The position numbers were made by a program, and so were the translations under genes. A DNA stretch of 64,000 nucleotides, taken from NCBI GenBank assembly GCA_965637545.1, contig OZ281497.1, positions 20,026,001 through 20,090,000 on the forward strand, in the 5' to 3' direction. Below the pieces are notes generated by a model. That model had not been told where the DNA came from. It saw nothing but the letters and a program-made list of their open reading frames with translations, and did no database searches. The stretch comes from Phallusia mammillata. Its lineage: Eukaryota. Below, one piece after another: positions 1 to 64,000 of the stretch (the first letter of the stretch is position 1; the number at the start of each line of letters is the position of its first letter).

Positions 1-2619
1 TGTACACCATATAGGTAATATACTGCAGTCACTTTTGCTTTCCTATTGGAAGGGTCATAAACTCTATTTGCCCTCTACGTAAAAGTGTTGCTTGTCAGTG
101 TACATACATTAATGGGCGTACATCGCGTTCCAAAATGGTGCCTGCTTCAATTATTAAATAACAAAAACGTATCCCCCGACCACATATTGTTACAGCCCCA
201 CTGTGATGTAATGAATTTTTAACGAAGGTCAATTACTACAGTGATCTTTTCAATACCAAACAACGTGGTAATTTGAATGCTCATACACAATGGAAAAGAC
301 TACGCACTGTTGATTTTTGCCATTAAGGCACCCACAATATACACGCTTTCTTGAAACTAACAAAGCATTGCTGAATTTTTTTGGAAATAAATAACCACAG
401 TCGTGTTATACATCAGTCTCAGCTGGAGGTGGGTGTTAGTTTTCAGGAGGAACATTTCTCAAAAAGCCAAAAAACATGTCGGCCCCAAAGGGAACAAATC
501 ATTGAAGTGTCGTTAGCGGCCCGCTTTGAAAATTGCGACAGGACTTGGGTTAAGTGACTTTACATGACGAAAGTGAAACCGATCGCCGTCTCCCCGCCCA
601 GACCCGGTCCCTGCGCTGCTTTGAAGCAAAGCATTGTCGTGGTGTAATGTTTCGGAATGCGACCAAACGAAACGACGCATAACAACCGTCCACCAACCCA
701 AAATACTTTGCACGTGTCAGCGAGAACTAAACCTATACAGGTGTAAACTTTATTAATGTAAAACCTACGGTAACGTGCAGTGTTTGTGCGAAGCTCTAGC
801 TTTTTCGTGCGTTTTGTGATTTTTATTTTCACAGAATCAAGCCTAAAATGGACAAAGGTTAGCTACCAATTAATATGTCTTAAAATATTCTACAAAATGT
901 CGGATTAAATTGTTGCATTATAGGAAAGAACCGCGCGATTAAATCTTTTTTGTGTTGGACCGGGACGTTTCAAATGTATTAAAAACATCGATGTTCTGGT
1001 TTCTGAAATCGGTGCCGAAGCAACAATGAAATCAATTGAAACGGATCAGTAGACATTCGACCAACCAGACAGTCCTGAGGTTTGGGAATCACTTTCTGTC
1101 AATACAATATCGTCACCTGGGGGCGATCAAGCGCAACGTTTATCAACATTGAGCCCAGCAACGGTCACTGAATAGACATTACCTCATGCCAAACAAGAAG
1201 CATCAAATGGGTAAGAACAGATTGTAGTATTTCAACAAATGTAGTACTTTAACACGTTTTGTCTATATTTGGGTTTTTGACAAATTTAGGTTCGTTTTAC
1301 TCCGAAGTGTTTGGAAAACAAACAAACACTTACTCCTTACATTATTGTGAGGTTTAGCTTGGAAAGAATGGTACATTCTCCCACAACAGCCCACGCGTTC
1401 ACGGCAAATCAACATAAGGGCCAAAGCGTTACAGACAACACAAAAAGATAACGAAAAAAAAGTATTTGGTTTGGCTAAAATGCCACTGTAGATAAACTGT
1501 CTTTACGTATACGCGTATGAGAGTCGATGGCTCATTGATATTGACAAGAAAAGAGAGAGGCAACAAACAGTTTCTAATGCTAACGTCATGGTAAAACGCT
1601 ATTAAAACTTCGCTTATTCGTTAGCGGACGTGCCAGAAGTCACGTGGACAACCACGGATCTAGCAACGATATACGATCGTGGCTTCAGTGCAAACGATGC
1701 GCTAATCGTTAGCTGGATAATCGATATATTGGCGTTTGATGATTTTGTCGTGATTATGCGCTCATACAGCGGTACATAAATCCTATATACTGGACGTCGC
1801 ATGACGATAGATATTGCCCGGATCAAGGTCTATTGATCGCGACGCGTACATCATTCCGGAGGGAGGGTTGGCTGCGAGCCGAGTAACTCCCATCGGTATA
1901 ATGCGAAATAAATATAGAGGCGCTCTGAAGACGGAGCTCCACTTAACAAGAGTGTGCAGGAGTGAGACCGCAAAGCTTCCAATATCAGAGGGTCGCTGAC
2001 CTGCTGCTTACCGATAAAAAGGTTCGCACGTGCCGAACGACCTCTTGCATTGTAACCAGCTGTTAAAATCACACTAGACTCCAAAATGCGAACCCAACCA
2101 TGCACTGTTGGCAAAAAAATCGAACCTGTTAAATCTAAATTCTGGCAAAAGTTGGCGGTTCCCCTAATGACACATTTATTACGACTATTGCTGTCCCTTT
2201 CACGCCCTTTGCCTGGACCCCAACGCCCTTTGCCTTGACCCCGATTCAATATCCAATACACAAAGGCAAATATACACAATAAAGAAGGGATTAACGTGGG
2301 CCGATGATGCAAGACAGAAGGTAGGGGCAGGCATTAACGGATTTTGGTCGGGTGGTTACAGTTTGAGAAATAAAGGCGGGACAAGACACTGAGGAGATGA
2401 AATTCAAGCCGCTAGTTCAAACCACAGTGATGCGTCATGTGAAAAAGGCTTTGTCAAGTTCAAGCATAAGTTCAGGGTTAAGAACGTCACGTATCCATTC
2501 AATGTTATGGACAGTTTTTTTTAGGTAAATCATCTTTATTTTTTTCAATATCAGGCATGTGTGAGAATGAGAGTGTTGCGGAATCTCGTTTAAGTAATGG
2601 CGTAATTGTGGAGGCAAAA

Positions 2620-2960
2620 AAACGGAAATTTGAAGCAATAAAATGCAATTTGGGTCATATTCCGTAGGGTTTGTGTTGTCAACAAACTTTGGCACAGAAA
2701 AGAACATCCCGACTTGCGTACATATGGGACCCTCCAATGTACACACCCTATACGTAGACAAAGAAAAACGTCAACAAACACAGGCAAGCGATGCGTTGGG
2801 TCACGCAACATTATCCCCAACGCGCAAACATCATATCTTCCGCGATACAGGACAAATAAAAGACCATCGGATGGTGTGGCTTGGAAAAACAAGACATTGT
2901 GTCGATCATCGCCGGCATCGCAAACTACCAATACAATGGACATTCCTAATTTTGTGATGC
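2620..2960 (+). mobile_element. Decayed non-LTR retrotransposon (LINE, CR1/L2/Jockey-like) fragment, region C-terminal to the RT core
   Basis: Frame-switching translation gives NAIWVIFRR..., then LAYIWDPPMYTPYT*TKKNVNKHRQAMRWVTQHYPQRANIISSAIQDK*KTIGW. This resembles the LINE ORF2 pattern 'YAspVWDP..kknInkLE..QRrAaRwVt..y....s.t.ml..LgW'. It contains stops and frameshifts; boundaries are approximate. Confidence 0.55.
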
Positions 2961-5900
2961 GACGCGATCGGAAGTTGTCGGTCGTCAAAGCGATATGCTT
3001 TTTAGGGAAATATTAAACGTCGGTCGCGTAACTTGTTACTACACAGAAATCATATTAGGACTGAAGTTGGTAAGAAATCACATTGGAACGATTGGCCAAC
3101 ATAAATTGAGATCCCAAATTTAACAGAAGATTTTCATAACCATTGCTGAAGTGTAAGCAAGACCATCGGGAACCATTAGTTCAAATGTAACTTTTTTCAT
3201 GTTGCAACATGGACCTAGTTTATGTGAAGTGATATGTATTCTTTATGTCACTTTTAGGTCTTTAACGTGCAGGGTTTGAATAAATGATATTTGAGTGTTA
3301 CTGCAGGTCAACTTCAATTCTCCCTCCAAGCTTTAATCATATCACCACAACCTAGTTTGCAACAGGGTTGAATACACGATAGCGGTCGTGTGGTATTTGT
3401 TACAACGTCTGCACCGCTAACTCAAAACTGTCCTGTTATTTAGGTACTTTTCAGCGCGACAGGATGGCAAACACATGCAGGGTCGGCGATGTCCTTTACT
3501 CCACACGTTTATCGTCTTAAACGTCTCGTGCATGAGCAACACCAGACGGGTAGACACCCCTCTTCAGACAAAGCAATTGTAACTGCGACATTGTGTATTT
3601 GTTGAAGGATGTTTGTTGGTGGAGAACGGCACACGACCTTTGGGCAAAAAGCGCTTTGCTCGAACCGAACATTCCAGGCCTAGTGAATTCGCGTGGTAAA
3701 GTTAACGTAGCCTGCTTTGCATTTTGCGACAGGGTTTTCAAAGGCTTCTCGCTTGTACAGTCACGTTGTGCTGTAATAGTTCAAGTCAAGTGACCCTAGG
3801 GTAAGGTTAGGTTAAGGTTTAAATAAAACATTCGGAAAGCGTTAAAATTAGTCGATATTTTTTTCATTTATTTTTATTGACTAAAAAGTTTGGGGAAACA
3901 TATTTTCTTACAATTGGCCTTCGGTATTAACATGTGCCGACAGTAAGGTGTTAAAAGCAACATTTATTAGGATTAAAGAGTTGTAGGGCCACTGGCTCTT
4001 TTAAGGTGAGGTTCTGTCCGTCTTCGTCATTCGTGTTCGGTCAGTTGACACAACAAGTCGAATACACGAAATTTTCGCGTGGGACGACACTTCCCTCAAT
4101 GAATCGCACGGGAAGAAAACCAACACGGCAACACTTAAAGCGAGGTGCCCCGGTATTGTCAGGTGAAACAGATCCGATTCGCAACAATGCCGCGTCCCTT
4201 TGTCTTTTGTCCCATAAAAGCTCCACTGCCAGGTATTTGCTGACACGAGAACGAATATTTTCCAAATCGTTCTTATTCAACATAAAATTAATCAACAGTC
4301 TTTAAAACGATCTTGCCAGGCGATCACATAGCGAAAACATACACTTTTACATTATTCATTTTTAGGAGCACAAGCGTTGTGGTCAAATGCTGTCGGTGAA
4401 ACAGAGCGGCAAAGCTTTTTGTCGCATTAAAGGCTGTCGACCACACAACACACGGCACGCGTTTGAAGTTCTGACAAGTCAGATCAAACACGTCACGAGG
4501 TGCATGACACCACTGGAAAGCAGCTGATGTCATACTAATCAAAGTAAGGGTCATTACAAGGTTGAGTAATGGAAAGACGAGAAAGATCCCATGCATCAAT
4601 TCACAGTTGTTATCTGGTTTTAGCAGTCGGCGTAATCAATGAATAAGTTGCTAATAGTCTTTAAACTACGACTGTGGCCATAATACGGAACGTGTCAAGA
4701 GACATTATTGGCTCAAATTGAGAAACAAACTTTGGTCGTATTTATGAATAGGTTTGATGCAAGCAAATTTGAGCTAAAATGCTGCGGTATGTTGTTCCCT
4801 GCTAAACACAAAGAATTTTTGATTGACAGCCGATCGCAATCCCAAATTTGCGAGTTCCAAAGCACTGGAGCGAAACCGGAAATCGGACGGAAGTTCGCTT
4901 CAGGGTGTGTTGGGGCCCAAACAGGTAAAATGTCATGGAATCATCGAAATGGAACCGCTCACAAAACGAACTGAAATTGACGCCGTTGAGCTTTATGCCC
5001 ATCCGCGCAGAACGTGAATAATAAAAGGTGGACTGGAAAAAATCCTTTATCGTATTCTCGCGCCATTCCTGAACTATAGACATACCCCGCAATGAGAATT
5101 CTATGATTCACGTGGTCTAGCAAGTGCACTCGGCCGTGACCGACACAATGTGTGATGACGTAACCTGACATTGCAGAAGTGACGCGCCCCCGCGACTTTC
5201 CTTCTTGGGTTATGTGGTGGGTTGGGTAAATACCGATGCGAAATTACACTGACATCACTCCACACCCAAGCTGGCTTCACATAACGTTACAAATCTTCAT
5301 TTTCCGTTGTGCTGGTCTGACCTTGTTCAACGCTTTACTATCTGCCTCGAAAAACTTCAAACGTCAAAATATTAGTTTCACAACTAAAGTCTCGAGATGC
5401 TATGGTTCAATAAGTTTGTTTGTAAAAAATAGCAACTGAATCAACGCCTGTTTTGCTGCTTTTTCGACGAATTTTTGACAAATTTCTTCTATTAACTGTT
5501 CTAATAAAAGAAGGCTAATCCATTCTGTTGCCCATCAACACGGGCACAGATAAGGCATGGTCAAGTCAAAAAAGAGAAAATTTCCATTAATGTGTATGGC
5601 AAATCGCCTTGGTTAAAAAATCGGACTCGAGTCGAATGAAAAAGACGAGTCTCCCTAACACAACTTCGATGAGCTGTGAATGCTTTATGTTAAACACATA
5701 CAACGTTGGACAAACAACTAAACCGGCCAAGCTGTGCAAATCTTGGAAAATCCATGCATGACTTGGAAATCCATCAATATACTGTGAAAGGTGAAATGTA
5801 ACAAAGTAAAAAGTTGGAAACCAGGTCAAATATCATTTAGCAAGAGCAATTTTCGCACTTACATCATAATGAAATTTGATACCAAGAACATTCCGATTGA

Positions 5901-8900
5901 ATTGTCATTCAGAGAAACGCATGTGACGATTTCGACGCCGTCAGCCAACAGAGAAACGTGAAAAAAACAGCGGGCAATTTTCAGATCTAACCTGCTTTAT
6001 GCTAGGCCATGTATTTTGTCATCGACGACAAACTAAGCAAAAAAGACACGGCAGTCTTTGATGCGGCCCGTCGATCCCCCAGCAATTGCGTTGTGGTAGA
6101 GTTCCAATCATGGCGCGGTAGATGCAAATATTTTAATGGTGCTGAAATCCGATGCCAAAACAACACAGCGGCGTCAGGACAGGCCTGAAAAATCACCACC
6201 CACCGAAGTTGAAAGCTTCGGTCGCAAGTTGAACGAGGTAGTCCGCAAATTGCCCTTGCCACTGCGTCAAGAAGGCGAGCGGTTCTCCGCGCCCATTATC
6301 TCATTTCGATCGCGGCGATAAAAAAGCAATTGCCCGCCGCCAGATTGCGCAAAATGACGGGCGTTTTTGGCCATCTTTACACCACTTGCTTGCTGCGAGA
6401 GCTTCACCTGGGGCTACGCGAAAAAGCGGAGAGCTGGAGTGTGATGATTGGGCTGGAAAGTGCTCCTCAAGGCCTCTCGAAGACTCAAGCGAACTAAGGA
6501 CCCTCTACAAGCGCGACACACGATTCTTATGTTGATACTTTGTCGCCGTACGCAAATACTCAAGAACTTTTAACGACAGTTAATTTAGTATTTCATTCAT
6601 AGTGTAGTAGTGTGAGTCCATAACACAATTTTTGGTAAATACCTCAAAAACCTTTTTGTTAGGTTGTTGATTAGAACCGCAGCGTTAAGATATAGAAGCA
6701 AGGTAAAAATGACATTTTGCGATAACATGGCATCCAAGATGTATATATTTCTAAAACCAAACAAATATTTTTCATTAACATAAAAAATCCAGTCCATTTT
6801 GAGCACTATAGTCGTGAAATTATGTACGATTTTCTTTTTTGCCGTTGTAAGCAAAGTATTTGGGATCGATTCTCCTTGGTACAATCCATCAAGGCATAAA
6901 TTTTACCCATATTTGCATTGTTACTCAATAAACATATCGTTATGCGGCGGTAATACTTTGTTTTATGCCGCCTTTTCGACTAGTTTGTTTGCTTGGCCCA
7001 TATTGGCTCGAGCCGGCCCGTTCCGTAGACCTCCCGGTGTGCGTACGGTAATGGACACAAACAAAGGACGCTGCTGGTCAAATATTAACCAGATAACAAT
7101 AGTATAACAAGCACACGCCGACCGAGATAGAACTGAAACTGTTTTTAAGACGAAATTCGAAGAATAGCTGAACCACTATAGTGCAGGATGACCGAGTTTT
7201 AGATAAATGCCTGCAGCTAACCAGAAACGCATTGCTGCTCACCGCGTTAACATTCCTATTGCAATCTATGTCTGATATTTTGATCTAGGGCAAACTTATT
7301 TGGGACGACAAAACATACCACTATCTTCAAAGACTTAATGTACAATAAAAAGTGGAAAATACAAGTTGATATCGATGTTGGTCAGGAAATCCTAACAAAT
7401 TCGCTGATTGTTTACACTCCACACCACAACATGACATTTTGACTTAAATGTCAATGCCAAGTTTAACATCAGCTTGCGGTCCAGAAACGCAATGCACGTT
7501 TTACTCTGTATCCGGATTGGATTGAACAACACCTAATTTTACGCAAGAAACGCCAAAAGCAACACAGGAGGCTTCGCATCATAAACATGGCATAATACCA
7601 ACGGGAACATAAAGGAAAATGAACCGGAAATTTGTTTCATTTATATCGCAATACCAAGGATATAGTGTGTCAACAAGGCACTAAATCCTGAGCGACAAAG
7701 CATATTTGAATTAATATAATTCCAACGTAACAATATCGAATGTACATAGAACCTAAATATGAAGTCTTAACGGCAACAGCAACATGAATTTCAGTTTCGG
7801 TAAAACGTGGAAGGAAAAATTTCTGGCGGATTAAGAATTTCCAGTCCCGCGGGATTGTCGCAGAAACGAAGTGAATTCGAGAAATGGACTTGGACGCAGC
7901 GAAACCGGTTTCCCGCTAAGCTAGAAAATGAAGACGAACGGAGGCGACGACGTCTCTACGACACAACCCGTTGGGGTTGCAATATCAAGCGTGGAAATCA
8001 AATTCCAATTGAATCCATACAACGGCGTCACAGTAGCAGTCTTTCAACGCAACGGGGGTCTTAAATATTGTCTCCACTTGTGTTATGAAATATGAGTAGT
8101 AGGTTTTAGAGCTGTGGGAATGCCGGGTTGTCATTGGTATGTGTACTTAATGCGTGCGCGTGGGTAATATGACACAGTAATGTGCTAAAATGCAAATAAA
8201 ATGACACATATTCTGCAGTGTTTGTAAAGGCTATAATATCTGTCTTGCTGTCTTCCACCTAACGACAGGTTTTCACTCTTTTTTTTTACTCCTTGGCATA
8301 TTTTGATGGCAAATTTTCCCCCAATTTATTTCACATGCTAAAACTTTTGCGCATTTTTATTTATCTTTAAGCATAATAAATCAACCATGTTGATAAACTC
8401 TAATCTAACAGTTTAAAACCCGTAATAATTGGATACGTAGTCCAGGGACAAGGTGTCAACGCAAAGCAGAAAAAGACCATCTTACAAGACTGTGCGAGGC
8501 ATCCAAAGTACATAAATGTGAAAGATAATGAATCCTAAACGCACAAAAATGATAAATCGCTTGCATAAAGTCAATCCTTCGTCTACTTCATTTCGCAATT
8601 ATCGGGCGTCGAAGGTTCCGATTGAAATCGAGATGGCGTGTTTATTAATCCGTGTAATAACGCGTGATTGCAATCAAGGGACACGCGAACCGAATAAAAT
8701 CATTAATCAATAAATCAATCCAATTTTATTTTTGAAAGACAAACTTGTATAATGATCGCGATAAAACTTTAGTTTGAACCAAAGCCTGTTGCTTCTTAAA
8801 CAATCAGAAACTAATTGGCCATAAATTCTATTTGAATTAGAATTTGCAAAAGGTCGTTAAGGAAAAAACATACATATTCGTATTTACGATGTTCGCTGTT

Positions 8901-9856
8901 TTGTTAAACTTATCCTTTTATATTTAAGTGACTGAACCAAGTAATCGTTCAAAAAAGAAAAATCAAATACGATCAAATTTAATTCTAGCATTGAATTTCG
9001 TTACCAAACACGACACACTGGCTTTGCAAACGATTATTTCACGACACACTGGCGTGCACAGTTTGAAAATGACTGACTTTAAAGGCCACAAACTTGGTTC
9101 TTCACAAACTCATGGTTTAAGTAAAGCGTTTTTTTTTATATCAAGGGGTTAACCACAACAAGTTTGCTACGTTGTTTTTTATCAGTGATTGCCTCATGCC
9201 GTGAGGTTATTATCGGATAGACACGAGTGGTCAATATCACGATATTAATCCAGCTTGTAGCAAGGGGCTCAGCACCCAATACGGCAGTAACTCAATATCG
9301 CGACTATTCAGATATGAAATCCCCATGAAAACCTCAGCTACTTCAGCCTCCGAAAGCGCACAACAGGCTGGGTACCTTGTGTTCAGTATGTTAATGGACA
9401 CATTTTGGAACCCCTCGATACCAAGGGCTATTGATTTGTGTGAAGTGTGCGAAAACATGATTTGACGGACGGTTTTCCATGGAGTGTCTTGTGAGAGTCG
9501 AGTGGCCAGCTCGCCAGGCTGCTCACTAATCCAGTAAATTAAATTTCGCGTATAGATCGAAGTGTATAAGAATCAATAGGATTTTGGCCAGTTCCGTTTT
9601 ACGGCCCCGCGGGGAGGTTTTATTCGACCTTAATACCATTGGCTTGGTCAATTGTTTTCGATATATCGGAAACGTCTATAGACGTTTGGCAATAACAAGA
9701 GCCCGGGTTAAGGATAAAAGGGCCATAAGTCGCTTAACAGGATAAAGGGTCATTTCGAAAATACGTTTTAACATTTGCGATTTTTTTAATCAAGCATTTT
9801 TTGCGGTCTTTTTTAACTTTAAAATCAGATCGTAAAAATTCGTGTAATTTTCATAC

Positions 9857-10189
9857 CTGAATCTGGTGCTCTTCAGTAACTTGCAGGTTTTCTTTTGTGA
9901 AAATGTTCTTCAGCGACTGATTAAACACTTTTCCAGTCACCGCCGTGAAGTCGCATGAATGTTCCGTCCACTCTTCAACCCCAGGAAAAGCCTCGTTGTC
10001 CGACGGCGAACTACTTGTCCAAACCCCGCTGAGCCACGACAAAAAACCGGTGTCGGTGGCCTGTGCGAATGTGCTTGATGCAGACAATGTCAAAATCATT
10101 GCTAAGCAGATTAGGAACTTGTTTCCTTCAAGGCGGACTCCGTGCGCCCACTTAAAAGCAAACTTGCGCCGTGACGTAAAATCCATCAT
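9857..10189 (-). CDS. Candidate first coding exon of an unidentified secreted/membrane protein
   Basis: 111 codons starting at ATG 10189, preceded by an acceptor (ctttgacacag| at 10200-10201) and ending at a good donor (CAG|gtatga, 9856). It has a hydrophobic signal-like stretch KFLICLAMILTLSASSTFAQA and an NQS sequon. No homology recognised; downstream exons are uncertain (possibly 9675-9637 and ~9520-9240). Confidence 0.4.
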
Positions 10190-13100
10190 CGCGTTATCTC
10201 TGTGTCAAAGTTCAATTTTTCTTGCTTCGTTGGTGGTTTTGGTTAACTTCACTTTAATATCTAGTATATGGGGACAGCATTACATGACCCAAAGAAAAAC
10301 AAAGTCCTACAGCCGATAAAAACAAAAGTGATAACGGCAAAAATGAAACACGAGTTGATAATCATAAAATAAACATTTGTCGACTGGAAATATTTTCCAA
10401 CTTACTTTCTACTATACTTGTTTGTCTACGATTTTATGTTTAGTTGCAACGAGTCATCAGTTATAAATCCCTACGTAAAATCTGTTAACCTCGATTTAAG
10501 AGCTAACAGTAAAACACGCATGGCTGCCTCCTTAAGCACCAGCCAATATCTAGTTGCCACCGATTCGGAAATGGTTTCACACAAATTGAGAATCCGACAA
10601 AGCACCTATCGAGTCTTTTCTCGGAGGAAAACAATATAATTTTCCACCCGGACGCCTCGGTGCTATTGACGTTCGATTTCTTGGTGCGAACTGGTCATGT
10701 TATAGCGAGCACACCCGATGACACATCAAAGATGGCCGAATCATCAACCTCCGTTTTGTTTCCGTGCTACATGTGGGCGTGTTTTCGCAATATCCACGTA
10801 ATTGAGTTTCAACTTCCGACCTCCTTTTCATTCATGCCCACAAACAGAAACAGTGTGAGTTGCTGAAGCGTGAAGTTAAAGGTGGGTTGCTACATTTTTA
10901 AAAGGTGATAAATTTTAAAGGAGCTTGTTACACAATAATTTACTTAATACTTTGGCCTAAAGATTGAAGGAATTGTAAAATTCATTCCTTTTGAGCAATT
11001 ACTTGCGGAAGCTATAAAATTGAACTAAAACACGTTCTGTAGAACACAATACGCGACACAATACTGATGAGGAGCTTGTACTTTCGCAAGAATTATCATC
11101 GTGATTGGCATAACAGCGGTTTTGTACATCCGTTGCGGTGATACAAGAGCGACTTTAGCACATACTTGCCAGCCACAGTCAATCACACTTTACACTTTAC
11201 AGCATATTTGCGGTCGCATACCAGTTATACCCAACAGTGCGATTTTAAGCAAACGTCCTTGGATCGCAGGCGACCCGGTTGCAAGAGACTGTTGGTGTCA
11301 ACGAACCATTTAGGAGAATCTTAACACGCTAAAAGCCGGCGCCGACATGTTTATTGCGCATTATACGACCAGGCGAGGGGCGACGTCCTCTAAAGCAGCT
11401 GTCAGCAGCCGCAATTCACATCCTTTGGAATGCTAACCAACGTACCATCAAAGCGGACAAAGGCAGGCTTAGCAAACAGAGGTTGATTTTTTAGCAAGAA
11501 ATTTCATTTTAGTGCCTTGCTTACGGCCGACAGAGCCGAATGCTCGAAAGGTCTGTGTGTTGTGGCAGGTATGTCAACGTAGTCAATGGGGCTGTAACCC
11601 GTTTTGATCGGAAATTTATCGCCGTTTAAACACTCGGCGATAAACAAATGGAACAGTGCCGCGCTTGAAAAATGTCATGACCCCTTTTGAACACCATTCC
11701 AGAAATTCGTCTGAACACTTATTCGTCATCATAAGGGTGGATGTAATTTGCGAACCCGCGATTATACCAACGTTGTTGTTTCGTTAAATTTAAGTACACC
11801 AGTTTTAGGTTTTGGGTATGTGGTATATTAGGTAACTAACGATTCAAACAGAAATTCCAATTTACCGAATTGTGATTTAATTTTAACAAAAATAGGCTTT
11901 CGTAGTTTCTAAATTACGACCTTAGCGCTCCACCCAGACTAACAACAGTCGGAACACTGTTGGAATTTAACGCTATTAACACCTGTGCAAATCCCGACTT
12001 TTCGCCGCAGGAAACAGGCTAATTCTTCAGGTCTTAATGAGTTTACTGTGTCGACCGCATCTTGAACCTACTAGGTAACAGCTGGAATCCAAAGTAACCC
12101 ATGCGGAACGGCCTGACTCAGTGACCTACGCTTGGTGCCAAAAAGTTTCACACTGTTGAGTATGTTCATTAATTCCAGGTTATTTTAACATGAGTGAAAT
12201 ATGGAAATGTGTAGCGATGCGTGGCTATAAACACGATTTTAGCTTCACGCAACTGAGCTGAAAACCACATTCCCCCTGACAATGGTGTAACATTGAAGAG
12301 AGGTTACTATGTCTTTCGACACTGCACGAACGCGCAAGGCAGTACTGTACGATTATTACAGCAAAGCTTTTACACAAAACAACGGGAAAGACCTTTACTT
12401 AAGTGGGCCTTCGACTGAATAAAGTGTCTGCAAAGTCATTTTTTTTAATGTGCTAATTTTTTACGGAAACAAAGGTATATTTGTGACGTTTTTAACATAC
12501 ATTTTACAAGGTAAAATCCTGTAAAACGAAAATTACCAACCAAATGAACACATACATTTGCGACAGGCAAATCCAACCGAAAAAGTCATTTTGGGTGGCC
12601 AAATTCGGCCATCGGCAAACACGTACACCTGGTAGCATGAGGGGAGAGTTGCCGAACAACGTCACCAGATAGCTTCTTATTTGTGTTCGAAATCGGATTA
12701 CGTTACTCAGTGGTAAAGCCTAACCCCGCTACCATACACGACTTCTCTGGTTGCTGTTGCAATTACTGAAAACACTACTTTGGGCGATCAAAAGCTACTC
12801 TGAAACCAGGTTTCAAAGTTGAGGGCGCCGTCTGCGTTTGTTTGTCACAGCAGATATCAGGGGAGGGAATTAGCTGGCGAAAATGCATTTTTCAAAAAAT
12901 TTTAGACTCTTCAATTTGCCTGTGTTAGCCGCTATCAAAACAGTAAAAATGCACTTCACCATGTCATTTTAACTGTTTTATTTTTCGATTAAAAGTTCCT
13001 ATTAGACTTCTCACTGTATTAACAAATATTGCACTTTCAGCAGATTTTTATTGTAAAGAAATGACGCAACGTCGTCCCATCATCGTGATGTTGGCACATT

Positions 13101-15106
13101 GCACATGCAAAGTTCTCATAAAGAAACAAAAGCATTAATATTCAGTATAGTTGCTCCGTTTCGAAACGATACTACTTAAAGATTAAGCTAAAGAAAACAG
13201 CTCTATACACAAACCAAACAAGACTCTTAAAACATTGCAAGTTAACTACTAGTCGATAAAAACAATGAATGAACCATAGGCGTCATCAAGTCACAACAAA
13301 GTTAAAATACGGATTACGTCATGCCTTAGTTTTGGAGCTTAAGGTTACGGCTCTTTTGCGCTCAAGTTAATTAGGGGTGCAACTCGAGTCGGCAGTTGCT
13401 ACATGAGGAAGTAAAGGGCCTCGCGAACTATAAGCCACATCAAACGAAGCAGGAATCAATGCTAAGCCACCGACGAAGTTCGAGCTTGATTGGAAATCAA
13501 TTAAGCTCGGCTTGCCTGGATAAGAAAGTAAAGTGCCAACTGTATGCGCGATTATAGTTCCGGATTAAATTCCACAATTTTGACCGCTGTGGTATTTTCA
13601 TTGGCTTAAAACTGTGCTGTTTGATTGAGCGGGTTGACAGCCATGACTTAAAATCATTGGAAGTTTTATTGAGTGAATCTTTAACGCACCAGTGCGATTT
13701 GTACTTAATTTCTGAATCAACAGGTAACTCGGTTTAAATGCTATAAATCGGAAAAACAAAGTAATCTCAACATTTATTAAATGCGATAAGCTTCAGACAG
13801 GATAAATATTAAGTTCCAAAGCATCGTAACCAATCTACCAGGAAGAAAGCCTCTTCGCTAACCTCCTATGGGAGATAATACACTTAACTTCGAAACGCTA
13901 TCCAACGTCAGAAAGGCAGGTTAATGAATCCTCACAAAGGAACATACTTAAAGCCATCGCTTTTCACTCGGTAAAAGCGACTGTTTGTGCCCGTAGAAAG
14001 TCACCAATATGGGACATCGCGTAGGCTGCGGAATTTGGCGGAAAGCAAGAAATGAACAGTGAGTCGGGTTTACTTAACGGGGCAGTGTAGTGCCATACGA
14101 CTGTTGATTTTATACAACTGTTGGTTGAACGTCATGCTTGGTCGAAGCCAAATGGGGGCAAGGTTTTAGCGACATGAGGACCCAACTGAAAATTGGTTCA
14201 CATTTTAGGCATTCCTACTTTAGCCTGGGGGTACCTATCACTAGTTTGGAGGTTGAAATACCGGTGCACGGTTTTGTTGTTGATATTCGTGTATTCGCTA
14301 CATTACAAGTGACGACTTTTCAATTCGTCTACTACAGCCGAATATCGTGATTGATACAAATAGTTTCAACTGTAAATGGTTTGTAAGTTTTGGCAGGTTT
14401 AGGAAGGCCGACGTAACTATTGAAATTTCATATTACTCGGATCTCAACAGAACCATTTTAGGATTCTTCAAAAATTCGAGAGTCTTTGGCCTAAGATTTT
14501 ATTTGTAAATCGCTCGTTTGAGTTCAAATTCTGAAGAAATATTTGCAAGTTTGAAAGCATTTGTTGAGTTGCGCGGCGCCGTCTATTCTAAGCACATGAG
14601 ATTATAAACCCAAAAAATTTTAGGACTGTGCAAACAAGATAACTGTTATCTCCATACAAAACTCAATTCGGCTAATCCTTACAAGCAACGCTGGATTCGT
14701 TTTATCACAAACAAAAACAATCCCTCTAAAAGACAACAATCCAACATCAAACGGGTACAACGCAGTTGGATATCAAAGCACCAAGTTGTTGCCTACTACA
14801 CAACACGCCAAATACACACAAGTGCACTTGACGCTTCTGGCACTACTTACATACAGATTTATCTACAGTTCAATTCAAACCCAAAGATCACAAAAACAAC
14901 ATACGTCTATAATTCCGGCCCTAATAGCACATGTAGTAACACTGTAACCGCTTAAAACTGGAACAAAACATAACTTTATGATAAAGTAACCTCAGCTTAT
15001 GTACTCTACTAATGACAGGCGTCTACCCAACAGTGACCTCACATCTCTGGAGAAGTTTCATGCCTGCCTGTCTGTCAGATCGGCTCACCTCAATCAAATC
15101 TTCGAC

Positions 15107-15151
15107 CACACTGACATTGTTGAGCTGTTGCTTGAAAGGGGGCGAGATCCG
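15107..15151 (+). pseudogene. Ankyrin-repeat-like fragment (HTDIVELLLERGRDP) in an interrupted frame
   Basis: Matches the second half of the ankyrin consensus (GH.eiVklLLe.GAd). In-frame TAG TGA follow ~7 codons later and no other repeats were found. Confidence 0.25.
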
Positions 15152-18100
15152 CCGCGTGCGGTGCTGTCTGTTTAGTGACCCTGTGTCGCCCGCCAGGCCG
15201 CAGATTGTGCGAAGAAGGAACTGTCACAATTGGCAGCCGCGCGGCACCCACTCGACCCGTCATGGCTCATCAACAAAGGGTTACAGTTGCAGTTGATTTG
15301 ACCCCAGCGCCAAGCCAAGTCGATTACTATATACGCATGTTTATAACCTCCACCATGTGTTACGTTTTAGGCGGTTAGTCAAAAGACTTATGTTTACGTG
15401 AACATTCGACTTGGCAACACCGGTAGTGGTTCATGAACTCATGCATGGTTTTTTTAAAACAAAATTGACCTCAGAGAAAAGATTTTGTACTGCTTTGGGT
15501 GAATTTGTCAATTCTATGCATACAAAATAAATTGCATGAGCACATACACGTATATCAGTAATATGTAGTTTTGACGTTACATATTTGTTTAAAATCCAAA
15601 GTCAGAATTGTGTTGTTTTCAAACCAGCAAGAAAAGTTGATTTAAGATGCGACCCGGTGATAACATGGTACGGATGTGGGCGGTTACTTCTTGGGACGGA
15701 AACATTATCCCTTTTTGACAATCGCAGATGGACTTGTCGATAAAAATCGCACATAGCGCTCCTAAAAGAAAAGCTTCGGGTATAAACGGGACTAGGGTCG
15801 TATTTTTACAAGCCATTCTGCATATTGCGTATAACGACGTTCGGACTGCGTGGAAACAAGTGAAAATGCGTGAAGATTTGTCACGCGTAATGGACAGTTC
15901 AATAGGGTGTGCCGGATGGGATGCAATATCGTGATCGTGAATAATTCATAGGTCAACATCACACAGTCTTAAACCAACAGTGCGTTGATTGTAACCAGAA
16001 GGATCAATTGAGGAATGAATTTTGTTGCTTTACCGAGTCGCTTAAGACAAAGCATTGCGACAGTGATCTGTGGGTAGTGACTTCACGCTCGCTTGGCAAC
16101 GAAACTCTAAATTGGCAACATGAACCGTTTACCCAAAACATGTAAATCGAGATAATGGCAGACCAAAACGGCGTGACATTGAATGTTAAACTTCCAATTT
16201 CACGGACTACATTATAAATTAAAGCAGATTTTAATGTGATGTTATAATTTGATGTATACCAAGTCAAGTATCTCGTGTAAGGTACCATAACAAGACCATC
16301 AATTTAAGTGTAGGTAAACATCTTGCGCAACGGCACAACCAATTGTAAATTCCTTAAGTATACAATTAACACATCGTTTGAAAAGTAATGTCAATTTGGT
16401 GCTGGAATGTGCCACAATTTTACAAAAATAACGCCACACTATGCGAAAGCTAAGCGTTAAATTACCGCCTGGAGTTACAAGGCCCGGGTCCAACAATGGA
16501 CTTGCGGTGGACCTCAAGCTGTTTTCATCGCGAACCCGCTATTTAAGGAGCTAATGACAAGTTCCTCGGGCTCCGCTACGTTGGTAATAAAAACACTTGA
16601 CAGTACAACAGCGTTAAGCCATCGCAACGACAGCGTGTCCACGCGTCGCGTTGAGTAATTGGTCGATTATAAGTGACCATCCCTCATGGCATAAACACAG
16701 AATGGCAAGTTACCCAGCCCGTGTTCCATGCACAGCTTTATACAGTTAAAGCGGCTTTCGCTATCATATCATTAGTCATGTAGTCAAGGGGTTAATGTGT
16801 TGTCACATTGCACTATCGACCCCACCATTGGCACAACAATCTATGCATTCCTAAAGCAACGACGTGCTTTTAAGTCACTAGCGTTCTGTACGCAGTGCAG
16901 ACATGTGCACTTGAGGTGGCGTGTATAATTGCGGCAAGTCCCTACGCTTCCATCGTCGTAAGTGGCCATTAAAACAGGCATGTTCTCCAGTCGTCATAAC
17001 ACAGCACGTCGCGCCACAAACTAATGGAGTTTACGCGTCAACGCAGTTTGATGTCCTTGGCCTTTCACAACCCAACCCGGAACCGGGGCTATCTGCTGTT
17101 ATTTTCACTTTCAAATAGCTAAGTCATAGTGGGGTAAACCACCACAACTCAACTACGTTTGTACGGTACAGTATAACTTCGCAAAGGAGGTCCTGTCAAG
17201 CGAATATCAATTCTACTAAAGGTGGAATTGGCCTAACGAGATTTCGACGTCAGGCCGCCACTAGAACGTCGATTCGGGTCGCTGCAAGACACAATGAGAG
17301 ACCAGCTGCATCGATTCTCCGCTATCGCCTTTAAACTTACAGCCTGTGCAAAAAAGTAACCACGGGCAAACGGCCTCTCTGATATTTAATTCACCCTGAA
17401 AATATCAAGCAACTTCTGCTGCCAGGTAAGTTTCTGAACTTTTGCCAAACAAGCCCTCTCTCACGACCGTCAACAAATCAACAACTGACGCAACAAGCAA
17501 GGTGGTTCTGCCCTACCTTAGCAGCTTATTTTTCCACACATAATGGTCGTCCTGTGTTTACATGTTACTCGCATCGGATTACCTTCCTTGCTTGTAACCA
17601 TCTCTTTAGCGTCCGGTTTGAATTTCACCGCACACAATTACGGGTCCCTGTACCGAGTAATACGTTTTTCTGCTTTGCCATTTCAGACGGCAGTGCGTAA
17701 ACAATGAAGACCACTCTTTACACGCCTTTCTGCAAATGAGAAATGCCTTCAGTATAAAGACCTCGTGTTTTGCTCTTTAGCGCCATGTGCCGAATAAACT
17801 GCACGACGCACGCTTGTCGGGTATTCAAAATTGGAACATGGCCACATAAATCGTATAATGTATGATAGGGCACACATAAAACACTTTTACCCTATTGGAA
17901 TTAAAACTATAACAAAGTAAGTTCATTTACTCCATCATTTTTAAAACAAAGCGTTCTGTAAGATGCAATTTGTTTAAACTTTAAAGTTTAACTCCACAGA
18001 AGCCATTTGTAAAATTAGCTGCAATTTCCAATCCATAGCCGCTTGGATATGGCTGACAGAACGAAGATTGTAAAAAGCCCTGAGATGTAACTGCACAGAC

Positions 18101-18395
18101 AATTGCAAAAACCTTGCCTATGATAACTGTACTTCAGTTCCAAAAACATGTAAAATACTTGCTATCCACATGGCATTTTCAACTGTCTTAACAATCAAAT
18201 GTTTTATGCAGACTTTGCTAACAATTAATAATCTTAGTTTTCATTCAGCGCTCACTGAGGCTTATTGTTTCCAACCTGCTTTAACGTAACAATGCCGCAT
18301 TAGCTGCCCATAGTTTGCTCATGCAAGATAAATATTTGCTTGCTTGGAGGTTAGAGCTTTAGTAATCGAACGAAGATAACGTGGTCATACAAACA

Positions 18396-18610
18396 TTGGA
18401 TTTTTGGCGTTTGTCCTGCACACAAAATGAAAATACTCTGAAAAGTTTGTGGTGGCCAGCAAAGGATCGTGGAAATGGCACTCTTGTGCCGTCTAGCGAT
18501 CGAAGCTTAAAGTTATGTTTGACTTTAAAGTTGGGTAAAACAGTGTCAATAAAAACAGGTAATTGGTTAAGTGTAAGTCTATGTGTACAAGACAAACGCC
18601 CGAAATCCAA
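18396..18610. mobile_element. MITE-like element defined by 29-bp imperfect terminal inverted repeats (TIRs)
   Basis: ttggatttttggcgtttgtcctgcacaca (from 18396) versus the reverse complement of 18582-18610, ttggatttcgggcgtttgtcttgtacaca: 25/29 identical. No clear TSD. Confidence 0.55.
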
Positions 18611-18619
18611 AACTTTGTG

Positions 18620-20240
18620 AAAGGCAACCAGAACCAGAAAACAACCTTGGATGACACAAGAGATTATGGATGCATGTGATAAAAGACGCAGGTTAAAGGC
18701 GGCAAACTATAATGACAGTCCAAAGGAAAAAGAATATAGAGATGCTAACATCAAGGTCCGAAAGAAAATTACGACCAAAAGAAGAGTTTCTGGAACAAAA
18801 ATGCCGAGAAATACAGGAGGGGGTTAATGGAAATAACAGCAATTTCAAATCAAATGATTAAATAGGAAGAATTTAACAACAAAGACAGTCAGCCATAGAG
18901 GATGAAAGTGGTGAACTTCTAACAGAAAATGGAAAAATCCAGCATCGATGGACCTAATATGTAAGACGTTATACAACTATTCAATTCAGACTGTCTCACA
19001 AATTGTTCAAGAACTCGATGAGCGATGACCAGGATCCACCGAAGATGCTGAACCAGACATCAATAGAAGAGAAGTGCACAATGCAACAAAACTGAACAGA
19101 TCTGCAATAGTCGAATACTGAACGAAAAATTCAGAGACCACCATCGAGAGCTTCATTGATTTTAGAGGCTTTTATTAGAGTCTGGAGAAAGTGGAATACC
19201 ATAATCAAACACGGTATCAGTTCCCACTTGATCCTTCTGATCGAAGCACTGTATGATAAAGCGAGCAATGCAGTCATAACCGACGGAAGTGCACTGAAAT
19301 GCTTTTGTTGGAGTACGTAAAAGGTGCACATTGCCGCCATCTTGTTCAACCCGTTAAAGTAAATAATAATGGAAGCGATAGAAGATTTTGAGGAAACGGT
19401 GTTAGTGGCAGAACGCAAAGTGTGCAACTTAAGGATTGCTGACTACATTAATTTGATTGCAGGAAGTAGTAAGGAACTTGCTAACATCACTAACGGGTTG
19501 GACAGTACAACCAGAAAGTCTAGAATATAGTTAAGTAGTGAAAAGAGCAAGATTATGGCAACATCAAGACAGAATGATAAAGAGAGCGACGCAGACATTA
19601 CAGGCGAACAACTGGAAGCAGTCGAAACTTTTAAGTATTTGGGTTTCTATCCTAAATAAAGATGTGACACGACAGGCGGAAATCATCACAAGACTGGCGG
19701 TTGCAACAAGCCAACTGGCCAAGTTAAGCAACATCTGGAAGAGCAAGAAAATCCAAGTAAAAATTATGCTAACTTGCTGATAACATCTATAGTGCTGTAT
19801 GGGTGTGAACCCATGACCTTCAAAAATACAACTGGAAGGAAGTTTAAGTACCTTTTAAAAGCGCTGCTTCCAGCGCATCTTTGGCGTTAGCTATCGTGAC
19901 CATCGCACGAGTATATCAGTCCTTCAGGAGATCACACAGAAAGCAGGACATATTGAACCAATTGTGGAAACGGCCACAAGACGGAAACTTCAATGGTTCG
20001 GCCATATGACACTTCGTCATGGAACTCTTGCACACATCATCAAGCACGGGACCGTCGAAGGTATGGTAAAACAAGGAAGGCCCAGAAGAGACAGGTTTGG
20101 CGATATTCAGAGGTGGAAGGGAACAAAGATGGTAGAATGTTTCAGACTGGCAGAGGATCAAGATACATGAAAGAAAGCGGTCAACTCAATAAAGTGACCC
20201 AACAGCCCCTGGACTACAGGAACGACTTGACTTGAAGTAA
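18620..20240 (+). mobile_element. Degenerate, 5'-truncated RTE-clade LINE (reverse transcriptase and C-terminal region)
   Basis: Ordered RTE ORF motifs with stops and frameshifts: PWMTQEIMDACDKRRRLK; KVCNLRIADYINLIAGSSKEL (catalytic YADD decayed to IADY); SEKSKIM; GEQLEAVETFKYLG; RLAVATSQLAKLSNIWKSKKI; LYGCE; RKLQWFGHM; GTVEG..KQGRPR. The 3' end has a short gacttgacttga repeat. Confidence 0.85.
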
Positions 20241-21145
20241 TAGTCTATGTACCAATCAAGTAATAATTTGCTGTAATTTGTTCCACAAGGTAAATAAACC
20301 GAAATTCAACTGATTTTTGACAATGCCCAGTGCTCCGTTTGGGAAACTCTTTAGACCAGTTCAATTGAACTTTTCAGTTCACTAAAGACGTATAATTAGA
20401 CCAATTGCTTTAACTGCGCAGATTTCATATTGCTATCGATTATAACGAGGCAAAACAAAAAATATTCTGAACACGACAACGAAACATCGGTTAATCTTTA
20501 TTTGCGTAATCACTTAACAGCGCCACCAGACGGCCATCGTAGGTAAGTCGGCGAATCGCGTTAAAATTACAAGTGCAACTTTCAAACGGGGGTTAAGCAC
20601 AAGAGGGAAAGGGGAGCGTGATTTGCATATGTCACAATTTGAAAGTATACAAAGCCGAAAATCTCACGCCAGGTTGTGGTATATGTGTGCTTAAATTGTC
20701 TATTTGCAGCACCCCAGTCGTACTATTGTGCAAGGACAACGGATAATTTGATCTTCTACAACAAATGTTGGAAGCAACTTTGAAACATTGGCGCAATACA
20801 TAACATGTAAATTCTGCTGGAACATTGACATAAAGCAAGGGGCGCAAAGACAACCGTAAAAATAAACTTTTACGTGAAAATTAAATACTGTAAATACTGC
20901 AGTAACCAACCCAAAGTATGGTGTTACTGATAATTTAGTTAGTATAATACAACTTCCTATTAACAAACAACATATATATAGTGTCGCGTCCGTGACAAAA
21001 TTAACAACACAACGTTGGACGATTATTCTTTCACGCAAAACAAAGTCGCCAGAAATTAAAATACACAACAGGCAAAGGTTAAAAATTGCCACAAAATTAC
21101 AATTAAACATACACAGACGTTTTTTCCCTTGTGCATATATCAGCG

Positions 21146-24100
21146 TCAAGCGACGTTGGCTAGACGAACACGCGACGCCATCATTTCGAACTGAATTGGC
21201 TTACGGCAAAATTCGCAGGTCTCTGTCAGATGGGCAGAATCTTGTGAAAGACCAATTTCGTCCCAGGCTTGACGGACGCTTCGTACGAAATGTCTGATAG
21301 AAGACAAGAGAAGGGCGGTTACATAACGTAAGTGTGATGTTTGTAGAGCCGACTGCTTAACACGTTATATGAAAGGTTTACGATTATGTAACTAACGCGT
21401 GTTGATGGCAATGGCAATGGCAATTGATTTTGTGTATAGGGTGATGAAATTGACAAGTACGATTATGTAATTCGTGGCTGACACATGATAAATATATCCC
21501 ATCCTTTGTTCCTTTTTTCTGATTTCACAAACATTTCCAGTGTTTTGCCTACCATAAATACTGAAACATTTATTTTGTCATATTTGACATACATTCGTTG
21601 TTAAACAACATGCAGAAATATGAAACCGATTGATAATTCATTTGAGATATATTTTTGACCATAGAGGATTTACATATCAAGGTCTGCCTTGCGAAAACGT
21701 GGGAAAAAATCTTGTGCCTGGCCGTCTGTTTTCGAAGCGCAGGTGCAAATAACACGATTAAGAGTAAATTGCCGAAAATAACGCCATACTGTGGTAATAA
21801 AGCTATTATCTAACACCGGTGCTCTCCAATGCACTTTTTTTTTGAATATACAGCTTTGTTTGTTTCGAATGTACACGGTGTAAGTGCGATTTCAAACAAT
21901 TTCTTGGCAATATTGAGGAAAACGCGCATCATTTAAAAAACTATTTACTGTCCAATTCTACATGTAACTTACTTCATAAGCTGAGGAGTGTGTCCTGGTG
22001 TTGCAGCAACCCTCAGCATTTCCTCGCCTCTCGGTACAGTCGGATAATTGATAGCCTGTACGTAGATGCCGTACTTGCGCATCAGCAAGTCGCTCAATTC
22101 GCTGCATTTTTCAGCGTCGCCGACCTGCAAACGTCACAAACAGCATATTATGACGTGACAAGGGCACAAATCACTAGCTCTGGGTTGGGTAATTTGTGCC
22201 ACCTGCTACTTAAACATGCACCGCTGTGCTAGTATTTATCATTTATTTGACTTAAAAGCGGTAAATTAAGATAAACTGGGATAGAAAGTTACATCAGTGG
22301 TTCCCAACCCGGGGAGGAATTCGACCCAAGGACGGAATTCTAAAACTTCAAGGAAGAAATTTATTTTAATTTGTACATGTGGTTTGTAAATTGACACTTC
22401 AGCTCTCAGAATATAGCCTGTAAAGTTGATAAAAGACCAAATTTTATTCGATTTTTGAATGGTTGGAAGTTGGCACATACTTTGTAGTATAATGGGGAGG
22501 AATGAAAATGTTTTGAAATGTTAAATGAGAAATTTGTCGATAAAGATTGGGAACCACTGAGTTACATGAAGCTCATTTTTGTTGTCAATTATAATCATGC
22601 ACCCATTTTTTTTGTTTTTTTTGCTTTTTTAACTTAAAAAGCACTATCAAAACCCACCTTAATGGGAACTATATGACTTGGGCAGTGGACCACGGGCAGT
22701 TTAGCCGCAAGCAGCATTTTTCGCATCATGGAAACGTTGCGCTGATGACGGGCGCGCAAGGCTTTTCCCTCGTCGGACTTGAGAATGCACACGGCAGCAA
22801 GTGCACCGGCCAAGTTCATCGGTGGTAGAGCGGTTGTGAAAATGAAGCCAGCTGCATAACTACGAATTGTGTCGACCAAGGCAGCCGAGCTAGCGATGTA
22901 CCCACCGACGTTGCCAAAAGCTTTTCCTGGAAAGATAATATGTGACGATTAGAGATGATATTCCAATGTGCATGGTATGATTAGAAGAGCATTACACTAT
23001 ATATTACTTTTTTATATATACACTGGTTTCTATTGATTTTTATGTAACAAATATAATGTGGTCATAAATACAAAATGTTTAACTTATACTTGTTGCCTAC
23101 TACCAATTTTTATGGTGAAAAACTGCATTATATGACTAATAATAGGTTTGTCGGTAAACCAGTTACACGACCAAAATAAAAAATCGGTGGTACAACTAAA
23201 AGTTAATAGTTCAGACATTTAATCCGGAAAAAAAATGACTAATTCGAATTTTTAAACGCCGCTGTATTGCCTACAGGAAGTGTTAAGTTAATTAATTTCA
23301 TAATTTTGGTACAAGTAGAACGCAAAAACTAATAAAATGTAAAAGAATCGCGGTGTAAGTCATGAAGGAAAAATAATGACTATCCCTGTAGCGAGCAGAC
23401 ACCGTGACATGAACAGCAAAATGACAAGGCAACTTTAAAACGATATTTACGGACTATAAGGTTCGGATCACAAGAAATCCCTGTGTAGTGTCACGAAGCA
23501 AATATAACCGGCAAGGTTTCAACCGACCCGCCTGGAATGACTTGCTAAATATATAGGGACACATCACGCCATAAAAGTTTCACGAAAGGGTCTGCTTGTT
23601 TTGCGTGACGTGTGTGATCACGTGAAAAAGACAAACAAAGCAAAAACAGCGGTAGGAAACGGAACTGCTGAATGAGTGCCTGAAAAGTTGTAATGTGCGG
23701 TTCTGGCCTAACAACGTTGTTTACAGGGTCGCGAATAGAGATTTGTTATGAATGTACATGCATGAAAGATTTATAAGCCCTAGTGCTGCTGTATGAACCG
23801 AACACAAACAACGCCGTATTAGATAGTTGGTGTGACAATTTTACAACACTTTGCAACGACGTTTTGTAAATTGTTTGCTCGGAAGGCTAAATGAGTTTGA
23901 AACGTGATTTTTTTGGTTGAAACAAAAGGCAAATTCGAAAATTCTTGCTCTTTCGAAAGCTTTATAACCAATCAACCGACATTTCGACCTCGTTCTTAGG
24001 CACCTCATTAGTACAATTGCCCTAACAAGCCACAACACAAAGGCAAAAGCGTTGATTGGTGACGAGAGAGTGGTTTGGAGAAAAAGTTATTAATATAGTA

Positions 24101-27100
24101 GGCCTGCTGACCGCAATAAAGCCCGATATTTGTCGTAGGATTGCGCAAAACTCTTTTAAAAAACAACAAAAAAGGTTCAATAGTACAAATTAAAACTTGC
24201 ATATTTTTCTGCTCACAGTTATGGTGGTCTTACCTAGAGTTCCAGACACAATGTCGATATCGTCCATAAGACCATCGCGCTCCCCAATACCCGCACCGCG
24301 ATCCCCGTATAAACCAACAGCGTGAACTTCGTCAACAAATGTGATGGCTCCGTATTTGTGCGATACGTCACACAGTTCCTTGAGAGGACAAACCGCACCT
24401 GAAAGTTGGATAATGGATTAAGGTGTGATCTTAACAACGCAATTTTACGCCGAATAAAGGGCCCTTTAAGTGACGACCGAACACAACCGAGCTAGTCGAC
24501 AGAAAACGTTATTACAAGCTTAGAAATTCCGGATTAAAAACTCTGAAGTATCTTTAAACCGACCGAAATACTCGTGCTAACTCGCGTATCACACTTTATT
24601 TTTTTTCTTCTCGAAATTCATTTATACTTTAAAATTTAGTACGTGAAACAACAAATACGTTAAACAAATACGTTAAACAAAGCGACCGGTTCAACGTCAC
24701 TATTGGTATAATCAAGTTACAGTATATTGCATCATAAAAATGGAATTCTCCCTACCATCCATTGAGTGAACAGTCTCAAAGGCCACGATCTTGGGTTTGG
24801 ACGGGTCCGACTTTTTCAATAGTTCTTCCAAATGCTGAGGGTCGTTATGGCGAAAAATGTGCTTCGGAACTCCGCTGTTACGTATTCCTTGTATCATAGA
24901 TGCGTGGTTGCCAGCATCCGAAAAAATTTCGCAACCTGTAAAAGATAAACATGTTTTGATCTTGTCGCTTGTTTATATTAGGTCATAACACAGCACGCGT
25001 GACGTCATAGGAAACGTCACGTAACGTGATGTGACGTGATGACAGCCTCGTGATATGGATCACGTTATGTACAAACAGATCAGTGGTTAACATATAGGTA
25101 TTATTATCACGGCAAATGTACAGACAATATTCTACACAGCGTCCAGCTAGATAACATGTAACAGGACAAGTCAATGTGTAGTCAATTTCGGGGAAATCCG
25201 TACAGCGCTACAGTCATAATGGTAATTTACGCAGCTGCTTTTGTATACATTGTCGTGTTCTAGTTCCGCTGTCATTTCACAACATTACAAGTTTGGTCGC
25301 CCGAACCGATATGTCATCTCAGTTCGCCAAACGACAAAATCCCAGCGTGTGACGGTAGCCTTGTTATTAACTGGTGAAATTTGCAAATAACCACAAGGGT
25401 CTGTTGTGTAATCGACAGTACGCTATATCAGTACTTTATAAGTCAACAAAGAACAGATATTGGGGTTAAAGATCGGCGGTTTGGGGGAACGTTTGGCTGT
25501 CGGCTCGTTAAACACCTACAAGAATTTCCTAGCAACGATGACAAGGCGAAAACCAAAGCAGGCTGGAGAGGGCACCAAAAATGGGTCAAACCACAAGGAC
25601 ACGTTTCTTGCCAAATACATGCTGAAAACACTTAAACGTAACAAGCCAAAACATATCTAGGGTAGCCTATATGTTGTCAAACCGGCATTTTTTATGTTTC
25701 AAGCTAGATGTGTGAGTAATTGGGCGTTAAACTGGCCAATTAAGCTCCAAGCTGCGTGAAATATCTCCCATTGCATATACTATGTCAGCAATGTATTATT
25801 TTTTTAGTGCGAATGTTTTTATCGGCTGCTAGCGTCGTTGCAACGTGCGTCATGGCCAAATCAATTGCCTTCCTTGTGCGCAAGTTGAACACGTCCACTA
25901 ACATGATTACACGCTGTTACAAGGTGCTTCGTTAGCAATTTTGTACGTGAACTTTGAATTTGACGTTCATTTAAGGATCCTTCCACCATTTAATAAAGAT
26001 ATCTGATGGATAGGTGGGCTTTGTGCTATTGCCAAAACTAACTACCAGCAAAATGCACAAAAAGTTCGTTACATTCTTTGATGGTTAAGTTGAAATGCAG
26101 AAAATGCGTATGCTTTTCTTATTAAGCTATACGAATGATATGAGAAACATAAAAACATTAACAAACAGAAGTGTCTAGTTTAACGCAATACATGCATATT
26201 ATGTGATCCGGTCCCCCAGCCGCTGTGCCTCGACAGTGCAACGATTTTACCACCCAATCTGACAGGATGCGTCAAAAGTTTTCGTGCGAACGCGAGAAAA
26301 TTTGTACAAAATCTAGCTACAGTTTAGCGGCTGTTCAATTGAATTCGGAAACCGCATAGTTGAAATACAACGAAGGGAACTTTGGTAAAAACAACACCGA
26401 AAGCTAAAATTTCAGTTTTGCAGTAGCATATAATAGCCACCAGACTGAACTCCGACCCAAAGATGCATTTTCGCGCACGAATTGCTGCACGACTTTGCTC
26501 CAAATGACACGACTCATTAATAGCGTCACAACACCCCGATGCAGAGGAGTTCGAATAGCCCTTGGCGTAAAATGACACGACAAAGAATAAGTGGAAATGG
26601 CAGAAATGATGCCAGATCATGTCAATCACTAGAATCGTTTTGAGTTAAGTCTATAAAATCAACGCTAAAACCAAAGCTAAAAAGCTCTTTTTCGGCCAGT
26701 TTTTCCAATGGTGGTGCTTCTGAGCTATATGTTATACTGTTATAGCAGTGGTTCTCAAAGTATGGGTCGCGACCCAAACATGGGTCGCGCAGGGTCAAAA
26801 AATGGGTCGCGCAATGGTGATTCAATTCTGCCCAAACGAATTTTCTTAAAGCAGTAGTAAAGTCACCTCACTCGACCACGTTGTACAGTAAAATAAACCA
26901 ATTATTACCACATACAGACAATAGCCTTCCAACTTTACTGTTACGGATGCCGCATGCGCATGACGATTGTAACGTCATGGTACGGGAAATAATAGGTCAA
27001 TTGACCTAACTGAAGTTAATCACGAGAAACTAAACGTGGAGATGTAACAGCATTTGAGCATGAGTAAGTATTCGTACAAGGACAAATTTTCAGATTTGGG

Positions 27101-30100
27101 ATTCACTTCTATCAATGATCATGGTGCTGCAAAGTCGCAATGTGTGCTGTGTTATGCAGTGTTACAACTGGTTGTCTGTGTCTTTTTCTATTTCATGCAT
27201 ATCAGAAATTTTTTTTTTGATATTTGAGGCTTGGGTCGTGAGATGTTCATAAAACTCAGATTTGGGTCGCGGTCAAAAAAGTCTGAGAACCACTGTGTTA
27301 TAGCATAAATAAAAAAATCGATACAACCAATCAAAATTCGGTAACAAGACTTACAAGTTGCATTTTGCGCAGGGCTGCTGCCAATATAAAACGCGTTACG
27401 AATAGAATATCCCCTTTTTACCTACTATTTTACCAATCACAACAAAACGAAACTCGTCAAAATTGAATATGTACTAACTTACAAATATTTCTTTACATAC
27501 CTGGTAACATCTTGGCCAAAGTATAGAGCGTTGAGTCGTTGGCGACGAAGCAGGAGGAAAACAATAAAGCACCTTCCTTGTGATGCAGATCGGCCAACTC
27601 CGACTCGAGTAACTCGTGTAGAGATGAAGTACCCGATATGTTACGAGTACCTCCAGCACCGGCTCCGTAACGATCCACGGTTGCTCTGCATAGAAATATA
27701 TGACCATGAACGAAGACTCTTATAGGAGGTTAAATTGTAATACCCGTGTATCCATAATTTTTATAATTTTAAAAATGCGTTTTGATAATGTCTAAACAAT
27801 TTCTGAAAAATAAAATTTATAAAAATATTCCGTTTTTCAACAAGCTAATATAAATTTAAAATCGGTTGAAATATTTCGTGGTCTAAATTCTTGAAGAATA
27901 TATGGACAACACTTTTCAACAGATGTATATGAATTACATACAGAACACCGGTTACATTCAAACTGAAAGCAAAAGCGTGAACGGAAAATTCATTGAAAGC
28001 TATAACTAATCGCCCAACTTTCCGTTTTCCGTTTACCGCCGTCACACACCAGGTTATCTATTGTCATCTCAGCCGTCGCAAACAGCACCGGACAAACCAA
28101 ACGTTAATTATAACTAAAAGCACACAAGCTTCCGCAAAACCAACTGAAACCTACCGGATTGCTTCCAGAACCTTCGGGTGGCGGCTCATGCCCAGGTAGT
28201 CATTACTGCACCACACTGAAACTTTCTGAGGTAGTTCAGAATCTTCGGTAGCTGTGTAGTCTTCAGCGTATGGAAAGGTGTCGGCGCACCGGTTGACCTG
28301 ATATATACCGGTACATTGTTTAAATAGAGGTTGTGATATTGGGAAAGGGTAATGTGTACCTTTTTGAACACACGGTAGGTATGGTCTTGCTTTTTGGCAG
28401 TGATGCTTTTCTGCAGAAACTGATCGTAGTCGAAGACCTGGTCGCTCGCTAAACAGAACAACAACATATAGTTGAATCACAACGTTGCATTAAGTCAGCG
28501 CATTGTAGTGTGTAATATTTGCGATAAAATTGAAGTCGCAATGCCGTTACTAAAATTGGTCTAATTCTTAACTGTTCGTTACGTCAACTTACCAGCTTCG
28601 GGATTTACGGAGTCGCGAGTAATTACTTCTCCTGTCGGAGTCACCATCCCTTCCTTGATGGTCTCCATGATGTTGCTCGAAAAGTTATCCGTTTCATAGA
28701 GGTCTACATAAAGACTTGGCGTTAGAAAGCTGTGTCTCCATAGCAAACGTACGCAAGAGTAAAATGGCGAATATTTCCACCTTGAGGGGCTTGAACAAAA
28801 AGCTCTTCTACTCCATCAGCATCGTCAGTGACCATTCCATCCACAGCGTCCAAGGCATCTTCGAAAACATCTTCTTGTACCTCGTAGCTGGCGACAGATG
28901 CGAAGTTTTTGCCAGCGGAACAATGCAGGAAGGGGCAAATGGTGGGCGGAGCTAGTTGAGGCGTTGCTGGTTGTCGACCTCCATGCCCGCGCGCCACGGC
29001 CACTGCAACTGGATCAGCTGAAACACGACAATATTTGCGCTATTTGGTGTCTGCTCTGGCGATTCGCACGAATCCAGTCAACCAACACGAGCAAATTCCA
29101 AAGGTGACGATATTCTCGCCGCGCTTCTGCTGGTTTCGAGACCGAGTCTTGCAGCTAAAGGGTTGGGGGAGTGGGGACTTTTGCATGCCCTTGTTTGCGC
29201 AACAGTTACTGTTTCCTGTTAGGTCGTAGATACGCGTTCTGATTGCTGCTGTGATTTGTTAAAGATTACAGAACATGTTCTTAATTATATATATGGGCAG
29301 TACACAACACAATCTATTGTACATAAAATGACCTAATTAGCATTTTACAAATTTAGATTTCGTAAGTTAGTTAAAAAAATATGTCAACACGTATGAGGCG
29401 TTGGCTATGCAACTATTTACATTTCCCATGCTGAAAATAAATGTCACTTTAAAACTGTTCTAAAGCAGGGTTTAAATCTGCTACAACAAGATAATGTCAC
29501 GTAGTGGACGTCCCAAGCGCAACGGACAGTGTCCGGTCTGTGGGTGACGTTAATATCGAGTGACGTTGTCAACTGCATATAACAGGCGCATAGTATCGAT
29601 TAGGTGTCTGGTCTGGACAATATCAGCGGTGTTATAACATAGGGAAACTAATTCGTAGACCTACATTGGGCAACAAAGCGAAAATTCCACGAACCAAAAG
29701 TCATTTAAATATAGCTTACTGGAGATACCCGGTACAGACGTTCATTCAAGCATAACTATGGGCATTTTACCCAAGTGTTTGCCAGATAAAGTACAGTTAG
29801 ATCACTGGCCTGCACACACAACTAACTTTTAAGGTGTTTTTTGGTGTAAACAGTGACTTCCTTATGATTTTTAATACAAACACAACATACATCAATTGAC
29901 CTCATTGCTGTAAATAAACAAAGCCTAGGTAGTATTTACCTGCTGGCTTCATCATTTCCAGGCCTGGGGCAGCAGTTGAGAGTGGCCTAAAACCCAAATC
30001 ACCACATTAAGAAATTTACAGACATTTAAATAATCAGATGGTTAAGCATATAAGATCAACATCTAGTGCAGTGTTACTCAACATTTTACACTTTGACAAA

Positions 30101-30481
30101 AAATTTGATAAAGCATCATTCAAAGTAATATGAAAAAAAACAGTCAATGGATTTTAAGTGCCATATAAAAAAAATTTCATTATTTTCGGGTGCACCTGGC
30201 TACATTCCAGGGCCTATGAATGCTTGAGAACCACAGATGTACCGAGTTGACTAACTAATAAATGTCATCAGTTAAACCAACAAATAATCAACATTTTAAA
30301 CAAATTCAAAGAAGTCATTTTACCTTATACTTTGCAGGTTCAGCATGGCTGTATAACGAGCCATATACTCTGACATAATTGGGCATCGATAGGCATATGA
30401 CACCAAGGACTGGCCAGCTTTTTGGAGAAACTTGGTTGGGACTCTGGTCAGAAAAGGACATTTGTTGACAAATGATTCCAT
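21146..30481 (-). CDS. ALAS: 5-aminolevulinate synthase, mitochondrial (~640 aa)
   Basis: Exons (minus): 30481-30324, 29986-29940, [29248-29210 uncertain], 29017-28781, 28703-28593, 28448-28360, 28297-28155, 27685-27501, 24935-24756, 24398-24234, 22926-22658, 22124-21973, 21293-21146; all GT-AG and phase-consistent. Motifs: N-terminal [21 protein letters not shown]...[75 protein letters not shown] (PLP lysine), [16 protein letters not shown]-terminal CEFC. Confidence 0.97.
22295..22559. mobile_element. hAT (Buster-type) MITE in an ALAS intron
   Basis: TIR cagtggttcccaa / ttgggaaccactg; perfect 8-bp TSD AGTTACAT (22287-22294, 22560-22567). Confidence 0.9.
25000..25065. promoter_or_regulatory. 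Intronic cluster of ACGT-core/CRE-like motifs
   Basis: Perfect TGACGTCA at 25000-25007, and six ACGT cores within ~65 bp (25002, 25014, 25019, 25024, 25034, 25062), inside the largest ALAS intron. Confidence 0.3.
26746..27295 (+). mobile_element. Internally deleted hAT (Buster/Charlie-like) DNA transposon in an ALAS intron
   Basis: TIR cagtggttctca / tgagaaccactg; perfect TSD TGTTATAG; subterminal GGGTCG(C) repeats at both ends. ATG 27060 opens [35 protein letters not shown], resembling the Buster/Charlie transposase N-terminus (Y...fl.fGFt......pqCviC..vL). Confidence 0.92.
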
Positions 30482-31472
30482 CCTTGGGTTGCTCACTAAA
30501 ATTGAGTAGTATCGAAACTGAGATGCAATAGATTTTTGAAGTTTTCGTTTCTTGCAAGCGCGGATTCTTGGGGTTGTTGTTATATCAGACCTGAACAAAA
30601 TCAAAGGATTGGTTAAAATTGCAGAGAAATAAGTTACACTACTGTAAAAAATAGCTTAGTATGATAACTTGAAAATTACAAACATTAATTTTTGAACCAA
30701 TCAGTATGCTAACCAATAGACAAGGCTTTCCACATGACACTCTTTCGATAACAAAGTCCTCCATGCTGAACGAGAAGTAGATGTGAATAGCATATCTTGC
30801 CAGACAATTTTTTAATACAACCCAACCCAAGTCAATAATATGAAGTCAAACACTACCAGTCAATGTTTTCCCTAATGGCAAGTACTAAAGCTCTGCATAA
30901 ATGATCTAATAAATAATATTTTTGTTACTGGCCAACCAATAAACTATTGATAATGCCACTCTGGATAATACTCTGGATTTGACAGCAAGACAATAGACCT
31001 TGTTATAAACAGCTGTCCAGTGATTTAAATCCAAACGATGGCCCTGTGATGTCAGCTTAGGTTATGTAATGTTAAGAACTAACTGCCAAGCCATCTTATA
31101 TCTGTGAACTGATGTACCTGGTGTACCAATACAATGTGTCTCAAAGTTGTAGGCCAGTTATATACAACATGGTTGGGGAAAAATATGCACAGAAAAAAGT
31201 TCAGGTTCTATTGTGCATTGGTAAGTGTCAAGTCCAACTACACCTGGTAAAAATACATAGACGTCTGAATTTTGATAAACTAAATTTTAAAGAATTCAAG
31301 ACTAAAATATAAACATGCAAATATGTAGCAAGAAAACAGGACTTTTCTCAATACCAGCGGTTTGTTCCTCAGTATTTGGCAAAATGACTAGACTATCCAT
31401 TAGTTTATGCATAATATTCTTAGACATCTTAACTATTTAAAACACTCAAGGTATTAATAATACTTTACATAC

Positions 31473-31565
31473 CAGTTAAACAGAGATGATGAATGCAGAA
31501 AATTTCTTCTTCGGATTTTATATCTTCGTCAATTTGTTGCCCTTCACTGAGAACGAACAAATCGG
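31473..31565 (-). other. ALAS: Non-coding 5' exon of ALAS carrying the IRE
   Basis: Bounded by an acceptor (tttttttcacctcag| at 31566-31567) and a donor (CTG|gtatgt at 31472). Predicted to splice to the acceptor at 30496-30497, 14 nt before the ATG. Confidence 0.6.
31530..31564 (-). promoter_or_regulatory. Iron-responsive element (IRE) in the ALAS 5' UTR
   Basis: Minus strand CGATTTGTT-C-GTTCT-CAGTGA-AGGGC-AACAAATTG: CAGUGN loop, 5-bp upper stem (GUUCU/AGGGC, two G-U pairs), unpaired C bulge and a 9-bp lower stem. This is canonical IRE geometry and, from recall, very similar to the vertebrate ALAS2 IRE. Confidence 0.9.
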
Positions 31566-32537
31566 CTGAGGTGAAAAAAACTACACGGTTACATAAATAG
31601 CCCACGGCAGAACCTTTTTCGCAGATAAGGACTGGGTTAAGGCAGTACAATCACACGAACTATATCAAACAACCGGCCGACAACAAAACAGTCACTCATT
31701 TGGCTAAATGACACAGTCCACCTTTAACCTTTGGCGACACCAGATGGAACAAATTATGTGACGTCATATTTAAAAATAGGTTACTTTTTAAATGCAATAA
31801 AAGCTAAAACAAGGCTTTAAGATTAAGAGTAACTTTTGTTGCAAGATAAGAAACATTACATACATAACTTGATTTACAAAAAACTTGAGTCGAAAACACA
31901 GGGCCAATACCAAGTAGAACTAAGTACCCTCTTTCATCGACATCTAATGACAATTTTAGAGTAAAAGGACGAAGTGCAAAGAGTAAGATTTTTAAGCCTA
32001 ACCATAGAATACTAAACATATGTTTAGTATTCTATGGCCTAACTTATTGGGGCAAATGTAAATTGGTTTTGCACTCGGGTAAATTCGAGAAACGCAGACG
32101 CATTTTGGTAAACCGCTAGTGGGCAGTGAGAATTAACACAACATTACGTCACTTACGACCCACATGCCTACTGCTACTGCAGTGTCACAACTCACAAGCA
32201 GCCCGCACTTTGTTTTTGCAGTGGACAAGAGTTTGGATGGCAAAAAAAGTCTGGTTCGCAAGATCCTCGACGTGCTATGAACAGCCGATGGGTGAGCATA
32301 GGTTTGTCACGTTTCTGCTTAAAATTAATCAAGCTATTGCAACGCAATCCTAACCTAATATGCAGTTTGTCTTAAGATTTTTGGTTTATTTCCATACAAA
32401 ATGTTTGGTTTGTTTTCCTATGTGCTAAACCTTATTTCACTTCCTCATTGTTTTGTCTTAAGGTAAATATACGTGGTCAGGGCTGCAATATTATGTGTTA
32501 AAAAATCTCAACAACCCAGCTGAAATCTTGATTAACA
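31566..32537. promoter_or_regulatory. Putative bidirectional promoter between ALAS and vezatin
   Basis: ~1 kb between the divergent 5' ends; perfect CRE TGACGTCA at 31759-31766 and TTACGTCA at 32144-32151. Confidence 0.5.
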
Positions 32538-35500
32538 ATGACTATGAGGCAGCCAGAATTTTGTGATGACATAATGCCAGATGAAGATATCATTTTGGAT
32601 GTAAGTTTTTACCTTTTTCAATTCACATGTGAAATTTGCGATACTTTGTATTAAGCATTCCACACAGTTGTTTTGTGCATTTCAACCAGGGCACACCACT
32701 TCATGATTACTTGAAAAATTTGGAGAAAAATGAAAACTGGAACTTTAGAGATGAAGATTCAATACAAACAGGTCCATGCGTGAAAGATTTTCTCTATGGC
32801 ATAAATTTAAAGGTTGGGTATTGGCAAACAATATAAAAGTAACTATCAGCTCATGGGGTAACTGCAATTTGGCTTGTTTCTCTTCATAGGAATATGTTTT
32901 TGCTCAGTGGGATTTTTTGCGTCGCAAAGTGTCATCATTTTTTCCTGTTTCCCAGGATGTGCTTGTAAAAATAGTATGTACAATTTTATTGTGACATTTG
33001 TTTGATTTTGACCTTTTATGCAATATTCGTTTGATTTTGGCAGAGCAAATTTTATTACACCAAGTATGGGAATGAAATTTTAAGCAGCTCTGTTATCCTT
33101 GATGATGATTTAGACTACTTGTGTGTTCAAAGTCCGCAACACTTTTTAAGTGCAATTCAGCAGAACACACAACCTCCTTTAAACAACTACAAGTGCCTAA
33201 GATCTGCAAGGTAAAATTTCAAATAATATGAATAAAATTTTCAAAAATAACTTTCAGTTGTGAAAAAATATTTGGTGTGATATAAACTATTATGTAATGG
33301 TGGAAAATACATTTTGTGTTAACAGATATCCTGCTGTGATTGTGGCCTTCTTAGCATGTTTAATATCTTTTTGGACATCTCCATACCTGCCAAGCATTGG
33401 TCAAACTCTGGTGTTTGCTTGCTCAAGTTTTGTTTTGTTATTTAATGTCAGGTTAGAGGTAAGCACACTTCATCAACACCCTTTCCAAATCCCTCAGTTG
33501 GAGTGTGAGATAAAAATACATGTAGTGTTAATACCAGCTATTATCTGCTGTTAATATATGTATGGATTAAGCCAATAAATTGGGATCTTATGGATGTCAT
33601 CAACATGGTGATAACAAATATATACCATTTGCAGATTGTGGTAGAAATGTGGAAAAGACAGCATGAGATGAACTCACTTGCGTTAAGAGACTTTTTATTG
33701 TCAAGCAATCGCTTTCAGAAATTGATTCGAAAAAGTATTCGGCTTATTCAAGAAATGGAAGTGGTGTCTAGAGGATTTAAATTGTAAGTGTGGACTGTTT
33801 TTGTACCACAATTTATCTGTTTTGTTGTTCATGTCAATATACTGTTGAGTCTTGGCAAATGTGAATTTTATTTAATATAAAGAAACCTGAATGTAGCAAT
33901 CATTTTTTTATCCAGAATTAATGGAAAGACACCGATAACAAGAATTGAGCAAAACAACTCTACATCTCGGGCATTCTACAAGCTGCGAGTTGCTGTATTT
34001 AGGGCATCACTTCGATGCATTCTTGCATGTCGAGATGCTACTGTTCGTTTGCAAAGATTTAAACCACCAGAAAACTGTATTGATGAGTTGGAAAGAAATT
34101 TATTATGCAACATCCCATTAGAAGAACTTGGATGCTTTTTTACAGAGGTTTGTTCATTGTTGCTCTCTTTTCAAAATTGCACTTTTCATTATTCAATTCA
34201 ATAAAGTATATGTTTTTTAGTGTTGTACGACTCAAGTCAGTGAATTTATTTAAAGTTTAAGTAATGGATTTTAAGTGACTTGACAACAAACTGTGGTTTA
34301 AGCATTGTTATTTGAACATTGGATTTGTATGCTTTATGCGGAACATCATGTCACAGTTAATTGCTTCTCCAGCAAAACACATCTCTTGCCCTAATGGACC
34401 TGCAGCGTTGATTGCATTAACATCACTTGGTGTTTGTTTAATTGCAGAAGAGTAATGGAGCGATGCACATAGCCACCGACGGCTACTCGCTCGCCGTTTT
34501 GAAGCAGATGAACGAAATTCTACGTGCCCAACGCTCGGAAATGTTGACTTGCTTATCACTGACTCTTTCGGGGACCACATGGGACTTTACCAGCGATGGT
34601 AGGGATTTTGCTTTTTTACAGCAAAATCTAAATTACGTCTATGATTTATTTTTGGGGTTGGGTAGCCGTTTTGTTGGTGAAGAGCATCCATTTGCCGTCC
34701 CTCACAAGCCACATAAAATATGTTTGTCATTTTGTACTCCAGACTTGAGACGTTAAAACTTGTTAACATTTTCACAATTATTTTCAACCTTTGTCATTTA
34801 CGTTTTGTTTATATCTGTGGCAATTTGGTGTGCCATTTTATGTTTTACCGTAGCAAACACAACTCATATAAGTTAACGTAAACACAATCATTTCACGTTG
34901 CCCGTCCTTTAATGTTTAGTATGATGTCTTCTAAGCTAGCGAAGCCCAGCGTAATGAAAGATGTAATTTTAATAAAACTTCTTCGCTTATCGTAAACCGT
35001 TGCTATCCTTATATCAGTGCGGTTACATGACACACAGTGCACCATTAATGATTGACATGTTTATTCTTGGTTATGTTGGGTTATTGTTAGCGAAGTAAGC
35101 AAACTGCATGTCGATTTATCGAGCCTTTTTCCGGTGTCCAATTTAACCTATATTAACCTTTTGTTATAGGATTTCTATGCAACATGAGGCAAATTTTGTT
35201 GCGACCGACCCGCACTAACGTGGATTGTCGCCATTTGCTGCAATGTTCGTACGATATGCATAAATATCTCACCAGCACAGCAAAATCGCGAGCACAAACC
35301 CCAAGTACGTCGTTTCATTGGGGGTTCTCAAACTATCGAGTTGTAAACATTTGGTTCTGGATTTTGTAACCCACGATAAACTCTAAAATTGACAAACTGA
35401 AAATGGAAACACTTTTGAACTTATCAAAAAAGACCATTTGTTGGTAACAGTGGTTCTTATACTGTGAGCAAATACCTCCAAAGTAATATTTTGACATTTT

Positions 35501-37937
35501 TTTAAAATAGGGGAGAAATAAAAATCCTTTGGATTGTTCCCAGTGGCAATGATGATGAAATGGTAAAAAAAATGATTTGTGCGATCAATATTCGACAAAT
35601 AAAGTGATGTTACGTCCCTAAAAATTTTTGCTTAAAAGTAAGCATATCTAGTATCTTATGATATTTACATAGCAGGTAAAAACAAGACCTCTGTGCTGTC
35701 CTTAAACCTTCACAGTCTTCAAGTCCATCTTCGAGCGGCGATGCACGCGTAAGTAATAGGATTTTAATCGTTACGAAAATAGGCCAGGTGCCTTCCAGCC
35801 AGCCCCTTGTCACACAATTTGAGGTCGCTCGTTAAACAGAACGCAAAATCGATGTTTTGCTCAATTTGTGAGCAATATACGACCAAGACAAGAACGTAGA
35901 TGGGCTTGCTTCTTTGTTGCTATGCTGTAACCACCGAAATTACAAATATGTACGAAAAGTAACCTTCCCGTGTTTCGTGACTTGAGCAAATGCGCTTAAG
36001 GTTATCATGCGTATTTGTGTGATAACAAAAATGCTCTATGATTGATTTCCACACAACAAAACGCATTTTTTTAAATATCTTTGCCATTTTGATGTGCAAA
36101 ATATCATACCTTATTTCTGGAAAACATGACTCTGAATATGTTGAAAAACATTTTCAAGTGCTTTTCCTAAATGCAAATGCGCATTTTTGCAGAACTATGA
36201 AGTTGGAGAACGATCTCGCACGGGACAAACACTTGGGAGAATGTAAGTCTTGAAATATCTTAGGTTTGCAAAAATAGCATCGTACATGTGCTATGTGGGC
36301 GAAAAGTTTTAAATACATTAAACACGCAACACATAGCTTGAAATGACCTGATGCGAAAATTAACATGTCAGGCATATTTGTGTATCTTGTAAATAATGGG
36401 TGACATTAGGTTGTTCAATGCTATTTAAAACATTGTAAAGTTGCATATACTTTGCATGTATTTAACTATGTGCTCTCGACGTAGTGTGCAATATTTACAT
36501 GCTTTTTGCAAGAGCTTTTCCTTTTATACGTCTCTATCAATCTTAATCCACCATGATTAACATTTCAGTTCCTCTTGATCTCATTACGATGCACCTTACT
36601 TCTGGCAAGGAGTGCCTTGAACAATGTGATAAACAGCTTGACTTGCTACATGCAAAGGACAGTGCCGCGGACGACGACGTGGCAGTCTCTGGTGGGCCGG
36701 TTGCACCTCACGTGATCAACGATAATGTTGGACATGCCAAGCCAGTGTTGATTGACGACGTCGACAACTTTGTTGAGGACGAGGTTAGGGTGTTTTTCTA
36801 TTCATCAGTATTGTTATGTTAACTTGTTTTGCAAGTCTCAAGTAGACTTTACTATAAATGTTCTCATCCGGGATTAAATTTATCCTAAATTGGGAAGGAA
36901 AATCCGCAAAGGGGTAAATGAAAAATAAATTTTACTGCAACAAAGATTACTGCTGACATTATAGTAAACAGCATTCTAAATGTCATCTGATGTTTAGAAG
37001 TTTTAACAACTAGATTTATACACTTAAATGCAACATCAAACACTGTGGGTGATTTGGTTTTCCCACGTCTATTTAAATAAATTAATTGAACTCAAATGCC
37101 AAATATGCACTACTAGAAACAAGTTCCTGAAATCAAATTATTATAACTCTTCAAACCAGTATTTTAATGCACTGCTATTTAATTCACTTAAAATTGCAAA
37201 TTACATCTTATAAACACAGCTGACTGTTCAGAACCATCGTTGTATTTCCGAACAGTTCTTATCAAAATGTGTGATTTCAGATATTTGAGGCCACAACCGA
37301 AGATATGCCCGGAGAGAATGCATTAGAACCAGATGATGCGGTGACAAATTGCACAAAAAAGATTGCGGCGGAATCGGCAACTGTCATCCGTGAATTGCGA
37401 TCTGTTCTGGCAGTTAAGACATCGGAGAAGGAACGAGAGATTTGGAAGAAAAAACTTTTTCCAACTTACGTACCGAAAAAGGTCCAACCATCTGTAATTC
37501 AGCCACCTTTACTTGAAACAGACCATGCGAGCTGTAATGGGACTCAAAAGACATTAGAAATCGAAGATACGGGTGCGCAGCAAAACGTTGATGAAGCTGT
37601 ATCACATACAGAACCTAAACTCACTTTTCACCGCCGAGTTGCACCTCCGGGGCGTCCCCCCTCAACAAGACACCGCAAGACCAGAGCTACGTCACCGACC
37701 GACTTTGCAGTCATCGACGTGCCTGAATGTTTCAACGGCGACGAAGAAACTCCAGACAATACAGAGGAAGAGGAACCAGAATGGACTTCGGGTCTTGGTA
37801 TTGGTTTCTCGAACTCTCTCGCAGCCCAAGCTGTGCAAATGGCGAAACTACGTGCTGGGCCTCGACCCAATATAGCAAACCTGTCGCTTGCCATTGAGAC
37901 TGTGACGTACGGCTCTGATGACGATTCGTCCACGTGA
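32538..37937 (+). CDS. VEZT: Vezatin (adherens-junction membrane protein, myosin VIIa-binding)
   Basis: 13 phase-consistent exons: 32538-32600, 32690-32812, 32890-32973, 33044-33210, 33326-33458, 33635-33783, 33916-34147, 34448-34598, 35170-35304, 35673-35748, 36193-36242, 36569-36783, 37281-37937. Vezatin-like motifs: DEDIILDGTPLHDYLKNL, RKSIRLIQEMEVVSRGFKL, NIPLEELG, TDGYSLAVLK, HSLQVHLRA, EDEIFEA, SLAAQAVQMA. Confidence 0.93.
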
Positions 37938-40522
37938 TCAATCGACAAACAAAGACGCTTTGTTATTTGTTGAGGCCGTATATTTAAATTGGTACAAACA
38001 CGGTGGCACAAAGTTGTAAGTCGGGCCAAGCTTTTCGGTGGAGTTCGGATTTAAGTTTAAATAAGACGATAGTTTCATTTCCCCTGACTTGGTCGTAAGT
38101 TTAACGTGGTAAATCGATCGTTTGGGCCCACTTACAACTCTTTGGTGGCAAATTCTTTCGTCGCTATTTTGCCACTTTGGCACTGTTTTGACTTTAATGC
38201 GTCTGTTACAGTAATGTATTCTTCTTATTCGTCTCCAATTCGTTTCATTAAATTTCTTTCAAATCTAGACTGGTTGGTCTTTACGCGTGTTGCGGTTTCG
38301 TTTGTATTAATAGGCTACACGTATCGGCCTTTGTTAAAAGATATGCTGCTATTCACTGTGTGAAGCTTATTGCCTGTTAATCGCTATGCAAGTCGCGCAG
38401 GTATAGTTTTAATTTGGGACTGACTTACGTATTGTTAGCACAGGCGGTATATTTATTTGTGAATATAAGTCGCAAAACTGTGTGATGGGTCCGCATTACT
38501 TTTGAGATATTTATCTATGGTGTTCATGACATTTGTGCTTTTGCCCTTTTCTGTGTTTTTCACCTTTGTTTTATTGTCCTGCCTGTTGATATTGCTTGGG
38601 TGCTTACTCGAGTTGTTAATATAAGTTGCCAACAGGCATTAAATATCTTCTTTTTTCTGATTTCTTTGAATTATTTTAAATACAATGTTTAAAGGTCCAT
38701 TGCAAGAATAATGATATTAGACTGACTCTGCAGTGAAGATCTATCATGATAATTGTTTCTGCATGGGTTGGGTATTGTGCGACATGTACAGTACGACGTA
38801 AACACACCAAACGACATATGCTGGAAATTTAAAAAGGGTGTTCATTCATTGCCCATGTAACGTCAGCTTTGTTTTTTGTACTATTTTTAAATCTAAAATT
38901 ATTTGCAAATAAGTCCCCAGTCTTCCGACAGCAAGAATTTCGAGCAATACAGTTTTCTACTTTACATTTTTGGTTAATTAACAGACGCCGCTTTCCGCGA
39001 ATGGACTTTGCTTTAGGCATGTACTACCAAAAATGAATACTGATCGGGAGAATTGACAAAATCTATTTTAGTCGCAGAAACTACTCCGAATGTCTGAATT
39101 GCATGGTGGTAGTCAAAACCATTGATGAATATTCATGCTATCAGCTGAAAACTTAGCTCTTTTATATGACATCACAGTTATTTAAGAACAAGTATATTGT
39201 TTCCAGTCTGCCGAAAATAGTTTGTCTAACCGCATGGGGCAGTGCTGAGCCATTCAAAATACGTAGTAATTTGCACAATTGTTTTAACAAACAATCATCT
39301 TCACGACGCTATTTAACAAAACAACTAATGGCCGTAAACTTCCAAAGCAGTTTTTATGTCGCTGCCTAGCAACATAACAAGATTAAATCGTAAGATTAAT
39401 CTTTAAATCATAATGTTCAATAACCATAAGCCACCTTTATCAAAGTCAATTTGACTTTGAAGTTATCCAGCGACATTCTGTTTGTTTAGTAAATGCGATA
39501 GACCTAAGCCTAAAGGCTTTAAGTTTGCGATATAAATCCGTTGCTCTATTTATGTGGATGTGTAATAGTTTTTGCGCAACAGAAATAAAGACTAGTAATT
39601 GCATTGTGTTCGAAACAACATTGAGGTAATTTTGTGCGTCTTGTGTGCAATAAATAGCTATTAACATGACAAGGTAAATCTTATTTTTTTAGGTGGCATT
39701 GTGTTGTCAAAACAAACCTATGAGATAACAATCTGCGATCCACTTTCTACCAAGTTCGTAGACGAGTCGAAGATATACGATTAGAGACTGATCAATAGTG
39801 AGCTAATACAACCCCCTGCCTGACGATAAGATTATAGTTATCCTGAGCCTTCCCTCTCTCTTCATCACTTAGCAACCGGCCGCTTCGTGTACCTGCCGAC
39901 GCGCCACAGACCGCCACTCAACCGTGACGCAACATGAGACGAGCATTGCGCTTTTGTGAAGCGACAGCCTTTTGTCACAACTATTTAGGAATCGAGCCAG
40001 TATCGTTTAGGCTTTTTCACAGCGGCCGTCATTTGACCTGCTATGGTAGATTAGCATCAATGGAGTATTATTTAGGCAATATTGAGACATCGATATTGTT
40101 GTGAAACGTGTCGCGAGCAAAGAGACAAAGATTAACATTTTTAGGCTGTTTGATCTGAACCTGCTGTTATGTCGGGCCTGAAAAACAGTAGGTCGTGTGT
40201 TGTAAATAGTTTCACAGAGCTCAGTGTATGCCTGACTGTAATCTACTGCGCTCGGTTACTCGAAGACCACAGTTTGAATTCAAGTGCACTTGTACAGCCG
40301 AAAGTGGTCTGTATTGTGGACCAGAGGCTTAAAGCTGTGTAACTAGATTTGCGAGCATTAAAATTGCAGAAAGCTCGATAGAACCACATGTTCCAACAAG
40401 CTCAATTGTTTTTCAGCTTAAAAGAGAGTCTAAACACATAATAATCATGCAGTTAGAGTAAATTAACTTGATACAATGTAAATGACCAGTTAGGCACGTG
40501 TTGTAAGCAAAGATTGATCACT

Positions 40523-43500
40523 ATGGAAACACCGTCCTCGGACAGTCAGGATTCCTTGTTTTTTCATTTGCAACGCAACCCTGTACGTCAGTACAGGCGC
40601 GTGCGAAAGGAACCCGAAGAGCTACCACAAGCCTTACGGTAAGTGCTATGAACAAAAAACGTTTTGTTGCGCTATGTAAACATATCGAGCGTTGTGTCAA
40701 TACCGAACCATTTTAATCAGATACTTCAAGTATGCCAACTTAAATCCGCGCATCGCTGCTTTTCTGGGAAAGCAGGACCCTAAAAGTATGCTCAAACGCT
40801 CCAAAACACAAGGCGGCAAAGATGGAAAGGAGGGCTCCGGTGCGGCACCTAACGGTGGACTGATGGGAGGCGAATTCGGTAACGACCTTAGTCAAGAAGC
40901 AAGGCGCCTGTTACCTGAAATTGGACATGGCATGCGACTTGGTGGCCTGGGTGGTTTTGACGAGGAAGGTTTTGGGCAATCACGACTTTCTTTTAACAAC
41001 GAAATTGACGACCCTCAGCGTTATCAGTTCGAGGAAACTACGTTTGCAGCACCCAACATTCTACGGGAGCTAGCGGACATTTTAAGTAGGTTTGAATCGT
41101 CATTTAAGGAATACGTTCATCGTACAACCTTATACGACCCCGACACAGGAGATCCGCTGCCTCCTGAAAATACAAATCCATCTGTCCTGCTACCACCCGG
41201 TGTTACAAATTTGCTAACCCAAACTTGGGACGAGGTCGTTTCAGAAACAATTTATACCCACCGGGTGTGGCAAACCACGGCCTATAAAGCAGCTTATAAC
41301 TTCGGCACGGGTGCAACAAGCGGAAAGCAAGAGCCGTCCCAGCATCATACAGACAATTTGACTGTCTCCGCACCTGCTCTAAACAGTGAAAAACAAGCTG
41401 CTCCCACCGTAAGCATAATGAAACCCGAGCTCAAAAGTATCGTAGATCTATTGGACGAAACGAGAGCTAAGGCTCATAGCAAGCGTGATGGCGACCGTAC
41501 TGATTCACGAGGAAGTGCTGAAAAGAAAAAGTCAAAAGGAATTGCAAAGGACGCCATTTTGCAAAACCTAACAGTGCCGGGTGAGTTTTTTGTTTTAAAA
41601 AGGAAAATTTAATACCACAGACCCACGGCACTTTGTTTAAACCAGGCTAAATTACTGCCTTTATGTCGACATAAAATGCAACAGTTGCCAATTATTCTGT
41701 CACGCAACTATTGTCACGTGTATTGGTGGCAACCAAAGCTTAATTGTTAGTTTGTGAAAATACCTGTCGAAATGACCGACGACGACAATAATGAGGGCGA
41801 GGACAGAGATGAGGGAAGGAGGCGAAATGAAGTTGTAATCGTAGAATTGTGTAATTTTACGTTGTCGGAACTGGACATTTCAAAAAGAAGGGGCAGGACT
41901 AGGAGATATAGCAATGAATTCAGAGGTAAACCTTGTATTTGTACAGTAACCAGTCAAGTAACAGATGAACATGTAGATTATTTTGTCAGTTATTGTGAAG
42001 CCATATGTATGCATGTTTGATGTAAAAACTGTGTTGCGAACTTTAGACACACCTAGCAAGTTTCAGTGATTCATTTCGAAGCAAAAGAGCCAGGAGAAAG
42101 TCAGTTGGGTTTGATTACCGCAGTTTTAGACAAGGCAAGTCAGACAGTCACAGTTTTATCTCTAAAAAAGAGACAGTGAACGACACAGATATTCAATCTC
42201 AGAATGCAGGTAGGCACCCAGACAGGAAAAATATGCAAAGGAAAATGTCTTGGAGTCTTTTGGTTTGTGTTTACATTCACGTTTATGTACGTCAAGTTAC
42301 ATATTTTCCAATGTTCAGAATCAAGTAAATCTATCCCCGACGATGAAAAAGCTAAAGGCTCGCGTGCACAGGACAGTTCGAAAAATGAGGACACTAACAG
42401 CACCGGCAGCAAAACACAGAGCTCGCACGCTAATTTAAAACCTAACGCCGCCAAATTAGCAAGAACAGCTTCAAAGTTAGGCCAAGTCAACAATTTGCGC
42501 AAGTCTAGAGGGACAATGGGAACTTTACTGTCCATACCAGAAGACAGCAGGCGAGGACGAAAGTCAGGTAAACTGTAATCAAATCCTTCTGTTTTTACTT
42601 GGGTAATAGGTTCAGAAAGTAATTTTGTCAGTTTGACAATTATTAACTTTCACAGCTTAGACACGTTTTTTGATATATTTATTTTATTTTTTTAGTTAAT
42701 AACTTTGGAAAAGGAAAAGATTGGTCATTACGTTCAAATCTCAGTATTGCCGGATTTGATGGTATGTACAACCGTTTACAACCGTATATATCCAATACAA
42801 TAACCTGCTATTTTTGTAAACAACCCTGAAAGAAGATGTAGTTGTTGTGTAGTACCAGCTTAAGGGGGGACAAAATGACATGGTTATGAAATAGTTTAAT
42901 CCTTTTTGACCTTTATAGGCATGATTTAGCAGGGGGAAAATGCAAACAATAAATCAAAAGTATGAGTTACAAACCAAAAAAACGTTACACTTTAGTATTC
43001 TTTGCATTTATAACTTTATAATTGACCTTGGACTGAACGTAACGGTAAACCTAAATCTCTTATAGCCGACAGGCCGCAGCGCCATGGTCATCAGACTGTT
43101 AGCTTTAATTTGACATCCAAAAAGGCTATGGACGAGGGTTGGATAGTTAAACAACAGACCGATCCAGATGTGGAACAAGACAACTTACTTGAGTGGGCCA
43201 CTAACCGACTGCAGACTGCAATTAAACAAAGGTATTAGTGTTGAAAGATAAACAAAGGTATTAGAAACCAGACTACAAAAGTAAATCCTATCTGCGTAAA
43301 TAACTTTAAAATCGTCATTTTTAATTTTATGTTGTAGAGAAGACGAGGATGACCGTGCCAAAAAGTCTGGCAGCACCAAACCTCTCATGATTCGTTACTA
43401 TGGAGACAGTCGAAGGGACACGTTGCTGAAACTTTACCGGTAGACCAGTTTGTTTCGTTTATTTCGTGGCTAAAAAGATAGAATAACCACATAATGGGCC

Positions 43501-46500
43501 ACTACTCCTGTGCAGGCTACTTACTCAATCTTCTATCCGTGGCAGTAATGATACGATCTTTTGTCAAGCACTAACATGTTGTGTTATTATGACAGAAAAG
43601 GCAACGAAAGCGATGGAAAAGCGGCAGCAATGGCGGCAGGGTTGTTACCTGGAAGAAAAACTGGTGTTGGAGCTATTAAAATTCCGTTACTGAATAAGAT
43701 GGAAAACAGTGAAAAGGAAAAGTTCATGGTGCAGCTTCCAGATGGATCAGTATCAGTATAGTAAGTGCCTTATTTTAGGTAGGTTAATTTAGGTAAACTT
43801 ATCCTTATTTTAATGTACATGCAGTTTCTTTAATCTGTTGTTGTATTTGGATGGGTGACCGCCTGGGAATACCGGGTGTCGTAGGCTTTTGCACATTTTA
43901 ATTCTGTAAACATTTTGTGATTGCTAACAATCCACATGCACAGACGCATCGTATCACATGGCTCTTTGGACAGTATAGCATAAAACAACTTAGTCCATGT
44001 CCTTTTACCTTTAAAAAAAACTGCGAGTCGAATTGCAGGATGTAACTTTTTGCAGTTTTATTGACACTCAAAAAATCAAAAAATAACCCCACATTTGAAA
44101 TGTGCATGGAAAATTAGTTAATTCTGCGAGATCATTGTTACGTCACAATAACAACCGTAATTACCCGCGAGCAATCGTCTACGACCATACCACGTTGAGA
44201 ACACCCCATCTCGTCCGATCTGGGAAGTTAAGCAACGTCGGGCCCGGTCAGTACTTGGATGGGTGACCGCCTGGGAATACCGGGTGTCGTAGGCTTTTGA
44301 TTTTTTCTTAGAACAAGTGGTTAGACACCAAATTTTCTACTTCAGTCATGTCAACGCAATAATTTTTTGTTGTCCACAAGTAAAACCGATATTTTTGCAG
44401 CTACCCGAAGAATGGGAACATAGCAGTAATGGCCAGTGCTGTGCCAAACTACCCAGGGCAGTTGTATGTCAACTGTTATGCAAACGACGATAAGCGGACC
44501 TGCTTAGCAGCATTTACACCATACGGAAAGGCAAGTAACACACATACATCACTGCTTCAGTCATGTCTCATTACGTTCTTATGTTGTGGCAAAGGAAAGC
44601 GTGTGTTCAACTGAGATGTTTTAAACAGTTTTTTCGCCCCTGCTTCCGCCGGTATCATTTTGCCAGACGGCCCCAAAATGAATGAAAATAATAATAACTA
44701 ATGTTGCTGCATTCAAAATTGCCGTTCATCGCGGCGATAATTTACAACCGTAGTTTTTTTTGTTCTGTATAATTAAGGGCATAGGTACACCTTTTTTCTA
44801 AATCCTTCACCAATGGATAAAAATTTCGAAACCAATTTGATAAAAGTTACAGTAGGTCCATAGTTGATTTGGTTGTTGCTGTAACCCAACATAGCACTAA
44901 CCCTTAGTCGATTTGCAGTCATGCTGTTACCACAAAGACGGCAGTCCTGGTCTAGTTCTCACCGATGAAGGAGGCTACTTGAAGTCAGAAGACGGGTCTG
45001 TGCTGAGAAAGTGGAATTGGCCAATGGCTGGGCTTAAACTTAAGGAAAACGTGGTTTTCCATCTGAACAAGGAAATGTATATCCGAGTGATGAACAAGAA
45101 CAACGTTACACTTAACTTTACTGCTAGCCGCGAGTCTGTGAAGATACCAGTGGGCGCTTTGCCCGGTCTGACCGCACCATCCCCAGCGACAGAGCAACAG
45201 GTATGCCTGGTCGAAATTTGTCACACGACATAAATATGTTTTCACTGTGATGAACCTATGCATTCGGACTTTGTTTTCCATTATTACGTTAAAAATTCTT
45301 TGCCAGTGCAAATTCGAGCACTAACCTGCCATCAGACAGTATCTAGGCCACAAAACGACATTTTCCAGTTTTGACTTGTGATATTTGATCGGCGTTACTC
45401 TGTCAAATCAGTCATTACGCATTTTGACGGACAAAATGATTTGGCTCAACGCAATTTTATATATTGTGTTCAATGCATGTGCAGCTACATTGCACTTTAC
45501 CTCTGCCAATTCGCGTCACATTGGAAAAAACGCGATGCAAAATTTATAGATCTATGTCAGGGCTCTTCAACCGGGGTTCCGCGGAACCCTAGGGTTCCGT
45601 ACTAACCTTACAGGGGTTCCGTGGTCTTTAAGGGTTGCTCAGGGGTTCGCAACGGTTTGTTGTACGAAAATGAATCATAACAATATCATTGTTGCGAAGA
45701 GCAATGCTCGCCTGTACAATCTAGTAGTTGGTTGCACCATTGATAAATTGTGACGTAATAAACATAGCCTTAATACACTCTGAAAAAATTGCGAGATAAA
45801 TGTAGAAACGACGGTTACAAGCAGTGTTTTTTTAAGGTGTTTTGGGGTGTTCAAATTTGTACAGGCGAGCTTTTAAGGTGTTCAAATTTCTCCAGCGGTT
45901 TCCCAAAATTTAGACGTGCAACTACAGTACTATTTTTTGGTATTTAATTGAAACACTTGCGGTCTCTTAAAACTACTTAGCGGTCACCCAAACCAAACCT
46001 TAAAAAAAACCTGGTTACAAGTAACACGGCAATGCGTTTCAGCGAATCGTTTAATTTAATTGAAGTAAACTTATATTTGAAGTTATAATTTAAATAAACT
46101 TAACTTATATATATTTTAATTGAAGTAAACTTATATTTTGTGCTTGGGGTGTGTTATGTAAAAATGCATGTTTTTCTTTGGTGTAGCCTATTACATTGGT
46201 TGAAACTATTTTATGGGGTTTCGCAAAGTTTGACAAGACAACTTGAGGGTTCCATGCCACTAAAAAGGTTAAAGAGATCTGATCTATGTATTTTTGTTGA
46301 CTTATATATTATACATTTATTAAGCCACGTTAGCAATGTTCGTTGCATGCAGACCGGGCTGCGTTCCGGCCTTCGTTTTTCGTCCAAGATCGCCAGCGAG
46401 TACCATGGTCTCCGTTCTGCTAAAGAAGATAAAAGCAGAGCAAGCAAACTCCGAAAATACGGACTTCGAAGATCGGTGAATACCCATTCCGTTCCATGTA

Positions 46501-49500
46501 CTTTATCCTATACAACAAAACACAACTGCATTCCATTTTTTAGATGCCATCACGGAAGACAGCTGAAGTGGAAGAATTGAAGCGTTCTTTGGAACCAGCC
46601 AACCGTTTTGAGTTCGAATCCCAGGCCGACCGGGATTTGCATCGACTTCAGGACAAGACCAAACATCTGGTTGATGAATGGATGGAACATTACAGGATAG
46701 CTGTTGGAATAAGCTCTCCCGCTCTGAAAAAGATGTTTGAAAAACCAGTGGTAATTTTATATTTTGTCAATAAATGTTTTTTTGTGTGTGTGCCCCGCTG
46801 GACTGCATAGACCAGGGGCGTGCAACTGTTTATCGCAGTGGGCCACAACTTACAGTTAAAATATTGCTGAGTGCCAGACAATAAAGCAACACATACATTT
46901 TTTAAACAATTTATTTAATAGCCCTTAGAGTACTTTTGATCAATGGGATATCTGCTAACCTTATCGTAGAATAAATCTCAATATATTTACTGCACCTATA
47001 AATCACGTACTGAATCAATTGCTAGAAAGGCAGTTCTTTCATAATGCACACTATGATGCAACAAAGGGAATATTTCGTCACAGTGGATAAAACTTTATCA
47101 CTATGTGAGGTTGTACAAAGTCAAAAATACCAGTGATGGTGTACAAATAGCAACATTCCATGCTCTATCAGTAAAAAGTATTGATAAGAAATAGAGTACT
47201 TTGAAGTCTGTGCGGGCCACAAAAATAGATGCCGCGGGCCGGACACTGGCCCGCGGGCCGTATGTTGCACGCCCCTGGCATAGACGCTTCAGGGATGATC
47301 CCAGTTATGACTTTATGTTCATCTTCTCTGACTACTGGTCAATCTGACGATCCTCCACTGCAAAGCTGAAATGTGTAACATACGAGGCTGGTAACCGCCC
47401 TCATTAGCTAACTTTTGACGTGTTCGCAGATGTGCCTGGGTAGCTCATTTGGTAGAGGACGAGTGTCAGACAGCCTCGTGTTGTGGGTTCGAATCCCACC
47501 GCATGCTATAGATTTTTCTATCTGTGCCTTGCCACATGGAAATGTTTGGTGGCCGGCCGATTCGATATTATGCCTTCAATGGACTTAGCGTACCATGATT
47601 TAAATGTTTTGTAGATATTCTGAATTTCTGTGTTGTTTGCAGCATAAGACGACACAACGTAAGATTCAAAGTGCGAGGACACGAAAACCTGCGGACGATG
47701 ACGATGAGTTAGTGGGCCAAGAAACAAAGTTTCAATCGTTCAGGTCGCCATCAGCCCCGCCGAAACACATGATGCCTGGTCCACATGTAAGTACACTTTT
47801 ACGATCATCAACCTCTGACTGAAAAATGTGCTGTTTTGAGATTAGAAATCGTGGCTCTCAGTAATACACTGGATAATAAAACAGACATTTTGTTACCCCG
47901 ACATTTCGACAAAAACGATTTGGTTAATAAAATGTACAATAAAATGTTTATGTTTTCTCCTGGTTAACATAATAAAAGTAATCTTTCTTCAAAAAAACAA
48001 CTTTTATAACAGACAACAAAAGTAACCATAAAATCGAAAACGTCAATTTCGACCAAGTAGATTAGTACAAATGGAACTTTACAAATATTTGTACACAAAA
48101 AGGCCTTTACGGTTCACTTGTTTTTGTAGTCGGTCATGATCAGGGATGAGCGACTTAAGAAGCATCCTTCAGCTATTGCTGGATCAACGTCCAAGAAGGG
48201 ACTCGACACCCATGTACGAATCGATGAAACACCATTAGACGTCAAATCATCAGGTATTATGAAGACGAAAATAATAAACTCTATCAGTGACAATTTAATT
48301 AAAACTTTGACTTGGTGTTTTAATTTATATTGTATATCGTATTTTGAGCACAACGTTAACAAAAAATTATAAAGGGCAAAAGTAAATAAATGACTGTTGC
48401 CTTTAATGCATTACTTCTTTTAATGCAGTGGTTCCCAAACTTTTTCATTATTTTGTCAAAACGGTTACTTTGTCATTATTTCGAGGGCTCGCGGTCCTTA
48501 AGCTGGAATGTGCATTTCAGGAAAACGAAAGTTGATTGCAGGATTTTCGCTAGTTATGCAAAATTGCGCATAATAATGATCTAAACTCTATAAAAGACAG
48601 CTTGTGACATTACAGACAAGACAAAAAAGCAGTACGATTGTGCGCGAACAATTGCATTTTTGATAGTTGTCTTTCAATAAAGGCTATTGTTTAGCAATGG
48701 AGACAGTCGATTTCTCAATTCTCTTGATTTAAACTTATTCAGTAGCACAAACTGACGCTAAATAAGATTATAGAATTACTTTACCCGCTTCGCGGTCCCC
48801 CCAAAATTGCCTCACGGACCCCTAAAGGACCGCGGACCCCAGTTTGGGAACCGCTGTTTTAATGTGATTAACGATGGCTTAAGCTGGCCAAGTATTTATG
48901 AAATAACAGTCTTTTCGCGTTTTGTTGCATTTGTGTTTAAGTAGTTTTTTTTTACTAAATCTAAACAGTTGCACATTAAATACATTTAAGCGTATTTTTA
49001 TATTTTCTTATGTTTTAATAGAATGTTAAAGTGAAACTCTTTGTTTAGTCTTGTCTACAATGCTTTACGCTTTTAACTGAGTCAAAACGTTTCTTGTAGC
49101 AAAGGAACCGATTTCGCATCGGACGCCTTCTACACCTGGATCCCGGCAACGACCTCATACTCTTGGTTCTCGTTCGTTCCAGCGCCCCCAGCGGTCGTCG
49201 TTGCGCACTAGTTCGAGCGCAGGAAGCAGTCCAACAAAATCGCCTGAAAAATCGTGGACGCCTGCGCCCGAATGCTGTCCTGTGGTGACTAGAAACAAAT
49301 TGCTCCACGATGGTATGTGCCGAAAATGTTTGTTGAATGTAGATCTAGATCTAGAGCCTTTGTAATGTAGTCCGTGATTTCCGCCATGAAAAGCTTACGT
49401 CTTTTGACATTATATATAGCATTGCAGGTGTTTCGCCTTATTACTATGTTGCCTTCAATGGCCTAAGCTTCAACAATGCCAAACCTCCGAAATAGATCAT

Positions 49501-52500
49501 CAAATGCACGAATTCAGTCCATGTACGCTGGCTGAAAACAATCATTGTAGTATATGTGTGTTAAATTTCCACATATTTCCACTTCAAGTTAAGCCTTATT
49601 TATGTGAACTTAATTTAATTACGTGACACTTTTCATACTGTGCCATTTGGAATGCCCTAGCCGCTAGGGCCTAGCGGACTGATCAAATCAGACAGCTTTT
49701 ATAATTGATACGTTTGTTTGCTTGAGCTTCAAACTTTTTGCTTGTACAGCCACCAAGCACCCGGACAAAACGTTTACGTGCAAGTGTAGCAAGCATCGCA
49801 TTCCGCTCATCAACGACCTCGAGCTCGACTACTTTCTCCGCATGGTGGCACCAGTGGCCCAGCTGATCGTGATCTGTGTGGTGAACAGCCTTTACCCAGA
49901 AGCCAGTCCGTACGATACCATGTTCGACAAACTTTACATCGATAGAAACAAGTTAGTGATTATTTTTTAGTGATTATTTTTTTACCCGCCTGTGGTGATT
50001 TAGGATGTATAGAAAAGTTTACAACTGCATTGAGGTATGGCGCCCACAATTAGCGCACCAAAGCAAAGTATTTTGCCAGACATTACTGTCATATTAGTTT
50101 GTTTTAAATTGCGTTTTTGATGTAAACTAAATTGTAACGAATGGATTTCAACAAAGACGAAACTACAACATCGGATTATGCAATGGGCCGATTAAATTTT
50201 TTTGTCAGTCGGTTCTATCACAAAAGTCATATTTTTCAGCCGGTTCTGTTACAAAAGTTATATTTCCATTGACAGTAACCAGTAATGCTAACCGGTTCGC
50301 TGATCTCATAAAATTTCGTGAGACGTTTCTATAGAACCGGTGCGAACCGGCTGAATCCCACCACTGGGTGTATGTACAGAACGATTTTGAACATGTTGCA
50401 AAAATATAATGGAGGACTTTCAAAAGAATGTGTGTGTGTAAAATCAACAAGAAGGGTTTTATTTATAGCGTAGCTCTTAGTAATAGTGTGATCTCTTCAT
50501 TTCTTTGTTTGAAAACTGTTTGAAATTTCTGGACTTTAATTTTATCTTGTTGCACAGAAACCGATCGAACCCGTGTTCTCAATCCAGGCACGATCAATAC
50601 CGCATCCTCCGCTACGATCTTTCTGTAGCGAAACTGGAATCGAAGCGTCCAACACCCCTGCTGCTAGGACGCCATAACGTCGTGCCTGGAATGACCTTGG
50701 TCAGTGACCTTTAATTTTAGGACTGATTTTATTCAATACAGGATCAAGATTTTGTTTAATATATAATCCACAACGGACACTTTTTCAGCAGTATTTATAC
50801 CTACTATTAAGTCAGGGTTCTTAACCAGGGGTGCACCCCCAAGAGGTACGAGAACTGTTCGTAGGGGGTGCGGGGATGCTGAATCATTAAGGTTGGTTAG
50901 GTCTATTTATTTAAGCAATTACAGAAGAGGGCGCGAAAATTGGTTGGTGATTTGAAAGCGGTGCAGCAAGGAAAAAGGTTAAAAACCACTGTATTAAGTG
51001 GTTCTGATTTGTAAGTCATGAAAAATCTATGACAGCCCCATATTGATAACATACAAAATTTATTACTGTTTTTTTTTAGTAGGCTTAAAGTGCACTTTTT
51101 TAGGATTGATAACTAACTTACAAGCATCGAGCCAATAAATAAGAAGCTGCAGATAAACTGGAGTGCCGTTGGATCGCTACACTAGCCAATACGACCGGTC
51201 TCTCTTCACAAGCTGCACTAATGAGACCATATAGGACGAAATAGTGTGCACTGTCTGCAGATAACTAATTTGTTTTCAAACACTTTACTGTGTACGGCTT
51301 CTGCAACTGACTTAACAGTTTAAAACCTGACAGTAAAACAATCCGTGTGCTTTTTGCAGATGTATTGCGGAGGTCGACTTTTGTTCGCCGATCACATTTT
51401 CAACGGTTACGGCAACGCAAGGAACGATTTCCGCAAGCAAGTATTCAGATCCAAACAGGAGTTTATGCTCGGGCATTTTCTACCCGATGATTTCAGGTAA
51501 AATACAAAAAAGCACATAATCAAAGTCATGATGGCCCTAACACTTATGTCTATTGTATTCGACAATGGACAAACTTCGATCGACTGTTCGATGTCATATT
51601 TATCATATTTTGTTATATTTAGTCGTTTGTTACAACGGAAACTTTAAATTAGGCTCTAGAACAGTGATTCCCAACCTGGGAGGAATACCTCCCAAGGGAG
51701 ACATATTAAAACTTTAGGGTGAAATTTCCTTTCTTCTGTAAATGTGGTTTGTAAATAGACACTTCAGCTCTGTAAATATAACCTGCGAAGTTGACAAACA
51801 ACCCAATTTTAAATAATCTTTGTATGGTTTAGCATCCACTATGTAGACCGAAAATATATTACAACAACAAAATTGTGTTCCCAGATTTACCCCTGGAACA
51901 GGAAAACCTGGTTTCCGTGCAGCCTGGGGCGGGGAAATTGGGGGAACTGGCGTTGGAGGTAAAGGAGCCCCTGGAATGTATTTTAGCGGTTCCAAGTCCA
52001 AATCGGCCGGGTTTAACCCCCCAGCAGCGCCACCCATCGATGAGACTCGATCTGAAGGTGACGTCACTTCGGACACTACTATCGACATAAAAATGCCCTC
52101 TTCAAAGTAAGTTTGGTATTTTTGTTCTTTTTAGCTTTTGTAAAGGTCCAGTAAACTTTCAAACAGATTTTTAGAGCTTTTTAAGTCAGCTGATTTGGTT
52201 TTAAGTTGAGAAAACGTGGCCCCAAGGAATGCCCTGACTGACATAGTGCAACCCGTCTTTTACAACCATCGAAACAAACAACCTTCGTTTTTTTTTAAAT
52301 CACAGTAGGCCAGGCCCATTAAAGGCGTTATACCGAATCAGCCGGTCACCAAGCATTCACTATACGACGAGGCTAGAAAATTCCGGTCCATTCGGTGTGA
52401 CGCCTTTAATGGGCCCGGGGTACTGTGATTTATATATGAGTGTGTCGTGATTGCTGGTCTGACGGTCATATAAACGCTTTAGGGCTGATCACAGTTGTGA

Positions 52501-52866
52501 ATTTGTGTTTTTTACGTTAGTTCAAATTTTCGCAACCAAATTACATATTTTTGTTAACCTTTTGTCGAATTGAGTCAATTATTCACAACCAAATATCAAA
52601 CAAATCTATTTTTCAGGAGTTTTGACACGGCGCGAGAATTTGTCCAGTACACTCTATCAACGCGTATGTACGTTGTACCAGCACACCATCAACGTAGCAG
52701 GACACGATTGAACGACAGATCGCGCACTGCCGCTACCTCGCGGTATCCACAACTAAATGCAACTTACCCGCCAACCAGCGCCACTCCTCACTCTGTGGTG
52801 AACCAAGACGGCTCCTTGCGAGTCGGTCAGCTTAACAGTTTTGTAAGAATGCAGGCTGTTAAGTGA
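40523..52866 (+). CDS. C3orf20: C3orf20-like protein (FAM194/ERICH6-family domain)
   Basis: 18 phase-consistent exons: 40523-40638, 40721-41580, 42319-42567, 42696-42761, 43066-43231, 43338-43439, 43596-43760, 44401-44530, 44919-45200, 46544-46750, 47643-47786, 48130-48253, 49100-49312, 49750-49951, 50558-50699, 51360-51496, 51885-52106, 52617-52866. FAM194-like YYPKNGNIAV...AAFTPYG..CCYHKDG...GGYL...G...RKWNWP. C3orf20-like N-terminus (APNILRELADIL...LPPGVTNLLTQTWDEVVSE) and C-terminus (CKCSKHRIPLINDLE, LLGRHNVVPGM.LMY.GGRLLFADHIFNGY, LPDDFRF). Orthology is from recall, not from a search. Confidence 0.82.
43843..43890 (+). pseudogene. 5'-truncated 5S rRNA copy (3' 48 nt including terminator)
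   Basis: gtatttggatgggtgaccgcctgggaataccgggtgtcgtaggctttt matches 44251-44298 at 47/48 positions; 408 bp offset. Confidence 0.9.
44177..44295 (+). rRNA. 5S rRNA: 5S rRNA gene, full length, in C3orf20 intron 7
   Basis: 119 nt, GTCTACGACCATACCACGTTGAGAAC...GTGTCGTAGGCT. Helix I ends pair; box A (AGTTAAGCAACGTC) and box C (TGGATGGGTGACC) are intact. Confidence 0.97.
44295..44306 (+). terminator. RNA Pol III T-run terminator of the 5S gene
   Basis: TTTT then gaTTTTTT directly after the 5S 3' end. Confidence 0.8.
45558..46281. mobile_element. hAT (Buster-type) non-autonomous element in a C3orf20 intron
   Basis: TIR cagggctcttcaac / gttaaagagatctg (11/14); perfect TSD ATCTATGT; subterminal GGGGTTCC repeats. 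Confidence 0.85.
46813..47277. mobile_element. hAT (Buster-type) MITE in a C3orf20 intron
   Basis: Perfect 14-bp TIR caggggcgtgcaac / gttgcacgcccctg; perfect TSD GCATAGAC; subterminal GCGGGCC repeats. Confidence 0.93.
47434..47507 (+). pseudogene. tRNA-like Pol III unit (tRNA pseudogene or tRNA-derived SINE head)
   Basis: A box TAGCTCATTTGGTAG; perfect T arm GTGGG-TTCGAAT-CCCAC; anticodon stem ACGAG/CTCGT closing an abnormal 11-nt loop; acceptor stem only 5/7 paired; TTTTT at 47513-47517. Confidence 0.65.
48426..48856. mobile_element. hAT (Buster-type) MITE in a C3orf20 intron
   Basis: TIR cagtggttcccaaac / gtttgggaaccgctg (14/15); perfect TSD TTTTAATG. Confidence 0.92.
50813..50991. mobile_element. 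hAT (Buster-type) MITE in a C3orf20 intron
   Basis: Imperfect TIR cagggttcttaacc / ggttaaaaaccactg; perfect TSD TATTAAGT. Confidence 0.85.
51662..51840. mobile_element. Truncated copy of the 22295 hAT MITE family
   Basis: cagtgattcccaacctgggaggaat...tgtggtttgtaaatagacacttcagctct...aagttgac aligns with 22295 onward; the right TIR is missing. The left flank CTCTAGAA also has a central TA. Confidence 0.75.
52296..52432. repeat. Long imperfect palindrome (MITE-like hairpin) in the last C3orf20 intron
   Basis: taaatcacagtaggccaggcccattaaaggcgttataccgaat pairs with attcggtgtgacgcctttaatgggcccggggtactgtgattta: ~43-bp arms with few mismatches. Confidence 0.75.
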
Positions 52867-53525
52867 ATAAATACACAATTTGTATTTGGCGTCAAGTATA
52901 TGTTGCACACACATTTGCTTACAGTAACACAATCCGACAGTAGACTAATTTTACGAGTTGCGTCTAAGACGGTAGCTTTAAATTGCTTTTGCAACAAATG
53001 TGTTTGCTTTTCCGGGTATTTTTTATACTTGTTACCACTTAGCACGATCTACACACAATATAGGAGTAAACACAAACATTTTTCTCTACAGTGATTAACT
53101 TGCAATTCATAGAGTAGTCAATGTTTTATTTCTAATTCTTATAGATATCGGATACTTGTTACAGACTTGCGCCTGTAGCCACTGTTTTTGTTTTTGTTGC
53201 TTTACCGTTTCGTTAAAGATTGTTATATTTTGGTTGTAGCAAAATAATTGTGCAGTGACCTGGCTGTTGTAATGATGTGGAAATGGAGGAGTCAGCCAAG
53301 AACTTAGACTCACCAAGAGAAGGTTTGCGAATATCACATACACCCACACACATATTAAACCTTGACATCTAAACTACACTCAAAAACATCAGCCAAATTG
53401 CTTTGAAATTTTGCTTTTAATTTTGTGACTCCATTGTTGCAATGTCATGCTTAGTCAGCAAATAATACCACATCGCTACCACACATGCAGTTCATTACTA
53501 ATTCAATAATATCGCCTCGCTGACA

Positions 53526-54646
53526 TTATTCGTTCTTTGATATAATCTCGTTTAAATCTGGCCAGACGTCGTCCAGCCTTCGCACGTGATTACGCAGTCG
53601 GTCTCCATGGCAACTTGTTACCCTTTCCATTGGACCTCTGTCTCCGTAGTGACCTCCAGTACGCATTCCCGTATGTGCCAATAACAGCGCGTTGGAATAT
53701 TGAACGGCATCAGAAACACTCGGTGCTTCATTCTTCGGCACAAATTTTGGAACAAACTGAGGACGAAGCACTTCGTGTTGTTCCCGGGGTATTTCCCTAA
53801 CATACGTCGGGCGTATCACTTCGGCGTTAGGTGGCGGTGTGGAGCTTATCGGTTGCGTTGCTTCCTCGGTCGGTTTAGGGTCTCGTTTTCTTCGTATCTT
53901 TCTGGCCGGTTCCGTGTTTCCTATGGCCGCAGCTGCGTCAATGGCGTCAATAATGTTGAGATCATCGTCGTTACTGCACCAGAAACGGCGCCGTTCTTCC
54001 CAGCTCCGTTTTCCGTCCAAACACTCACGTAAAAATGTGATGTACCGACAAGCTAACTGAAATGAAACAAGGAGTTTTAATGTGAGATCATTGCGACATG
54101 GGGCAACAATTGCTGCATAAATACATCTATGACATGTATTCCGTATGGCAACGTACTGAAAATTATACTATCTTAAAAAATGAAATTATCAATTTTATCC
54201 TAGGCTACTCTTTATCAGGATTTTGCCCTTACAGAACTACAAAGCTTATTATTGTTCTGCATGATTTATATTAAAACCCTCAGGAATGCCGGAATTGCAC
54301 TTTGGTCGTATTTTTTTAATGATGTAGCCTACTATACACCGATAGTAAAATGACTTTTTTGTTGGTATTGTGCAGAGCGCAGTTTATTGTTTTTAAGATG
54401 CTGCGAAAACGATAAAAGATTAAATTATTTACAACATCTTGCACATACCTGTAAGGTTTGCTTTTTGTGTAGTTTTCTTCCAACTGGCAATCGGATAGGT
54501 ATCACTCTCTGCAAAGATTCTAAAGATTCATTGAACATTCGCAGTCTTTCTCGTTCCCTCACAGCTGCCAAAGGTTTGCGCTGGGTGACCTTACCTGCTG
54601 GTTTGGTTAATTCTACACCGTCTACCTTCCTACGTTTAGAAGCCAT
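53526..54646 (-). CDS. Divergent group-A bHLH transcription factor, paralog A (242 aa)
   Basis: Exons 54646-54449 and 54056-53526 (CAG|gtatgt...tttcag|, phase 0). bHLH: QRKPLAAVRERERLRMFNESLESLQRVIPIRLPVGRKLHKKQTLQ|LACRYITFLRECL. N-terminal KRRK. Family not assignable by eye. Confidence 0.88.
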
Positions 54647-56947
54647 AAGTATAACAAAGTACTTTTCAAAGTTGTAATTAGGCTTTAGCTTGTCAAATGT
54701 GGTTAATACATTGGCCAATGACACTGCATAAGTTACAGTGTAGAGTTGGTAAAATGCAACGAAAAAGGGGTAATACGAACCTCACGAACCGCAATCGGGA
54801 AAGGCGATTTAGGCCACGCTTGTGTGGATGTTCAATTTCCGCAAAGCACGGGAACGTTTTTGGTAAAAATCCCCATAGCAGGCGACTGTGTGATTATAGC
54901 TTGGGTTCATTCACAAGTCGATGTTTTTCAAATGTCGTTAAAATGGGAAATGTGTATTGTTTCCCGTTTTTGTTAAAGTGGACCTTTTTTATCTATAGAT
55001 AGGCCTATTTTGTTTTCATGGTATGTAAAGTCACATACAAACAGGTTGAGTAAATTGGCAACTGACACGACTTAGATTAGACTACGAACCTTACATGCTG
55101 AAACTGTTTTATCTAGTTTCCCAGGAAGCAGTTTATGACATCACACACAAAACTAAAAACACTAGAATTTTGCAGACAATCACATTTCATGTCGCTAAAA
55201 ATATACATGTATGGCTCGGTAATAAAGACTCTTCTTTACATATACAGTATTTACACTTCTTTTTATTCCCTCTTGATTCAAATTGATTGAAGACTCACGT
55301 GTTTTGGACGTTAATGCAACTTTGGTACGAAATAATATTTGCTTCAAAAAGTGGTATTACAACAACATCAGGTGAAGCATATTAAAACTTTCTGTTTGCA
55401 TCGTTTTTTTGTTACGCTATTTTATAAAAGTTCATCAAATTATCTAAATCAAAAGCCAAAGTGAATGGTGCGCAGCTGATACGCAAACAAATTGATCCTT
55501 GGCACAACATGCAGAGTTGGACGTCAAGTGACAAAAACAAATACGCGGCCCGTAGAGGTTTATTAGCGGCCTATGTGATCGGCAAAGCACCTCTTGCAGT
55601 GACCGTACATCCGAAAACAAACAGCCTTCCTATCGTGGAGGTATGCGGTTGGTCAAACATCGCATAGCGAAGCGACTTCTGCTACAGGCCCATTACTTTT
55701 CTTCAAATGTGGACTCAAATTGTGACGGGCAGCGTTTATAAAAACTTGTATTATTAGCGTGAGATTTTCCCTCATAGGGCGTTTATAGGGCATTCCCACA
55801 AACAAATCATACACTTATAACTTACGATGTTGTACATAACTTTAATCCTTTTCCGCAGGTCCCAGTGGCCCAATTGTTTTGGAACAACTTCCTATTGTGC
55901 TCCACGATAGCGATGAAACTTATGCTACATTCACTCAATTGCTTAAAGCTCAAAAAATTATTGTGTAGTGTGTACAATATTGGTCATAGGCATTATACTA
56001 ATAGTTATCTATTAGTTATCTATTGTTTGTAGTTATACAAATCAAAGTACTTTAGGACCACCAACCGTATGTTCATATGCGAAGCATTCCAATTTAAATC
56101 ATAACACTAATATACCGCGTTTTGGATTTAGCACCGGGGATAAACTATTTTTGCCGGAAACACTACGTTGCACAAACCGCATGGTTAGCATTTTCTTCAC
56201 ACATTTACCTGCGACTTGTGACGGAAAGTTCTTTGAAGTGCAACATTTTATCGTCGATCGTAGAATCCCGTCTCGCTTGGAGATCACTTCTTATCATAGC
56301 TGATGTTATAACTTCCCGCTGTGTTCACCAGCACTAACAGGATTGTCGAAAATTTTATATCGATGTTTTGGTAATAAGTTTCACTCGAGAGTCAATTTGT
56401 TTTAATACTTGCTATGAATAAACTTATTATTGCAATTTTTGAAGAACATACCTTTATCCTAACTACCCCTCAAAAACACGATAGTTAAACAATTACAGTC
56501 CGTTAAATGTTCAAAATACAAAACACTTTTACAGAAACGTTTTTATTACTCATTAAATAATATTTCGTCATTTGAAGTTTTGTCAATTGAACATCGCACA
56601 AAACAATATATTTCAATCCTGTCACATTTCCGATTTGGGCCAAAAAATATGTTTGTCAAAGCTTACTCAAACATAGATTATCCGTTGGCCGGTCTTGATG
56701 TGGCGCCTGCGGTCTTGCAAATCCATTGAACTTGAATCGACGCGACCGAATCGGAAACTGAACAGCGAGCTCTGCGCACATATCCGACTTAAAGTTCATT
56801 GTCACTCTGCCTGAGCCAGTGATCGCTGTTGGGCGCAGAGCAGGGACCGACGGTCTGGGGCTTTCGGGTGTTGACGCTGCGTATAGTCGAACCCTGGGCG
56901 GATGCCACTGACCACGAAAAAGGAGCTCACTATGATACAGACCAACG

Positions 56948-56955
56948 TATAAATA
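56948..56955 (+). promoter_or_regulatory. TATA box of bHLH paralog B
   Basis: TATAAATA ~85 bp upstream of ATG 57040, just downstream of a CpG-rich stretch (56690-56930). Confidence 0.55.
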
Positions 56956-57039
56956 CTGTTCCACCTAAACTCTTCTCATTACAATTTTGTCATCTATCTA
57001 TTAATAGCTGTGAGTGTATTTCTGAAATCAAGCTCAAAA

Positions 57040-58098
57040 ATGAATTGCGCATACGAACAAGGCACCATCGATCAGGTAAAAACTTATTCCAATGGATATA
57101 TTATATTTACTATTTCTATAGTAAAAATAAAAAAAATAGGATTCATATCACTGTTTGTACAAAACCTTAATATTACGTTTTTGATTCAGGGTATAACCTA
57201 TATGCGATCAACCGCCCAGAAGCGAAAGAGTGACGTCGATTCTACGTCAAGCATAAGCAAAAAGAGACGCCCAAACGCCGCCGGTAGAGAGCGCCAAAGG
57301 TTGCGGGTGTTCAACGAGGCTTTGGAAGATTTGCAAAGTGTAATTCCGATCAGGCTTACACAGAACAGAAAACTCCACAAAAAGCAAACCCTTCAGGTAA
57401 CCTATTGAAAAAAATTATAGTCAGCTAAATGGTACTACAATAACAATTCCATAATATTGTTGCAACATATTATTGCAAAAAAAACTAATAGCAACTCTTG
57501 TTTGCAGCTGGCAATTCGCTACATCAACTTTTTGCACGGTTGCATGAATGGCGAGAGGCAGTGGGAAGAAAGAAATCGTTTCTGGTGCAAATCAGAAGAC
57601 GAATTGATGATGGACGCCATTGACGCCGCTGGTGAACCCTCACCAATCGGTCACTTGCCAGTGACCACCACAAGTCATCAGCAATTGCCAATGGAGAACG
57701 GATATAATTGTCAGCCTGTTGACGACAGTTGGAACACACTTCCCACCTATAACATGTCACCGGAACCACCAATGCAATACCATGCCCAATCGATGACGCA
57801 GTACCAAGAGGGTTATCAGCAGTACACGGCACCACAATTTCCCCAGACTTTCGAAGAAGTGCAGCACCAGGACTTAATCTGCACAAAAACCGATGAATTT
57901 CCGGTTTACAACTCAGAACCGTTTTTCGCTGAACAAGGTCCCAATTACTTTGTACCTATCAACGAAAACACATGTATGCCAGATTACTCCACTGTCGCAC
58001 AAGATGATGTGTTTCATTTTATTTCGTCTGCGGAAAGCGTTTTAAACCCAGACAGCCCAGAAAGTGGATTCGTTTCAACGGCATCCTACGATTTGTGA
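57040..58098 (+). CDS. Divergent group-A bHLH transcription factor, paralog B (~277 aa; alternative start 57202)
   Basis: Exons 57040-57075, 57190-57396, 57508-58098, all phase 0 GT-AG. bHLH: KRRPNAAGRERQRLRVFNEALEDLQSVIPIRLTQNRKLHKKQTLQ|LAIRYINFLHGCM. Same helix-2 intron position as paralog A. Y/P/Q/acidic-rich C-terminus. Confidence 0.88.
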
Positions 58099-58149
58099 TT
58101 ATAAAGTCTTCACTTCATTTTGGTCTGCAAAGTGTGTGTGTATTTATGC

Positions 58150-58155
58150 AATAAA
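58150..58155 (+). terminator. Polyadenylation signal of bHLH paralog B
   Basis: AATAAA 52 nt after the stop codon. Confidence 0.55.
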
Positions 58156-59076
58156 AGGCAAAATATCAATCAATGAACAGTATAGTATAAAAGTGACGGG
58201 CGTTTTAAATTTTGTCTCAGAACGCGAGTTTAGTAGGTAGTTTTTTTGCAGAAACTACAAGCATTGCACGGTTGGATGCATTTGTTTGAAGCAGTGTGAA
58301 TAGAAAAACGTGCGAGTTGGCATTGACAAACGAAGCGACTGACGCCGTGACGCGTATGCGTGCAACACAGGCACAAACGGCGGCAACACAAACGCATTCG
58401 CAAGGTACGCAACAGAAAACATGCCGACGTTGGCAAGATTGTTTACCTTTGACAAATTTACTGTTTATGTAGACTATGTAGGGGCGGCATTGTTTTATGC
58501 AGCCTGATAATTTATAATGAGGACATTAAATTGATGGCGATGTTCCTTTGTATTGTTCCATTATGGTCGACGTGTAACGTTTTGTTTTGTTGGCTGTGGC
58601 CTTGTTACGTTGTTACACACATCTAAAGGGATTTAGATAGCCTTTTTAATTCGTGAACAATGAAAGTAGTGTACTGTACTAAAACTTTTATGCTCTTTGA
58701 TGAGAAATTATAGGAAATAACAATATGTGAAAGTCCTTGTAAAAGAGAGTTATTTCGTTTTCTACGTTGCTAGAAAAAGTTGGCTGATCATCCAGATTAA
58801 TCATTATTTATGGCCAAGATAACATGATTGTTACTGTTGGTGTTTTATTGTGTGTTTTCAATCTTTGGGATGATTTGTAGTGTGTTCATAATTAGAAATT
58901 AAAACTGAACGTGACAAAAATCTCTTTAAAAAGGTCTATAAATGAAATAAATATTGCTTTTTTTGCACACTTGTTAGTACAAATTGTATATATGTCAGTA
59001 CATTTTGTTTACAGAGTACAAACAAAAAGAAAGCAGAGTTCGAACAATGTCAATTTAAGAAGATTTATTTGTATAA

Positions 59077-60379
<1,303 letters not shown>

Positions 60380-61278
60380 AGCAGCACATTTTTGTAAAAC
60401 TGCCATGCAGCATGTGAAGTGTATTTCATAAGCATTTAATGTTATAATCATATATATTATACAGTTGAAATGCAGTAGTATGTCAAGAGTGTTTGCGATC
60501 TTGTTTTATTTAAATTACATATATATTGTCCACAAAAAAAACTTCTGGGCATCTGTTCAAAATAGTTTTACATTATTTAATACCAAACGATCTTTTTTGC
60601 CAAGTTTTTATTAAAGCACTAAATTAACAAAAACTACAGTTTTCAGAAGGTCTCTTCTGCATGTCATTTTTTCATATCTTTCTCCATCTCGCCACTCTTA
60701 CATTTTGTAGGTTTCTGTATGGATAATATTTTTTTACTGGTTTTATGCACACTGTCATTATATGTAATCATAGTGGGTCCAAATCTTGAATCAAAAATGT
60801 TTGTGATTGATGATCCTGATATTGTTTAGTTGGCTTGCTTACTACACTGTATGTTTTATCCGTAGTTTTAGTATTTTAGGTAATAAACGGTTATCATGTA
60901 TGACCTGAAAGCAGTTACAATTGTGTGTCTTGCATTAATACCAGATATTCATGTGAAAAATATGTATGCAGAGAGATTGCAAATAGCATCAATCAGATCT
61001 ACAATACCATCAACTGCTCATATTTCGCTGGTAAAAACACCATCTGATTTATCTATTGGAAAATAGGTTACTATAGTTTGAATAAAATTGAGATTGTTTT
61101 TGCTTGCTTCTATTTAAACAGGAACAGGATTTCTGTAGTTTATTGCAGCACAACATTAATTAGAGTTTCCAAAACAGCACTGTTTATTGAAATTTATGTA
61201 GGAACAGAAGAAACAAATGTACAGCCAAACATAACAATAGTTTTTGACAATAGTTCAAAAAGATTTCAGCCTAGTCCT

Positions 61279-62289
61279 TTACTTCTTCCAGCAGTTGTTT
61301 TCGTAATCCCATTTAGATGCAATACCAGTAATGGGGCCACTGTGCATTCTAAGTTGTTTTTTGATGCTAGCATGGACCCATTCATCACTGTACGTTATTG
61401 GAGGAGGTGGTAAGATGAACTTCTTGCACAGTATAATAAATGCAAACCCAAGACTGCTTATTAAGAAAACAAGGCCCATAGATGACTTCCATGTGTCATT
61501 GCCACGAACCATGTCACCCATAGTCATGCTGAAATGCATGTTGTACAAGTCCATTTGCTCATCCACTGTGAGGTTGCTCCAATCGCCAAGTTCCTTTTCT
61601 TTCAGTGCCTTGAGGTCCTCTATAAAATTGGATTCAATAAATCATTAAATGTGCACATTCCAGACAAGATTGTGTGTTGTTAACTCTTTTCAGAAAACCA
61701 AACAGCATTTTTTTGTATTTGTCATTGTATGTACAAAACACACATTTGCCTTTTTTACTGAAGACTATAGCAAAGCACAAAATAAAAACTCAATTTTACA
61801 CACCATGTACAAAAAACACCAAAACGTTTTATGTTTTGTGCAGAACCACTTTGTATTCTACAGAAAGCCACTGATACCCAAAAATGCACATGGTACCATA
61901 AAATAAATTAGTGTATTAAACCAACTTAACATTAATCTTGCCAAAATTTAGTTCTGCGGCTACACCATTTCCCGTACGTTTACATATAAACTGGTTTAAT
62001 AAATGATCAATGAAAGTAAAATACTATTTTTATCATGGCAAACTTGCTGCCAAAAAACAGTTGCAATAGACATAGTTTATTAATAGACACTTCAAAGATT
62101 CTAACCTGCTACGGGAAGTGAACGTGGCCTATCCGGAAGTGGGGAATAAACACTTTCGTAAAAGTCTTCATTAATTTTAAGGCCATGGTCGACCACATCT
62201 GCTGTGCTGCTCATTCTAGCCACGTTTAATATACGTAGTTGCCTTCCAACCCCTTTGTTCACGATAGTTCGCAGAATATTCGACGCCAT
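61279..62289 (-). CDS. COX4: Cytochrome c oxidase subunit 4 (174 aa, mitochondrial presequence)
   Basis: Exons 62289-62106 and 61619-61279 (phase 1). Motifs: PLPDRP, LKALKEKELGDWSNLTVDEQMDLY, one TM helix, PITGIASKWDYENNCWKK*. Confidence 0.95.
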
Positions 62290-62931
62290 TTTGGAAGGCA
62301 AGGTGCAAACCAAATTTATTGAAATTAACTTAAAAATCCACACCAAACCTTAACGACAAGTTCGCCAGACGAATGTCAAACAAGAAATCGGCGATCTGTT
62401 TGCAGAGAATATTTGTCCTTGAATCTACAGCCAGTTTATGTCGTTGATTATTACAAGTTTGGTTTTATACTTCTCCAGAGAAACCAACTTTATAATTTAT
62501 TTTTATGCAGATAATAAACAAAATGTTTTATCTTTTCATTTGTTGAAATTGAAAGCTTCATTTGTTCAACTCAACTTTTGAAACTATGACGTAATATTAT
62601 GTTTCGGAATTGTCACGTATGCACTCATGGAAGGAATACCAACGTAATTAATTACTGATGTTGTGGAAATTTCACGTGAAAAAAACAAAACTACATTTGT
62701 TTTGTTTTTCGTCCTCAAATATCAAAATTGGTGTATCTTGCAGATTACTGAACATCAACAGCAGGTAAACTCCACATGATTATTTGAATTGATCTAAATA
62801 AAATTGCGCTACAGTACCAATTTCTGTTTGGTGCCAGTTTTATTGCTTAAACCTTTCTTTATTTTTGCTTAGTTGATTACTACGTAACTACGTATATTTT
62901 ACAAAATAACTCGTCCGTAGAAATAGCACAC

Positions 62932-62940
62932 GTTGCATCA
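62932..62940 (+). promoter_or_regulatory. C/EBP-ATF composite (amino-acid response) element in the COX4/SerRS divergent promoter
   Basis: GTTGCATCA matches the (A/G)TT(G/T)CATCA consensus, ~190 bp upstream of the SerRS ATG. TGACGTAA also occurs at 62587-62594. Confidence 0.4.
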
Positions 62941-63131
62941 TGCTGCTTGAGGAAACTTGGGTAATGGAAATTGCGATTACGTTTTAAATGCTGTTCAACT
63001 AACTGTCATTACACGTCGTTCAACTTTTACGCACTGTTTGTGTTAAGGCATTGTGTAATCCGTTATTACAATTTTTGTTTTCATTAAGTTGAGGTATAGG
63101 TACAAAAAAACGTTTGCACACGCTGTTAAAA

Positions 63132-64000
63132 ATGGTGCTGGATCTTGATTTATTCCGCACTGATAAAGGTGGCAACCCGGAAAAAATGCGAGAAAACCAG
63201 GCAAAACGTTACAAAGATGTTAAGTTGGTTGACAATCTAGTTGCTGCAGACAGTGAATGGAGAAAATGTAAGTTTATTTGTGATATTGTTTACAAAAAAA
63301 GTTTTTAAATTAATTGACCAGTTTGTTTCAGGTCGTTTTACTTTGGACAATCTAAACAAGCTGAAGAACTTATGCAGCAAATGCATTGGTTTGAAAATGA
63401 AAAGCAAAGAGGATGTTGGAACTGATGAAACATTGCCAAGTGACCTTCCTACCCTTGAAAATCTCACTTCTGACATTTTATCAGTATGTCATCACTTGTT
63501 TGTTTGCTTCTATTATATATTTTATTCTTAATGGGTGGGTAATGTTGAAATGTGCTATGCTTACAAAGCATCTGCCATAGAGCTGCCAGCCTAAATGCAA
63601 GAGAGACACAAGTGGTCAAGATGGGGTTAGAACCATCAACCTTGTGAGCATGTGGCAATCACTAACCACTTTTCTTTCTTGATTTTTTTAATGTGACGTT
63701 ATAGCATGGATGTCTTGTCAAATTATCCAGCATTTGTATATATTTTATGTGTATATTTTATGGCAGGGTCTTACAGTGGTCCAAATCAAGAAGATTCGTC
63801 TCACTGTTGATGCAGAAATCACAAAATGTGACTCAAGGAGGCTGGAACTTGAAACAATTAGACACACCAATTTGAGGGAAATAGGAAACATTTTGCATGA
63901 CTCTGTCCCTGTCAGTAATGATGAGGTTTGAAGAATATTTGTGTACTTTTTTGTTTGCTTTATTTATCTGGGATTTAAATTTTTGTGCAGGATGCTGACA
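63132..64000 (+). CDS. SARS1: Cytosolic seryl-tRNA synthetase, 5' part (runs off the window)
   Basis: Exons 63132-63267, 63332-63483, 63767-63925, 63991->end. Motifs: [68 protein letters not shown]. Confidence 0.96.
63610..63670 (-). mobile_element. Possible tRNA-derived SINE fragment in SerRS intron 2
   Basis: Minus strand AGTGGTTAG (A-box-like) followed ~27 nt later by GGTTCTAACCC (B-box-like); no full cloverleaf. Confidence 0.3.

What the first reader, a model, noticed from the sequence alone, without database searches (positions are those of the whole stretch)
31530..31564. Canonical iron-responsive element upstream of ALAS
Seen: textbook IRE fold (CAGUGA loop, 5-bp upper stem, C bulge, 9-bp lower stem) in a predicted non-coding exon ~1 kb upstream of the ALAS ATG. 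The sequence is nearly the same as the human ALAS2 IRE as I recall it (UUCGUUCGUCCUCAGUGCAGGGCAAC). Known: IRP binding to cap-proximal 5' IREs blocks 43S recruitment at low iron. No ORF-based annotation would show this element.
Basis: partly seen in the sequence, partly recalled or inferred. Interest (0 to 1): 0.75.

Follow-up and report, generated by a model that had tools for sequence, protein, structure and literature searches.

The report
Iron-responsive element in sea-squirt ALAS mRNA
The hairpin is a genuine-looking iron-responsive element in the first, non-coding exon of a sea-squirt haem-synthesis gene (ALAS). It is almost identical in sequence to the human ALAS2 element, but the same kind of element was already predicted for Ciona ALAS, so this is a new example of a known thing.

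Summary
On the minus strand at 31564-31530 there is a hairpin with a CAGUGA loop, a 5-bp upper stem, an unpaired C and a 9-bp lower stem. It is the only such site in the 64 kb, and about 2e-5 are expected by chance.

The downstream gene is ALAS: the exon-2 piece matches Preseq_ALAS at 3e-14. Transcript contigs from four studies place the hairpin inside exon 1 of the spliced mRNA. The acceptor is at 30590, not 30495.

The 23-nt core matches the published human ALAS2 IRE at 21 of 23 positions, against 9-12 for other IREs. It is therefore most likely the orthologue of the vertebrate ALAS2 element.

Two points depart from the textbook picture:
- The element lies at least 129-169 nt from the mRNA 5' end, so it is not cap-proximal.
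- No trans-splicing is seen at the acceptor-like tract just upstream of it.

IRP binding and iron-dependent translation are untested. An ALAS IRE was already reported for Ciona (2007) and for Ciona and sea urchin (2014). A related ascidian-like ALAS locus shows none within 10 kb upstream. Verdict: real, and a new member of a known kind; moderate-to-low interest.

The parts
31530..31564 (-). IRE hairpin: 9-bp lower stem, unpaired C (31555), 5-bp upper stem, loop CAGUGA
   Evidence: definition from PMC12230718
31473..31733 (-). ALAS exon 1 (non-coding). Contig 5' ends lie at 31733, 31701, 31693 and 31650. The 31693 end is followed by a template-switch-oligo tail.
   Evidence: tables 5, 7 and 8
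30591..31472 (-). Intron 1 (GT..AG), 882 nt
   Evidence: joint 30588/31471 with cut +2, seen in X1, X11 and X17. X2 has a 10-nt loose end at 30591 that matches exon 1.
30324..30590 (-). ALAS exon 2: 109 nt of leader, then the ATG at 30481 and the presequence with two CP (haem-regulatory type) motifs
   Evidence: Preseq_ALAS E = 3.3e-14
31565..31580 (-). Pyrimidine tract plus CAG (acceptor-like) ending 1 nt before the IRE. Not used in any contig.
   Evidence: for the sequence; contigs run colinear through it
31637..31699 (-). Upstream ORF of 20 codons (AUG at 31699). It is present only in the transcripts that start upstream of it.
31589..31594 (-). Minimal uORF (AUG followed directly by a stop), 30 nt upstream of the IRE
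31759..31778 (-). TATA-like tract (31767-31778) and a TGACGTCA palindrome (31759-31766), 26-45 nt upstream of the longest contig end. Putative core promoter.
   Evidence: for the sequence; the promoter reading is inference only
30714..30830 (-). Alternative 5' segment without an IRE, joined to the same exon-2 acceptor. Seen in one run only.
   Evidence: X17 record 6, joint 30588/30712

Best explanation
This is a 5'-UTR iron-responsive element of the single ascidian ALAS gene (5-aminolevulinate synthase, the first enzyme of haem synthesis). It descends from the same ancestral element as the vertebrate ALAS2 IRE. It is transcribed as part of non-coding exon 1 and kept in the spliced mRNA, 166 nt before the AUG. 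The inferred mechanism is that, when iron is scarce, an iron regulatory protein (the apo form of cytosolic aconitase) binds the hairpin and lowers ALAS translation, so that porphyrin synthesis follows iron supply. Because the element lies at least 129-169 nt from the 5' end, any repression would more likely come from stalling scanning 43S complexes at a cap-distal IRE than from blocking 43S recruitment at the cap. What is shown here: the motif, its uniqueness in the window, the gene identity, exon inclusion, the splice sites, the approximate 5' ends and the sequence identity to the human element. What is inferred: IRP binding, the iron response and the mode of repression.
For: All four defining IRE features are present (definition in PMC12230718). 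The chance expectation is about 1.6e-5 per window, and no hit appeared in 300 shuffled windows scanned for the same structure with a lower stem of at least 5 bp. The host gene is ALAS (Preseq_ALAS 3.3e-14 and Aminotran_1_2 on later exons). Spliced contigs from four studies contain the hairpin colinear with exon 1 and joined to exon 2. All 18 RNA-like runs hold 0.24-0.29 of the sampled words, roughly what the two exons together would give. The 23-nt core is 21/23 identical to the published human eALAS IRE, and 16/18 outside the loop, against 4-7 of 16-18 for the ferroportin, DMT1, mitochondrial aconitase and TfR1 IREs. The one stem difference is C-G to U-G, which keeps the pair. In the full leader the hairpin is part of the predicted minimum-energy fold, or within 0.4 kcal/mol of it (start at 31650), with pair probabilities of 0.85-0.96 for every 5' end tried. 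Published SIREs surveys already call a high-quality IRE in Ciona and sea-urchin ALAS (PMC3904948).
Against: No binding or iron-response data exist. The element is cap-distal: 129 nt from a 5' end marked by a template-switch tail, and up to 169 nt from the longest contig end. By my own knowledge (Goossen & Hentze 1992; Paraskeva et al. 1999, the latter listed in PMC8466369), IREs more than about 60 nt from the cap regulate less well. The upper stem has two G-U pairs, and the hairpin energy is not exceptional. A related ascidian-like ALAS locus (L010-L013, N-terminal exon 69% identical) has no IRE within 10 kb upstream. Two other invertebrate ALAS loci with 10 kb of upstream sequence (L004, L006) have none either. 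Rfam reported no IRE here. That negative is uninformative, because two textbook ferritin IREs in L006 were missed as well.
Confidence: 0.77

Rival explanations
1. Inherited but functionally weak or idle element. The hairpin is a true descendant of the ancestral ALAS IRE and may still bind IRP, but at 129-169 nt from the cap, and behind one or two uAUGs, it no longer gives meaningful iron control of ALAS translation.
For: Cap distance and uAUGs at 31699 and 31594. The apparent absence of the element from another ascidian-like ALAS locus suggests it is dispensable in the group.
Against: 21/23 identity to the human element, while all flanking non-coding DNA has diverged beyond detection from the relative, argues for continuing selection on the hairpin in this lineage. 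By my own knowledge (Paraskeva 1999), cap-distal IREs can still repress by scanning arrest.
Confidence: 0.12
2. Isoform-dependent control. The gene makes both IRE-containing and IRE-free (or cap-proximal-IRE) mRNAs, through the alternative 5' segment 30714-30830 or through rare spliced-leader addition at the acceptor-like tract 1 nt before the IRE. Iron control would then apply only to one mRNA class.
For: In X17 a contig joins 30830-30714 to the exon-2 acceptor, at about the same depth as the IRE-exon branch. A good pyrimidine tract plus CAG ends at 31566. Notes from elsewhere in the scan say this genome uses a 16-nt spliced leader (not checked by me).
Against: The alternative segment is seen in only one of the four runs laid, and only X17 among the 20 listed has the raised share of sampled words. 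Its donor is weak, and it may be a cryptic splice within unprocessed intron 1. No contig breaks or carries foreign letters at 31565. Contigs do drop rare variants, so a minor form is not excluded.
Confidence: 0.08
3. Chance hairpin with no relation to iron control.
For: Hairpin stability is unremarkable. The bare C-N5-CAGTG core is common.
Against: The expected number of full matches per window is about 1.6e-5. The hairpin sits on the sense strand in the 5' UTR of the one gene family known to carry this very stem sequence, with 21/23 identity to the human element.
Confidence: 0.02

Closest known systems
Vertebrate ALAS2 (erythroid ALAS) 5'-UTR IRE
   Same: Same host gene family and the same element type (single unpaired C, not the ferritin UGC/C loop). 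21 of 23 core nucleotides are identical to the published human sequence. In both, the element lies in the 5' UTR upstream of the exon that carries the ATG.
   Different: The human element starts at nt 13 of the reference mRNA (PMC2413145), so it is cap-proximal. Here it starts at least 129 nt from the 5' end and 166 nt before the AUG. The host here is a single ALAS gene whose presequence looks ALAS1-like, with CP motifs, and the animal has no erythroid lineage. Loop position 6 is A instead of C, and one upper-stem pair is U-G instead of C-G.
Predicted ALAS IRE of Ciona intestinalis (Piccinelli & Samuelsson 2007, as cited in PMC3904948; SIREs 'High' in PMC3904948 Table S3)
   Same: Same animal group (ascidians), same gene and the same 5'-UTR location. 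The reported distance to the start codon (181 nt) is similar to the 166 nt found here.
   Different: The Ciona call was made on genomic sequence 4 nt upstream of the annotated start. Here, inclusion in spliced mRNA is shown by transcript contigs. I could not obtain the Ciona sequence, so the two were not aligned.
Ferroportin FPN1A/FPN1B and DMT1 +IRE/-IRE isoforms
   Same: If the 30714-30830 segment is a true alternative first exon, the gene would make IRE-plus and IRE-minus mRNAs from alternative 5' exons. By my own knowledge, ferroportin does this.
   Different: Support here is a single contig in one run. No promoter or cap evidence exists for the alternative segment.

Membership tests
Canonical IRE (SIREs definition; Rfam IRE_I) | Six-nucleotide apical loop CAGWGH | tested here: met
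   The loop is CAGUGA. Definition from PMC12230718.
Canonical IRE (SIREs definition; Rfam IRE_I) | Upper stem of five paired nucleotides | tested here: met
   G-C, U-G, U-G, C-G, U-A. All five pair, and two are wobble pairs.
Canonical IRE (SIREs definition; Rfam IRE_I) | Unpaired C on the 5' strand, with a paired N7-N25 and a lower stem below it | tested here: met
   C at 31555 is unpaired. A U-A pair lies directly below it, followed by a 9-bp lower stem.
Canonical IRE (SIREs definition; Rfam IRE_I) | Lies on the sense strand in a UTR of the mature mRNA | tested here: met
   Spliced contigs from four studies carry it in exon 1, upstream of the ATG.
Canonical IRE (SIREs definition; Rfam IRE_I) | Match to the Rfam covariance model | tested here: inconclusive
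   No IRE family was reported at the gathering threshold or at E<=10. Two textbook ferritin IREs in L006 were also not reported, so the scan as run here does not detect IREs.
Canonical IRE (SIREs definition; Rfam IRE_I) | Binds IRP1/IRP2 and confers iron-dependent regulation | not testable with these tools
   Needs EMSA and reporter or polysome assays.
Translation-type (cap-proximal) 5' IRE | IRE within roughly 60 nt of the cap, so that IRP blocks 43S recruitment | tested here: not met
   Contig 5' ends at 31693 (with a template-switch tail), 31701 and 31733 put the IRE 129-169 nt from the 5' end. The threshold is from my own knowledge.
ALAS2-type IRE (orthologue of the vertebrate element) | Host gene is ALAS | tested here: met
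   Preseq_ALAS at 3.3e-14, and Aminotran_1_2 on four later exons.
ALAS2-type IRE (orthologue of the vertebrate element) | Stem sequence shared with vertebrate ALAS2 IREs and not with other IRE classes | tested here: met
   21/23 identical to the published human eALAS IRE, against 9-12 of 21-23 for four other human IREs (strings).
ALAS2-type IRE (orthologue of the vertebrate element) | Conserved in other tunicates | tested here: inconclusive
   The literature reports it in Ciona. The one ascidian-like locus I could fetch with 10 kb of upstream sequence (L010-L013) has none. Other contigs were too short (L001, L005).

The most novel reading that the evidence does not exclude
A single, unduplicated chordate ALAS gene may issue both IRE-bearing and IRE-free mRNAs. 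The routes would be exon 1 with the IRE versus the 30714-30830 segment, or a rare spliced-leader form that would put the IRE 17 nt from the cap. That would prefigure, within one gene, the split between iron-controlled ALAS2 and IRE-less ALAS1 that vertebrates achieved by gene duplication.
Probability: 0.12. Interest if true: 0.55.

Novelty: new member of a known kind. Interest (0 to 1): 0.3.

Why it matters
It gives transcript-level support, in a second ascidian, for the view that iron control of ALAS translation predates the ALAS1/ALAS2 duplication. It also shows how strongly the stem sequence has been kept (21 of 23 nt between a sea squirt and human). The cap-distal position raises a testable question: does an ancestral-type ALAS IRE work by scanning arrest? 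Ascidian eggs, which take injected mRNA well, would be a convenient system for that. No ORF-based annotation would display the element, so recording it in the gene model is useful. It does not change what is known about IREs.

Tried and rejected
- **Rfam scans** gave no IRE hit. I rejected this as evidence after the ferritin-IRE positive control in L006 also failed.
- **Trans-splicing at the acceptor-like tract** one nucleotide before the IRE. All contigs run straight through the tract, so it is at most a minor form.
The acceptor in the contigs is 30590.
- **Protein searches for relatives with the N-terminal exon.** The representative search gave mostly short genomic ORFs. The word search found nothing useful.
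- **Contigs fetched through those hits.**
  - L001, L002, L003 and L005 were too short upstream.
  - L004 and L006 have 10 kb upstream and no ALAS IRE.
  - L008 and L009 are vertebrate ALAS2-like. Their ATG exon starts 14-18 nt before the ATG, and L009 has no IRE within 10 kb upstream. I therefore obtained no tool-derived vertebrate IRE and used the published strings instead.
  - One look-up returned no DNA, and one protein was not on record.
- **Exact-pattern scan of JGI metagenomes** for the 23-mer gave 0 hits.
- **Papers not held.** Piccinelli & Samuelsson 2007 and Paraskeva 1999 were unavailable, so what I say about them rests on citing papers and my own knowledge.
- **P0003** looks like the human ALAS1 N-terminus. 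I did not fetch it or compare it further.

Full report
**The hairpin.** On the minus strand, 31564-31530 reads as a 9-bp lower stem (one G-U pair), an unpaired C at 31555, a 5-bp upper stem (G-C, U-G, U-G, C-G, U-A) and the loop CAGUGA. RNAfold returns exactly this as both the minimum-energy and the centroid structure of 31575-31520.
- The folding energy (-13 kcal/mol) is not exceptional: z = -1.5, and 15 of 200 shuffles fold as well. The case therefore rests on the motif, not on stability.
- A scan I wrote for the full IRE architecture finds this site and no other on either strand of the 64 kb. At the stricter setting (all 5 upper-stem pairs, lower stem of at least 5 bp) it found none in 300 Markov-shuffled windows.
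- The analytic expectation is 8e-4 per window for a lower stem of at least 5 bp and 1.6e-5 for 9 bp. That is about 0.06 per 250 Mb of genome.
- The bare core C-N5-CAGTG is not enriched, at 28 observed against 22 expected.
- The features match the published definition: a CAGWGH loop on five pairs, an unpaired C on the 5' strand and a lower stem (PMC12230718).

**Gene and transcript.** The ORF piece starting at the ATG at 30481 matches Pfam Preseq_ALAS (E = 3.3e-14). Four later minus-strand ORF pieces match Aminotran_1_2. The gene is 5-aminolevulinate synthase. Earlier notes of this scan, which I did not check, call the genome Phallusia mammillata, an ascidian with a 16-nt spliced leader.
- Twenty public runs of one organism hold part of 30300-31800. 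Eighteen hold 0.24-0.29 of the sampled words, roughly what two exons would give. Two runs hold nearly all the words and are DNA-like.
- Contigs of four runs from four studies were laid on 28600-33000. They show a spliced ALAS mRNA on the minus strand.
- Exon 1 runs from a 5' end between 31650 and 31733 down to 31473. Intron 1 is 31472-30591 (GT..AG). Exon 2 is 30590-30324. Further exons follow at about 29986-29940, 29017-28781 and from 28703.
- The hairpin therefore lies inside exon 1 of the mature mRNA.
The predicted acceptor (30495) is not used; the real one is 30590.
- The leader is 330-370 nt long. The IRE ends 166 nt before the AUG.

**The 5' end and position of the element.** One contig (X2) ends at 31693 and continues into 20 foreign letters. 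I recognise these, from my own knowledge, as the reverse complement of the 3' part of a SMART template-switch oligo ending in GGG. That marks a cDNA 5' end. Other contigs reach 31701 and 31733. A TATA-like tract and a TGACGTCA palindrome lie 26-45 nt upstream of 31733.
- The IRE thus begins 129-169 nt from the 5' end, so it is not cap-proximal.
- The published human ALAS2 IRE occupies nt 13-36 of its reference mRNA (PMC2413145).
- The leader holds an AUG-stop at 31594. In the longer transcripts it also holds a 20-codon uORF starting at 31699.
- The acceptor-like tract that ends one nucleotide before the IRE is not used. Every contig runs colinear through it, with no break and no loose end. Contigs can hide rare forms.
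- In the full leader the hairpin is in the predicted minimum-energy fold, or within 0.4 kcal/mol of it (start at 31650), with pair probabilities of 0.85-0.96 for all seven 5' ends tried. With exon 1 folded alone from 31693, a competing pairing appears with an upstream UUUGUUGUC. This is a prediction only.

**Relationship to known IREs.** Two papers print the human erythroid ALAS IRE (PMC12845348; PMC2413145). The 23-nt core here is identical to it at 21 positions, and at 16 of 18 outside the CAGUG.
- One difference is loop position 6 (A instead of C; both are allowed).
- The other turns a C-G pair into U-G, which keeps the pair.
- Against the ferroportin, DMT1, mitochondrial aconitase and TfR1 IREs, the same comparison gives 4-7 of 16-18 outside the loop.
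- Stem sequence is free to vary between IRE classes. This identity therefore points to common descent with the vertebrate ALAS2 element and to continued selection.
- By contrast, all other non-coding DNA around the gene has diverged beyond detection from the nearest relative I could fetch.

**Prior knowledge.** PMC3904948 (2014) ran SIREs on haem-pathway genes. It reports high-quality 5'-UTR IREs in ALAS of Ciona intestinalis (181 nt before the start codon, called on genomic sequence) and of the purple sea urchin. It also reports them in teleost ALAS1, with medium-quality hits in a sea anemone and the honey bee. The paper states that the Ciona ALAS IRE had been reported by Piccinelli & Samuelsson in 2007, and it proposes that the ancestral ALAS already had an IRE and haem-regulatory motifs. 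The 2007 paper is not held here. An ALAS IRE in an ascidian is therefore a known kind of thing. New here are the species, the transcript evidence for exon inclusion, the measured cap distance and the degree of identity to the human element.

**Comparative search.** Because spliced models may only be searched exon by exon, I used the 52-residue N-terminal exon piece.
- The representative search gave 64 hits, mostly short genomic ORFs. The word search gave nothing.
- The contigs I could fetch were mostly too short upstream (L001, L002, L003, L005).
- Two invertebrate loci with 10 kb of upstream sequence (L004, L006) have no ALAS IRE.
- L006 carries two textbook IREs in front of ferritin genes just downstream of ALAS. 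These served as a positive control for my scanner and as a failed control for the Rfam scan.
- A scan of JGI metagenomes found four near-identical contigs (L010-L013). Each carries an ascidian-like ALAS N-terminal exon that is 69% identical, with an acceptor 2 nt before the ATG. None shows an IRE within up to 10 kb upstream (about 1.75 kb in L012), whether by strict, relaxed or fuzzy search or by blastn with the Phallusia exon 1.
- The element is therefore either lost, or lies further upstream, in that relative. Conservation within tunicates is patchy or unresolved.

**Mechanism and rivals.** The best-supported reading (0.77) is a functional ALAS IRE that lets an IRP reduce ALAS translation when iron is low. 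Given its distance from the cap, it probably acts by impeding scanning rather than by blocking 43S recruitment at the cap. This last step is inferred from my own knowledge of cap-distal IREs (Paraskeva et al. 1999, listed in PMC8466369).
- Inherited but weak or idle element: 0.12.
- Isoform-dependent control: 0.08. In run X17 a 145-nt contig joins 30830-30714 to the exon-2 acceptor, at about the same depth as the IRE-exon branch. It was seen in only one of the four runs laid, and it may be a cryptic splice inside intron 1.
- Chance: about 0.02.

I ran no protein search with the joined full-length ALAS model. I made no further use of P0003, which looks like human ALAS1.

Noticed in passing
window 30714-30830 (-): In one run (X17) a contig joins this stretch, through a GT at 30713, to the normal exon-2 acceptor at 30590. 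Its depth is about equal to the IRE-exon branch in that run. It is absent from the other three runs. It carries three AUGs and no IRE. It may be an alternative first exon or a cryptic splice inside intron 1.
   Followed up: partly
window 31565-31580 (-): A U-rich tract plus CAG, resembling a splice or trans-splice acceptor, ends one nucleotide before the IRE. Transcript contigs from four studies run straight through it.
   Followed up: partly
window 32231-32973 (+): A head-to-head neighbour gene starts about 500 bp from the ALAS 5' end. Its spliced exons are 32242-32290, 32462-32600, 32690-32810 and 32888-32973. The two genes probably share a bidirectional promoter region. The neighbour was not identified.
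   Followed up: no
window 30324-30481 and 28781-29017 (-): The ALAS presequence has CP motifs of the haem-regulatory type (KCPFL, RCPIM), and a third ICPFL lies in a later exon. The single ascidian gene thus combines ALAS1-like haem motifs with an ALAS2-like IRE, as PMC3904948 noted for Ciona.
   Followed up: partly
window 44177-44295 (+) and 47434-47507 (+): A 5S rRNA gene (114 bits) and a tRNA gene (34.9 bits) were found by Rfam.
   Followed up: no
L006 10001-16060, and the contig: In two compact invertebrate genomes, ALAS is followed within 1-4 kb by ferritin genes (three ferritin ORFs in L006, one in the contig). In L006 two of the ferritin genes carry textbook ferritin-type IREs (13462, 14546), while ALAS there has none. 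This is a conserved ALAS-ferritin neighbourhood.
   Followed up: no
L010-L013 (JGI metagenome contigs): Host DNA of an ascidian-like animal sits in four metagenome assemblies. The ALAS ATG exon starts 2 nt before the ATG, and no IRE lies within 10 kb upstream. A tandem repeat of about 83 bp lies at L011 7287-7787.
   Followed up: partly
Rfam scan tool: As run here, the Rfam scan reported neither this hairpin nor two textbook ferritin IREs, even at E<=10 on short stretches. A blank for IRE families from this tool should not be read as absence.
   Followed up: yes

Follow-up and report, generated by a model that had tools for sequence, protein, structure and literature searches.

Three Twist-like genes that lie side by side on chromosome 5 of Ciona and are active in mesenchyme and trunk lateral cells (PMC7693978) constitute the closest described counterpart of the locus analysed here. 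Ciona Twist-like1 raises transcription of Twist-like2 (PMC5703972) and is itself an FGF-dependent mesenchyme determinant; Twist-r.a/b have been identified as the key mesenchyme fate factors (bioRxiv 10.1101/2022.05.16.492211), and Twist-r.c is a mesenchyme marker under Twist-r.a/b regulation (PMC6147236). Our analysis of the window (the whole stretch of 64,000 nucleotides of Phallusia mammillata DNA that was studied) indicates that, taken as a whole, a divergent pair of genes found there, A and B, very probably represents the Phallusia Twist-like cluster, with B being Twist-like1 and A the ortholog of Twist-like2. The pair is an ordinary locus, previously described as the ascidian gene cluster specifying larval mesenchyme, and no paper describing the two Phallusia genes was found in the literature searched.

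Gene A (minus strand, 53526-54646) encodes 242 aa in 2 exons; gene B (plus strand, 57040-58098) has 3 exons and a product of 277 aa. Both genes are transcribed, and every intron is confirmed by spliced RNA contigs from several studies. The features of the locus are as follows.

53526-54056, minus strand: last coding exon of gene A with stop codon (translation; RNA contigs 53200-54056 joined to 54449)
54057-54448, minus strand: intron of gene A (392 nt, phase 0, GT..AG) that separates TLQ from LA within the HLH (sequence and RNA)
54449-54646, minus strand: first coding exon of gene A (Pfam HLH 23.2 bits; RNA contigs)
54729-56977, no strand: divergent intergenic region, bounded by the outermost observed transcript ends (RNA contigs, sequence)
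57040-57075, plus strand: coding exon 1 of gene B, 12 aa (RNA contigs; spliced protein identical to P0001)
57190-57396, plus strand: exon 2 of gene B, with basic region, helix 1 and loop, ending in TLQ (Pfam HLH 28.7 bits; RNA joints)
57508-58098, plus strand: exon 3 of gene B with stop codon (sequence, RNA contigs, identity to A0A6F9DWH4)

The first exon of gene A encodes an N-terminal basic stretch, the basic region, helix 1 and the loop, and its last exon encodes helix 2, the post-HLH RxRFWC motif, a Pro/Arg-rich tail with a net charge of +3 and the C-terminal DVWPDLNEIISK motif. The joint 54056/54449 is seen spliced in contigs of 3 runs (X1, X3, X15) from 3 studies, and contigs extend the 3' UTR to at least 53200 and the 5' UTR to at least 54728. 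In gene B, the joints 57075/57190 and 57396/57508 are spliced in contigs of 3-4 runs, the 5' UTR starts at about 56978-56991 and the 3' UTR reaches about 58193; exon 3 encodes helix 2, the post-HLH RxRFWC motif, an acidic Tyr/Gln/Pro-rich tail (net charge -19, Pro/Gln/Ser/Tyr-rich) and the C-terminal SPESG motif. The exons encoding basic region, helix 1 and loop exceed the Pfam HLH gathering score of 20.7 bits in A as well as in B, and both products are predicted to be group-A bHLH transcription factors.

The two genes are clearly paralogous, with E-values of 1e-22 for the basic region/helix 1/loop exon and 9e-18 for helix 2 and the post-HLH stretch. A preliminary description, made from the sequence, had proposed a divergent pair with ATGs 2.4 kb apart (2394 bp as measured), a bHLH identity of 41/58 (exactly reproduced), and a common intron position at TLQ/LA, which RNA now verifies (in phase 0) in both genes; the contrasting tail compositions likewise stand as it had given them. 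Its characterization of the tails as unrelated, however, goes somewhat too far, in that about 30 residues past helix 2 are conserved and a short C-terminal motif can be aligned (MAFFT pairs FADLEEILSS with VWPDLNEIISK across the two types).

Gene B, which can be classified as Twist-r.a/b (Twist-like1) type, is 100% identical over 277 aa to the public entry 'Twist-like1a' of Phallusia mammillata (A0A6F9DWH4; P0001), and groups in the tree with the Twist-like1 genes of Ciona, C. savignyi and Clavelina with support of 95/96. Sequence comparison identifies the C. savignyi 'orphan bHLH factor Kotato' and Ciona Twist-like2 (Twist-r.c) as the orthologs of gene A: (i) gene A aligns end to end with Kotato and with Ciona Q4H2N6 (Twist-like2) at E-values of 1e-48 and 1e-47, respectively (blastp), (ii) its top match in Ciona is a 277-aa gene, over the complete tail, with residues 59-242, tail included, matching at 1e-22 (tblastn), (iii) both this gene and gene A end in DVWPDL..IISK, and (iv) gene A falls into the Twist-like2/Kotato clade with support of 98/97, together with Clavelina P0012, Ciona P0010 and Kotato (P0011). 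The Ciona 277/262-aa gene is named Twist-like2 here by elimination (of the three genes, two are named Twist-like1) and by the gene order KY.Chr5.355-357; its public name is 'transcription factor protein', that of the C. savignyi gene is 'Kotato', and 'Twist-like2' appears in no database record. A literature search on 'Kotato' returned nothing relevant. The pair had been presented initially as unassigned, and it had been stated that this reading would fall if both genes belonged to a family known before and reported to form such a gene group. This is what we find, since B is the deposited Twist-like1a, A belongs to the Twist-like2/Kotato clade, and the Ciona chromosome 5 cluster is published (PMC7693978).

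Gene order points in the same direction. In the window, FAM194 exons (44393-52866, plus strand) are followed by A (minus) and B (plus), collinear with the Ciona locus (L001), where FAM194(+) is followed by the 277-aa HLH gene(-), twist-like1b(+) and a second Twist-like1 copy(-). The same succession of FAM194, Twist-like2(-) and Twist-like1(+) in Ciona lends no support to the suggestion that the Phallusia pair is new or independent. In Clavelina (L002) and Styela (L005/L006) the cluster is again flanked by FAM194, but its Twist-like genes stand in tandem, unlike the head-to-head genes of Phallusia and Ciona. This shows that the FAM194 linkage is ancestral to ascidians, with the head-to-head orientation seen in Ciona and Phallusia only; the duplication that gave rise to the pair predates the split of Phallusia, Ciona and Clavelina, and the pair has remained beside FAM194 ever since.

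The family is well delineated by sequence and gene structure. The loop and helix 2 signature RKLHKKQTLQLA.RYI.FL is present in A, B and all members from Ciona, Clavelina and Styela, and A and B both carry the post-HLH extension W..R.RFWC...IDAIDAA, in which RFW(C) is followed by an (I/M)DAIDAA helix. Across the family (23-row alignment), residues R103, R105, F106 and W107 of B hardly vary. The AlphaFold monomer of B exhibits a standard bHLH fold (helices 42-63 and 76-95 at pLDDT >90), and the post-HLH extension is modelled with moderate confidence as short helices (100-103 and 110-123, pLDDT only 64-74). Exon counts equal those of the Ciona orthologs (2 in genes of type A, 3 in those of type B); the phase-0 intron at TLQ/LA occupies the same place in the Ciona genes and in Styela P0013, and many fragments consisting of exon 1 only run through TLQ, then V, into the intron. 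A profile search yielded 33 matches at E<=1e-10, of which the named ones are all ascidian and the unnamed ones bear the family signature; beyond them lies a plateau of generic bHLH proteins at about 50 bits. Look-alikes in the ESM Atlas were limited to generic group-A bHLH clusters (Sage-like, HAND2, TCF23-like, NeuroD), at scores below the threshold. The early impression that the domain fits none of the classical bHLH families cleanly is borne out. Since the family is ascidian-wide and the free tree places it apart from the canonical Twist clade, the notion of a lineage-specific module of old inverted paralogs was right in spirit, although the module had already been described.

As to the origin of the family, one possibility, which we rate at somewhat less than even chances, is the one that the name suggests: the Twist-like genes of ascidians would be co-orthologs of canonical Twist that evolve fast and that arose by duplication within ascidians once the tunicate and vertebrate lineages had separated. 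Among solved structures, TWIST1 is closest in sequence (8osb_B, E 1.2e-6), an AU test does not reject a single clade of the family and Twist (p 0.129), and, according to a review, Ciona has no further Twist gene and the mesenchymal role resembles that of Twist (PMC7693978). Canonical Twist proteins (TWIST1/2, Drosophila twist) likewise share with the A/B family the group-A, E-box-type basic region RER.R and act in mesenchyme and mesoderm, as described for the Ciona Twist-like genes. However, bHLH identity to three Twist representatives is only about 50% (26-27/54), which does not exceed that to PTF1A (24-26/55) or to an amphioxus orphan bHLH (25-26/56); the family loop is one residue longer and carries a family-specific R(L/P)..RKLHKKQ, the post-HLH RxRFWC motif is additional, and an intron lies inside the HLH. 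Canonical Twist possesses a C-terminal WR motif (Twist box), whereas a rough test with a general definition of this motif ([FSY].[VI]WR type) detected none in A or B. Moreover, a 97/95 split lies between the family and the verified Twist clade (99/89) in the free tree, for an alignment of 56 columns only and with many bHLH families unsampled, and the database entry of C. savignyi Kotato labels it an 'orphan' bHLH factor.

Considered jointly, these data hint at a lineage separate from Twist. The closest relative outside the ascidian family may be the amphioxus orphan bHLH mentioned above, from Branchiostoma belcheri (P0068; KAI8503343.1 / XP_019622992.1), which has RPNAA.KERERL.VFNQAF..LQ of the basic region and helix 1 in common with the ascidian family, finds its best blastp matches among ascidian family members (within the fetched set), and groups with the family at 97/95 (SH-aLRT 97 after removal of cnidarian-type sequences), on a long branch and with an outgroup set picked by similarity to the family profile. 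It differs from the family in that it has a longer loop and lacks the post-HLH RxRFWC motif; the position of its intron, in helix 1 rather than at TLQ/LA, does not support orthology. One may speculate, although we consider it rather unlikely, that 'Twist-like' genes do not descend from Twist but go back to an older group-A lineage of their own, of which they would be an expanded remnant, with the single amphioxus gene P0068, and possibly the cnidarian-type sequences P0070, P0080 and P0092, as kin, canonical Twist having been lost in ascidians. If this were true, the ascidian mesenchyme programme would be built on a different bHLH factor, and Twist-like1 and Twist-like2 beside FAM194 would represent an ancestral ascidian unit. 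Whether the mesenchyme determinants are Twist orthologs bears on comparisons of ascidian mesenchyme with vertebrate neural crest and mesenchyme.

The preliminary description had further envisaged a previously unassigned, independently evolved bHLH pair that forms an obligate heterodimer, or acts as activator and modulator, under one shared bidirectional enhancer. Ciona preserves the head-to-head arrangement, in which 2.25-2.4 kb separate the two genes, A and B hardly differ in their dimerisation surfaces and have tails of opposite charge, and in three runs with about 0.32 of the sampled words contigs of A and of B both occur, all of which would be in accord with such an arrangement. Yet A and B are already assigned and named, the tandem genes of Clavelina and Styela indicate that divergent orientation is not required, and expression in Ciona is sequential, Twist-like1 preceding Twist-like2 (PMC5703972), which corresponds to a regulatory cascade with no described heterodimer. 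To a lesser degree, run X12 has a contig of B and none of A (contigs show presence, not absence), and three more runs from the same study contain only about 0.16-0.20 of the words. The intergenic region 54729-56977, in which no RNA contig was found in four runs, is presumed to contain both promoters, and a TATA-like TATAAATA at 56948-56955 precedes the first B contig start by 30 nt. Alignment of Phallusia with Ciona intergenic DNA revealed no significant conserved block (best E 0.09), and a conserved shared enhancer is therefore not claimed. CAGCTG E-boxes, present as a single copy in the intergenic region (at 55473), were discarded as a signal of the locus, their excess being window-wide and not specific to A and B, and a bacterial-type promoter/terminator scan was disregarded for a eukaryotic locus. 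Overall, we regard this reading of the pair as improbable.

That gene A might be a decaying or unexpressed Twist-like1 duplicate, hence absent from protein databases, is highly improbable: its exon 2 (176 aa) found no match among 5.8 billion proteins in a word-index search, which we take as a database gap and no argument against the gene, but the reading frame is intact, the splice sites are canonical, spliced transcripts occur in three studies, and Ciona intestinalis, C. savignyi and Clavelina have orthologs in which the N- and C-terminal motifs are conserved.

Returning to the assignment of the locus as the Phallusia Twist-like cluster, the Ciona data suggest how the pair may operate. FGF signalling would switch on Twist-like1 (B) in mesenchyme precursors, as transferred from Ciona; the acidic, aromatic-rich tail of B might then activate mesenchyme genes, including the neighbouring Twist-like2 (A), which in turn would act later, in mesenchyme differentiation and migration. 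For Phallusia we infer the tissue, the timing, the cascade from B to A and the dimer partner; gene structures, splicing, transcription, orthology and synteny are those documented above. The value of the present analysis lies mostly in annotation, that is, in verified gene models for both Phallusia genes and in the recognition of A as the Twist-like2/Kotato ortholog.

Among vertebrates, Mesp1/Mesp2 and Myf5/Myf6 likewise are linked paralogous bHLH genes serving one mesodermal lineage, with one gene acting earlier or upstream; these are unrelated bHLH families, and the resemblance is one of layout only. When compared with the Twist-like clusters of Ciona and C. savignyi, Phallusia differs in having one Twist-like1 copy within the window (an inverted pair, 1a/1b, in Ciona; several in C. 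savignyi), a spacer of about 2.4 kb (about 1.8 kb in Ciona) whose noncoding DNA cannot be aligned, and tails that are only about 30% identical outside the motifs. Otherwise the clusters have in common the family with its two subtypes, their exon-intron structures, the post-HLH motif, the subtype-specific C-terminal motifs and FAM194 as neighbour, and in Ciona, as in Phallusia, Twist-like2 lies head-to-head with an adjacent Twist-like1.

The locus in Phallusia is the known ascidian Twist-like1/Twist-like2 cluster. The preliminary description, which had taken its genes for an unassigned and possibly lineage-specific pair, remains apt in viewing them as lineage-restricted, old inverted paralogs that fit no classical family cleanly, but not in treating them as unassigned or new. 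Its observation of two divergent bHLH genes was accurate: splicing of open frames yields the following models, with 2394 bp between the ATGs of the divergently transcribed genes, and the exon encoding basic region, helix 1 and loop passes Pfam HLH in both.

54646 (ATG)-54449, minus strand: gene A, exon 1
392 nt, GT..AG, minus strand: gene A, intron between exons 1 and 2
54056-53526, minus strand: gene A, exon 2 (product 242 aa)
57040-57075, 57190-57396 and 57508-58098, plus strand: gene B, exons (product 277 aa)

The two products align with E-values of 1e-22 over the basic region/helix 1/loop exon and 9e-18 over helix 2 and about 30 residues beyond, where a post-HLH motif common to both is confirmed; a recount reproduced the 41 of 58 identical bHLH residues reported initially, and the tails carry net charges of +3 (A) and -19 (B). 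When RNA contigs from public runs were mapped onto 53200-58400, contig joints at 54056|54449, 57075|57190 and 57396|57508 (three to four runs, several studies) coincided exactly with the predicted introns; hence, both genes are expressed and correctly spliced, and their splicing-verified Phallusia models represent a small new point. The A transcript covers at least 53200-54728 and the B transcript about 56978-58193, with TATAAATA at 56948-56955, 30 nt upstream of the first B contig start; no contig from these runs was found in the 2.25-kb spacer. Run X12 provided a contig of B and none of A, and three further runs of its study contained a comparably small share of the sampled words, a pattern that is compatible with non-identical expression of A and B, although contigs cannot prove absence.

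The last exon of B retrieves a single protein, Phallusia mammillata 'Twist-like1a' (100% identical over 277 aa), and relatives of B include Ciona 'twist-like1b' and paralogs from C. savignyi and Clavelina. Exon 2 of A had no match in the word-indexed protein database, and that gene A is missing from this collection is likewise a small new point. Its best Ciona match is a 277-aa HLH gene (77% identity in the bHLH; E 1e-22 for the whole tail), which shares LACRYI, RRRFWC and the C-terminal end DVWPDL..IISK with A. A profile search over 1.84 billion representatives recovered Ciona Twist-like2 (P0010; P0156, from the same cluster, is Q4H2N6 / NP_001071844, named 'transcription factor protein') as well as its C. 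savignyi counterpart, an ortholog whose deposited name is 'orphan basic helix-loop-helix factor Kotato', and A aligns end to end with both (E 1e-47 to 1e-48). For Ciona, a review lists exactly three genes of the Twist-like type, namely Twist-r.b, Twist-r.a and Twist-r.c (= Twist-like-2), which are the consecutive models KY.Chr5.355-357 (PMC7693978); the HLH gene at the end of this trio in the Ciona locus, its third member, is therefore Twist-like2.

In a family tree built from 112 columns (bHLH and post-HLH), A groups with Ciona Twist-like2, Kotato and the Twist-like2-type protein of Clavelina (P0012) at 98/97, and B with Twist-like1 genes from Ciona, C. savignyi and Clavelina (95/96), while Styela sequences and three Logan-assembly sequences have no resolved placement. 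The separate clades imply that the A/B duplication is older than the split of Phallusia, Ciona and Clavelina. Among the four Twist-like1 paralogs of C. savignyi, two (P0008 and P0009) have a degenerate basic region (GKEHN.L versus GKER.RL) and so lack the conserved Arg that follows the Glu of this region; these two may be copies with impaired DNA binding, or else artefacts of the gene models.

On Ciona chromosome 5 the order is FAM194(+), the 277-aa HLH gene(-), twist-like1b(+), a second Twist-like1(-), a galactosyltransferase and an FN3 protein. Comparison by tblastx identifies a multi-exon FAM194-domain gene at 44393-52866 (+), exon-by-exon collinear with the Ciona FAM194 flanking Twist-like2 and followed by A(-) and B(+), so that microsynteny and head-to-head layout are identical in the two species. 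FAM194 also flanks the clusters of Clavelina, ordered Twist-like1(-), transporter gene, Twist-like1(+), Twist-like2-type(+), FAM194(-), and of Styela, with two family members in tandem (+,+) and then FAM194(-); the linkage is therefore ascidian-wide and ancestral to ascidians. The head-to-head orientation, in contrast, is found only in Ciona and Phallusia, so the family does not depend on it; that the FAM194 linkage is ascidian-wide while gene orientation varies is a further small new point. The TLQ|LA intron is common to Ciona and Styela genes and is implied by many exon-1-only database fragments.

Ciona Twist-like1a and Twist-like1b (10001-11069 (+) and 12398-13422 (-) of its locus) form a recent inverted duplicate, near-identical in their N-terminal and bHLH parts with divergent C-termini, whereas the Phallusia window holds one Twist-like1 only. 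Downstream of B, ORF pieces with multiple hydrophobic segments at 59098-60229 (+), one weakly matching Triose-phosphate Transporter / EamA (E 6.6e-5, below the Pfam cutoff), probably belong to an SLC35-like transporter gene; a separate X12 contig begins at 58337. A short ORF at 63710-63931 (+) recalls the seryl-tRNA synthetase N-terminus, with no Pfam hit; such a gene lies near the Twist-like cluster in Clavelina (L003), so that the synteny may reach further.

Twist-like1 of Ciona both marks the mesenchyme lineages A7.6, B7.7 and B8.5 and specifies them; it boosts transcription of Twist-like2 and is then itself down-regulated, and Twist-like2 is tied to cell migration (PMC5703972). Twist-r.a/b are key mesenchyme fate factors downstream of FGF (bioRxiv 10.1101/2022.05.16.492211, citing Imai et al. 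2003), and Twist-r.c, regulated by them, serves as a mesenchyme marker (PMC6147236). By analogy, B would most likely act early, as the determinant, and A later, as the neighbouring gene that B targets. As modelled by AlphaFold, B comprises a confident bHLH (helices 42-63 and 76-95, pLDDT above 90), short helices of moderate confidence over the conserved post-HLH motif (100-103 and 110-123) and a weak C-terminal helix; the post-HLH extension might alter dimer choice or stability.

The name 'Twist-like' does not equate to demonstrated orthology, and 'orphan', as used for Kotato, is equally fair. The closest solved structure is TWIST1, with an E-value of only 1e-6, followed by TAL1 and NeuroD1; the profile search yielded 33 family matches and then a plateau of generic group-A bHLHs; and the bHLHs of A and B share 26-27 of 54 residues with verified Twist proteins, no more than with PTF1A or an amphioxus orphan (P0068). 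A bHLH tree of 63 rows, which has long branches and outgroups picked by similarity to the family profile, contains a 97/95 split placing the ascidian family with P0068 and a trio of cnidarian-type proteins (a source, a jellyfish, is known for P0092 only) on one side and Twist (99/89), PTF1A, atonal-like and further bHLHs on the other. P0068 stayed with the ascidians after the cnidarian-type trio was taken out; a single clade of family and Twist was not rejected by the AU test (p 0.129). P0068 (Branchiostoma belcheri, locus L004, 6001-7584) bears the automatic name 'mediator of DNA damage checkpoint protein 1-like', which looks like a mis-annotation. It is devoid of the post-HLH motif, and its intron lies at a different position. 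In basic region and helix 1 it resembles the ascidian Twist-like family, with which it clusters in bHLH trees, a weak hint that this family may have an amphioxus relative, which would be another small new point.
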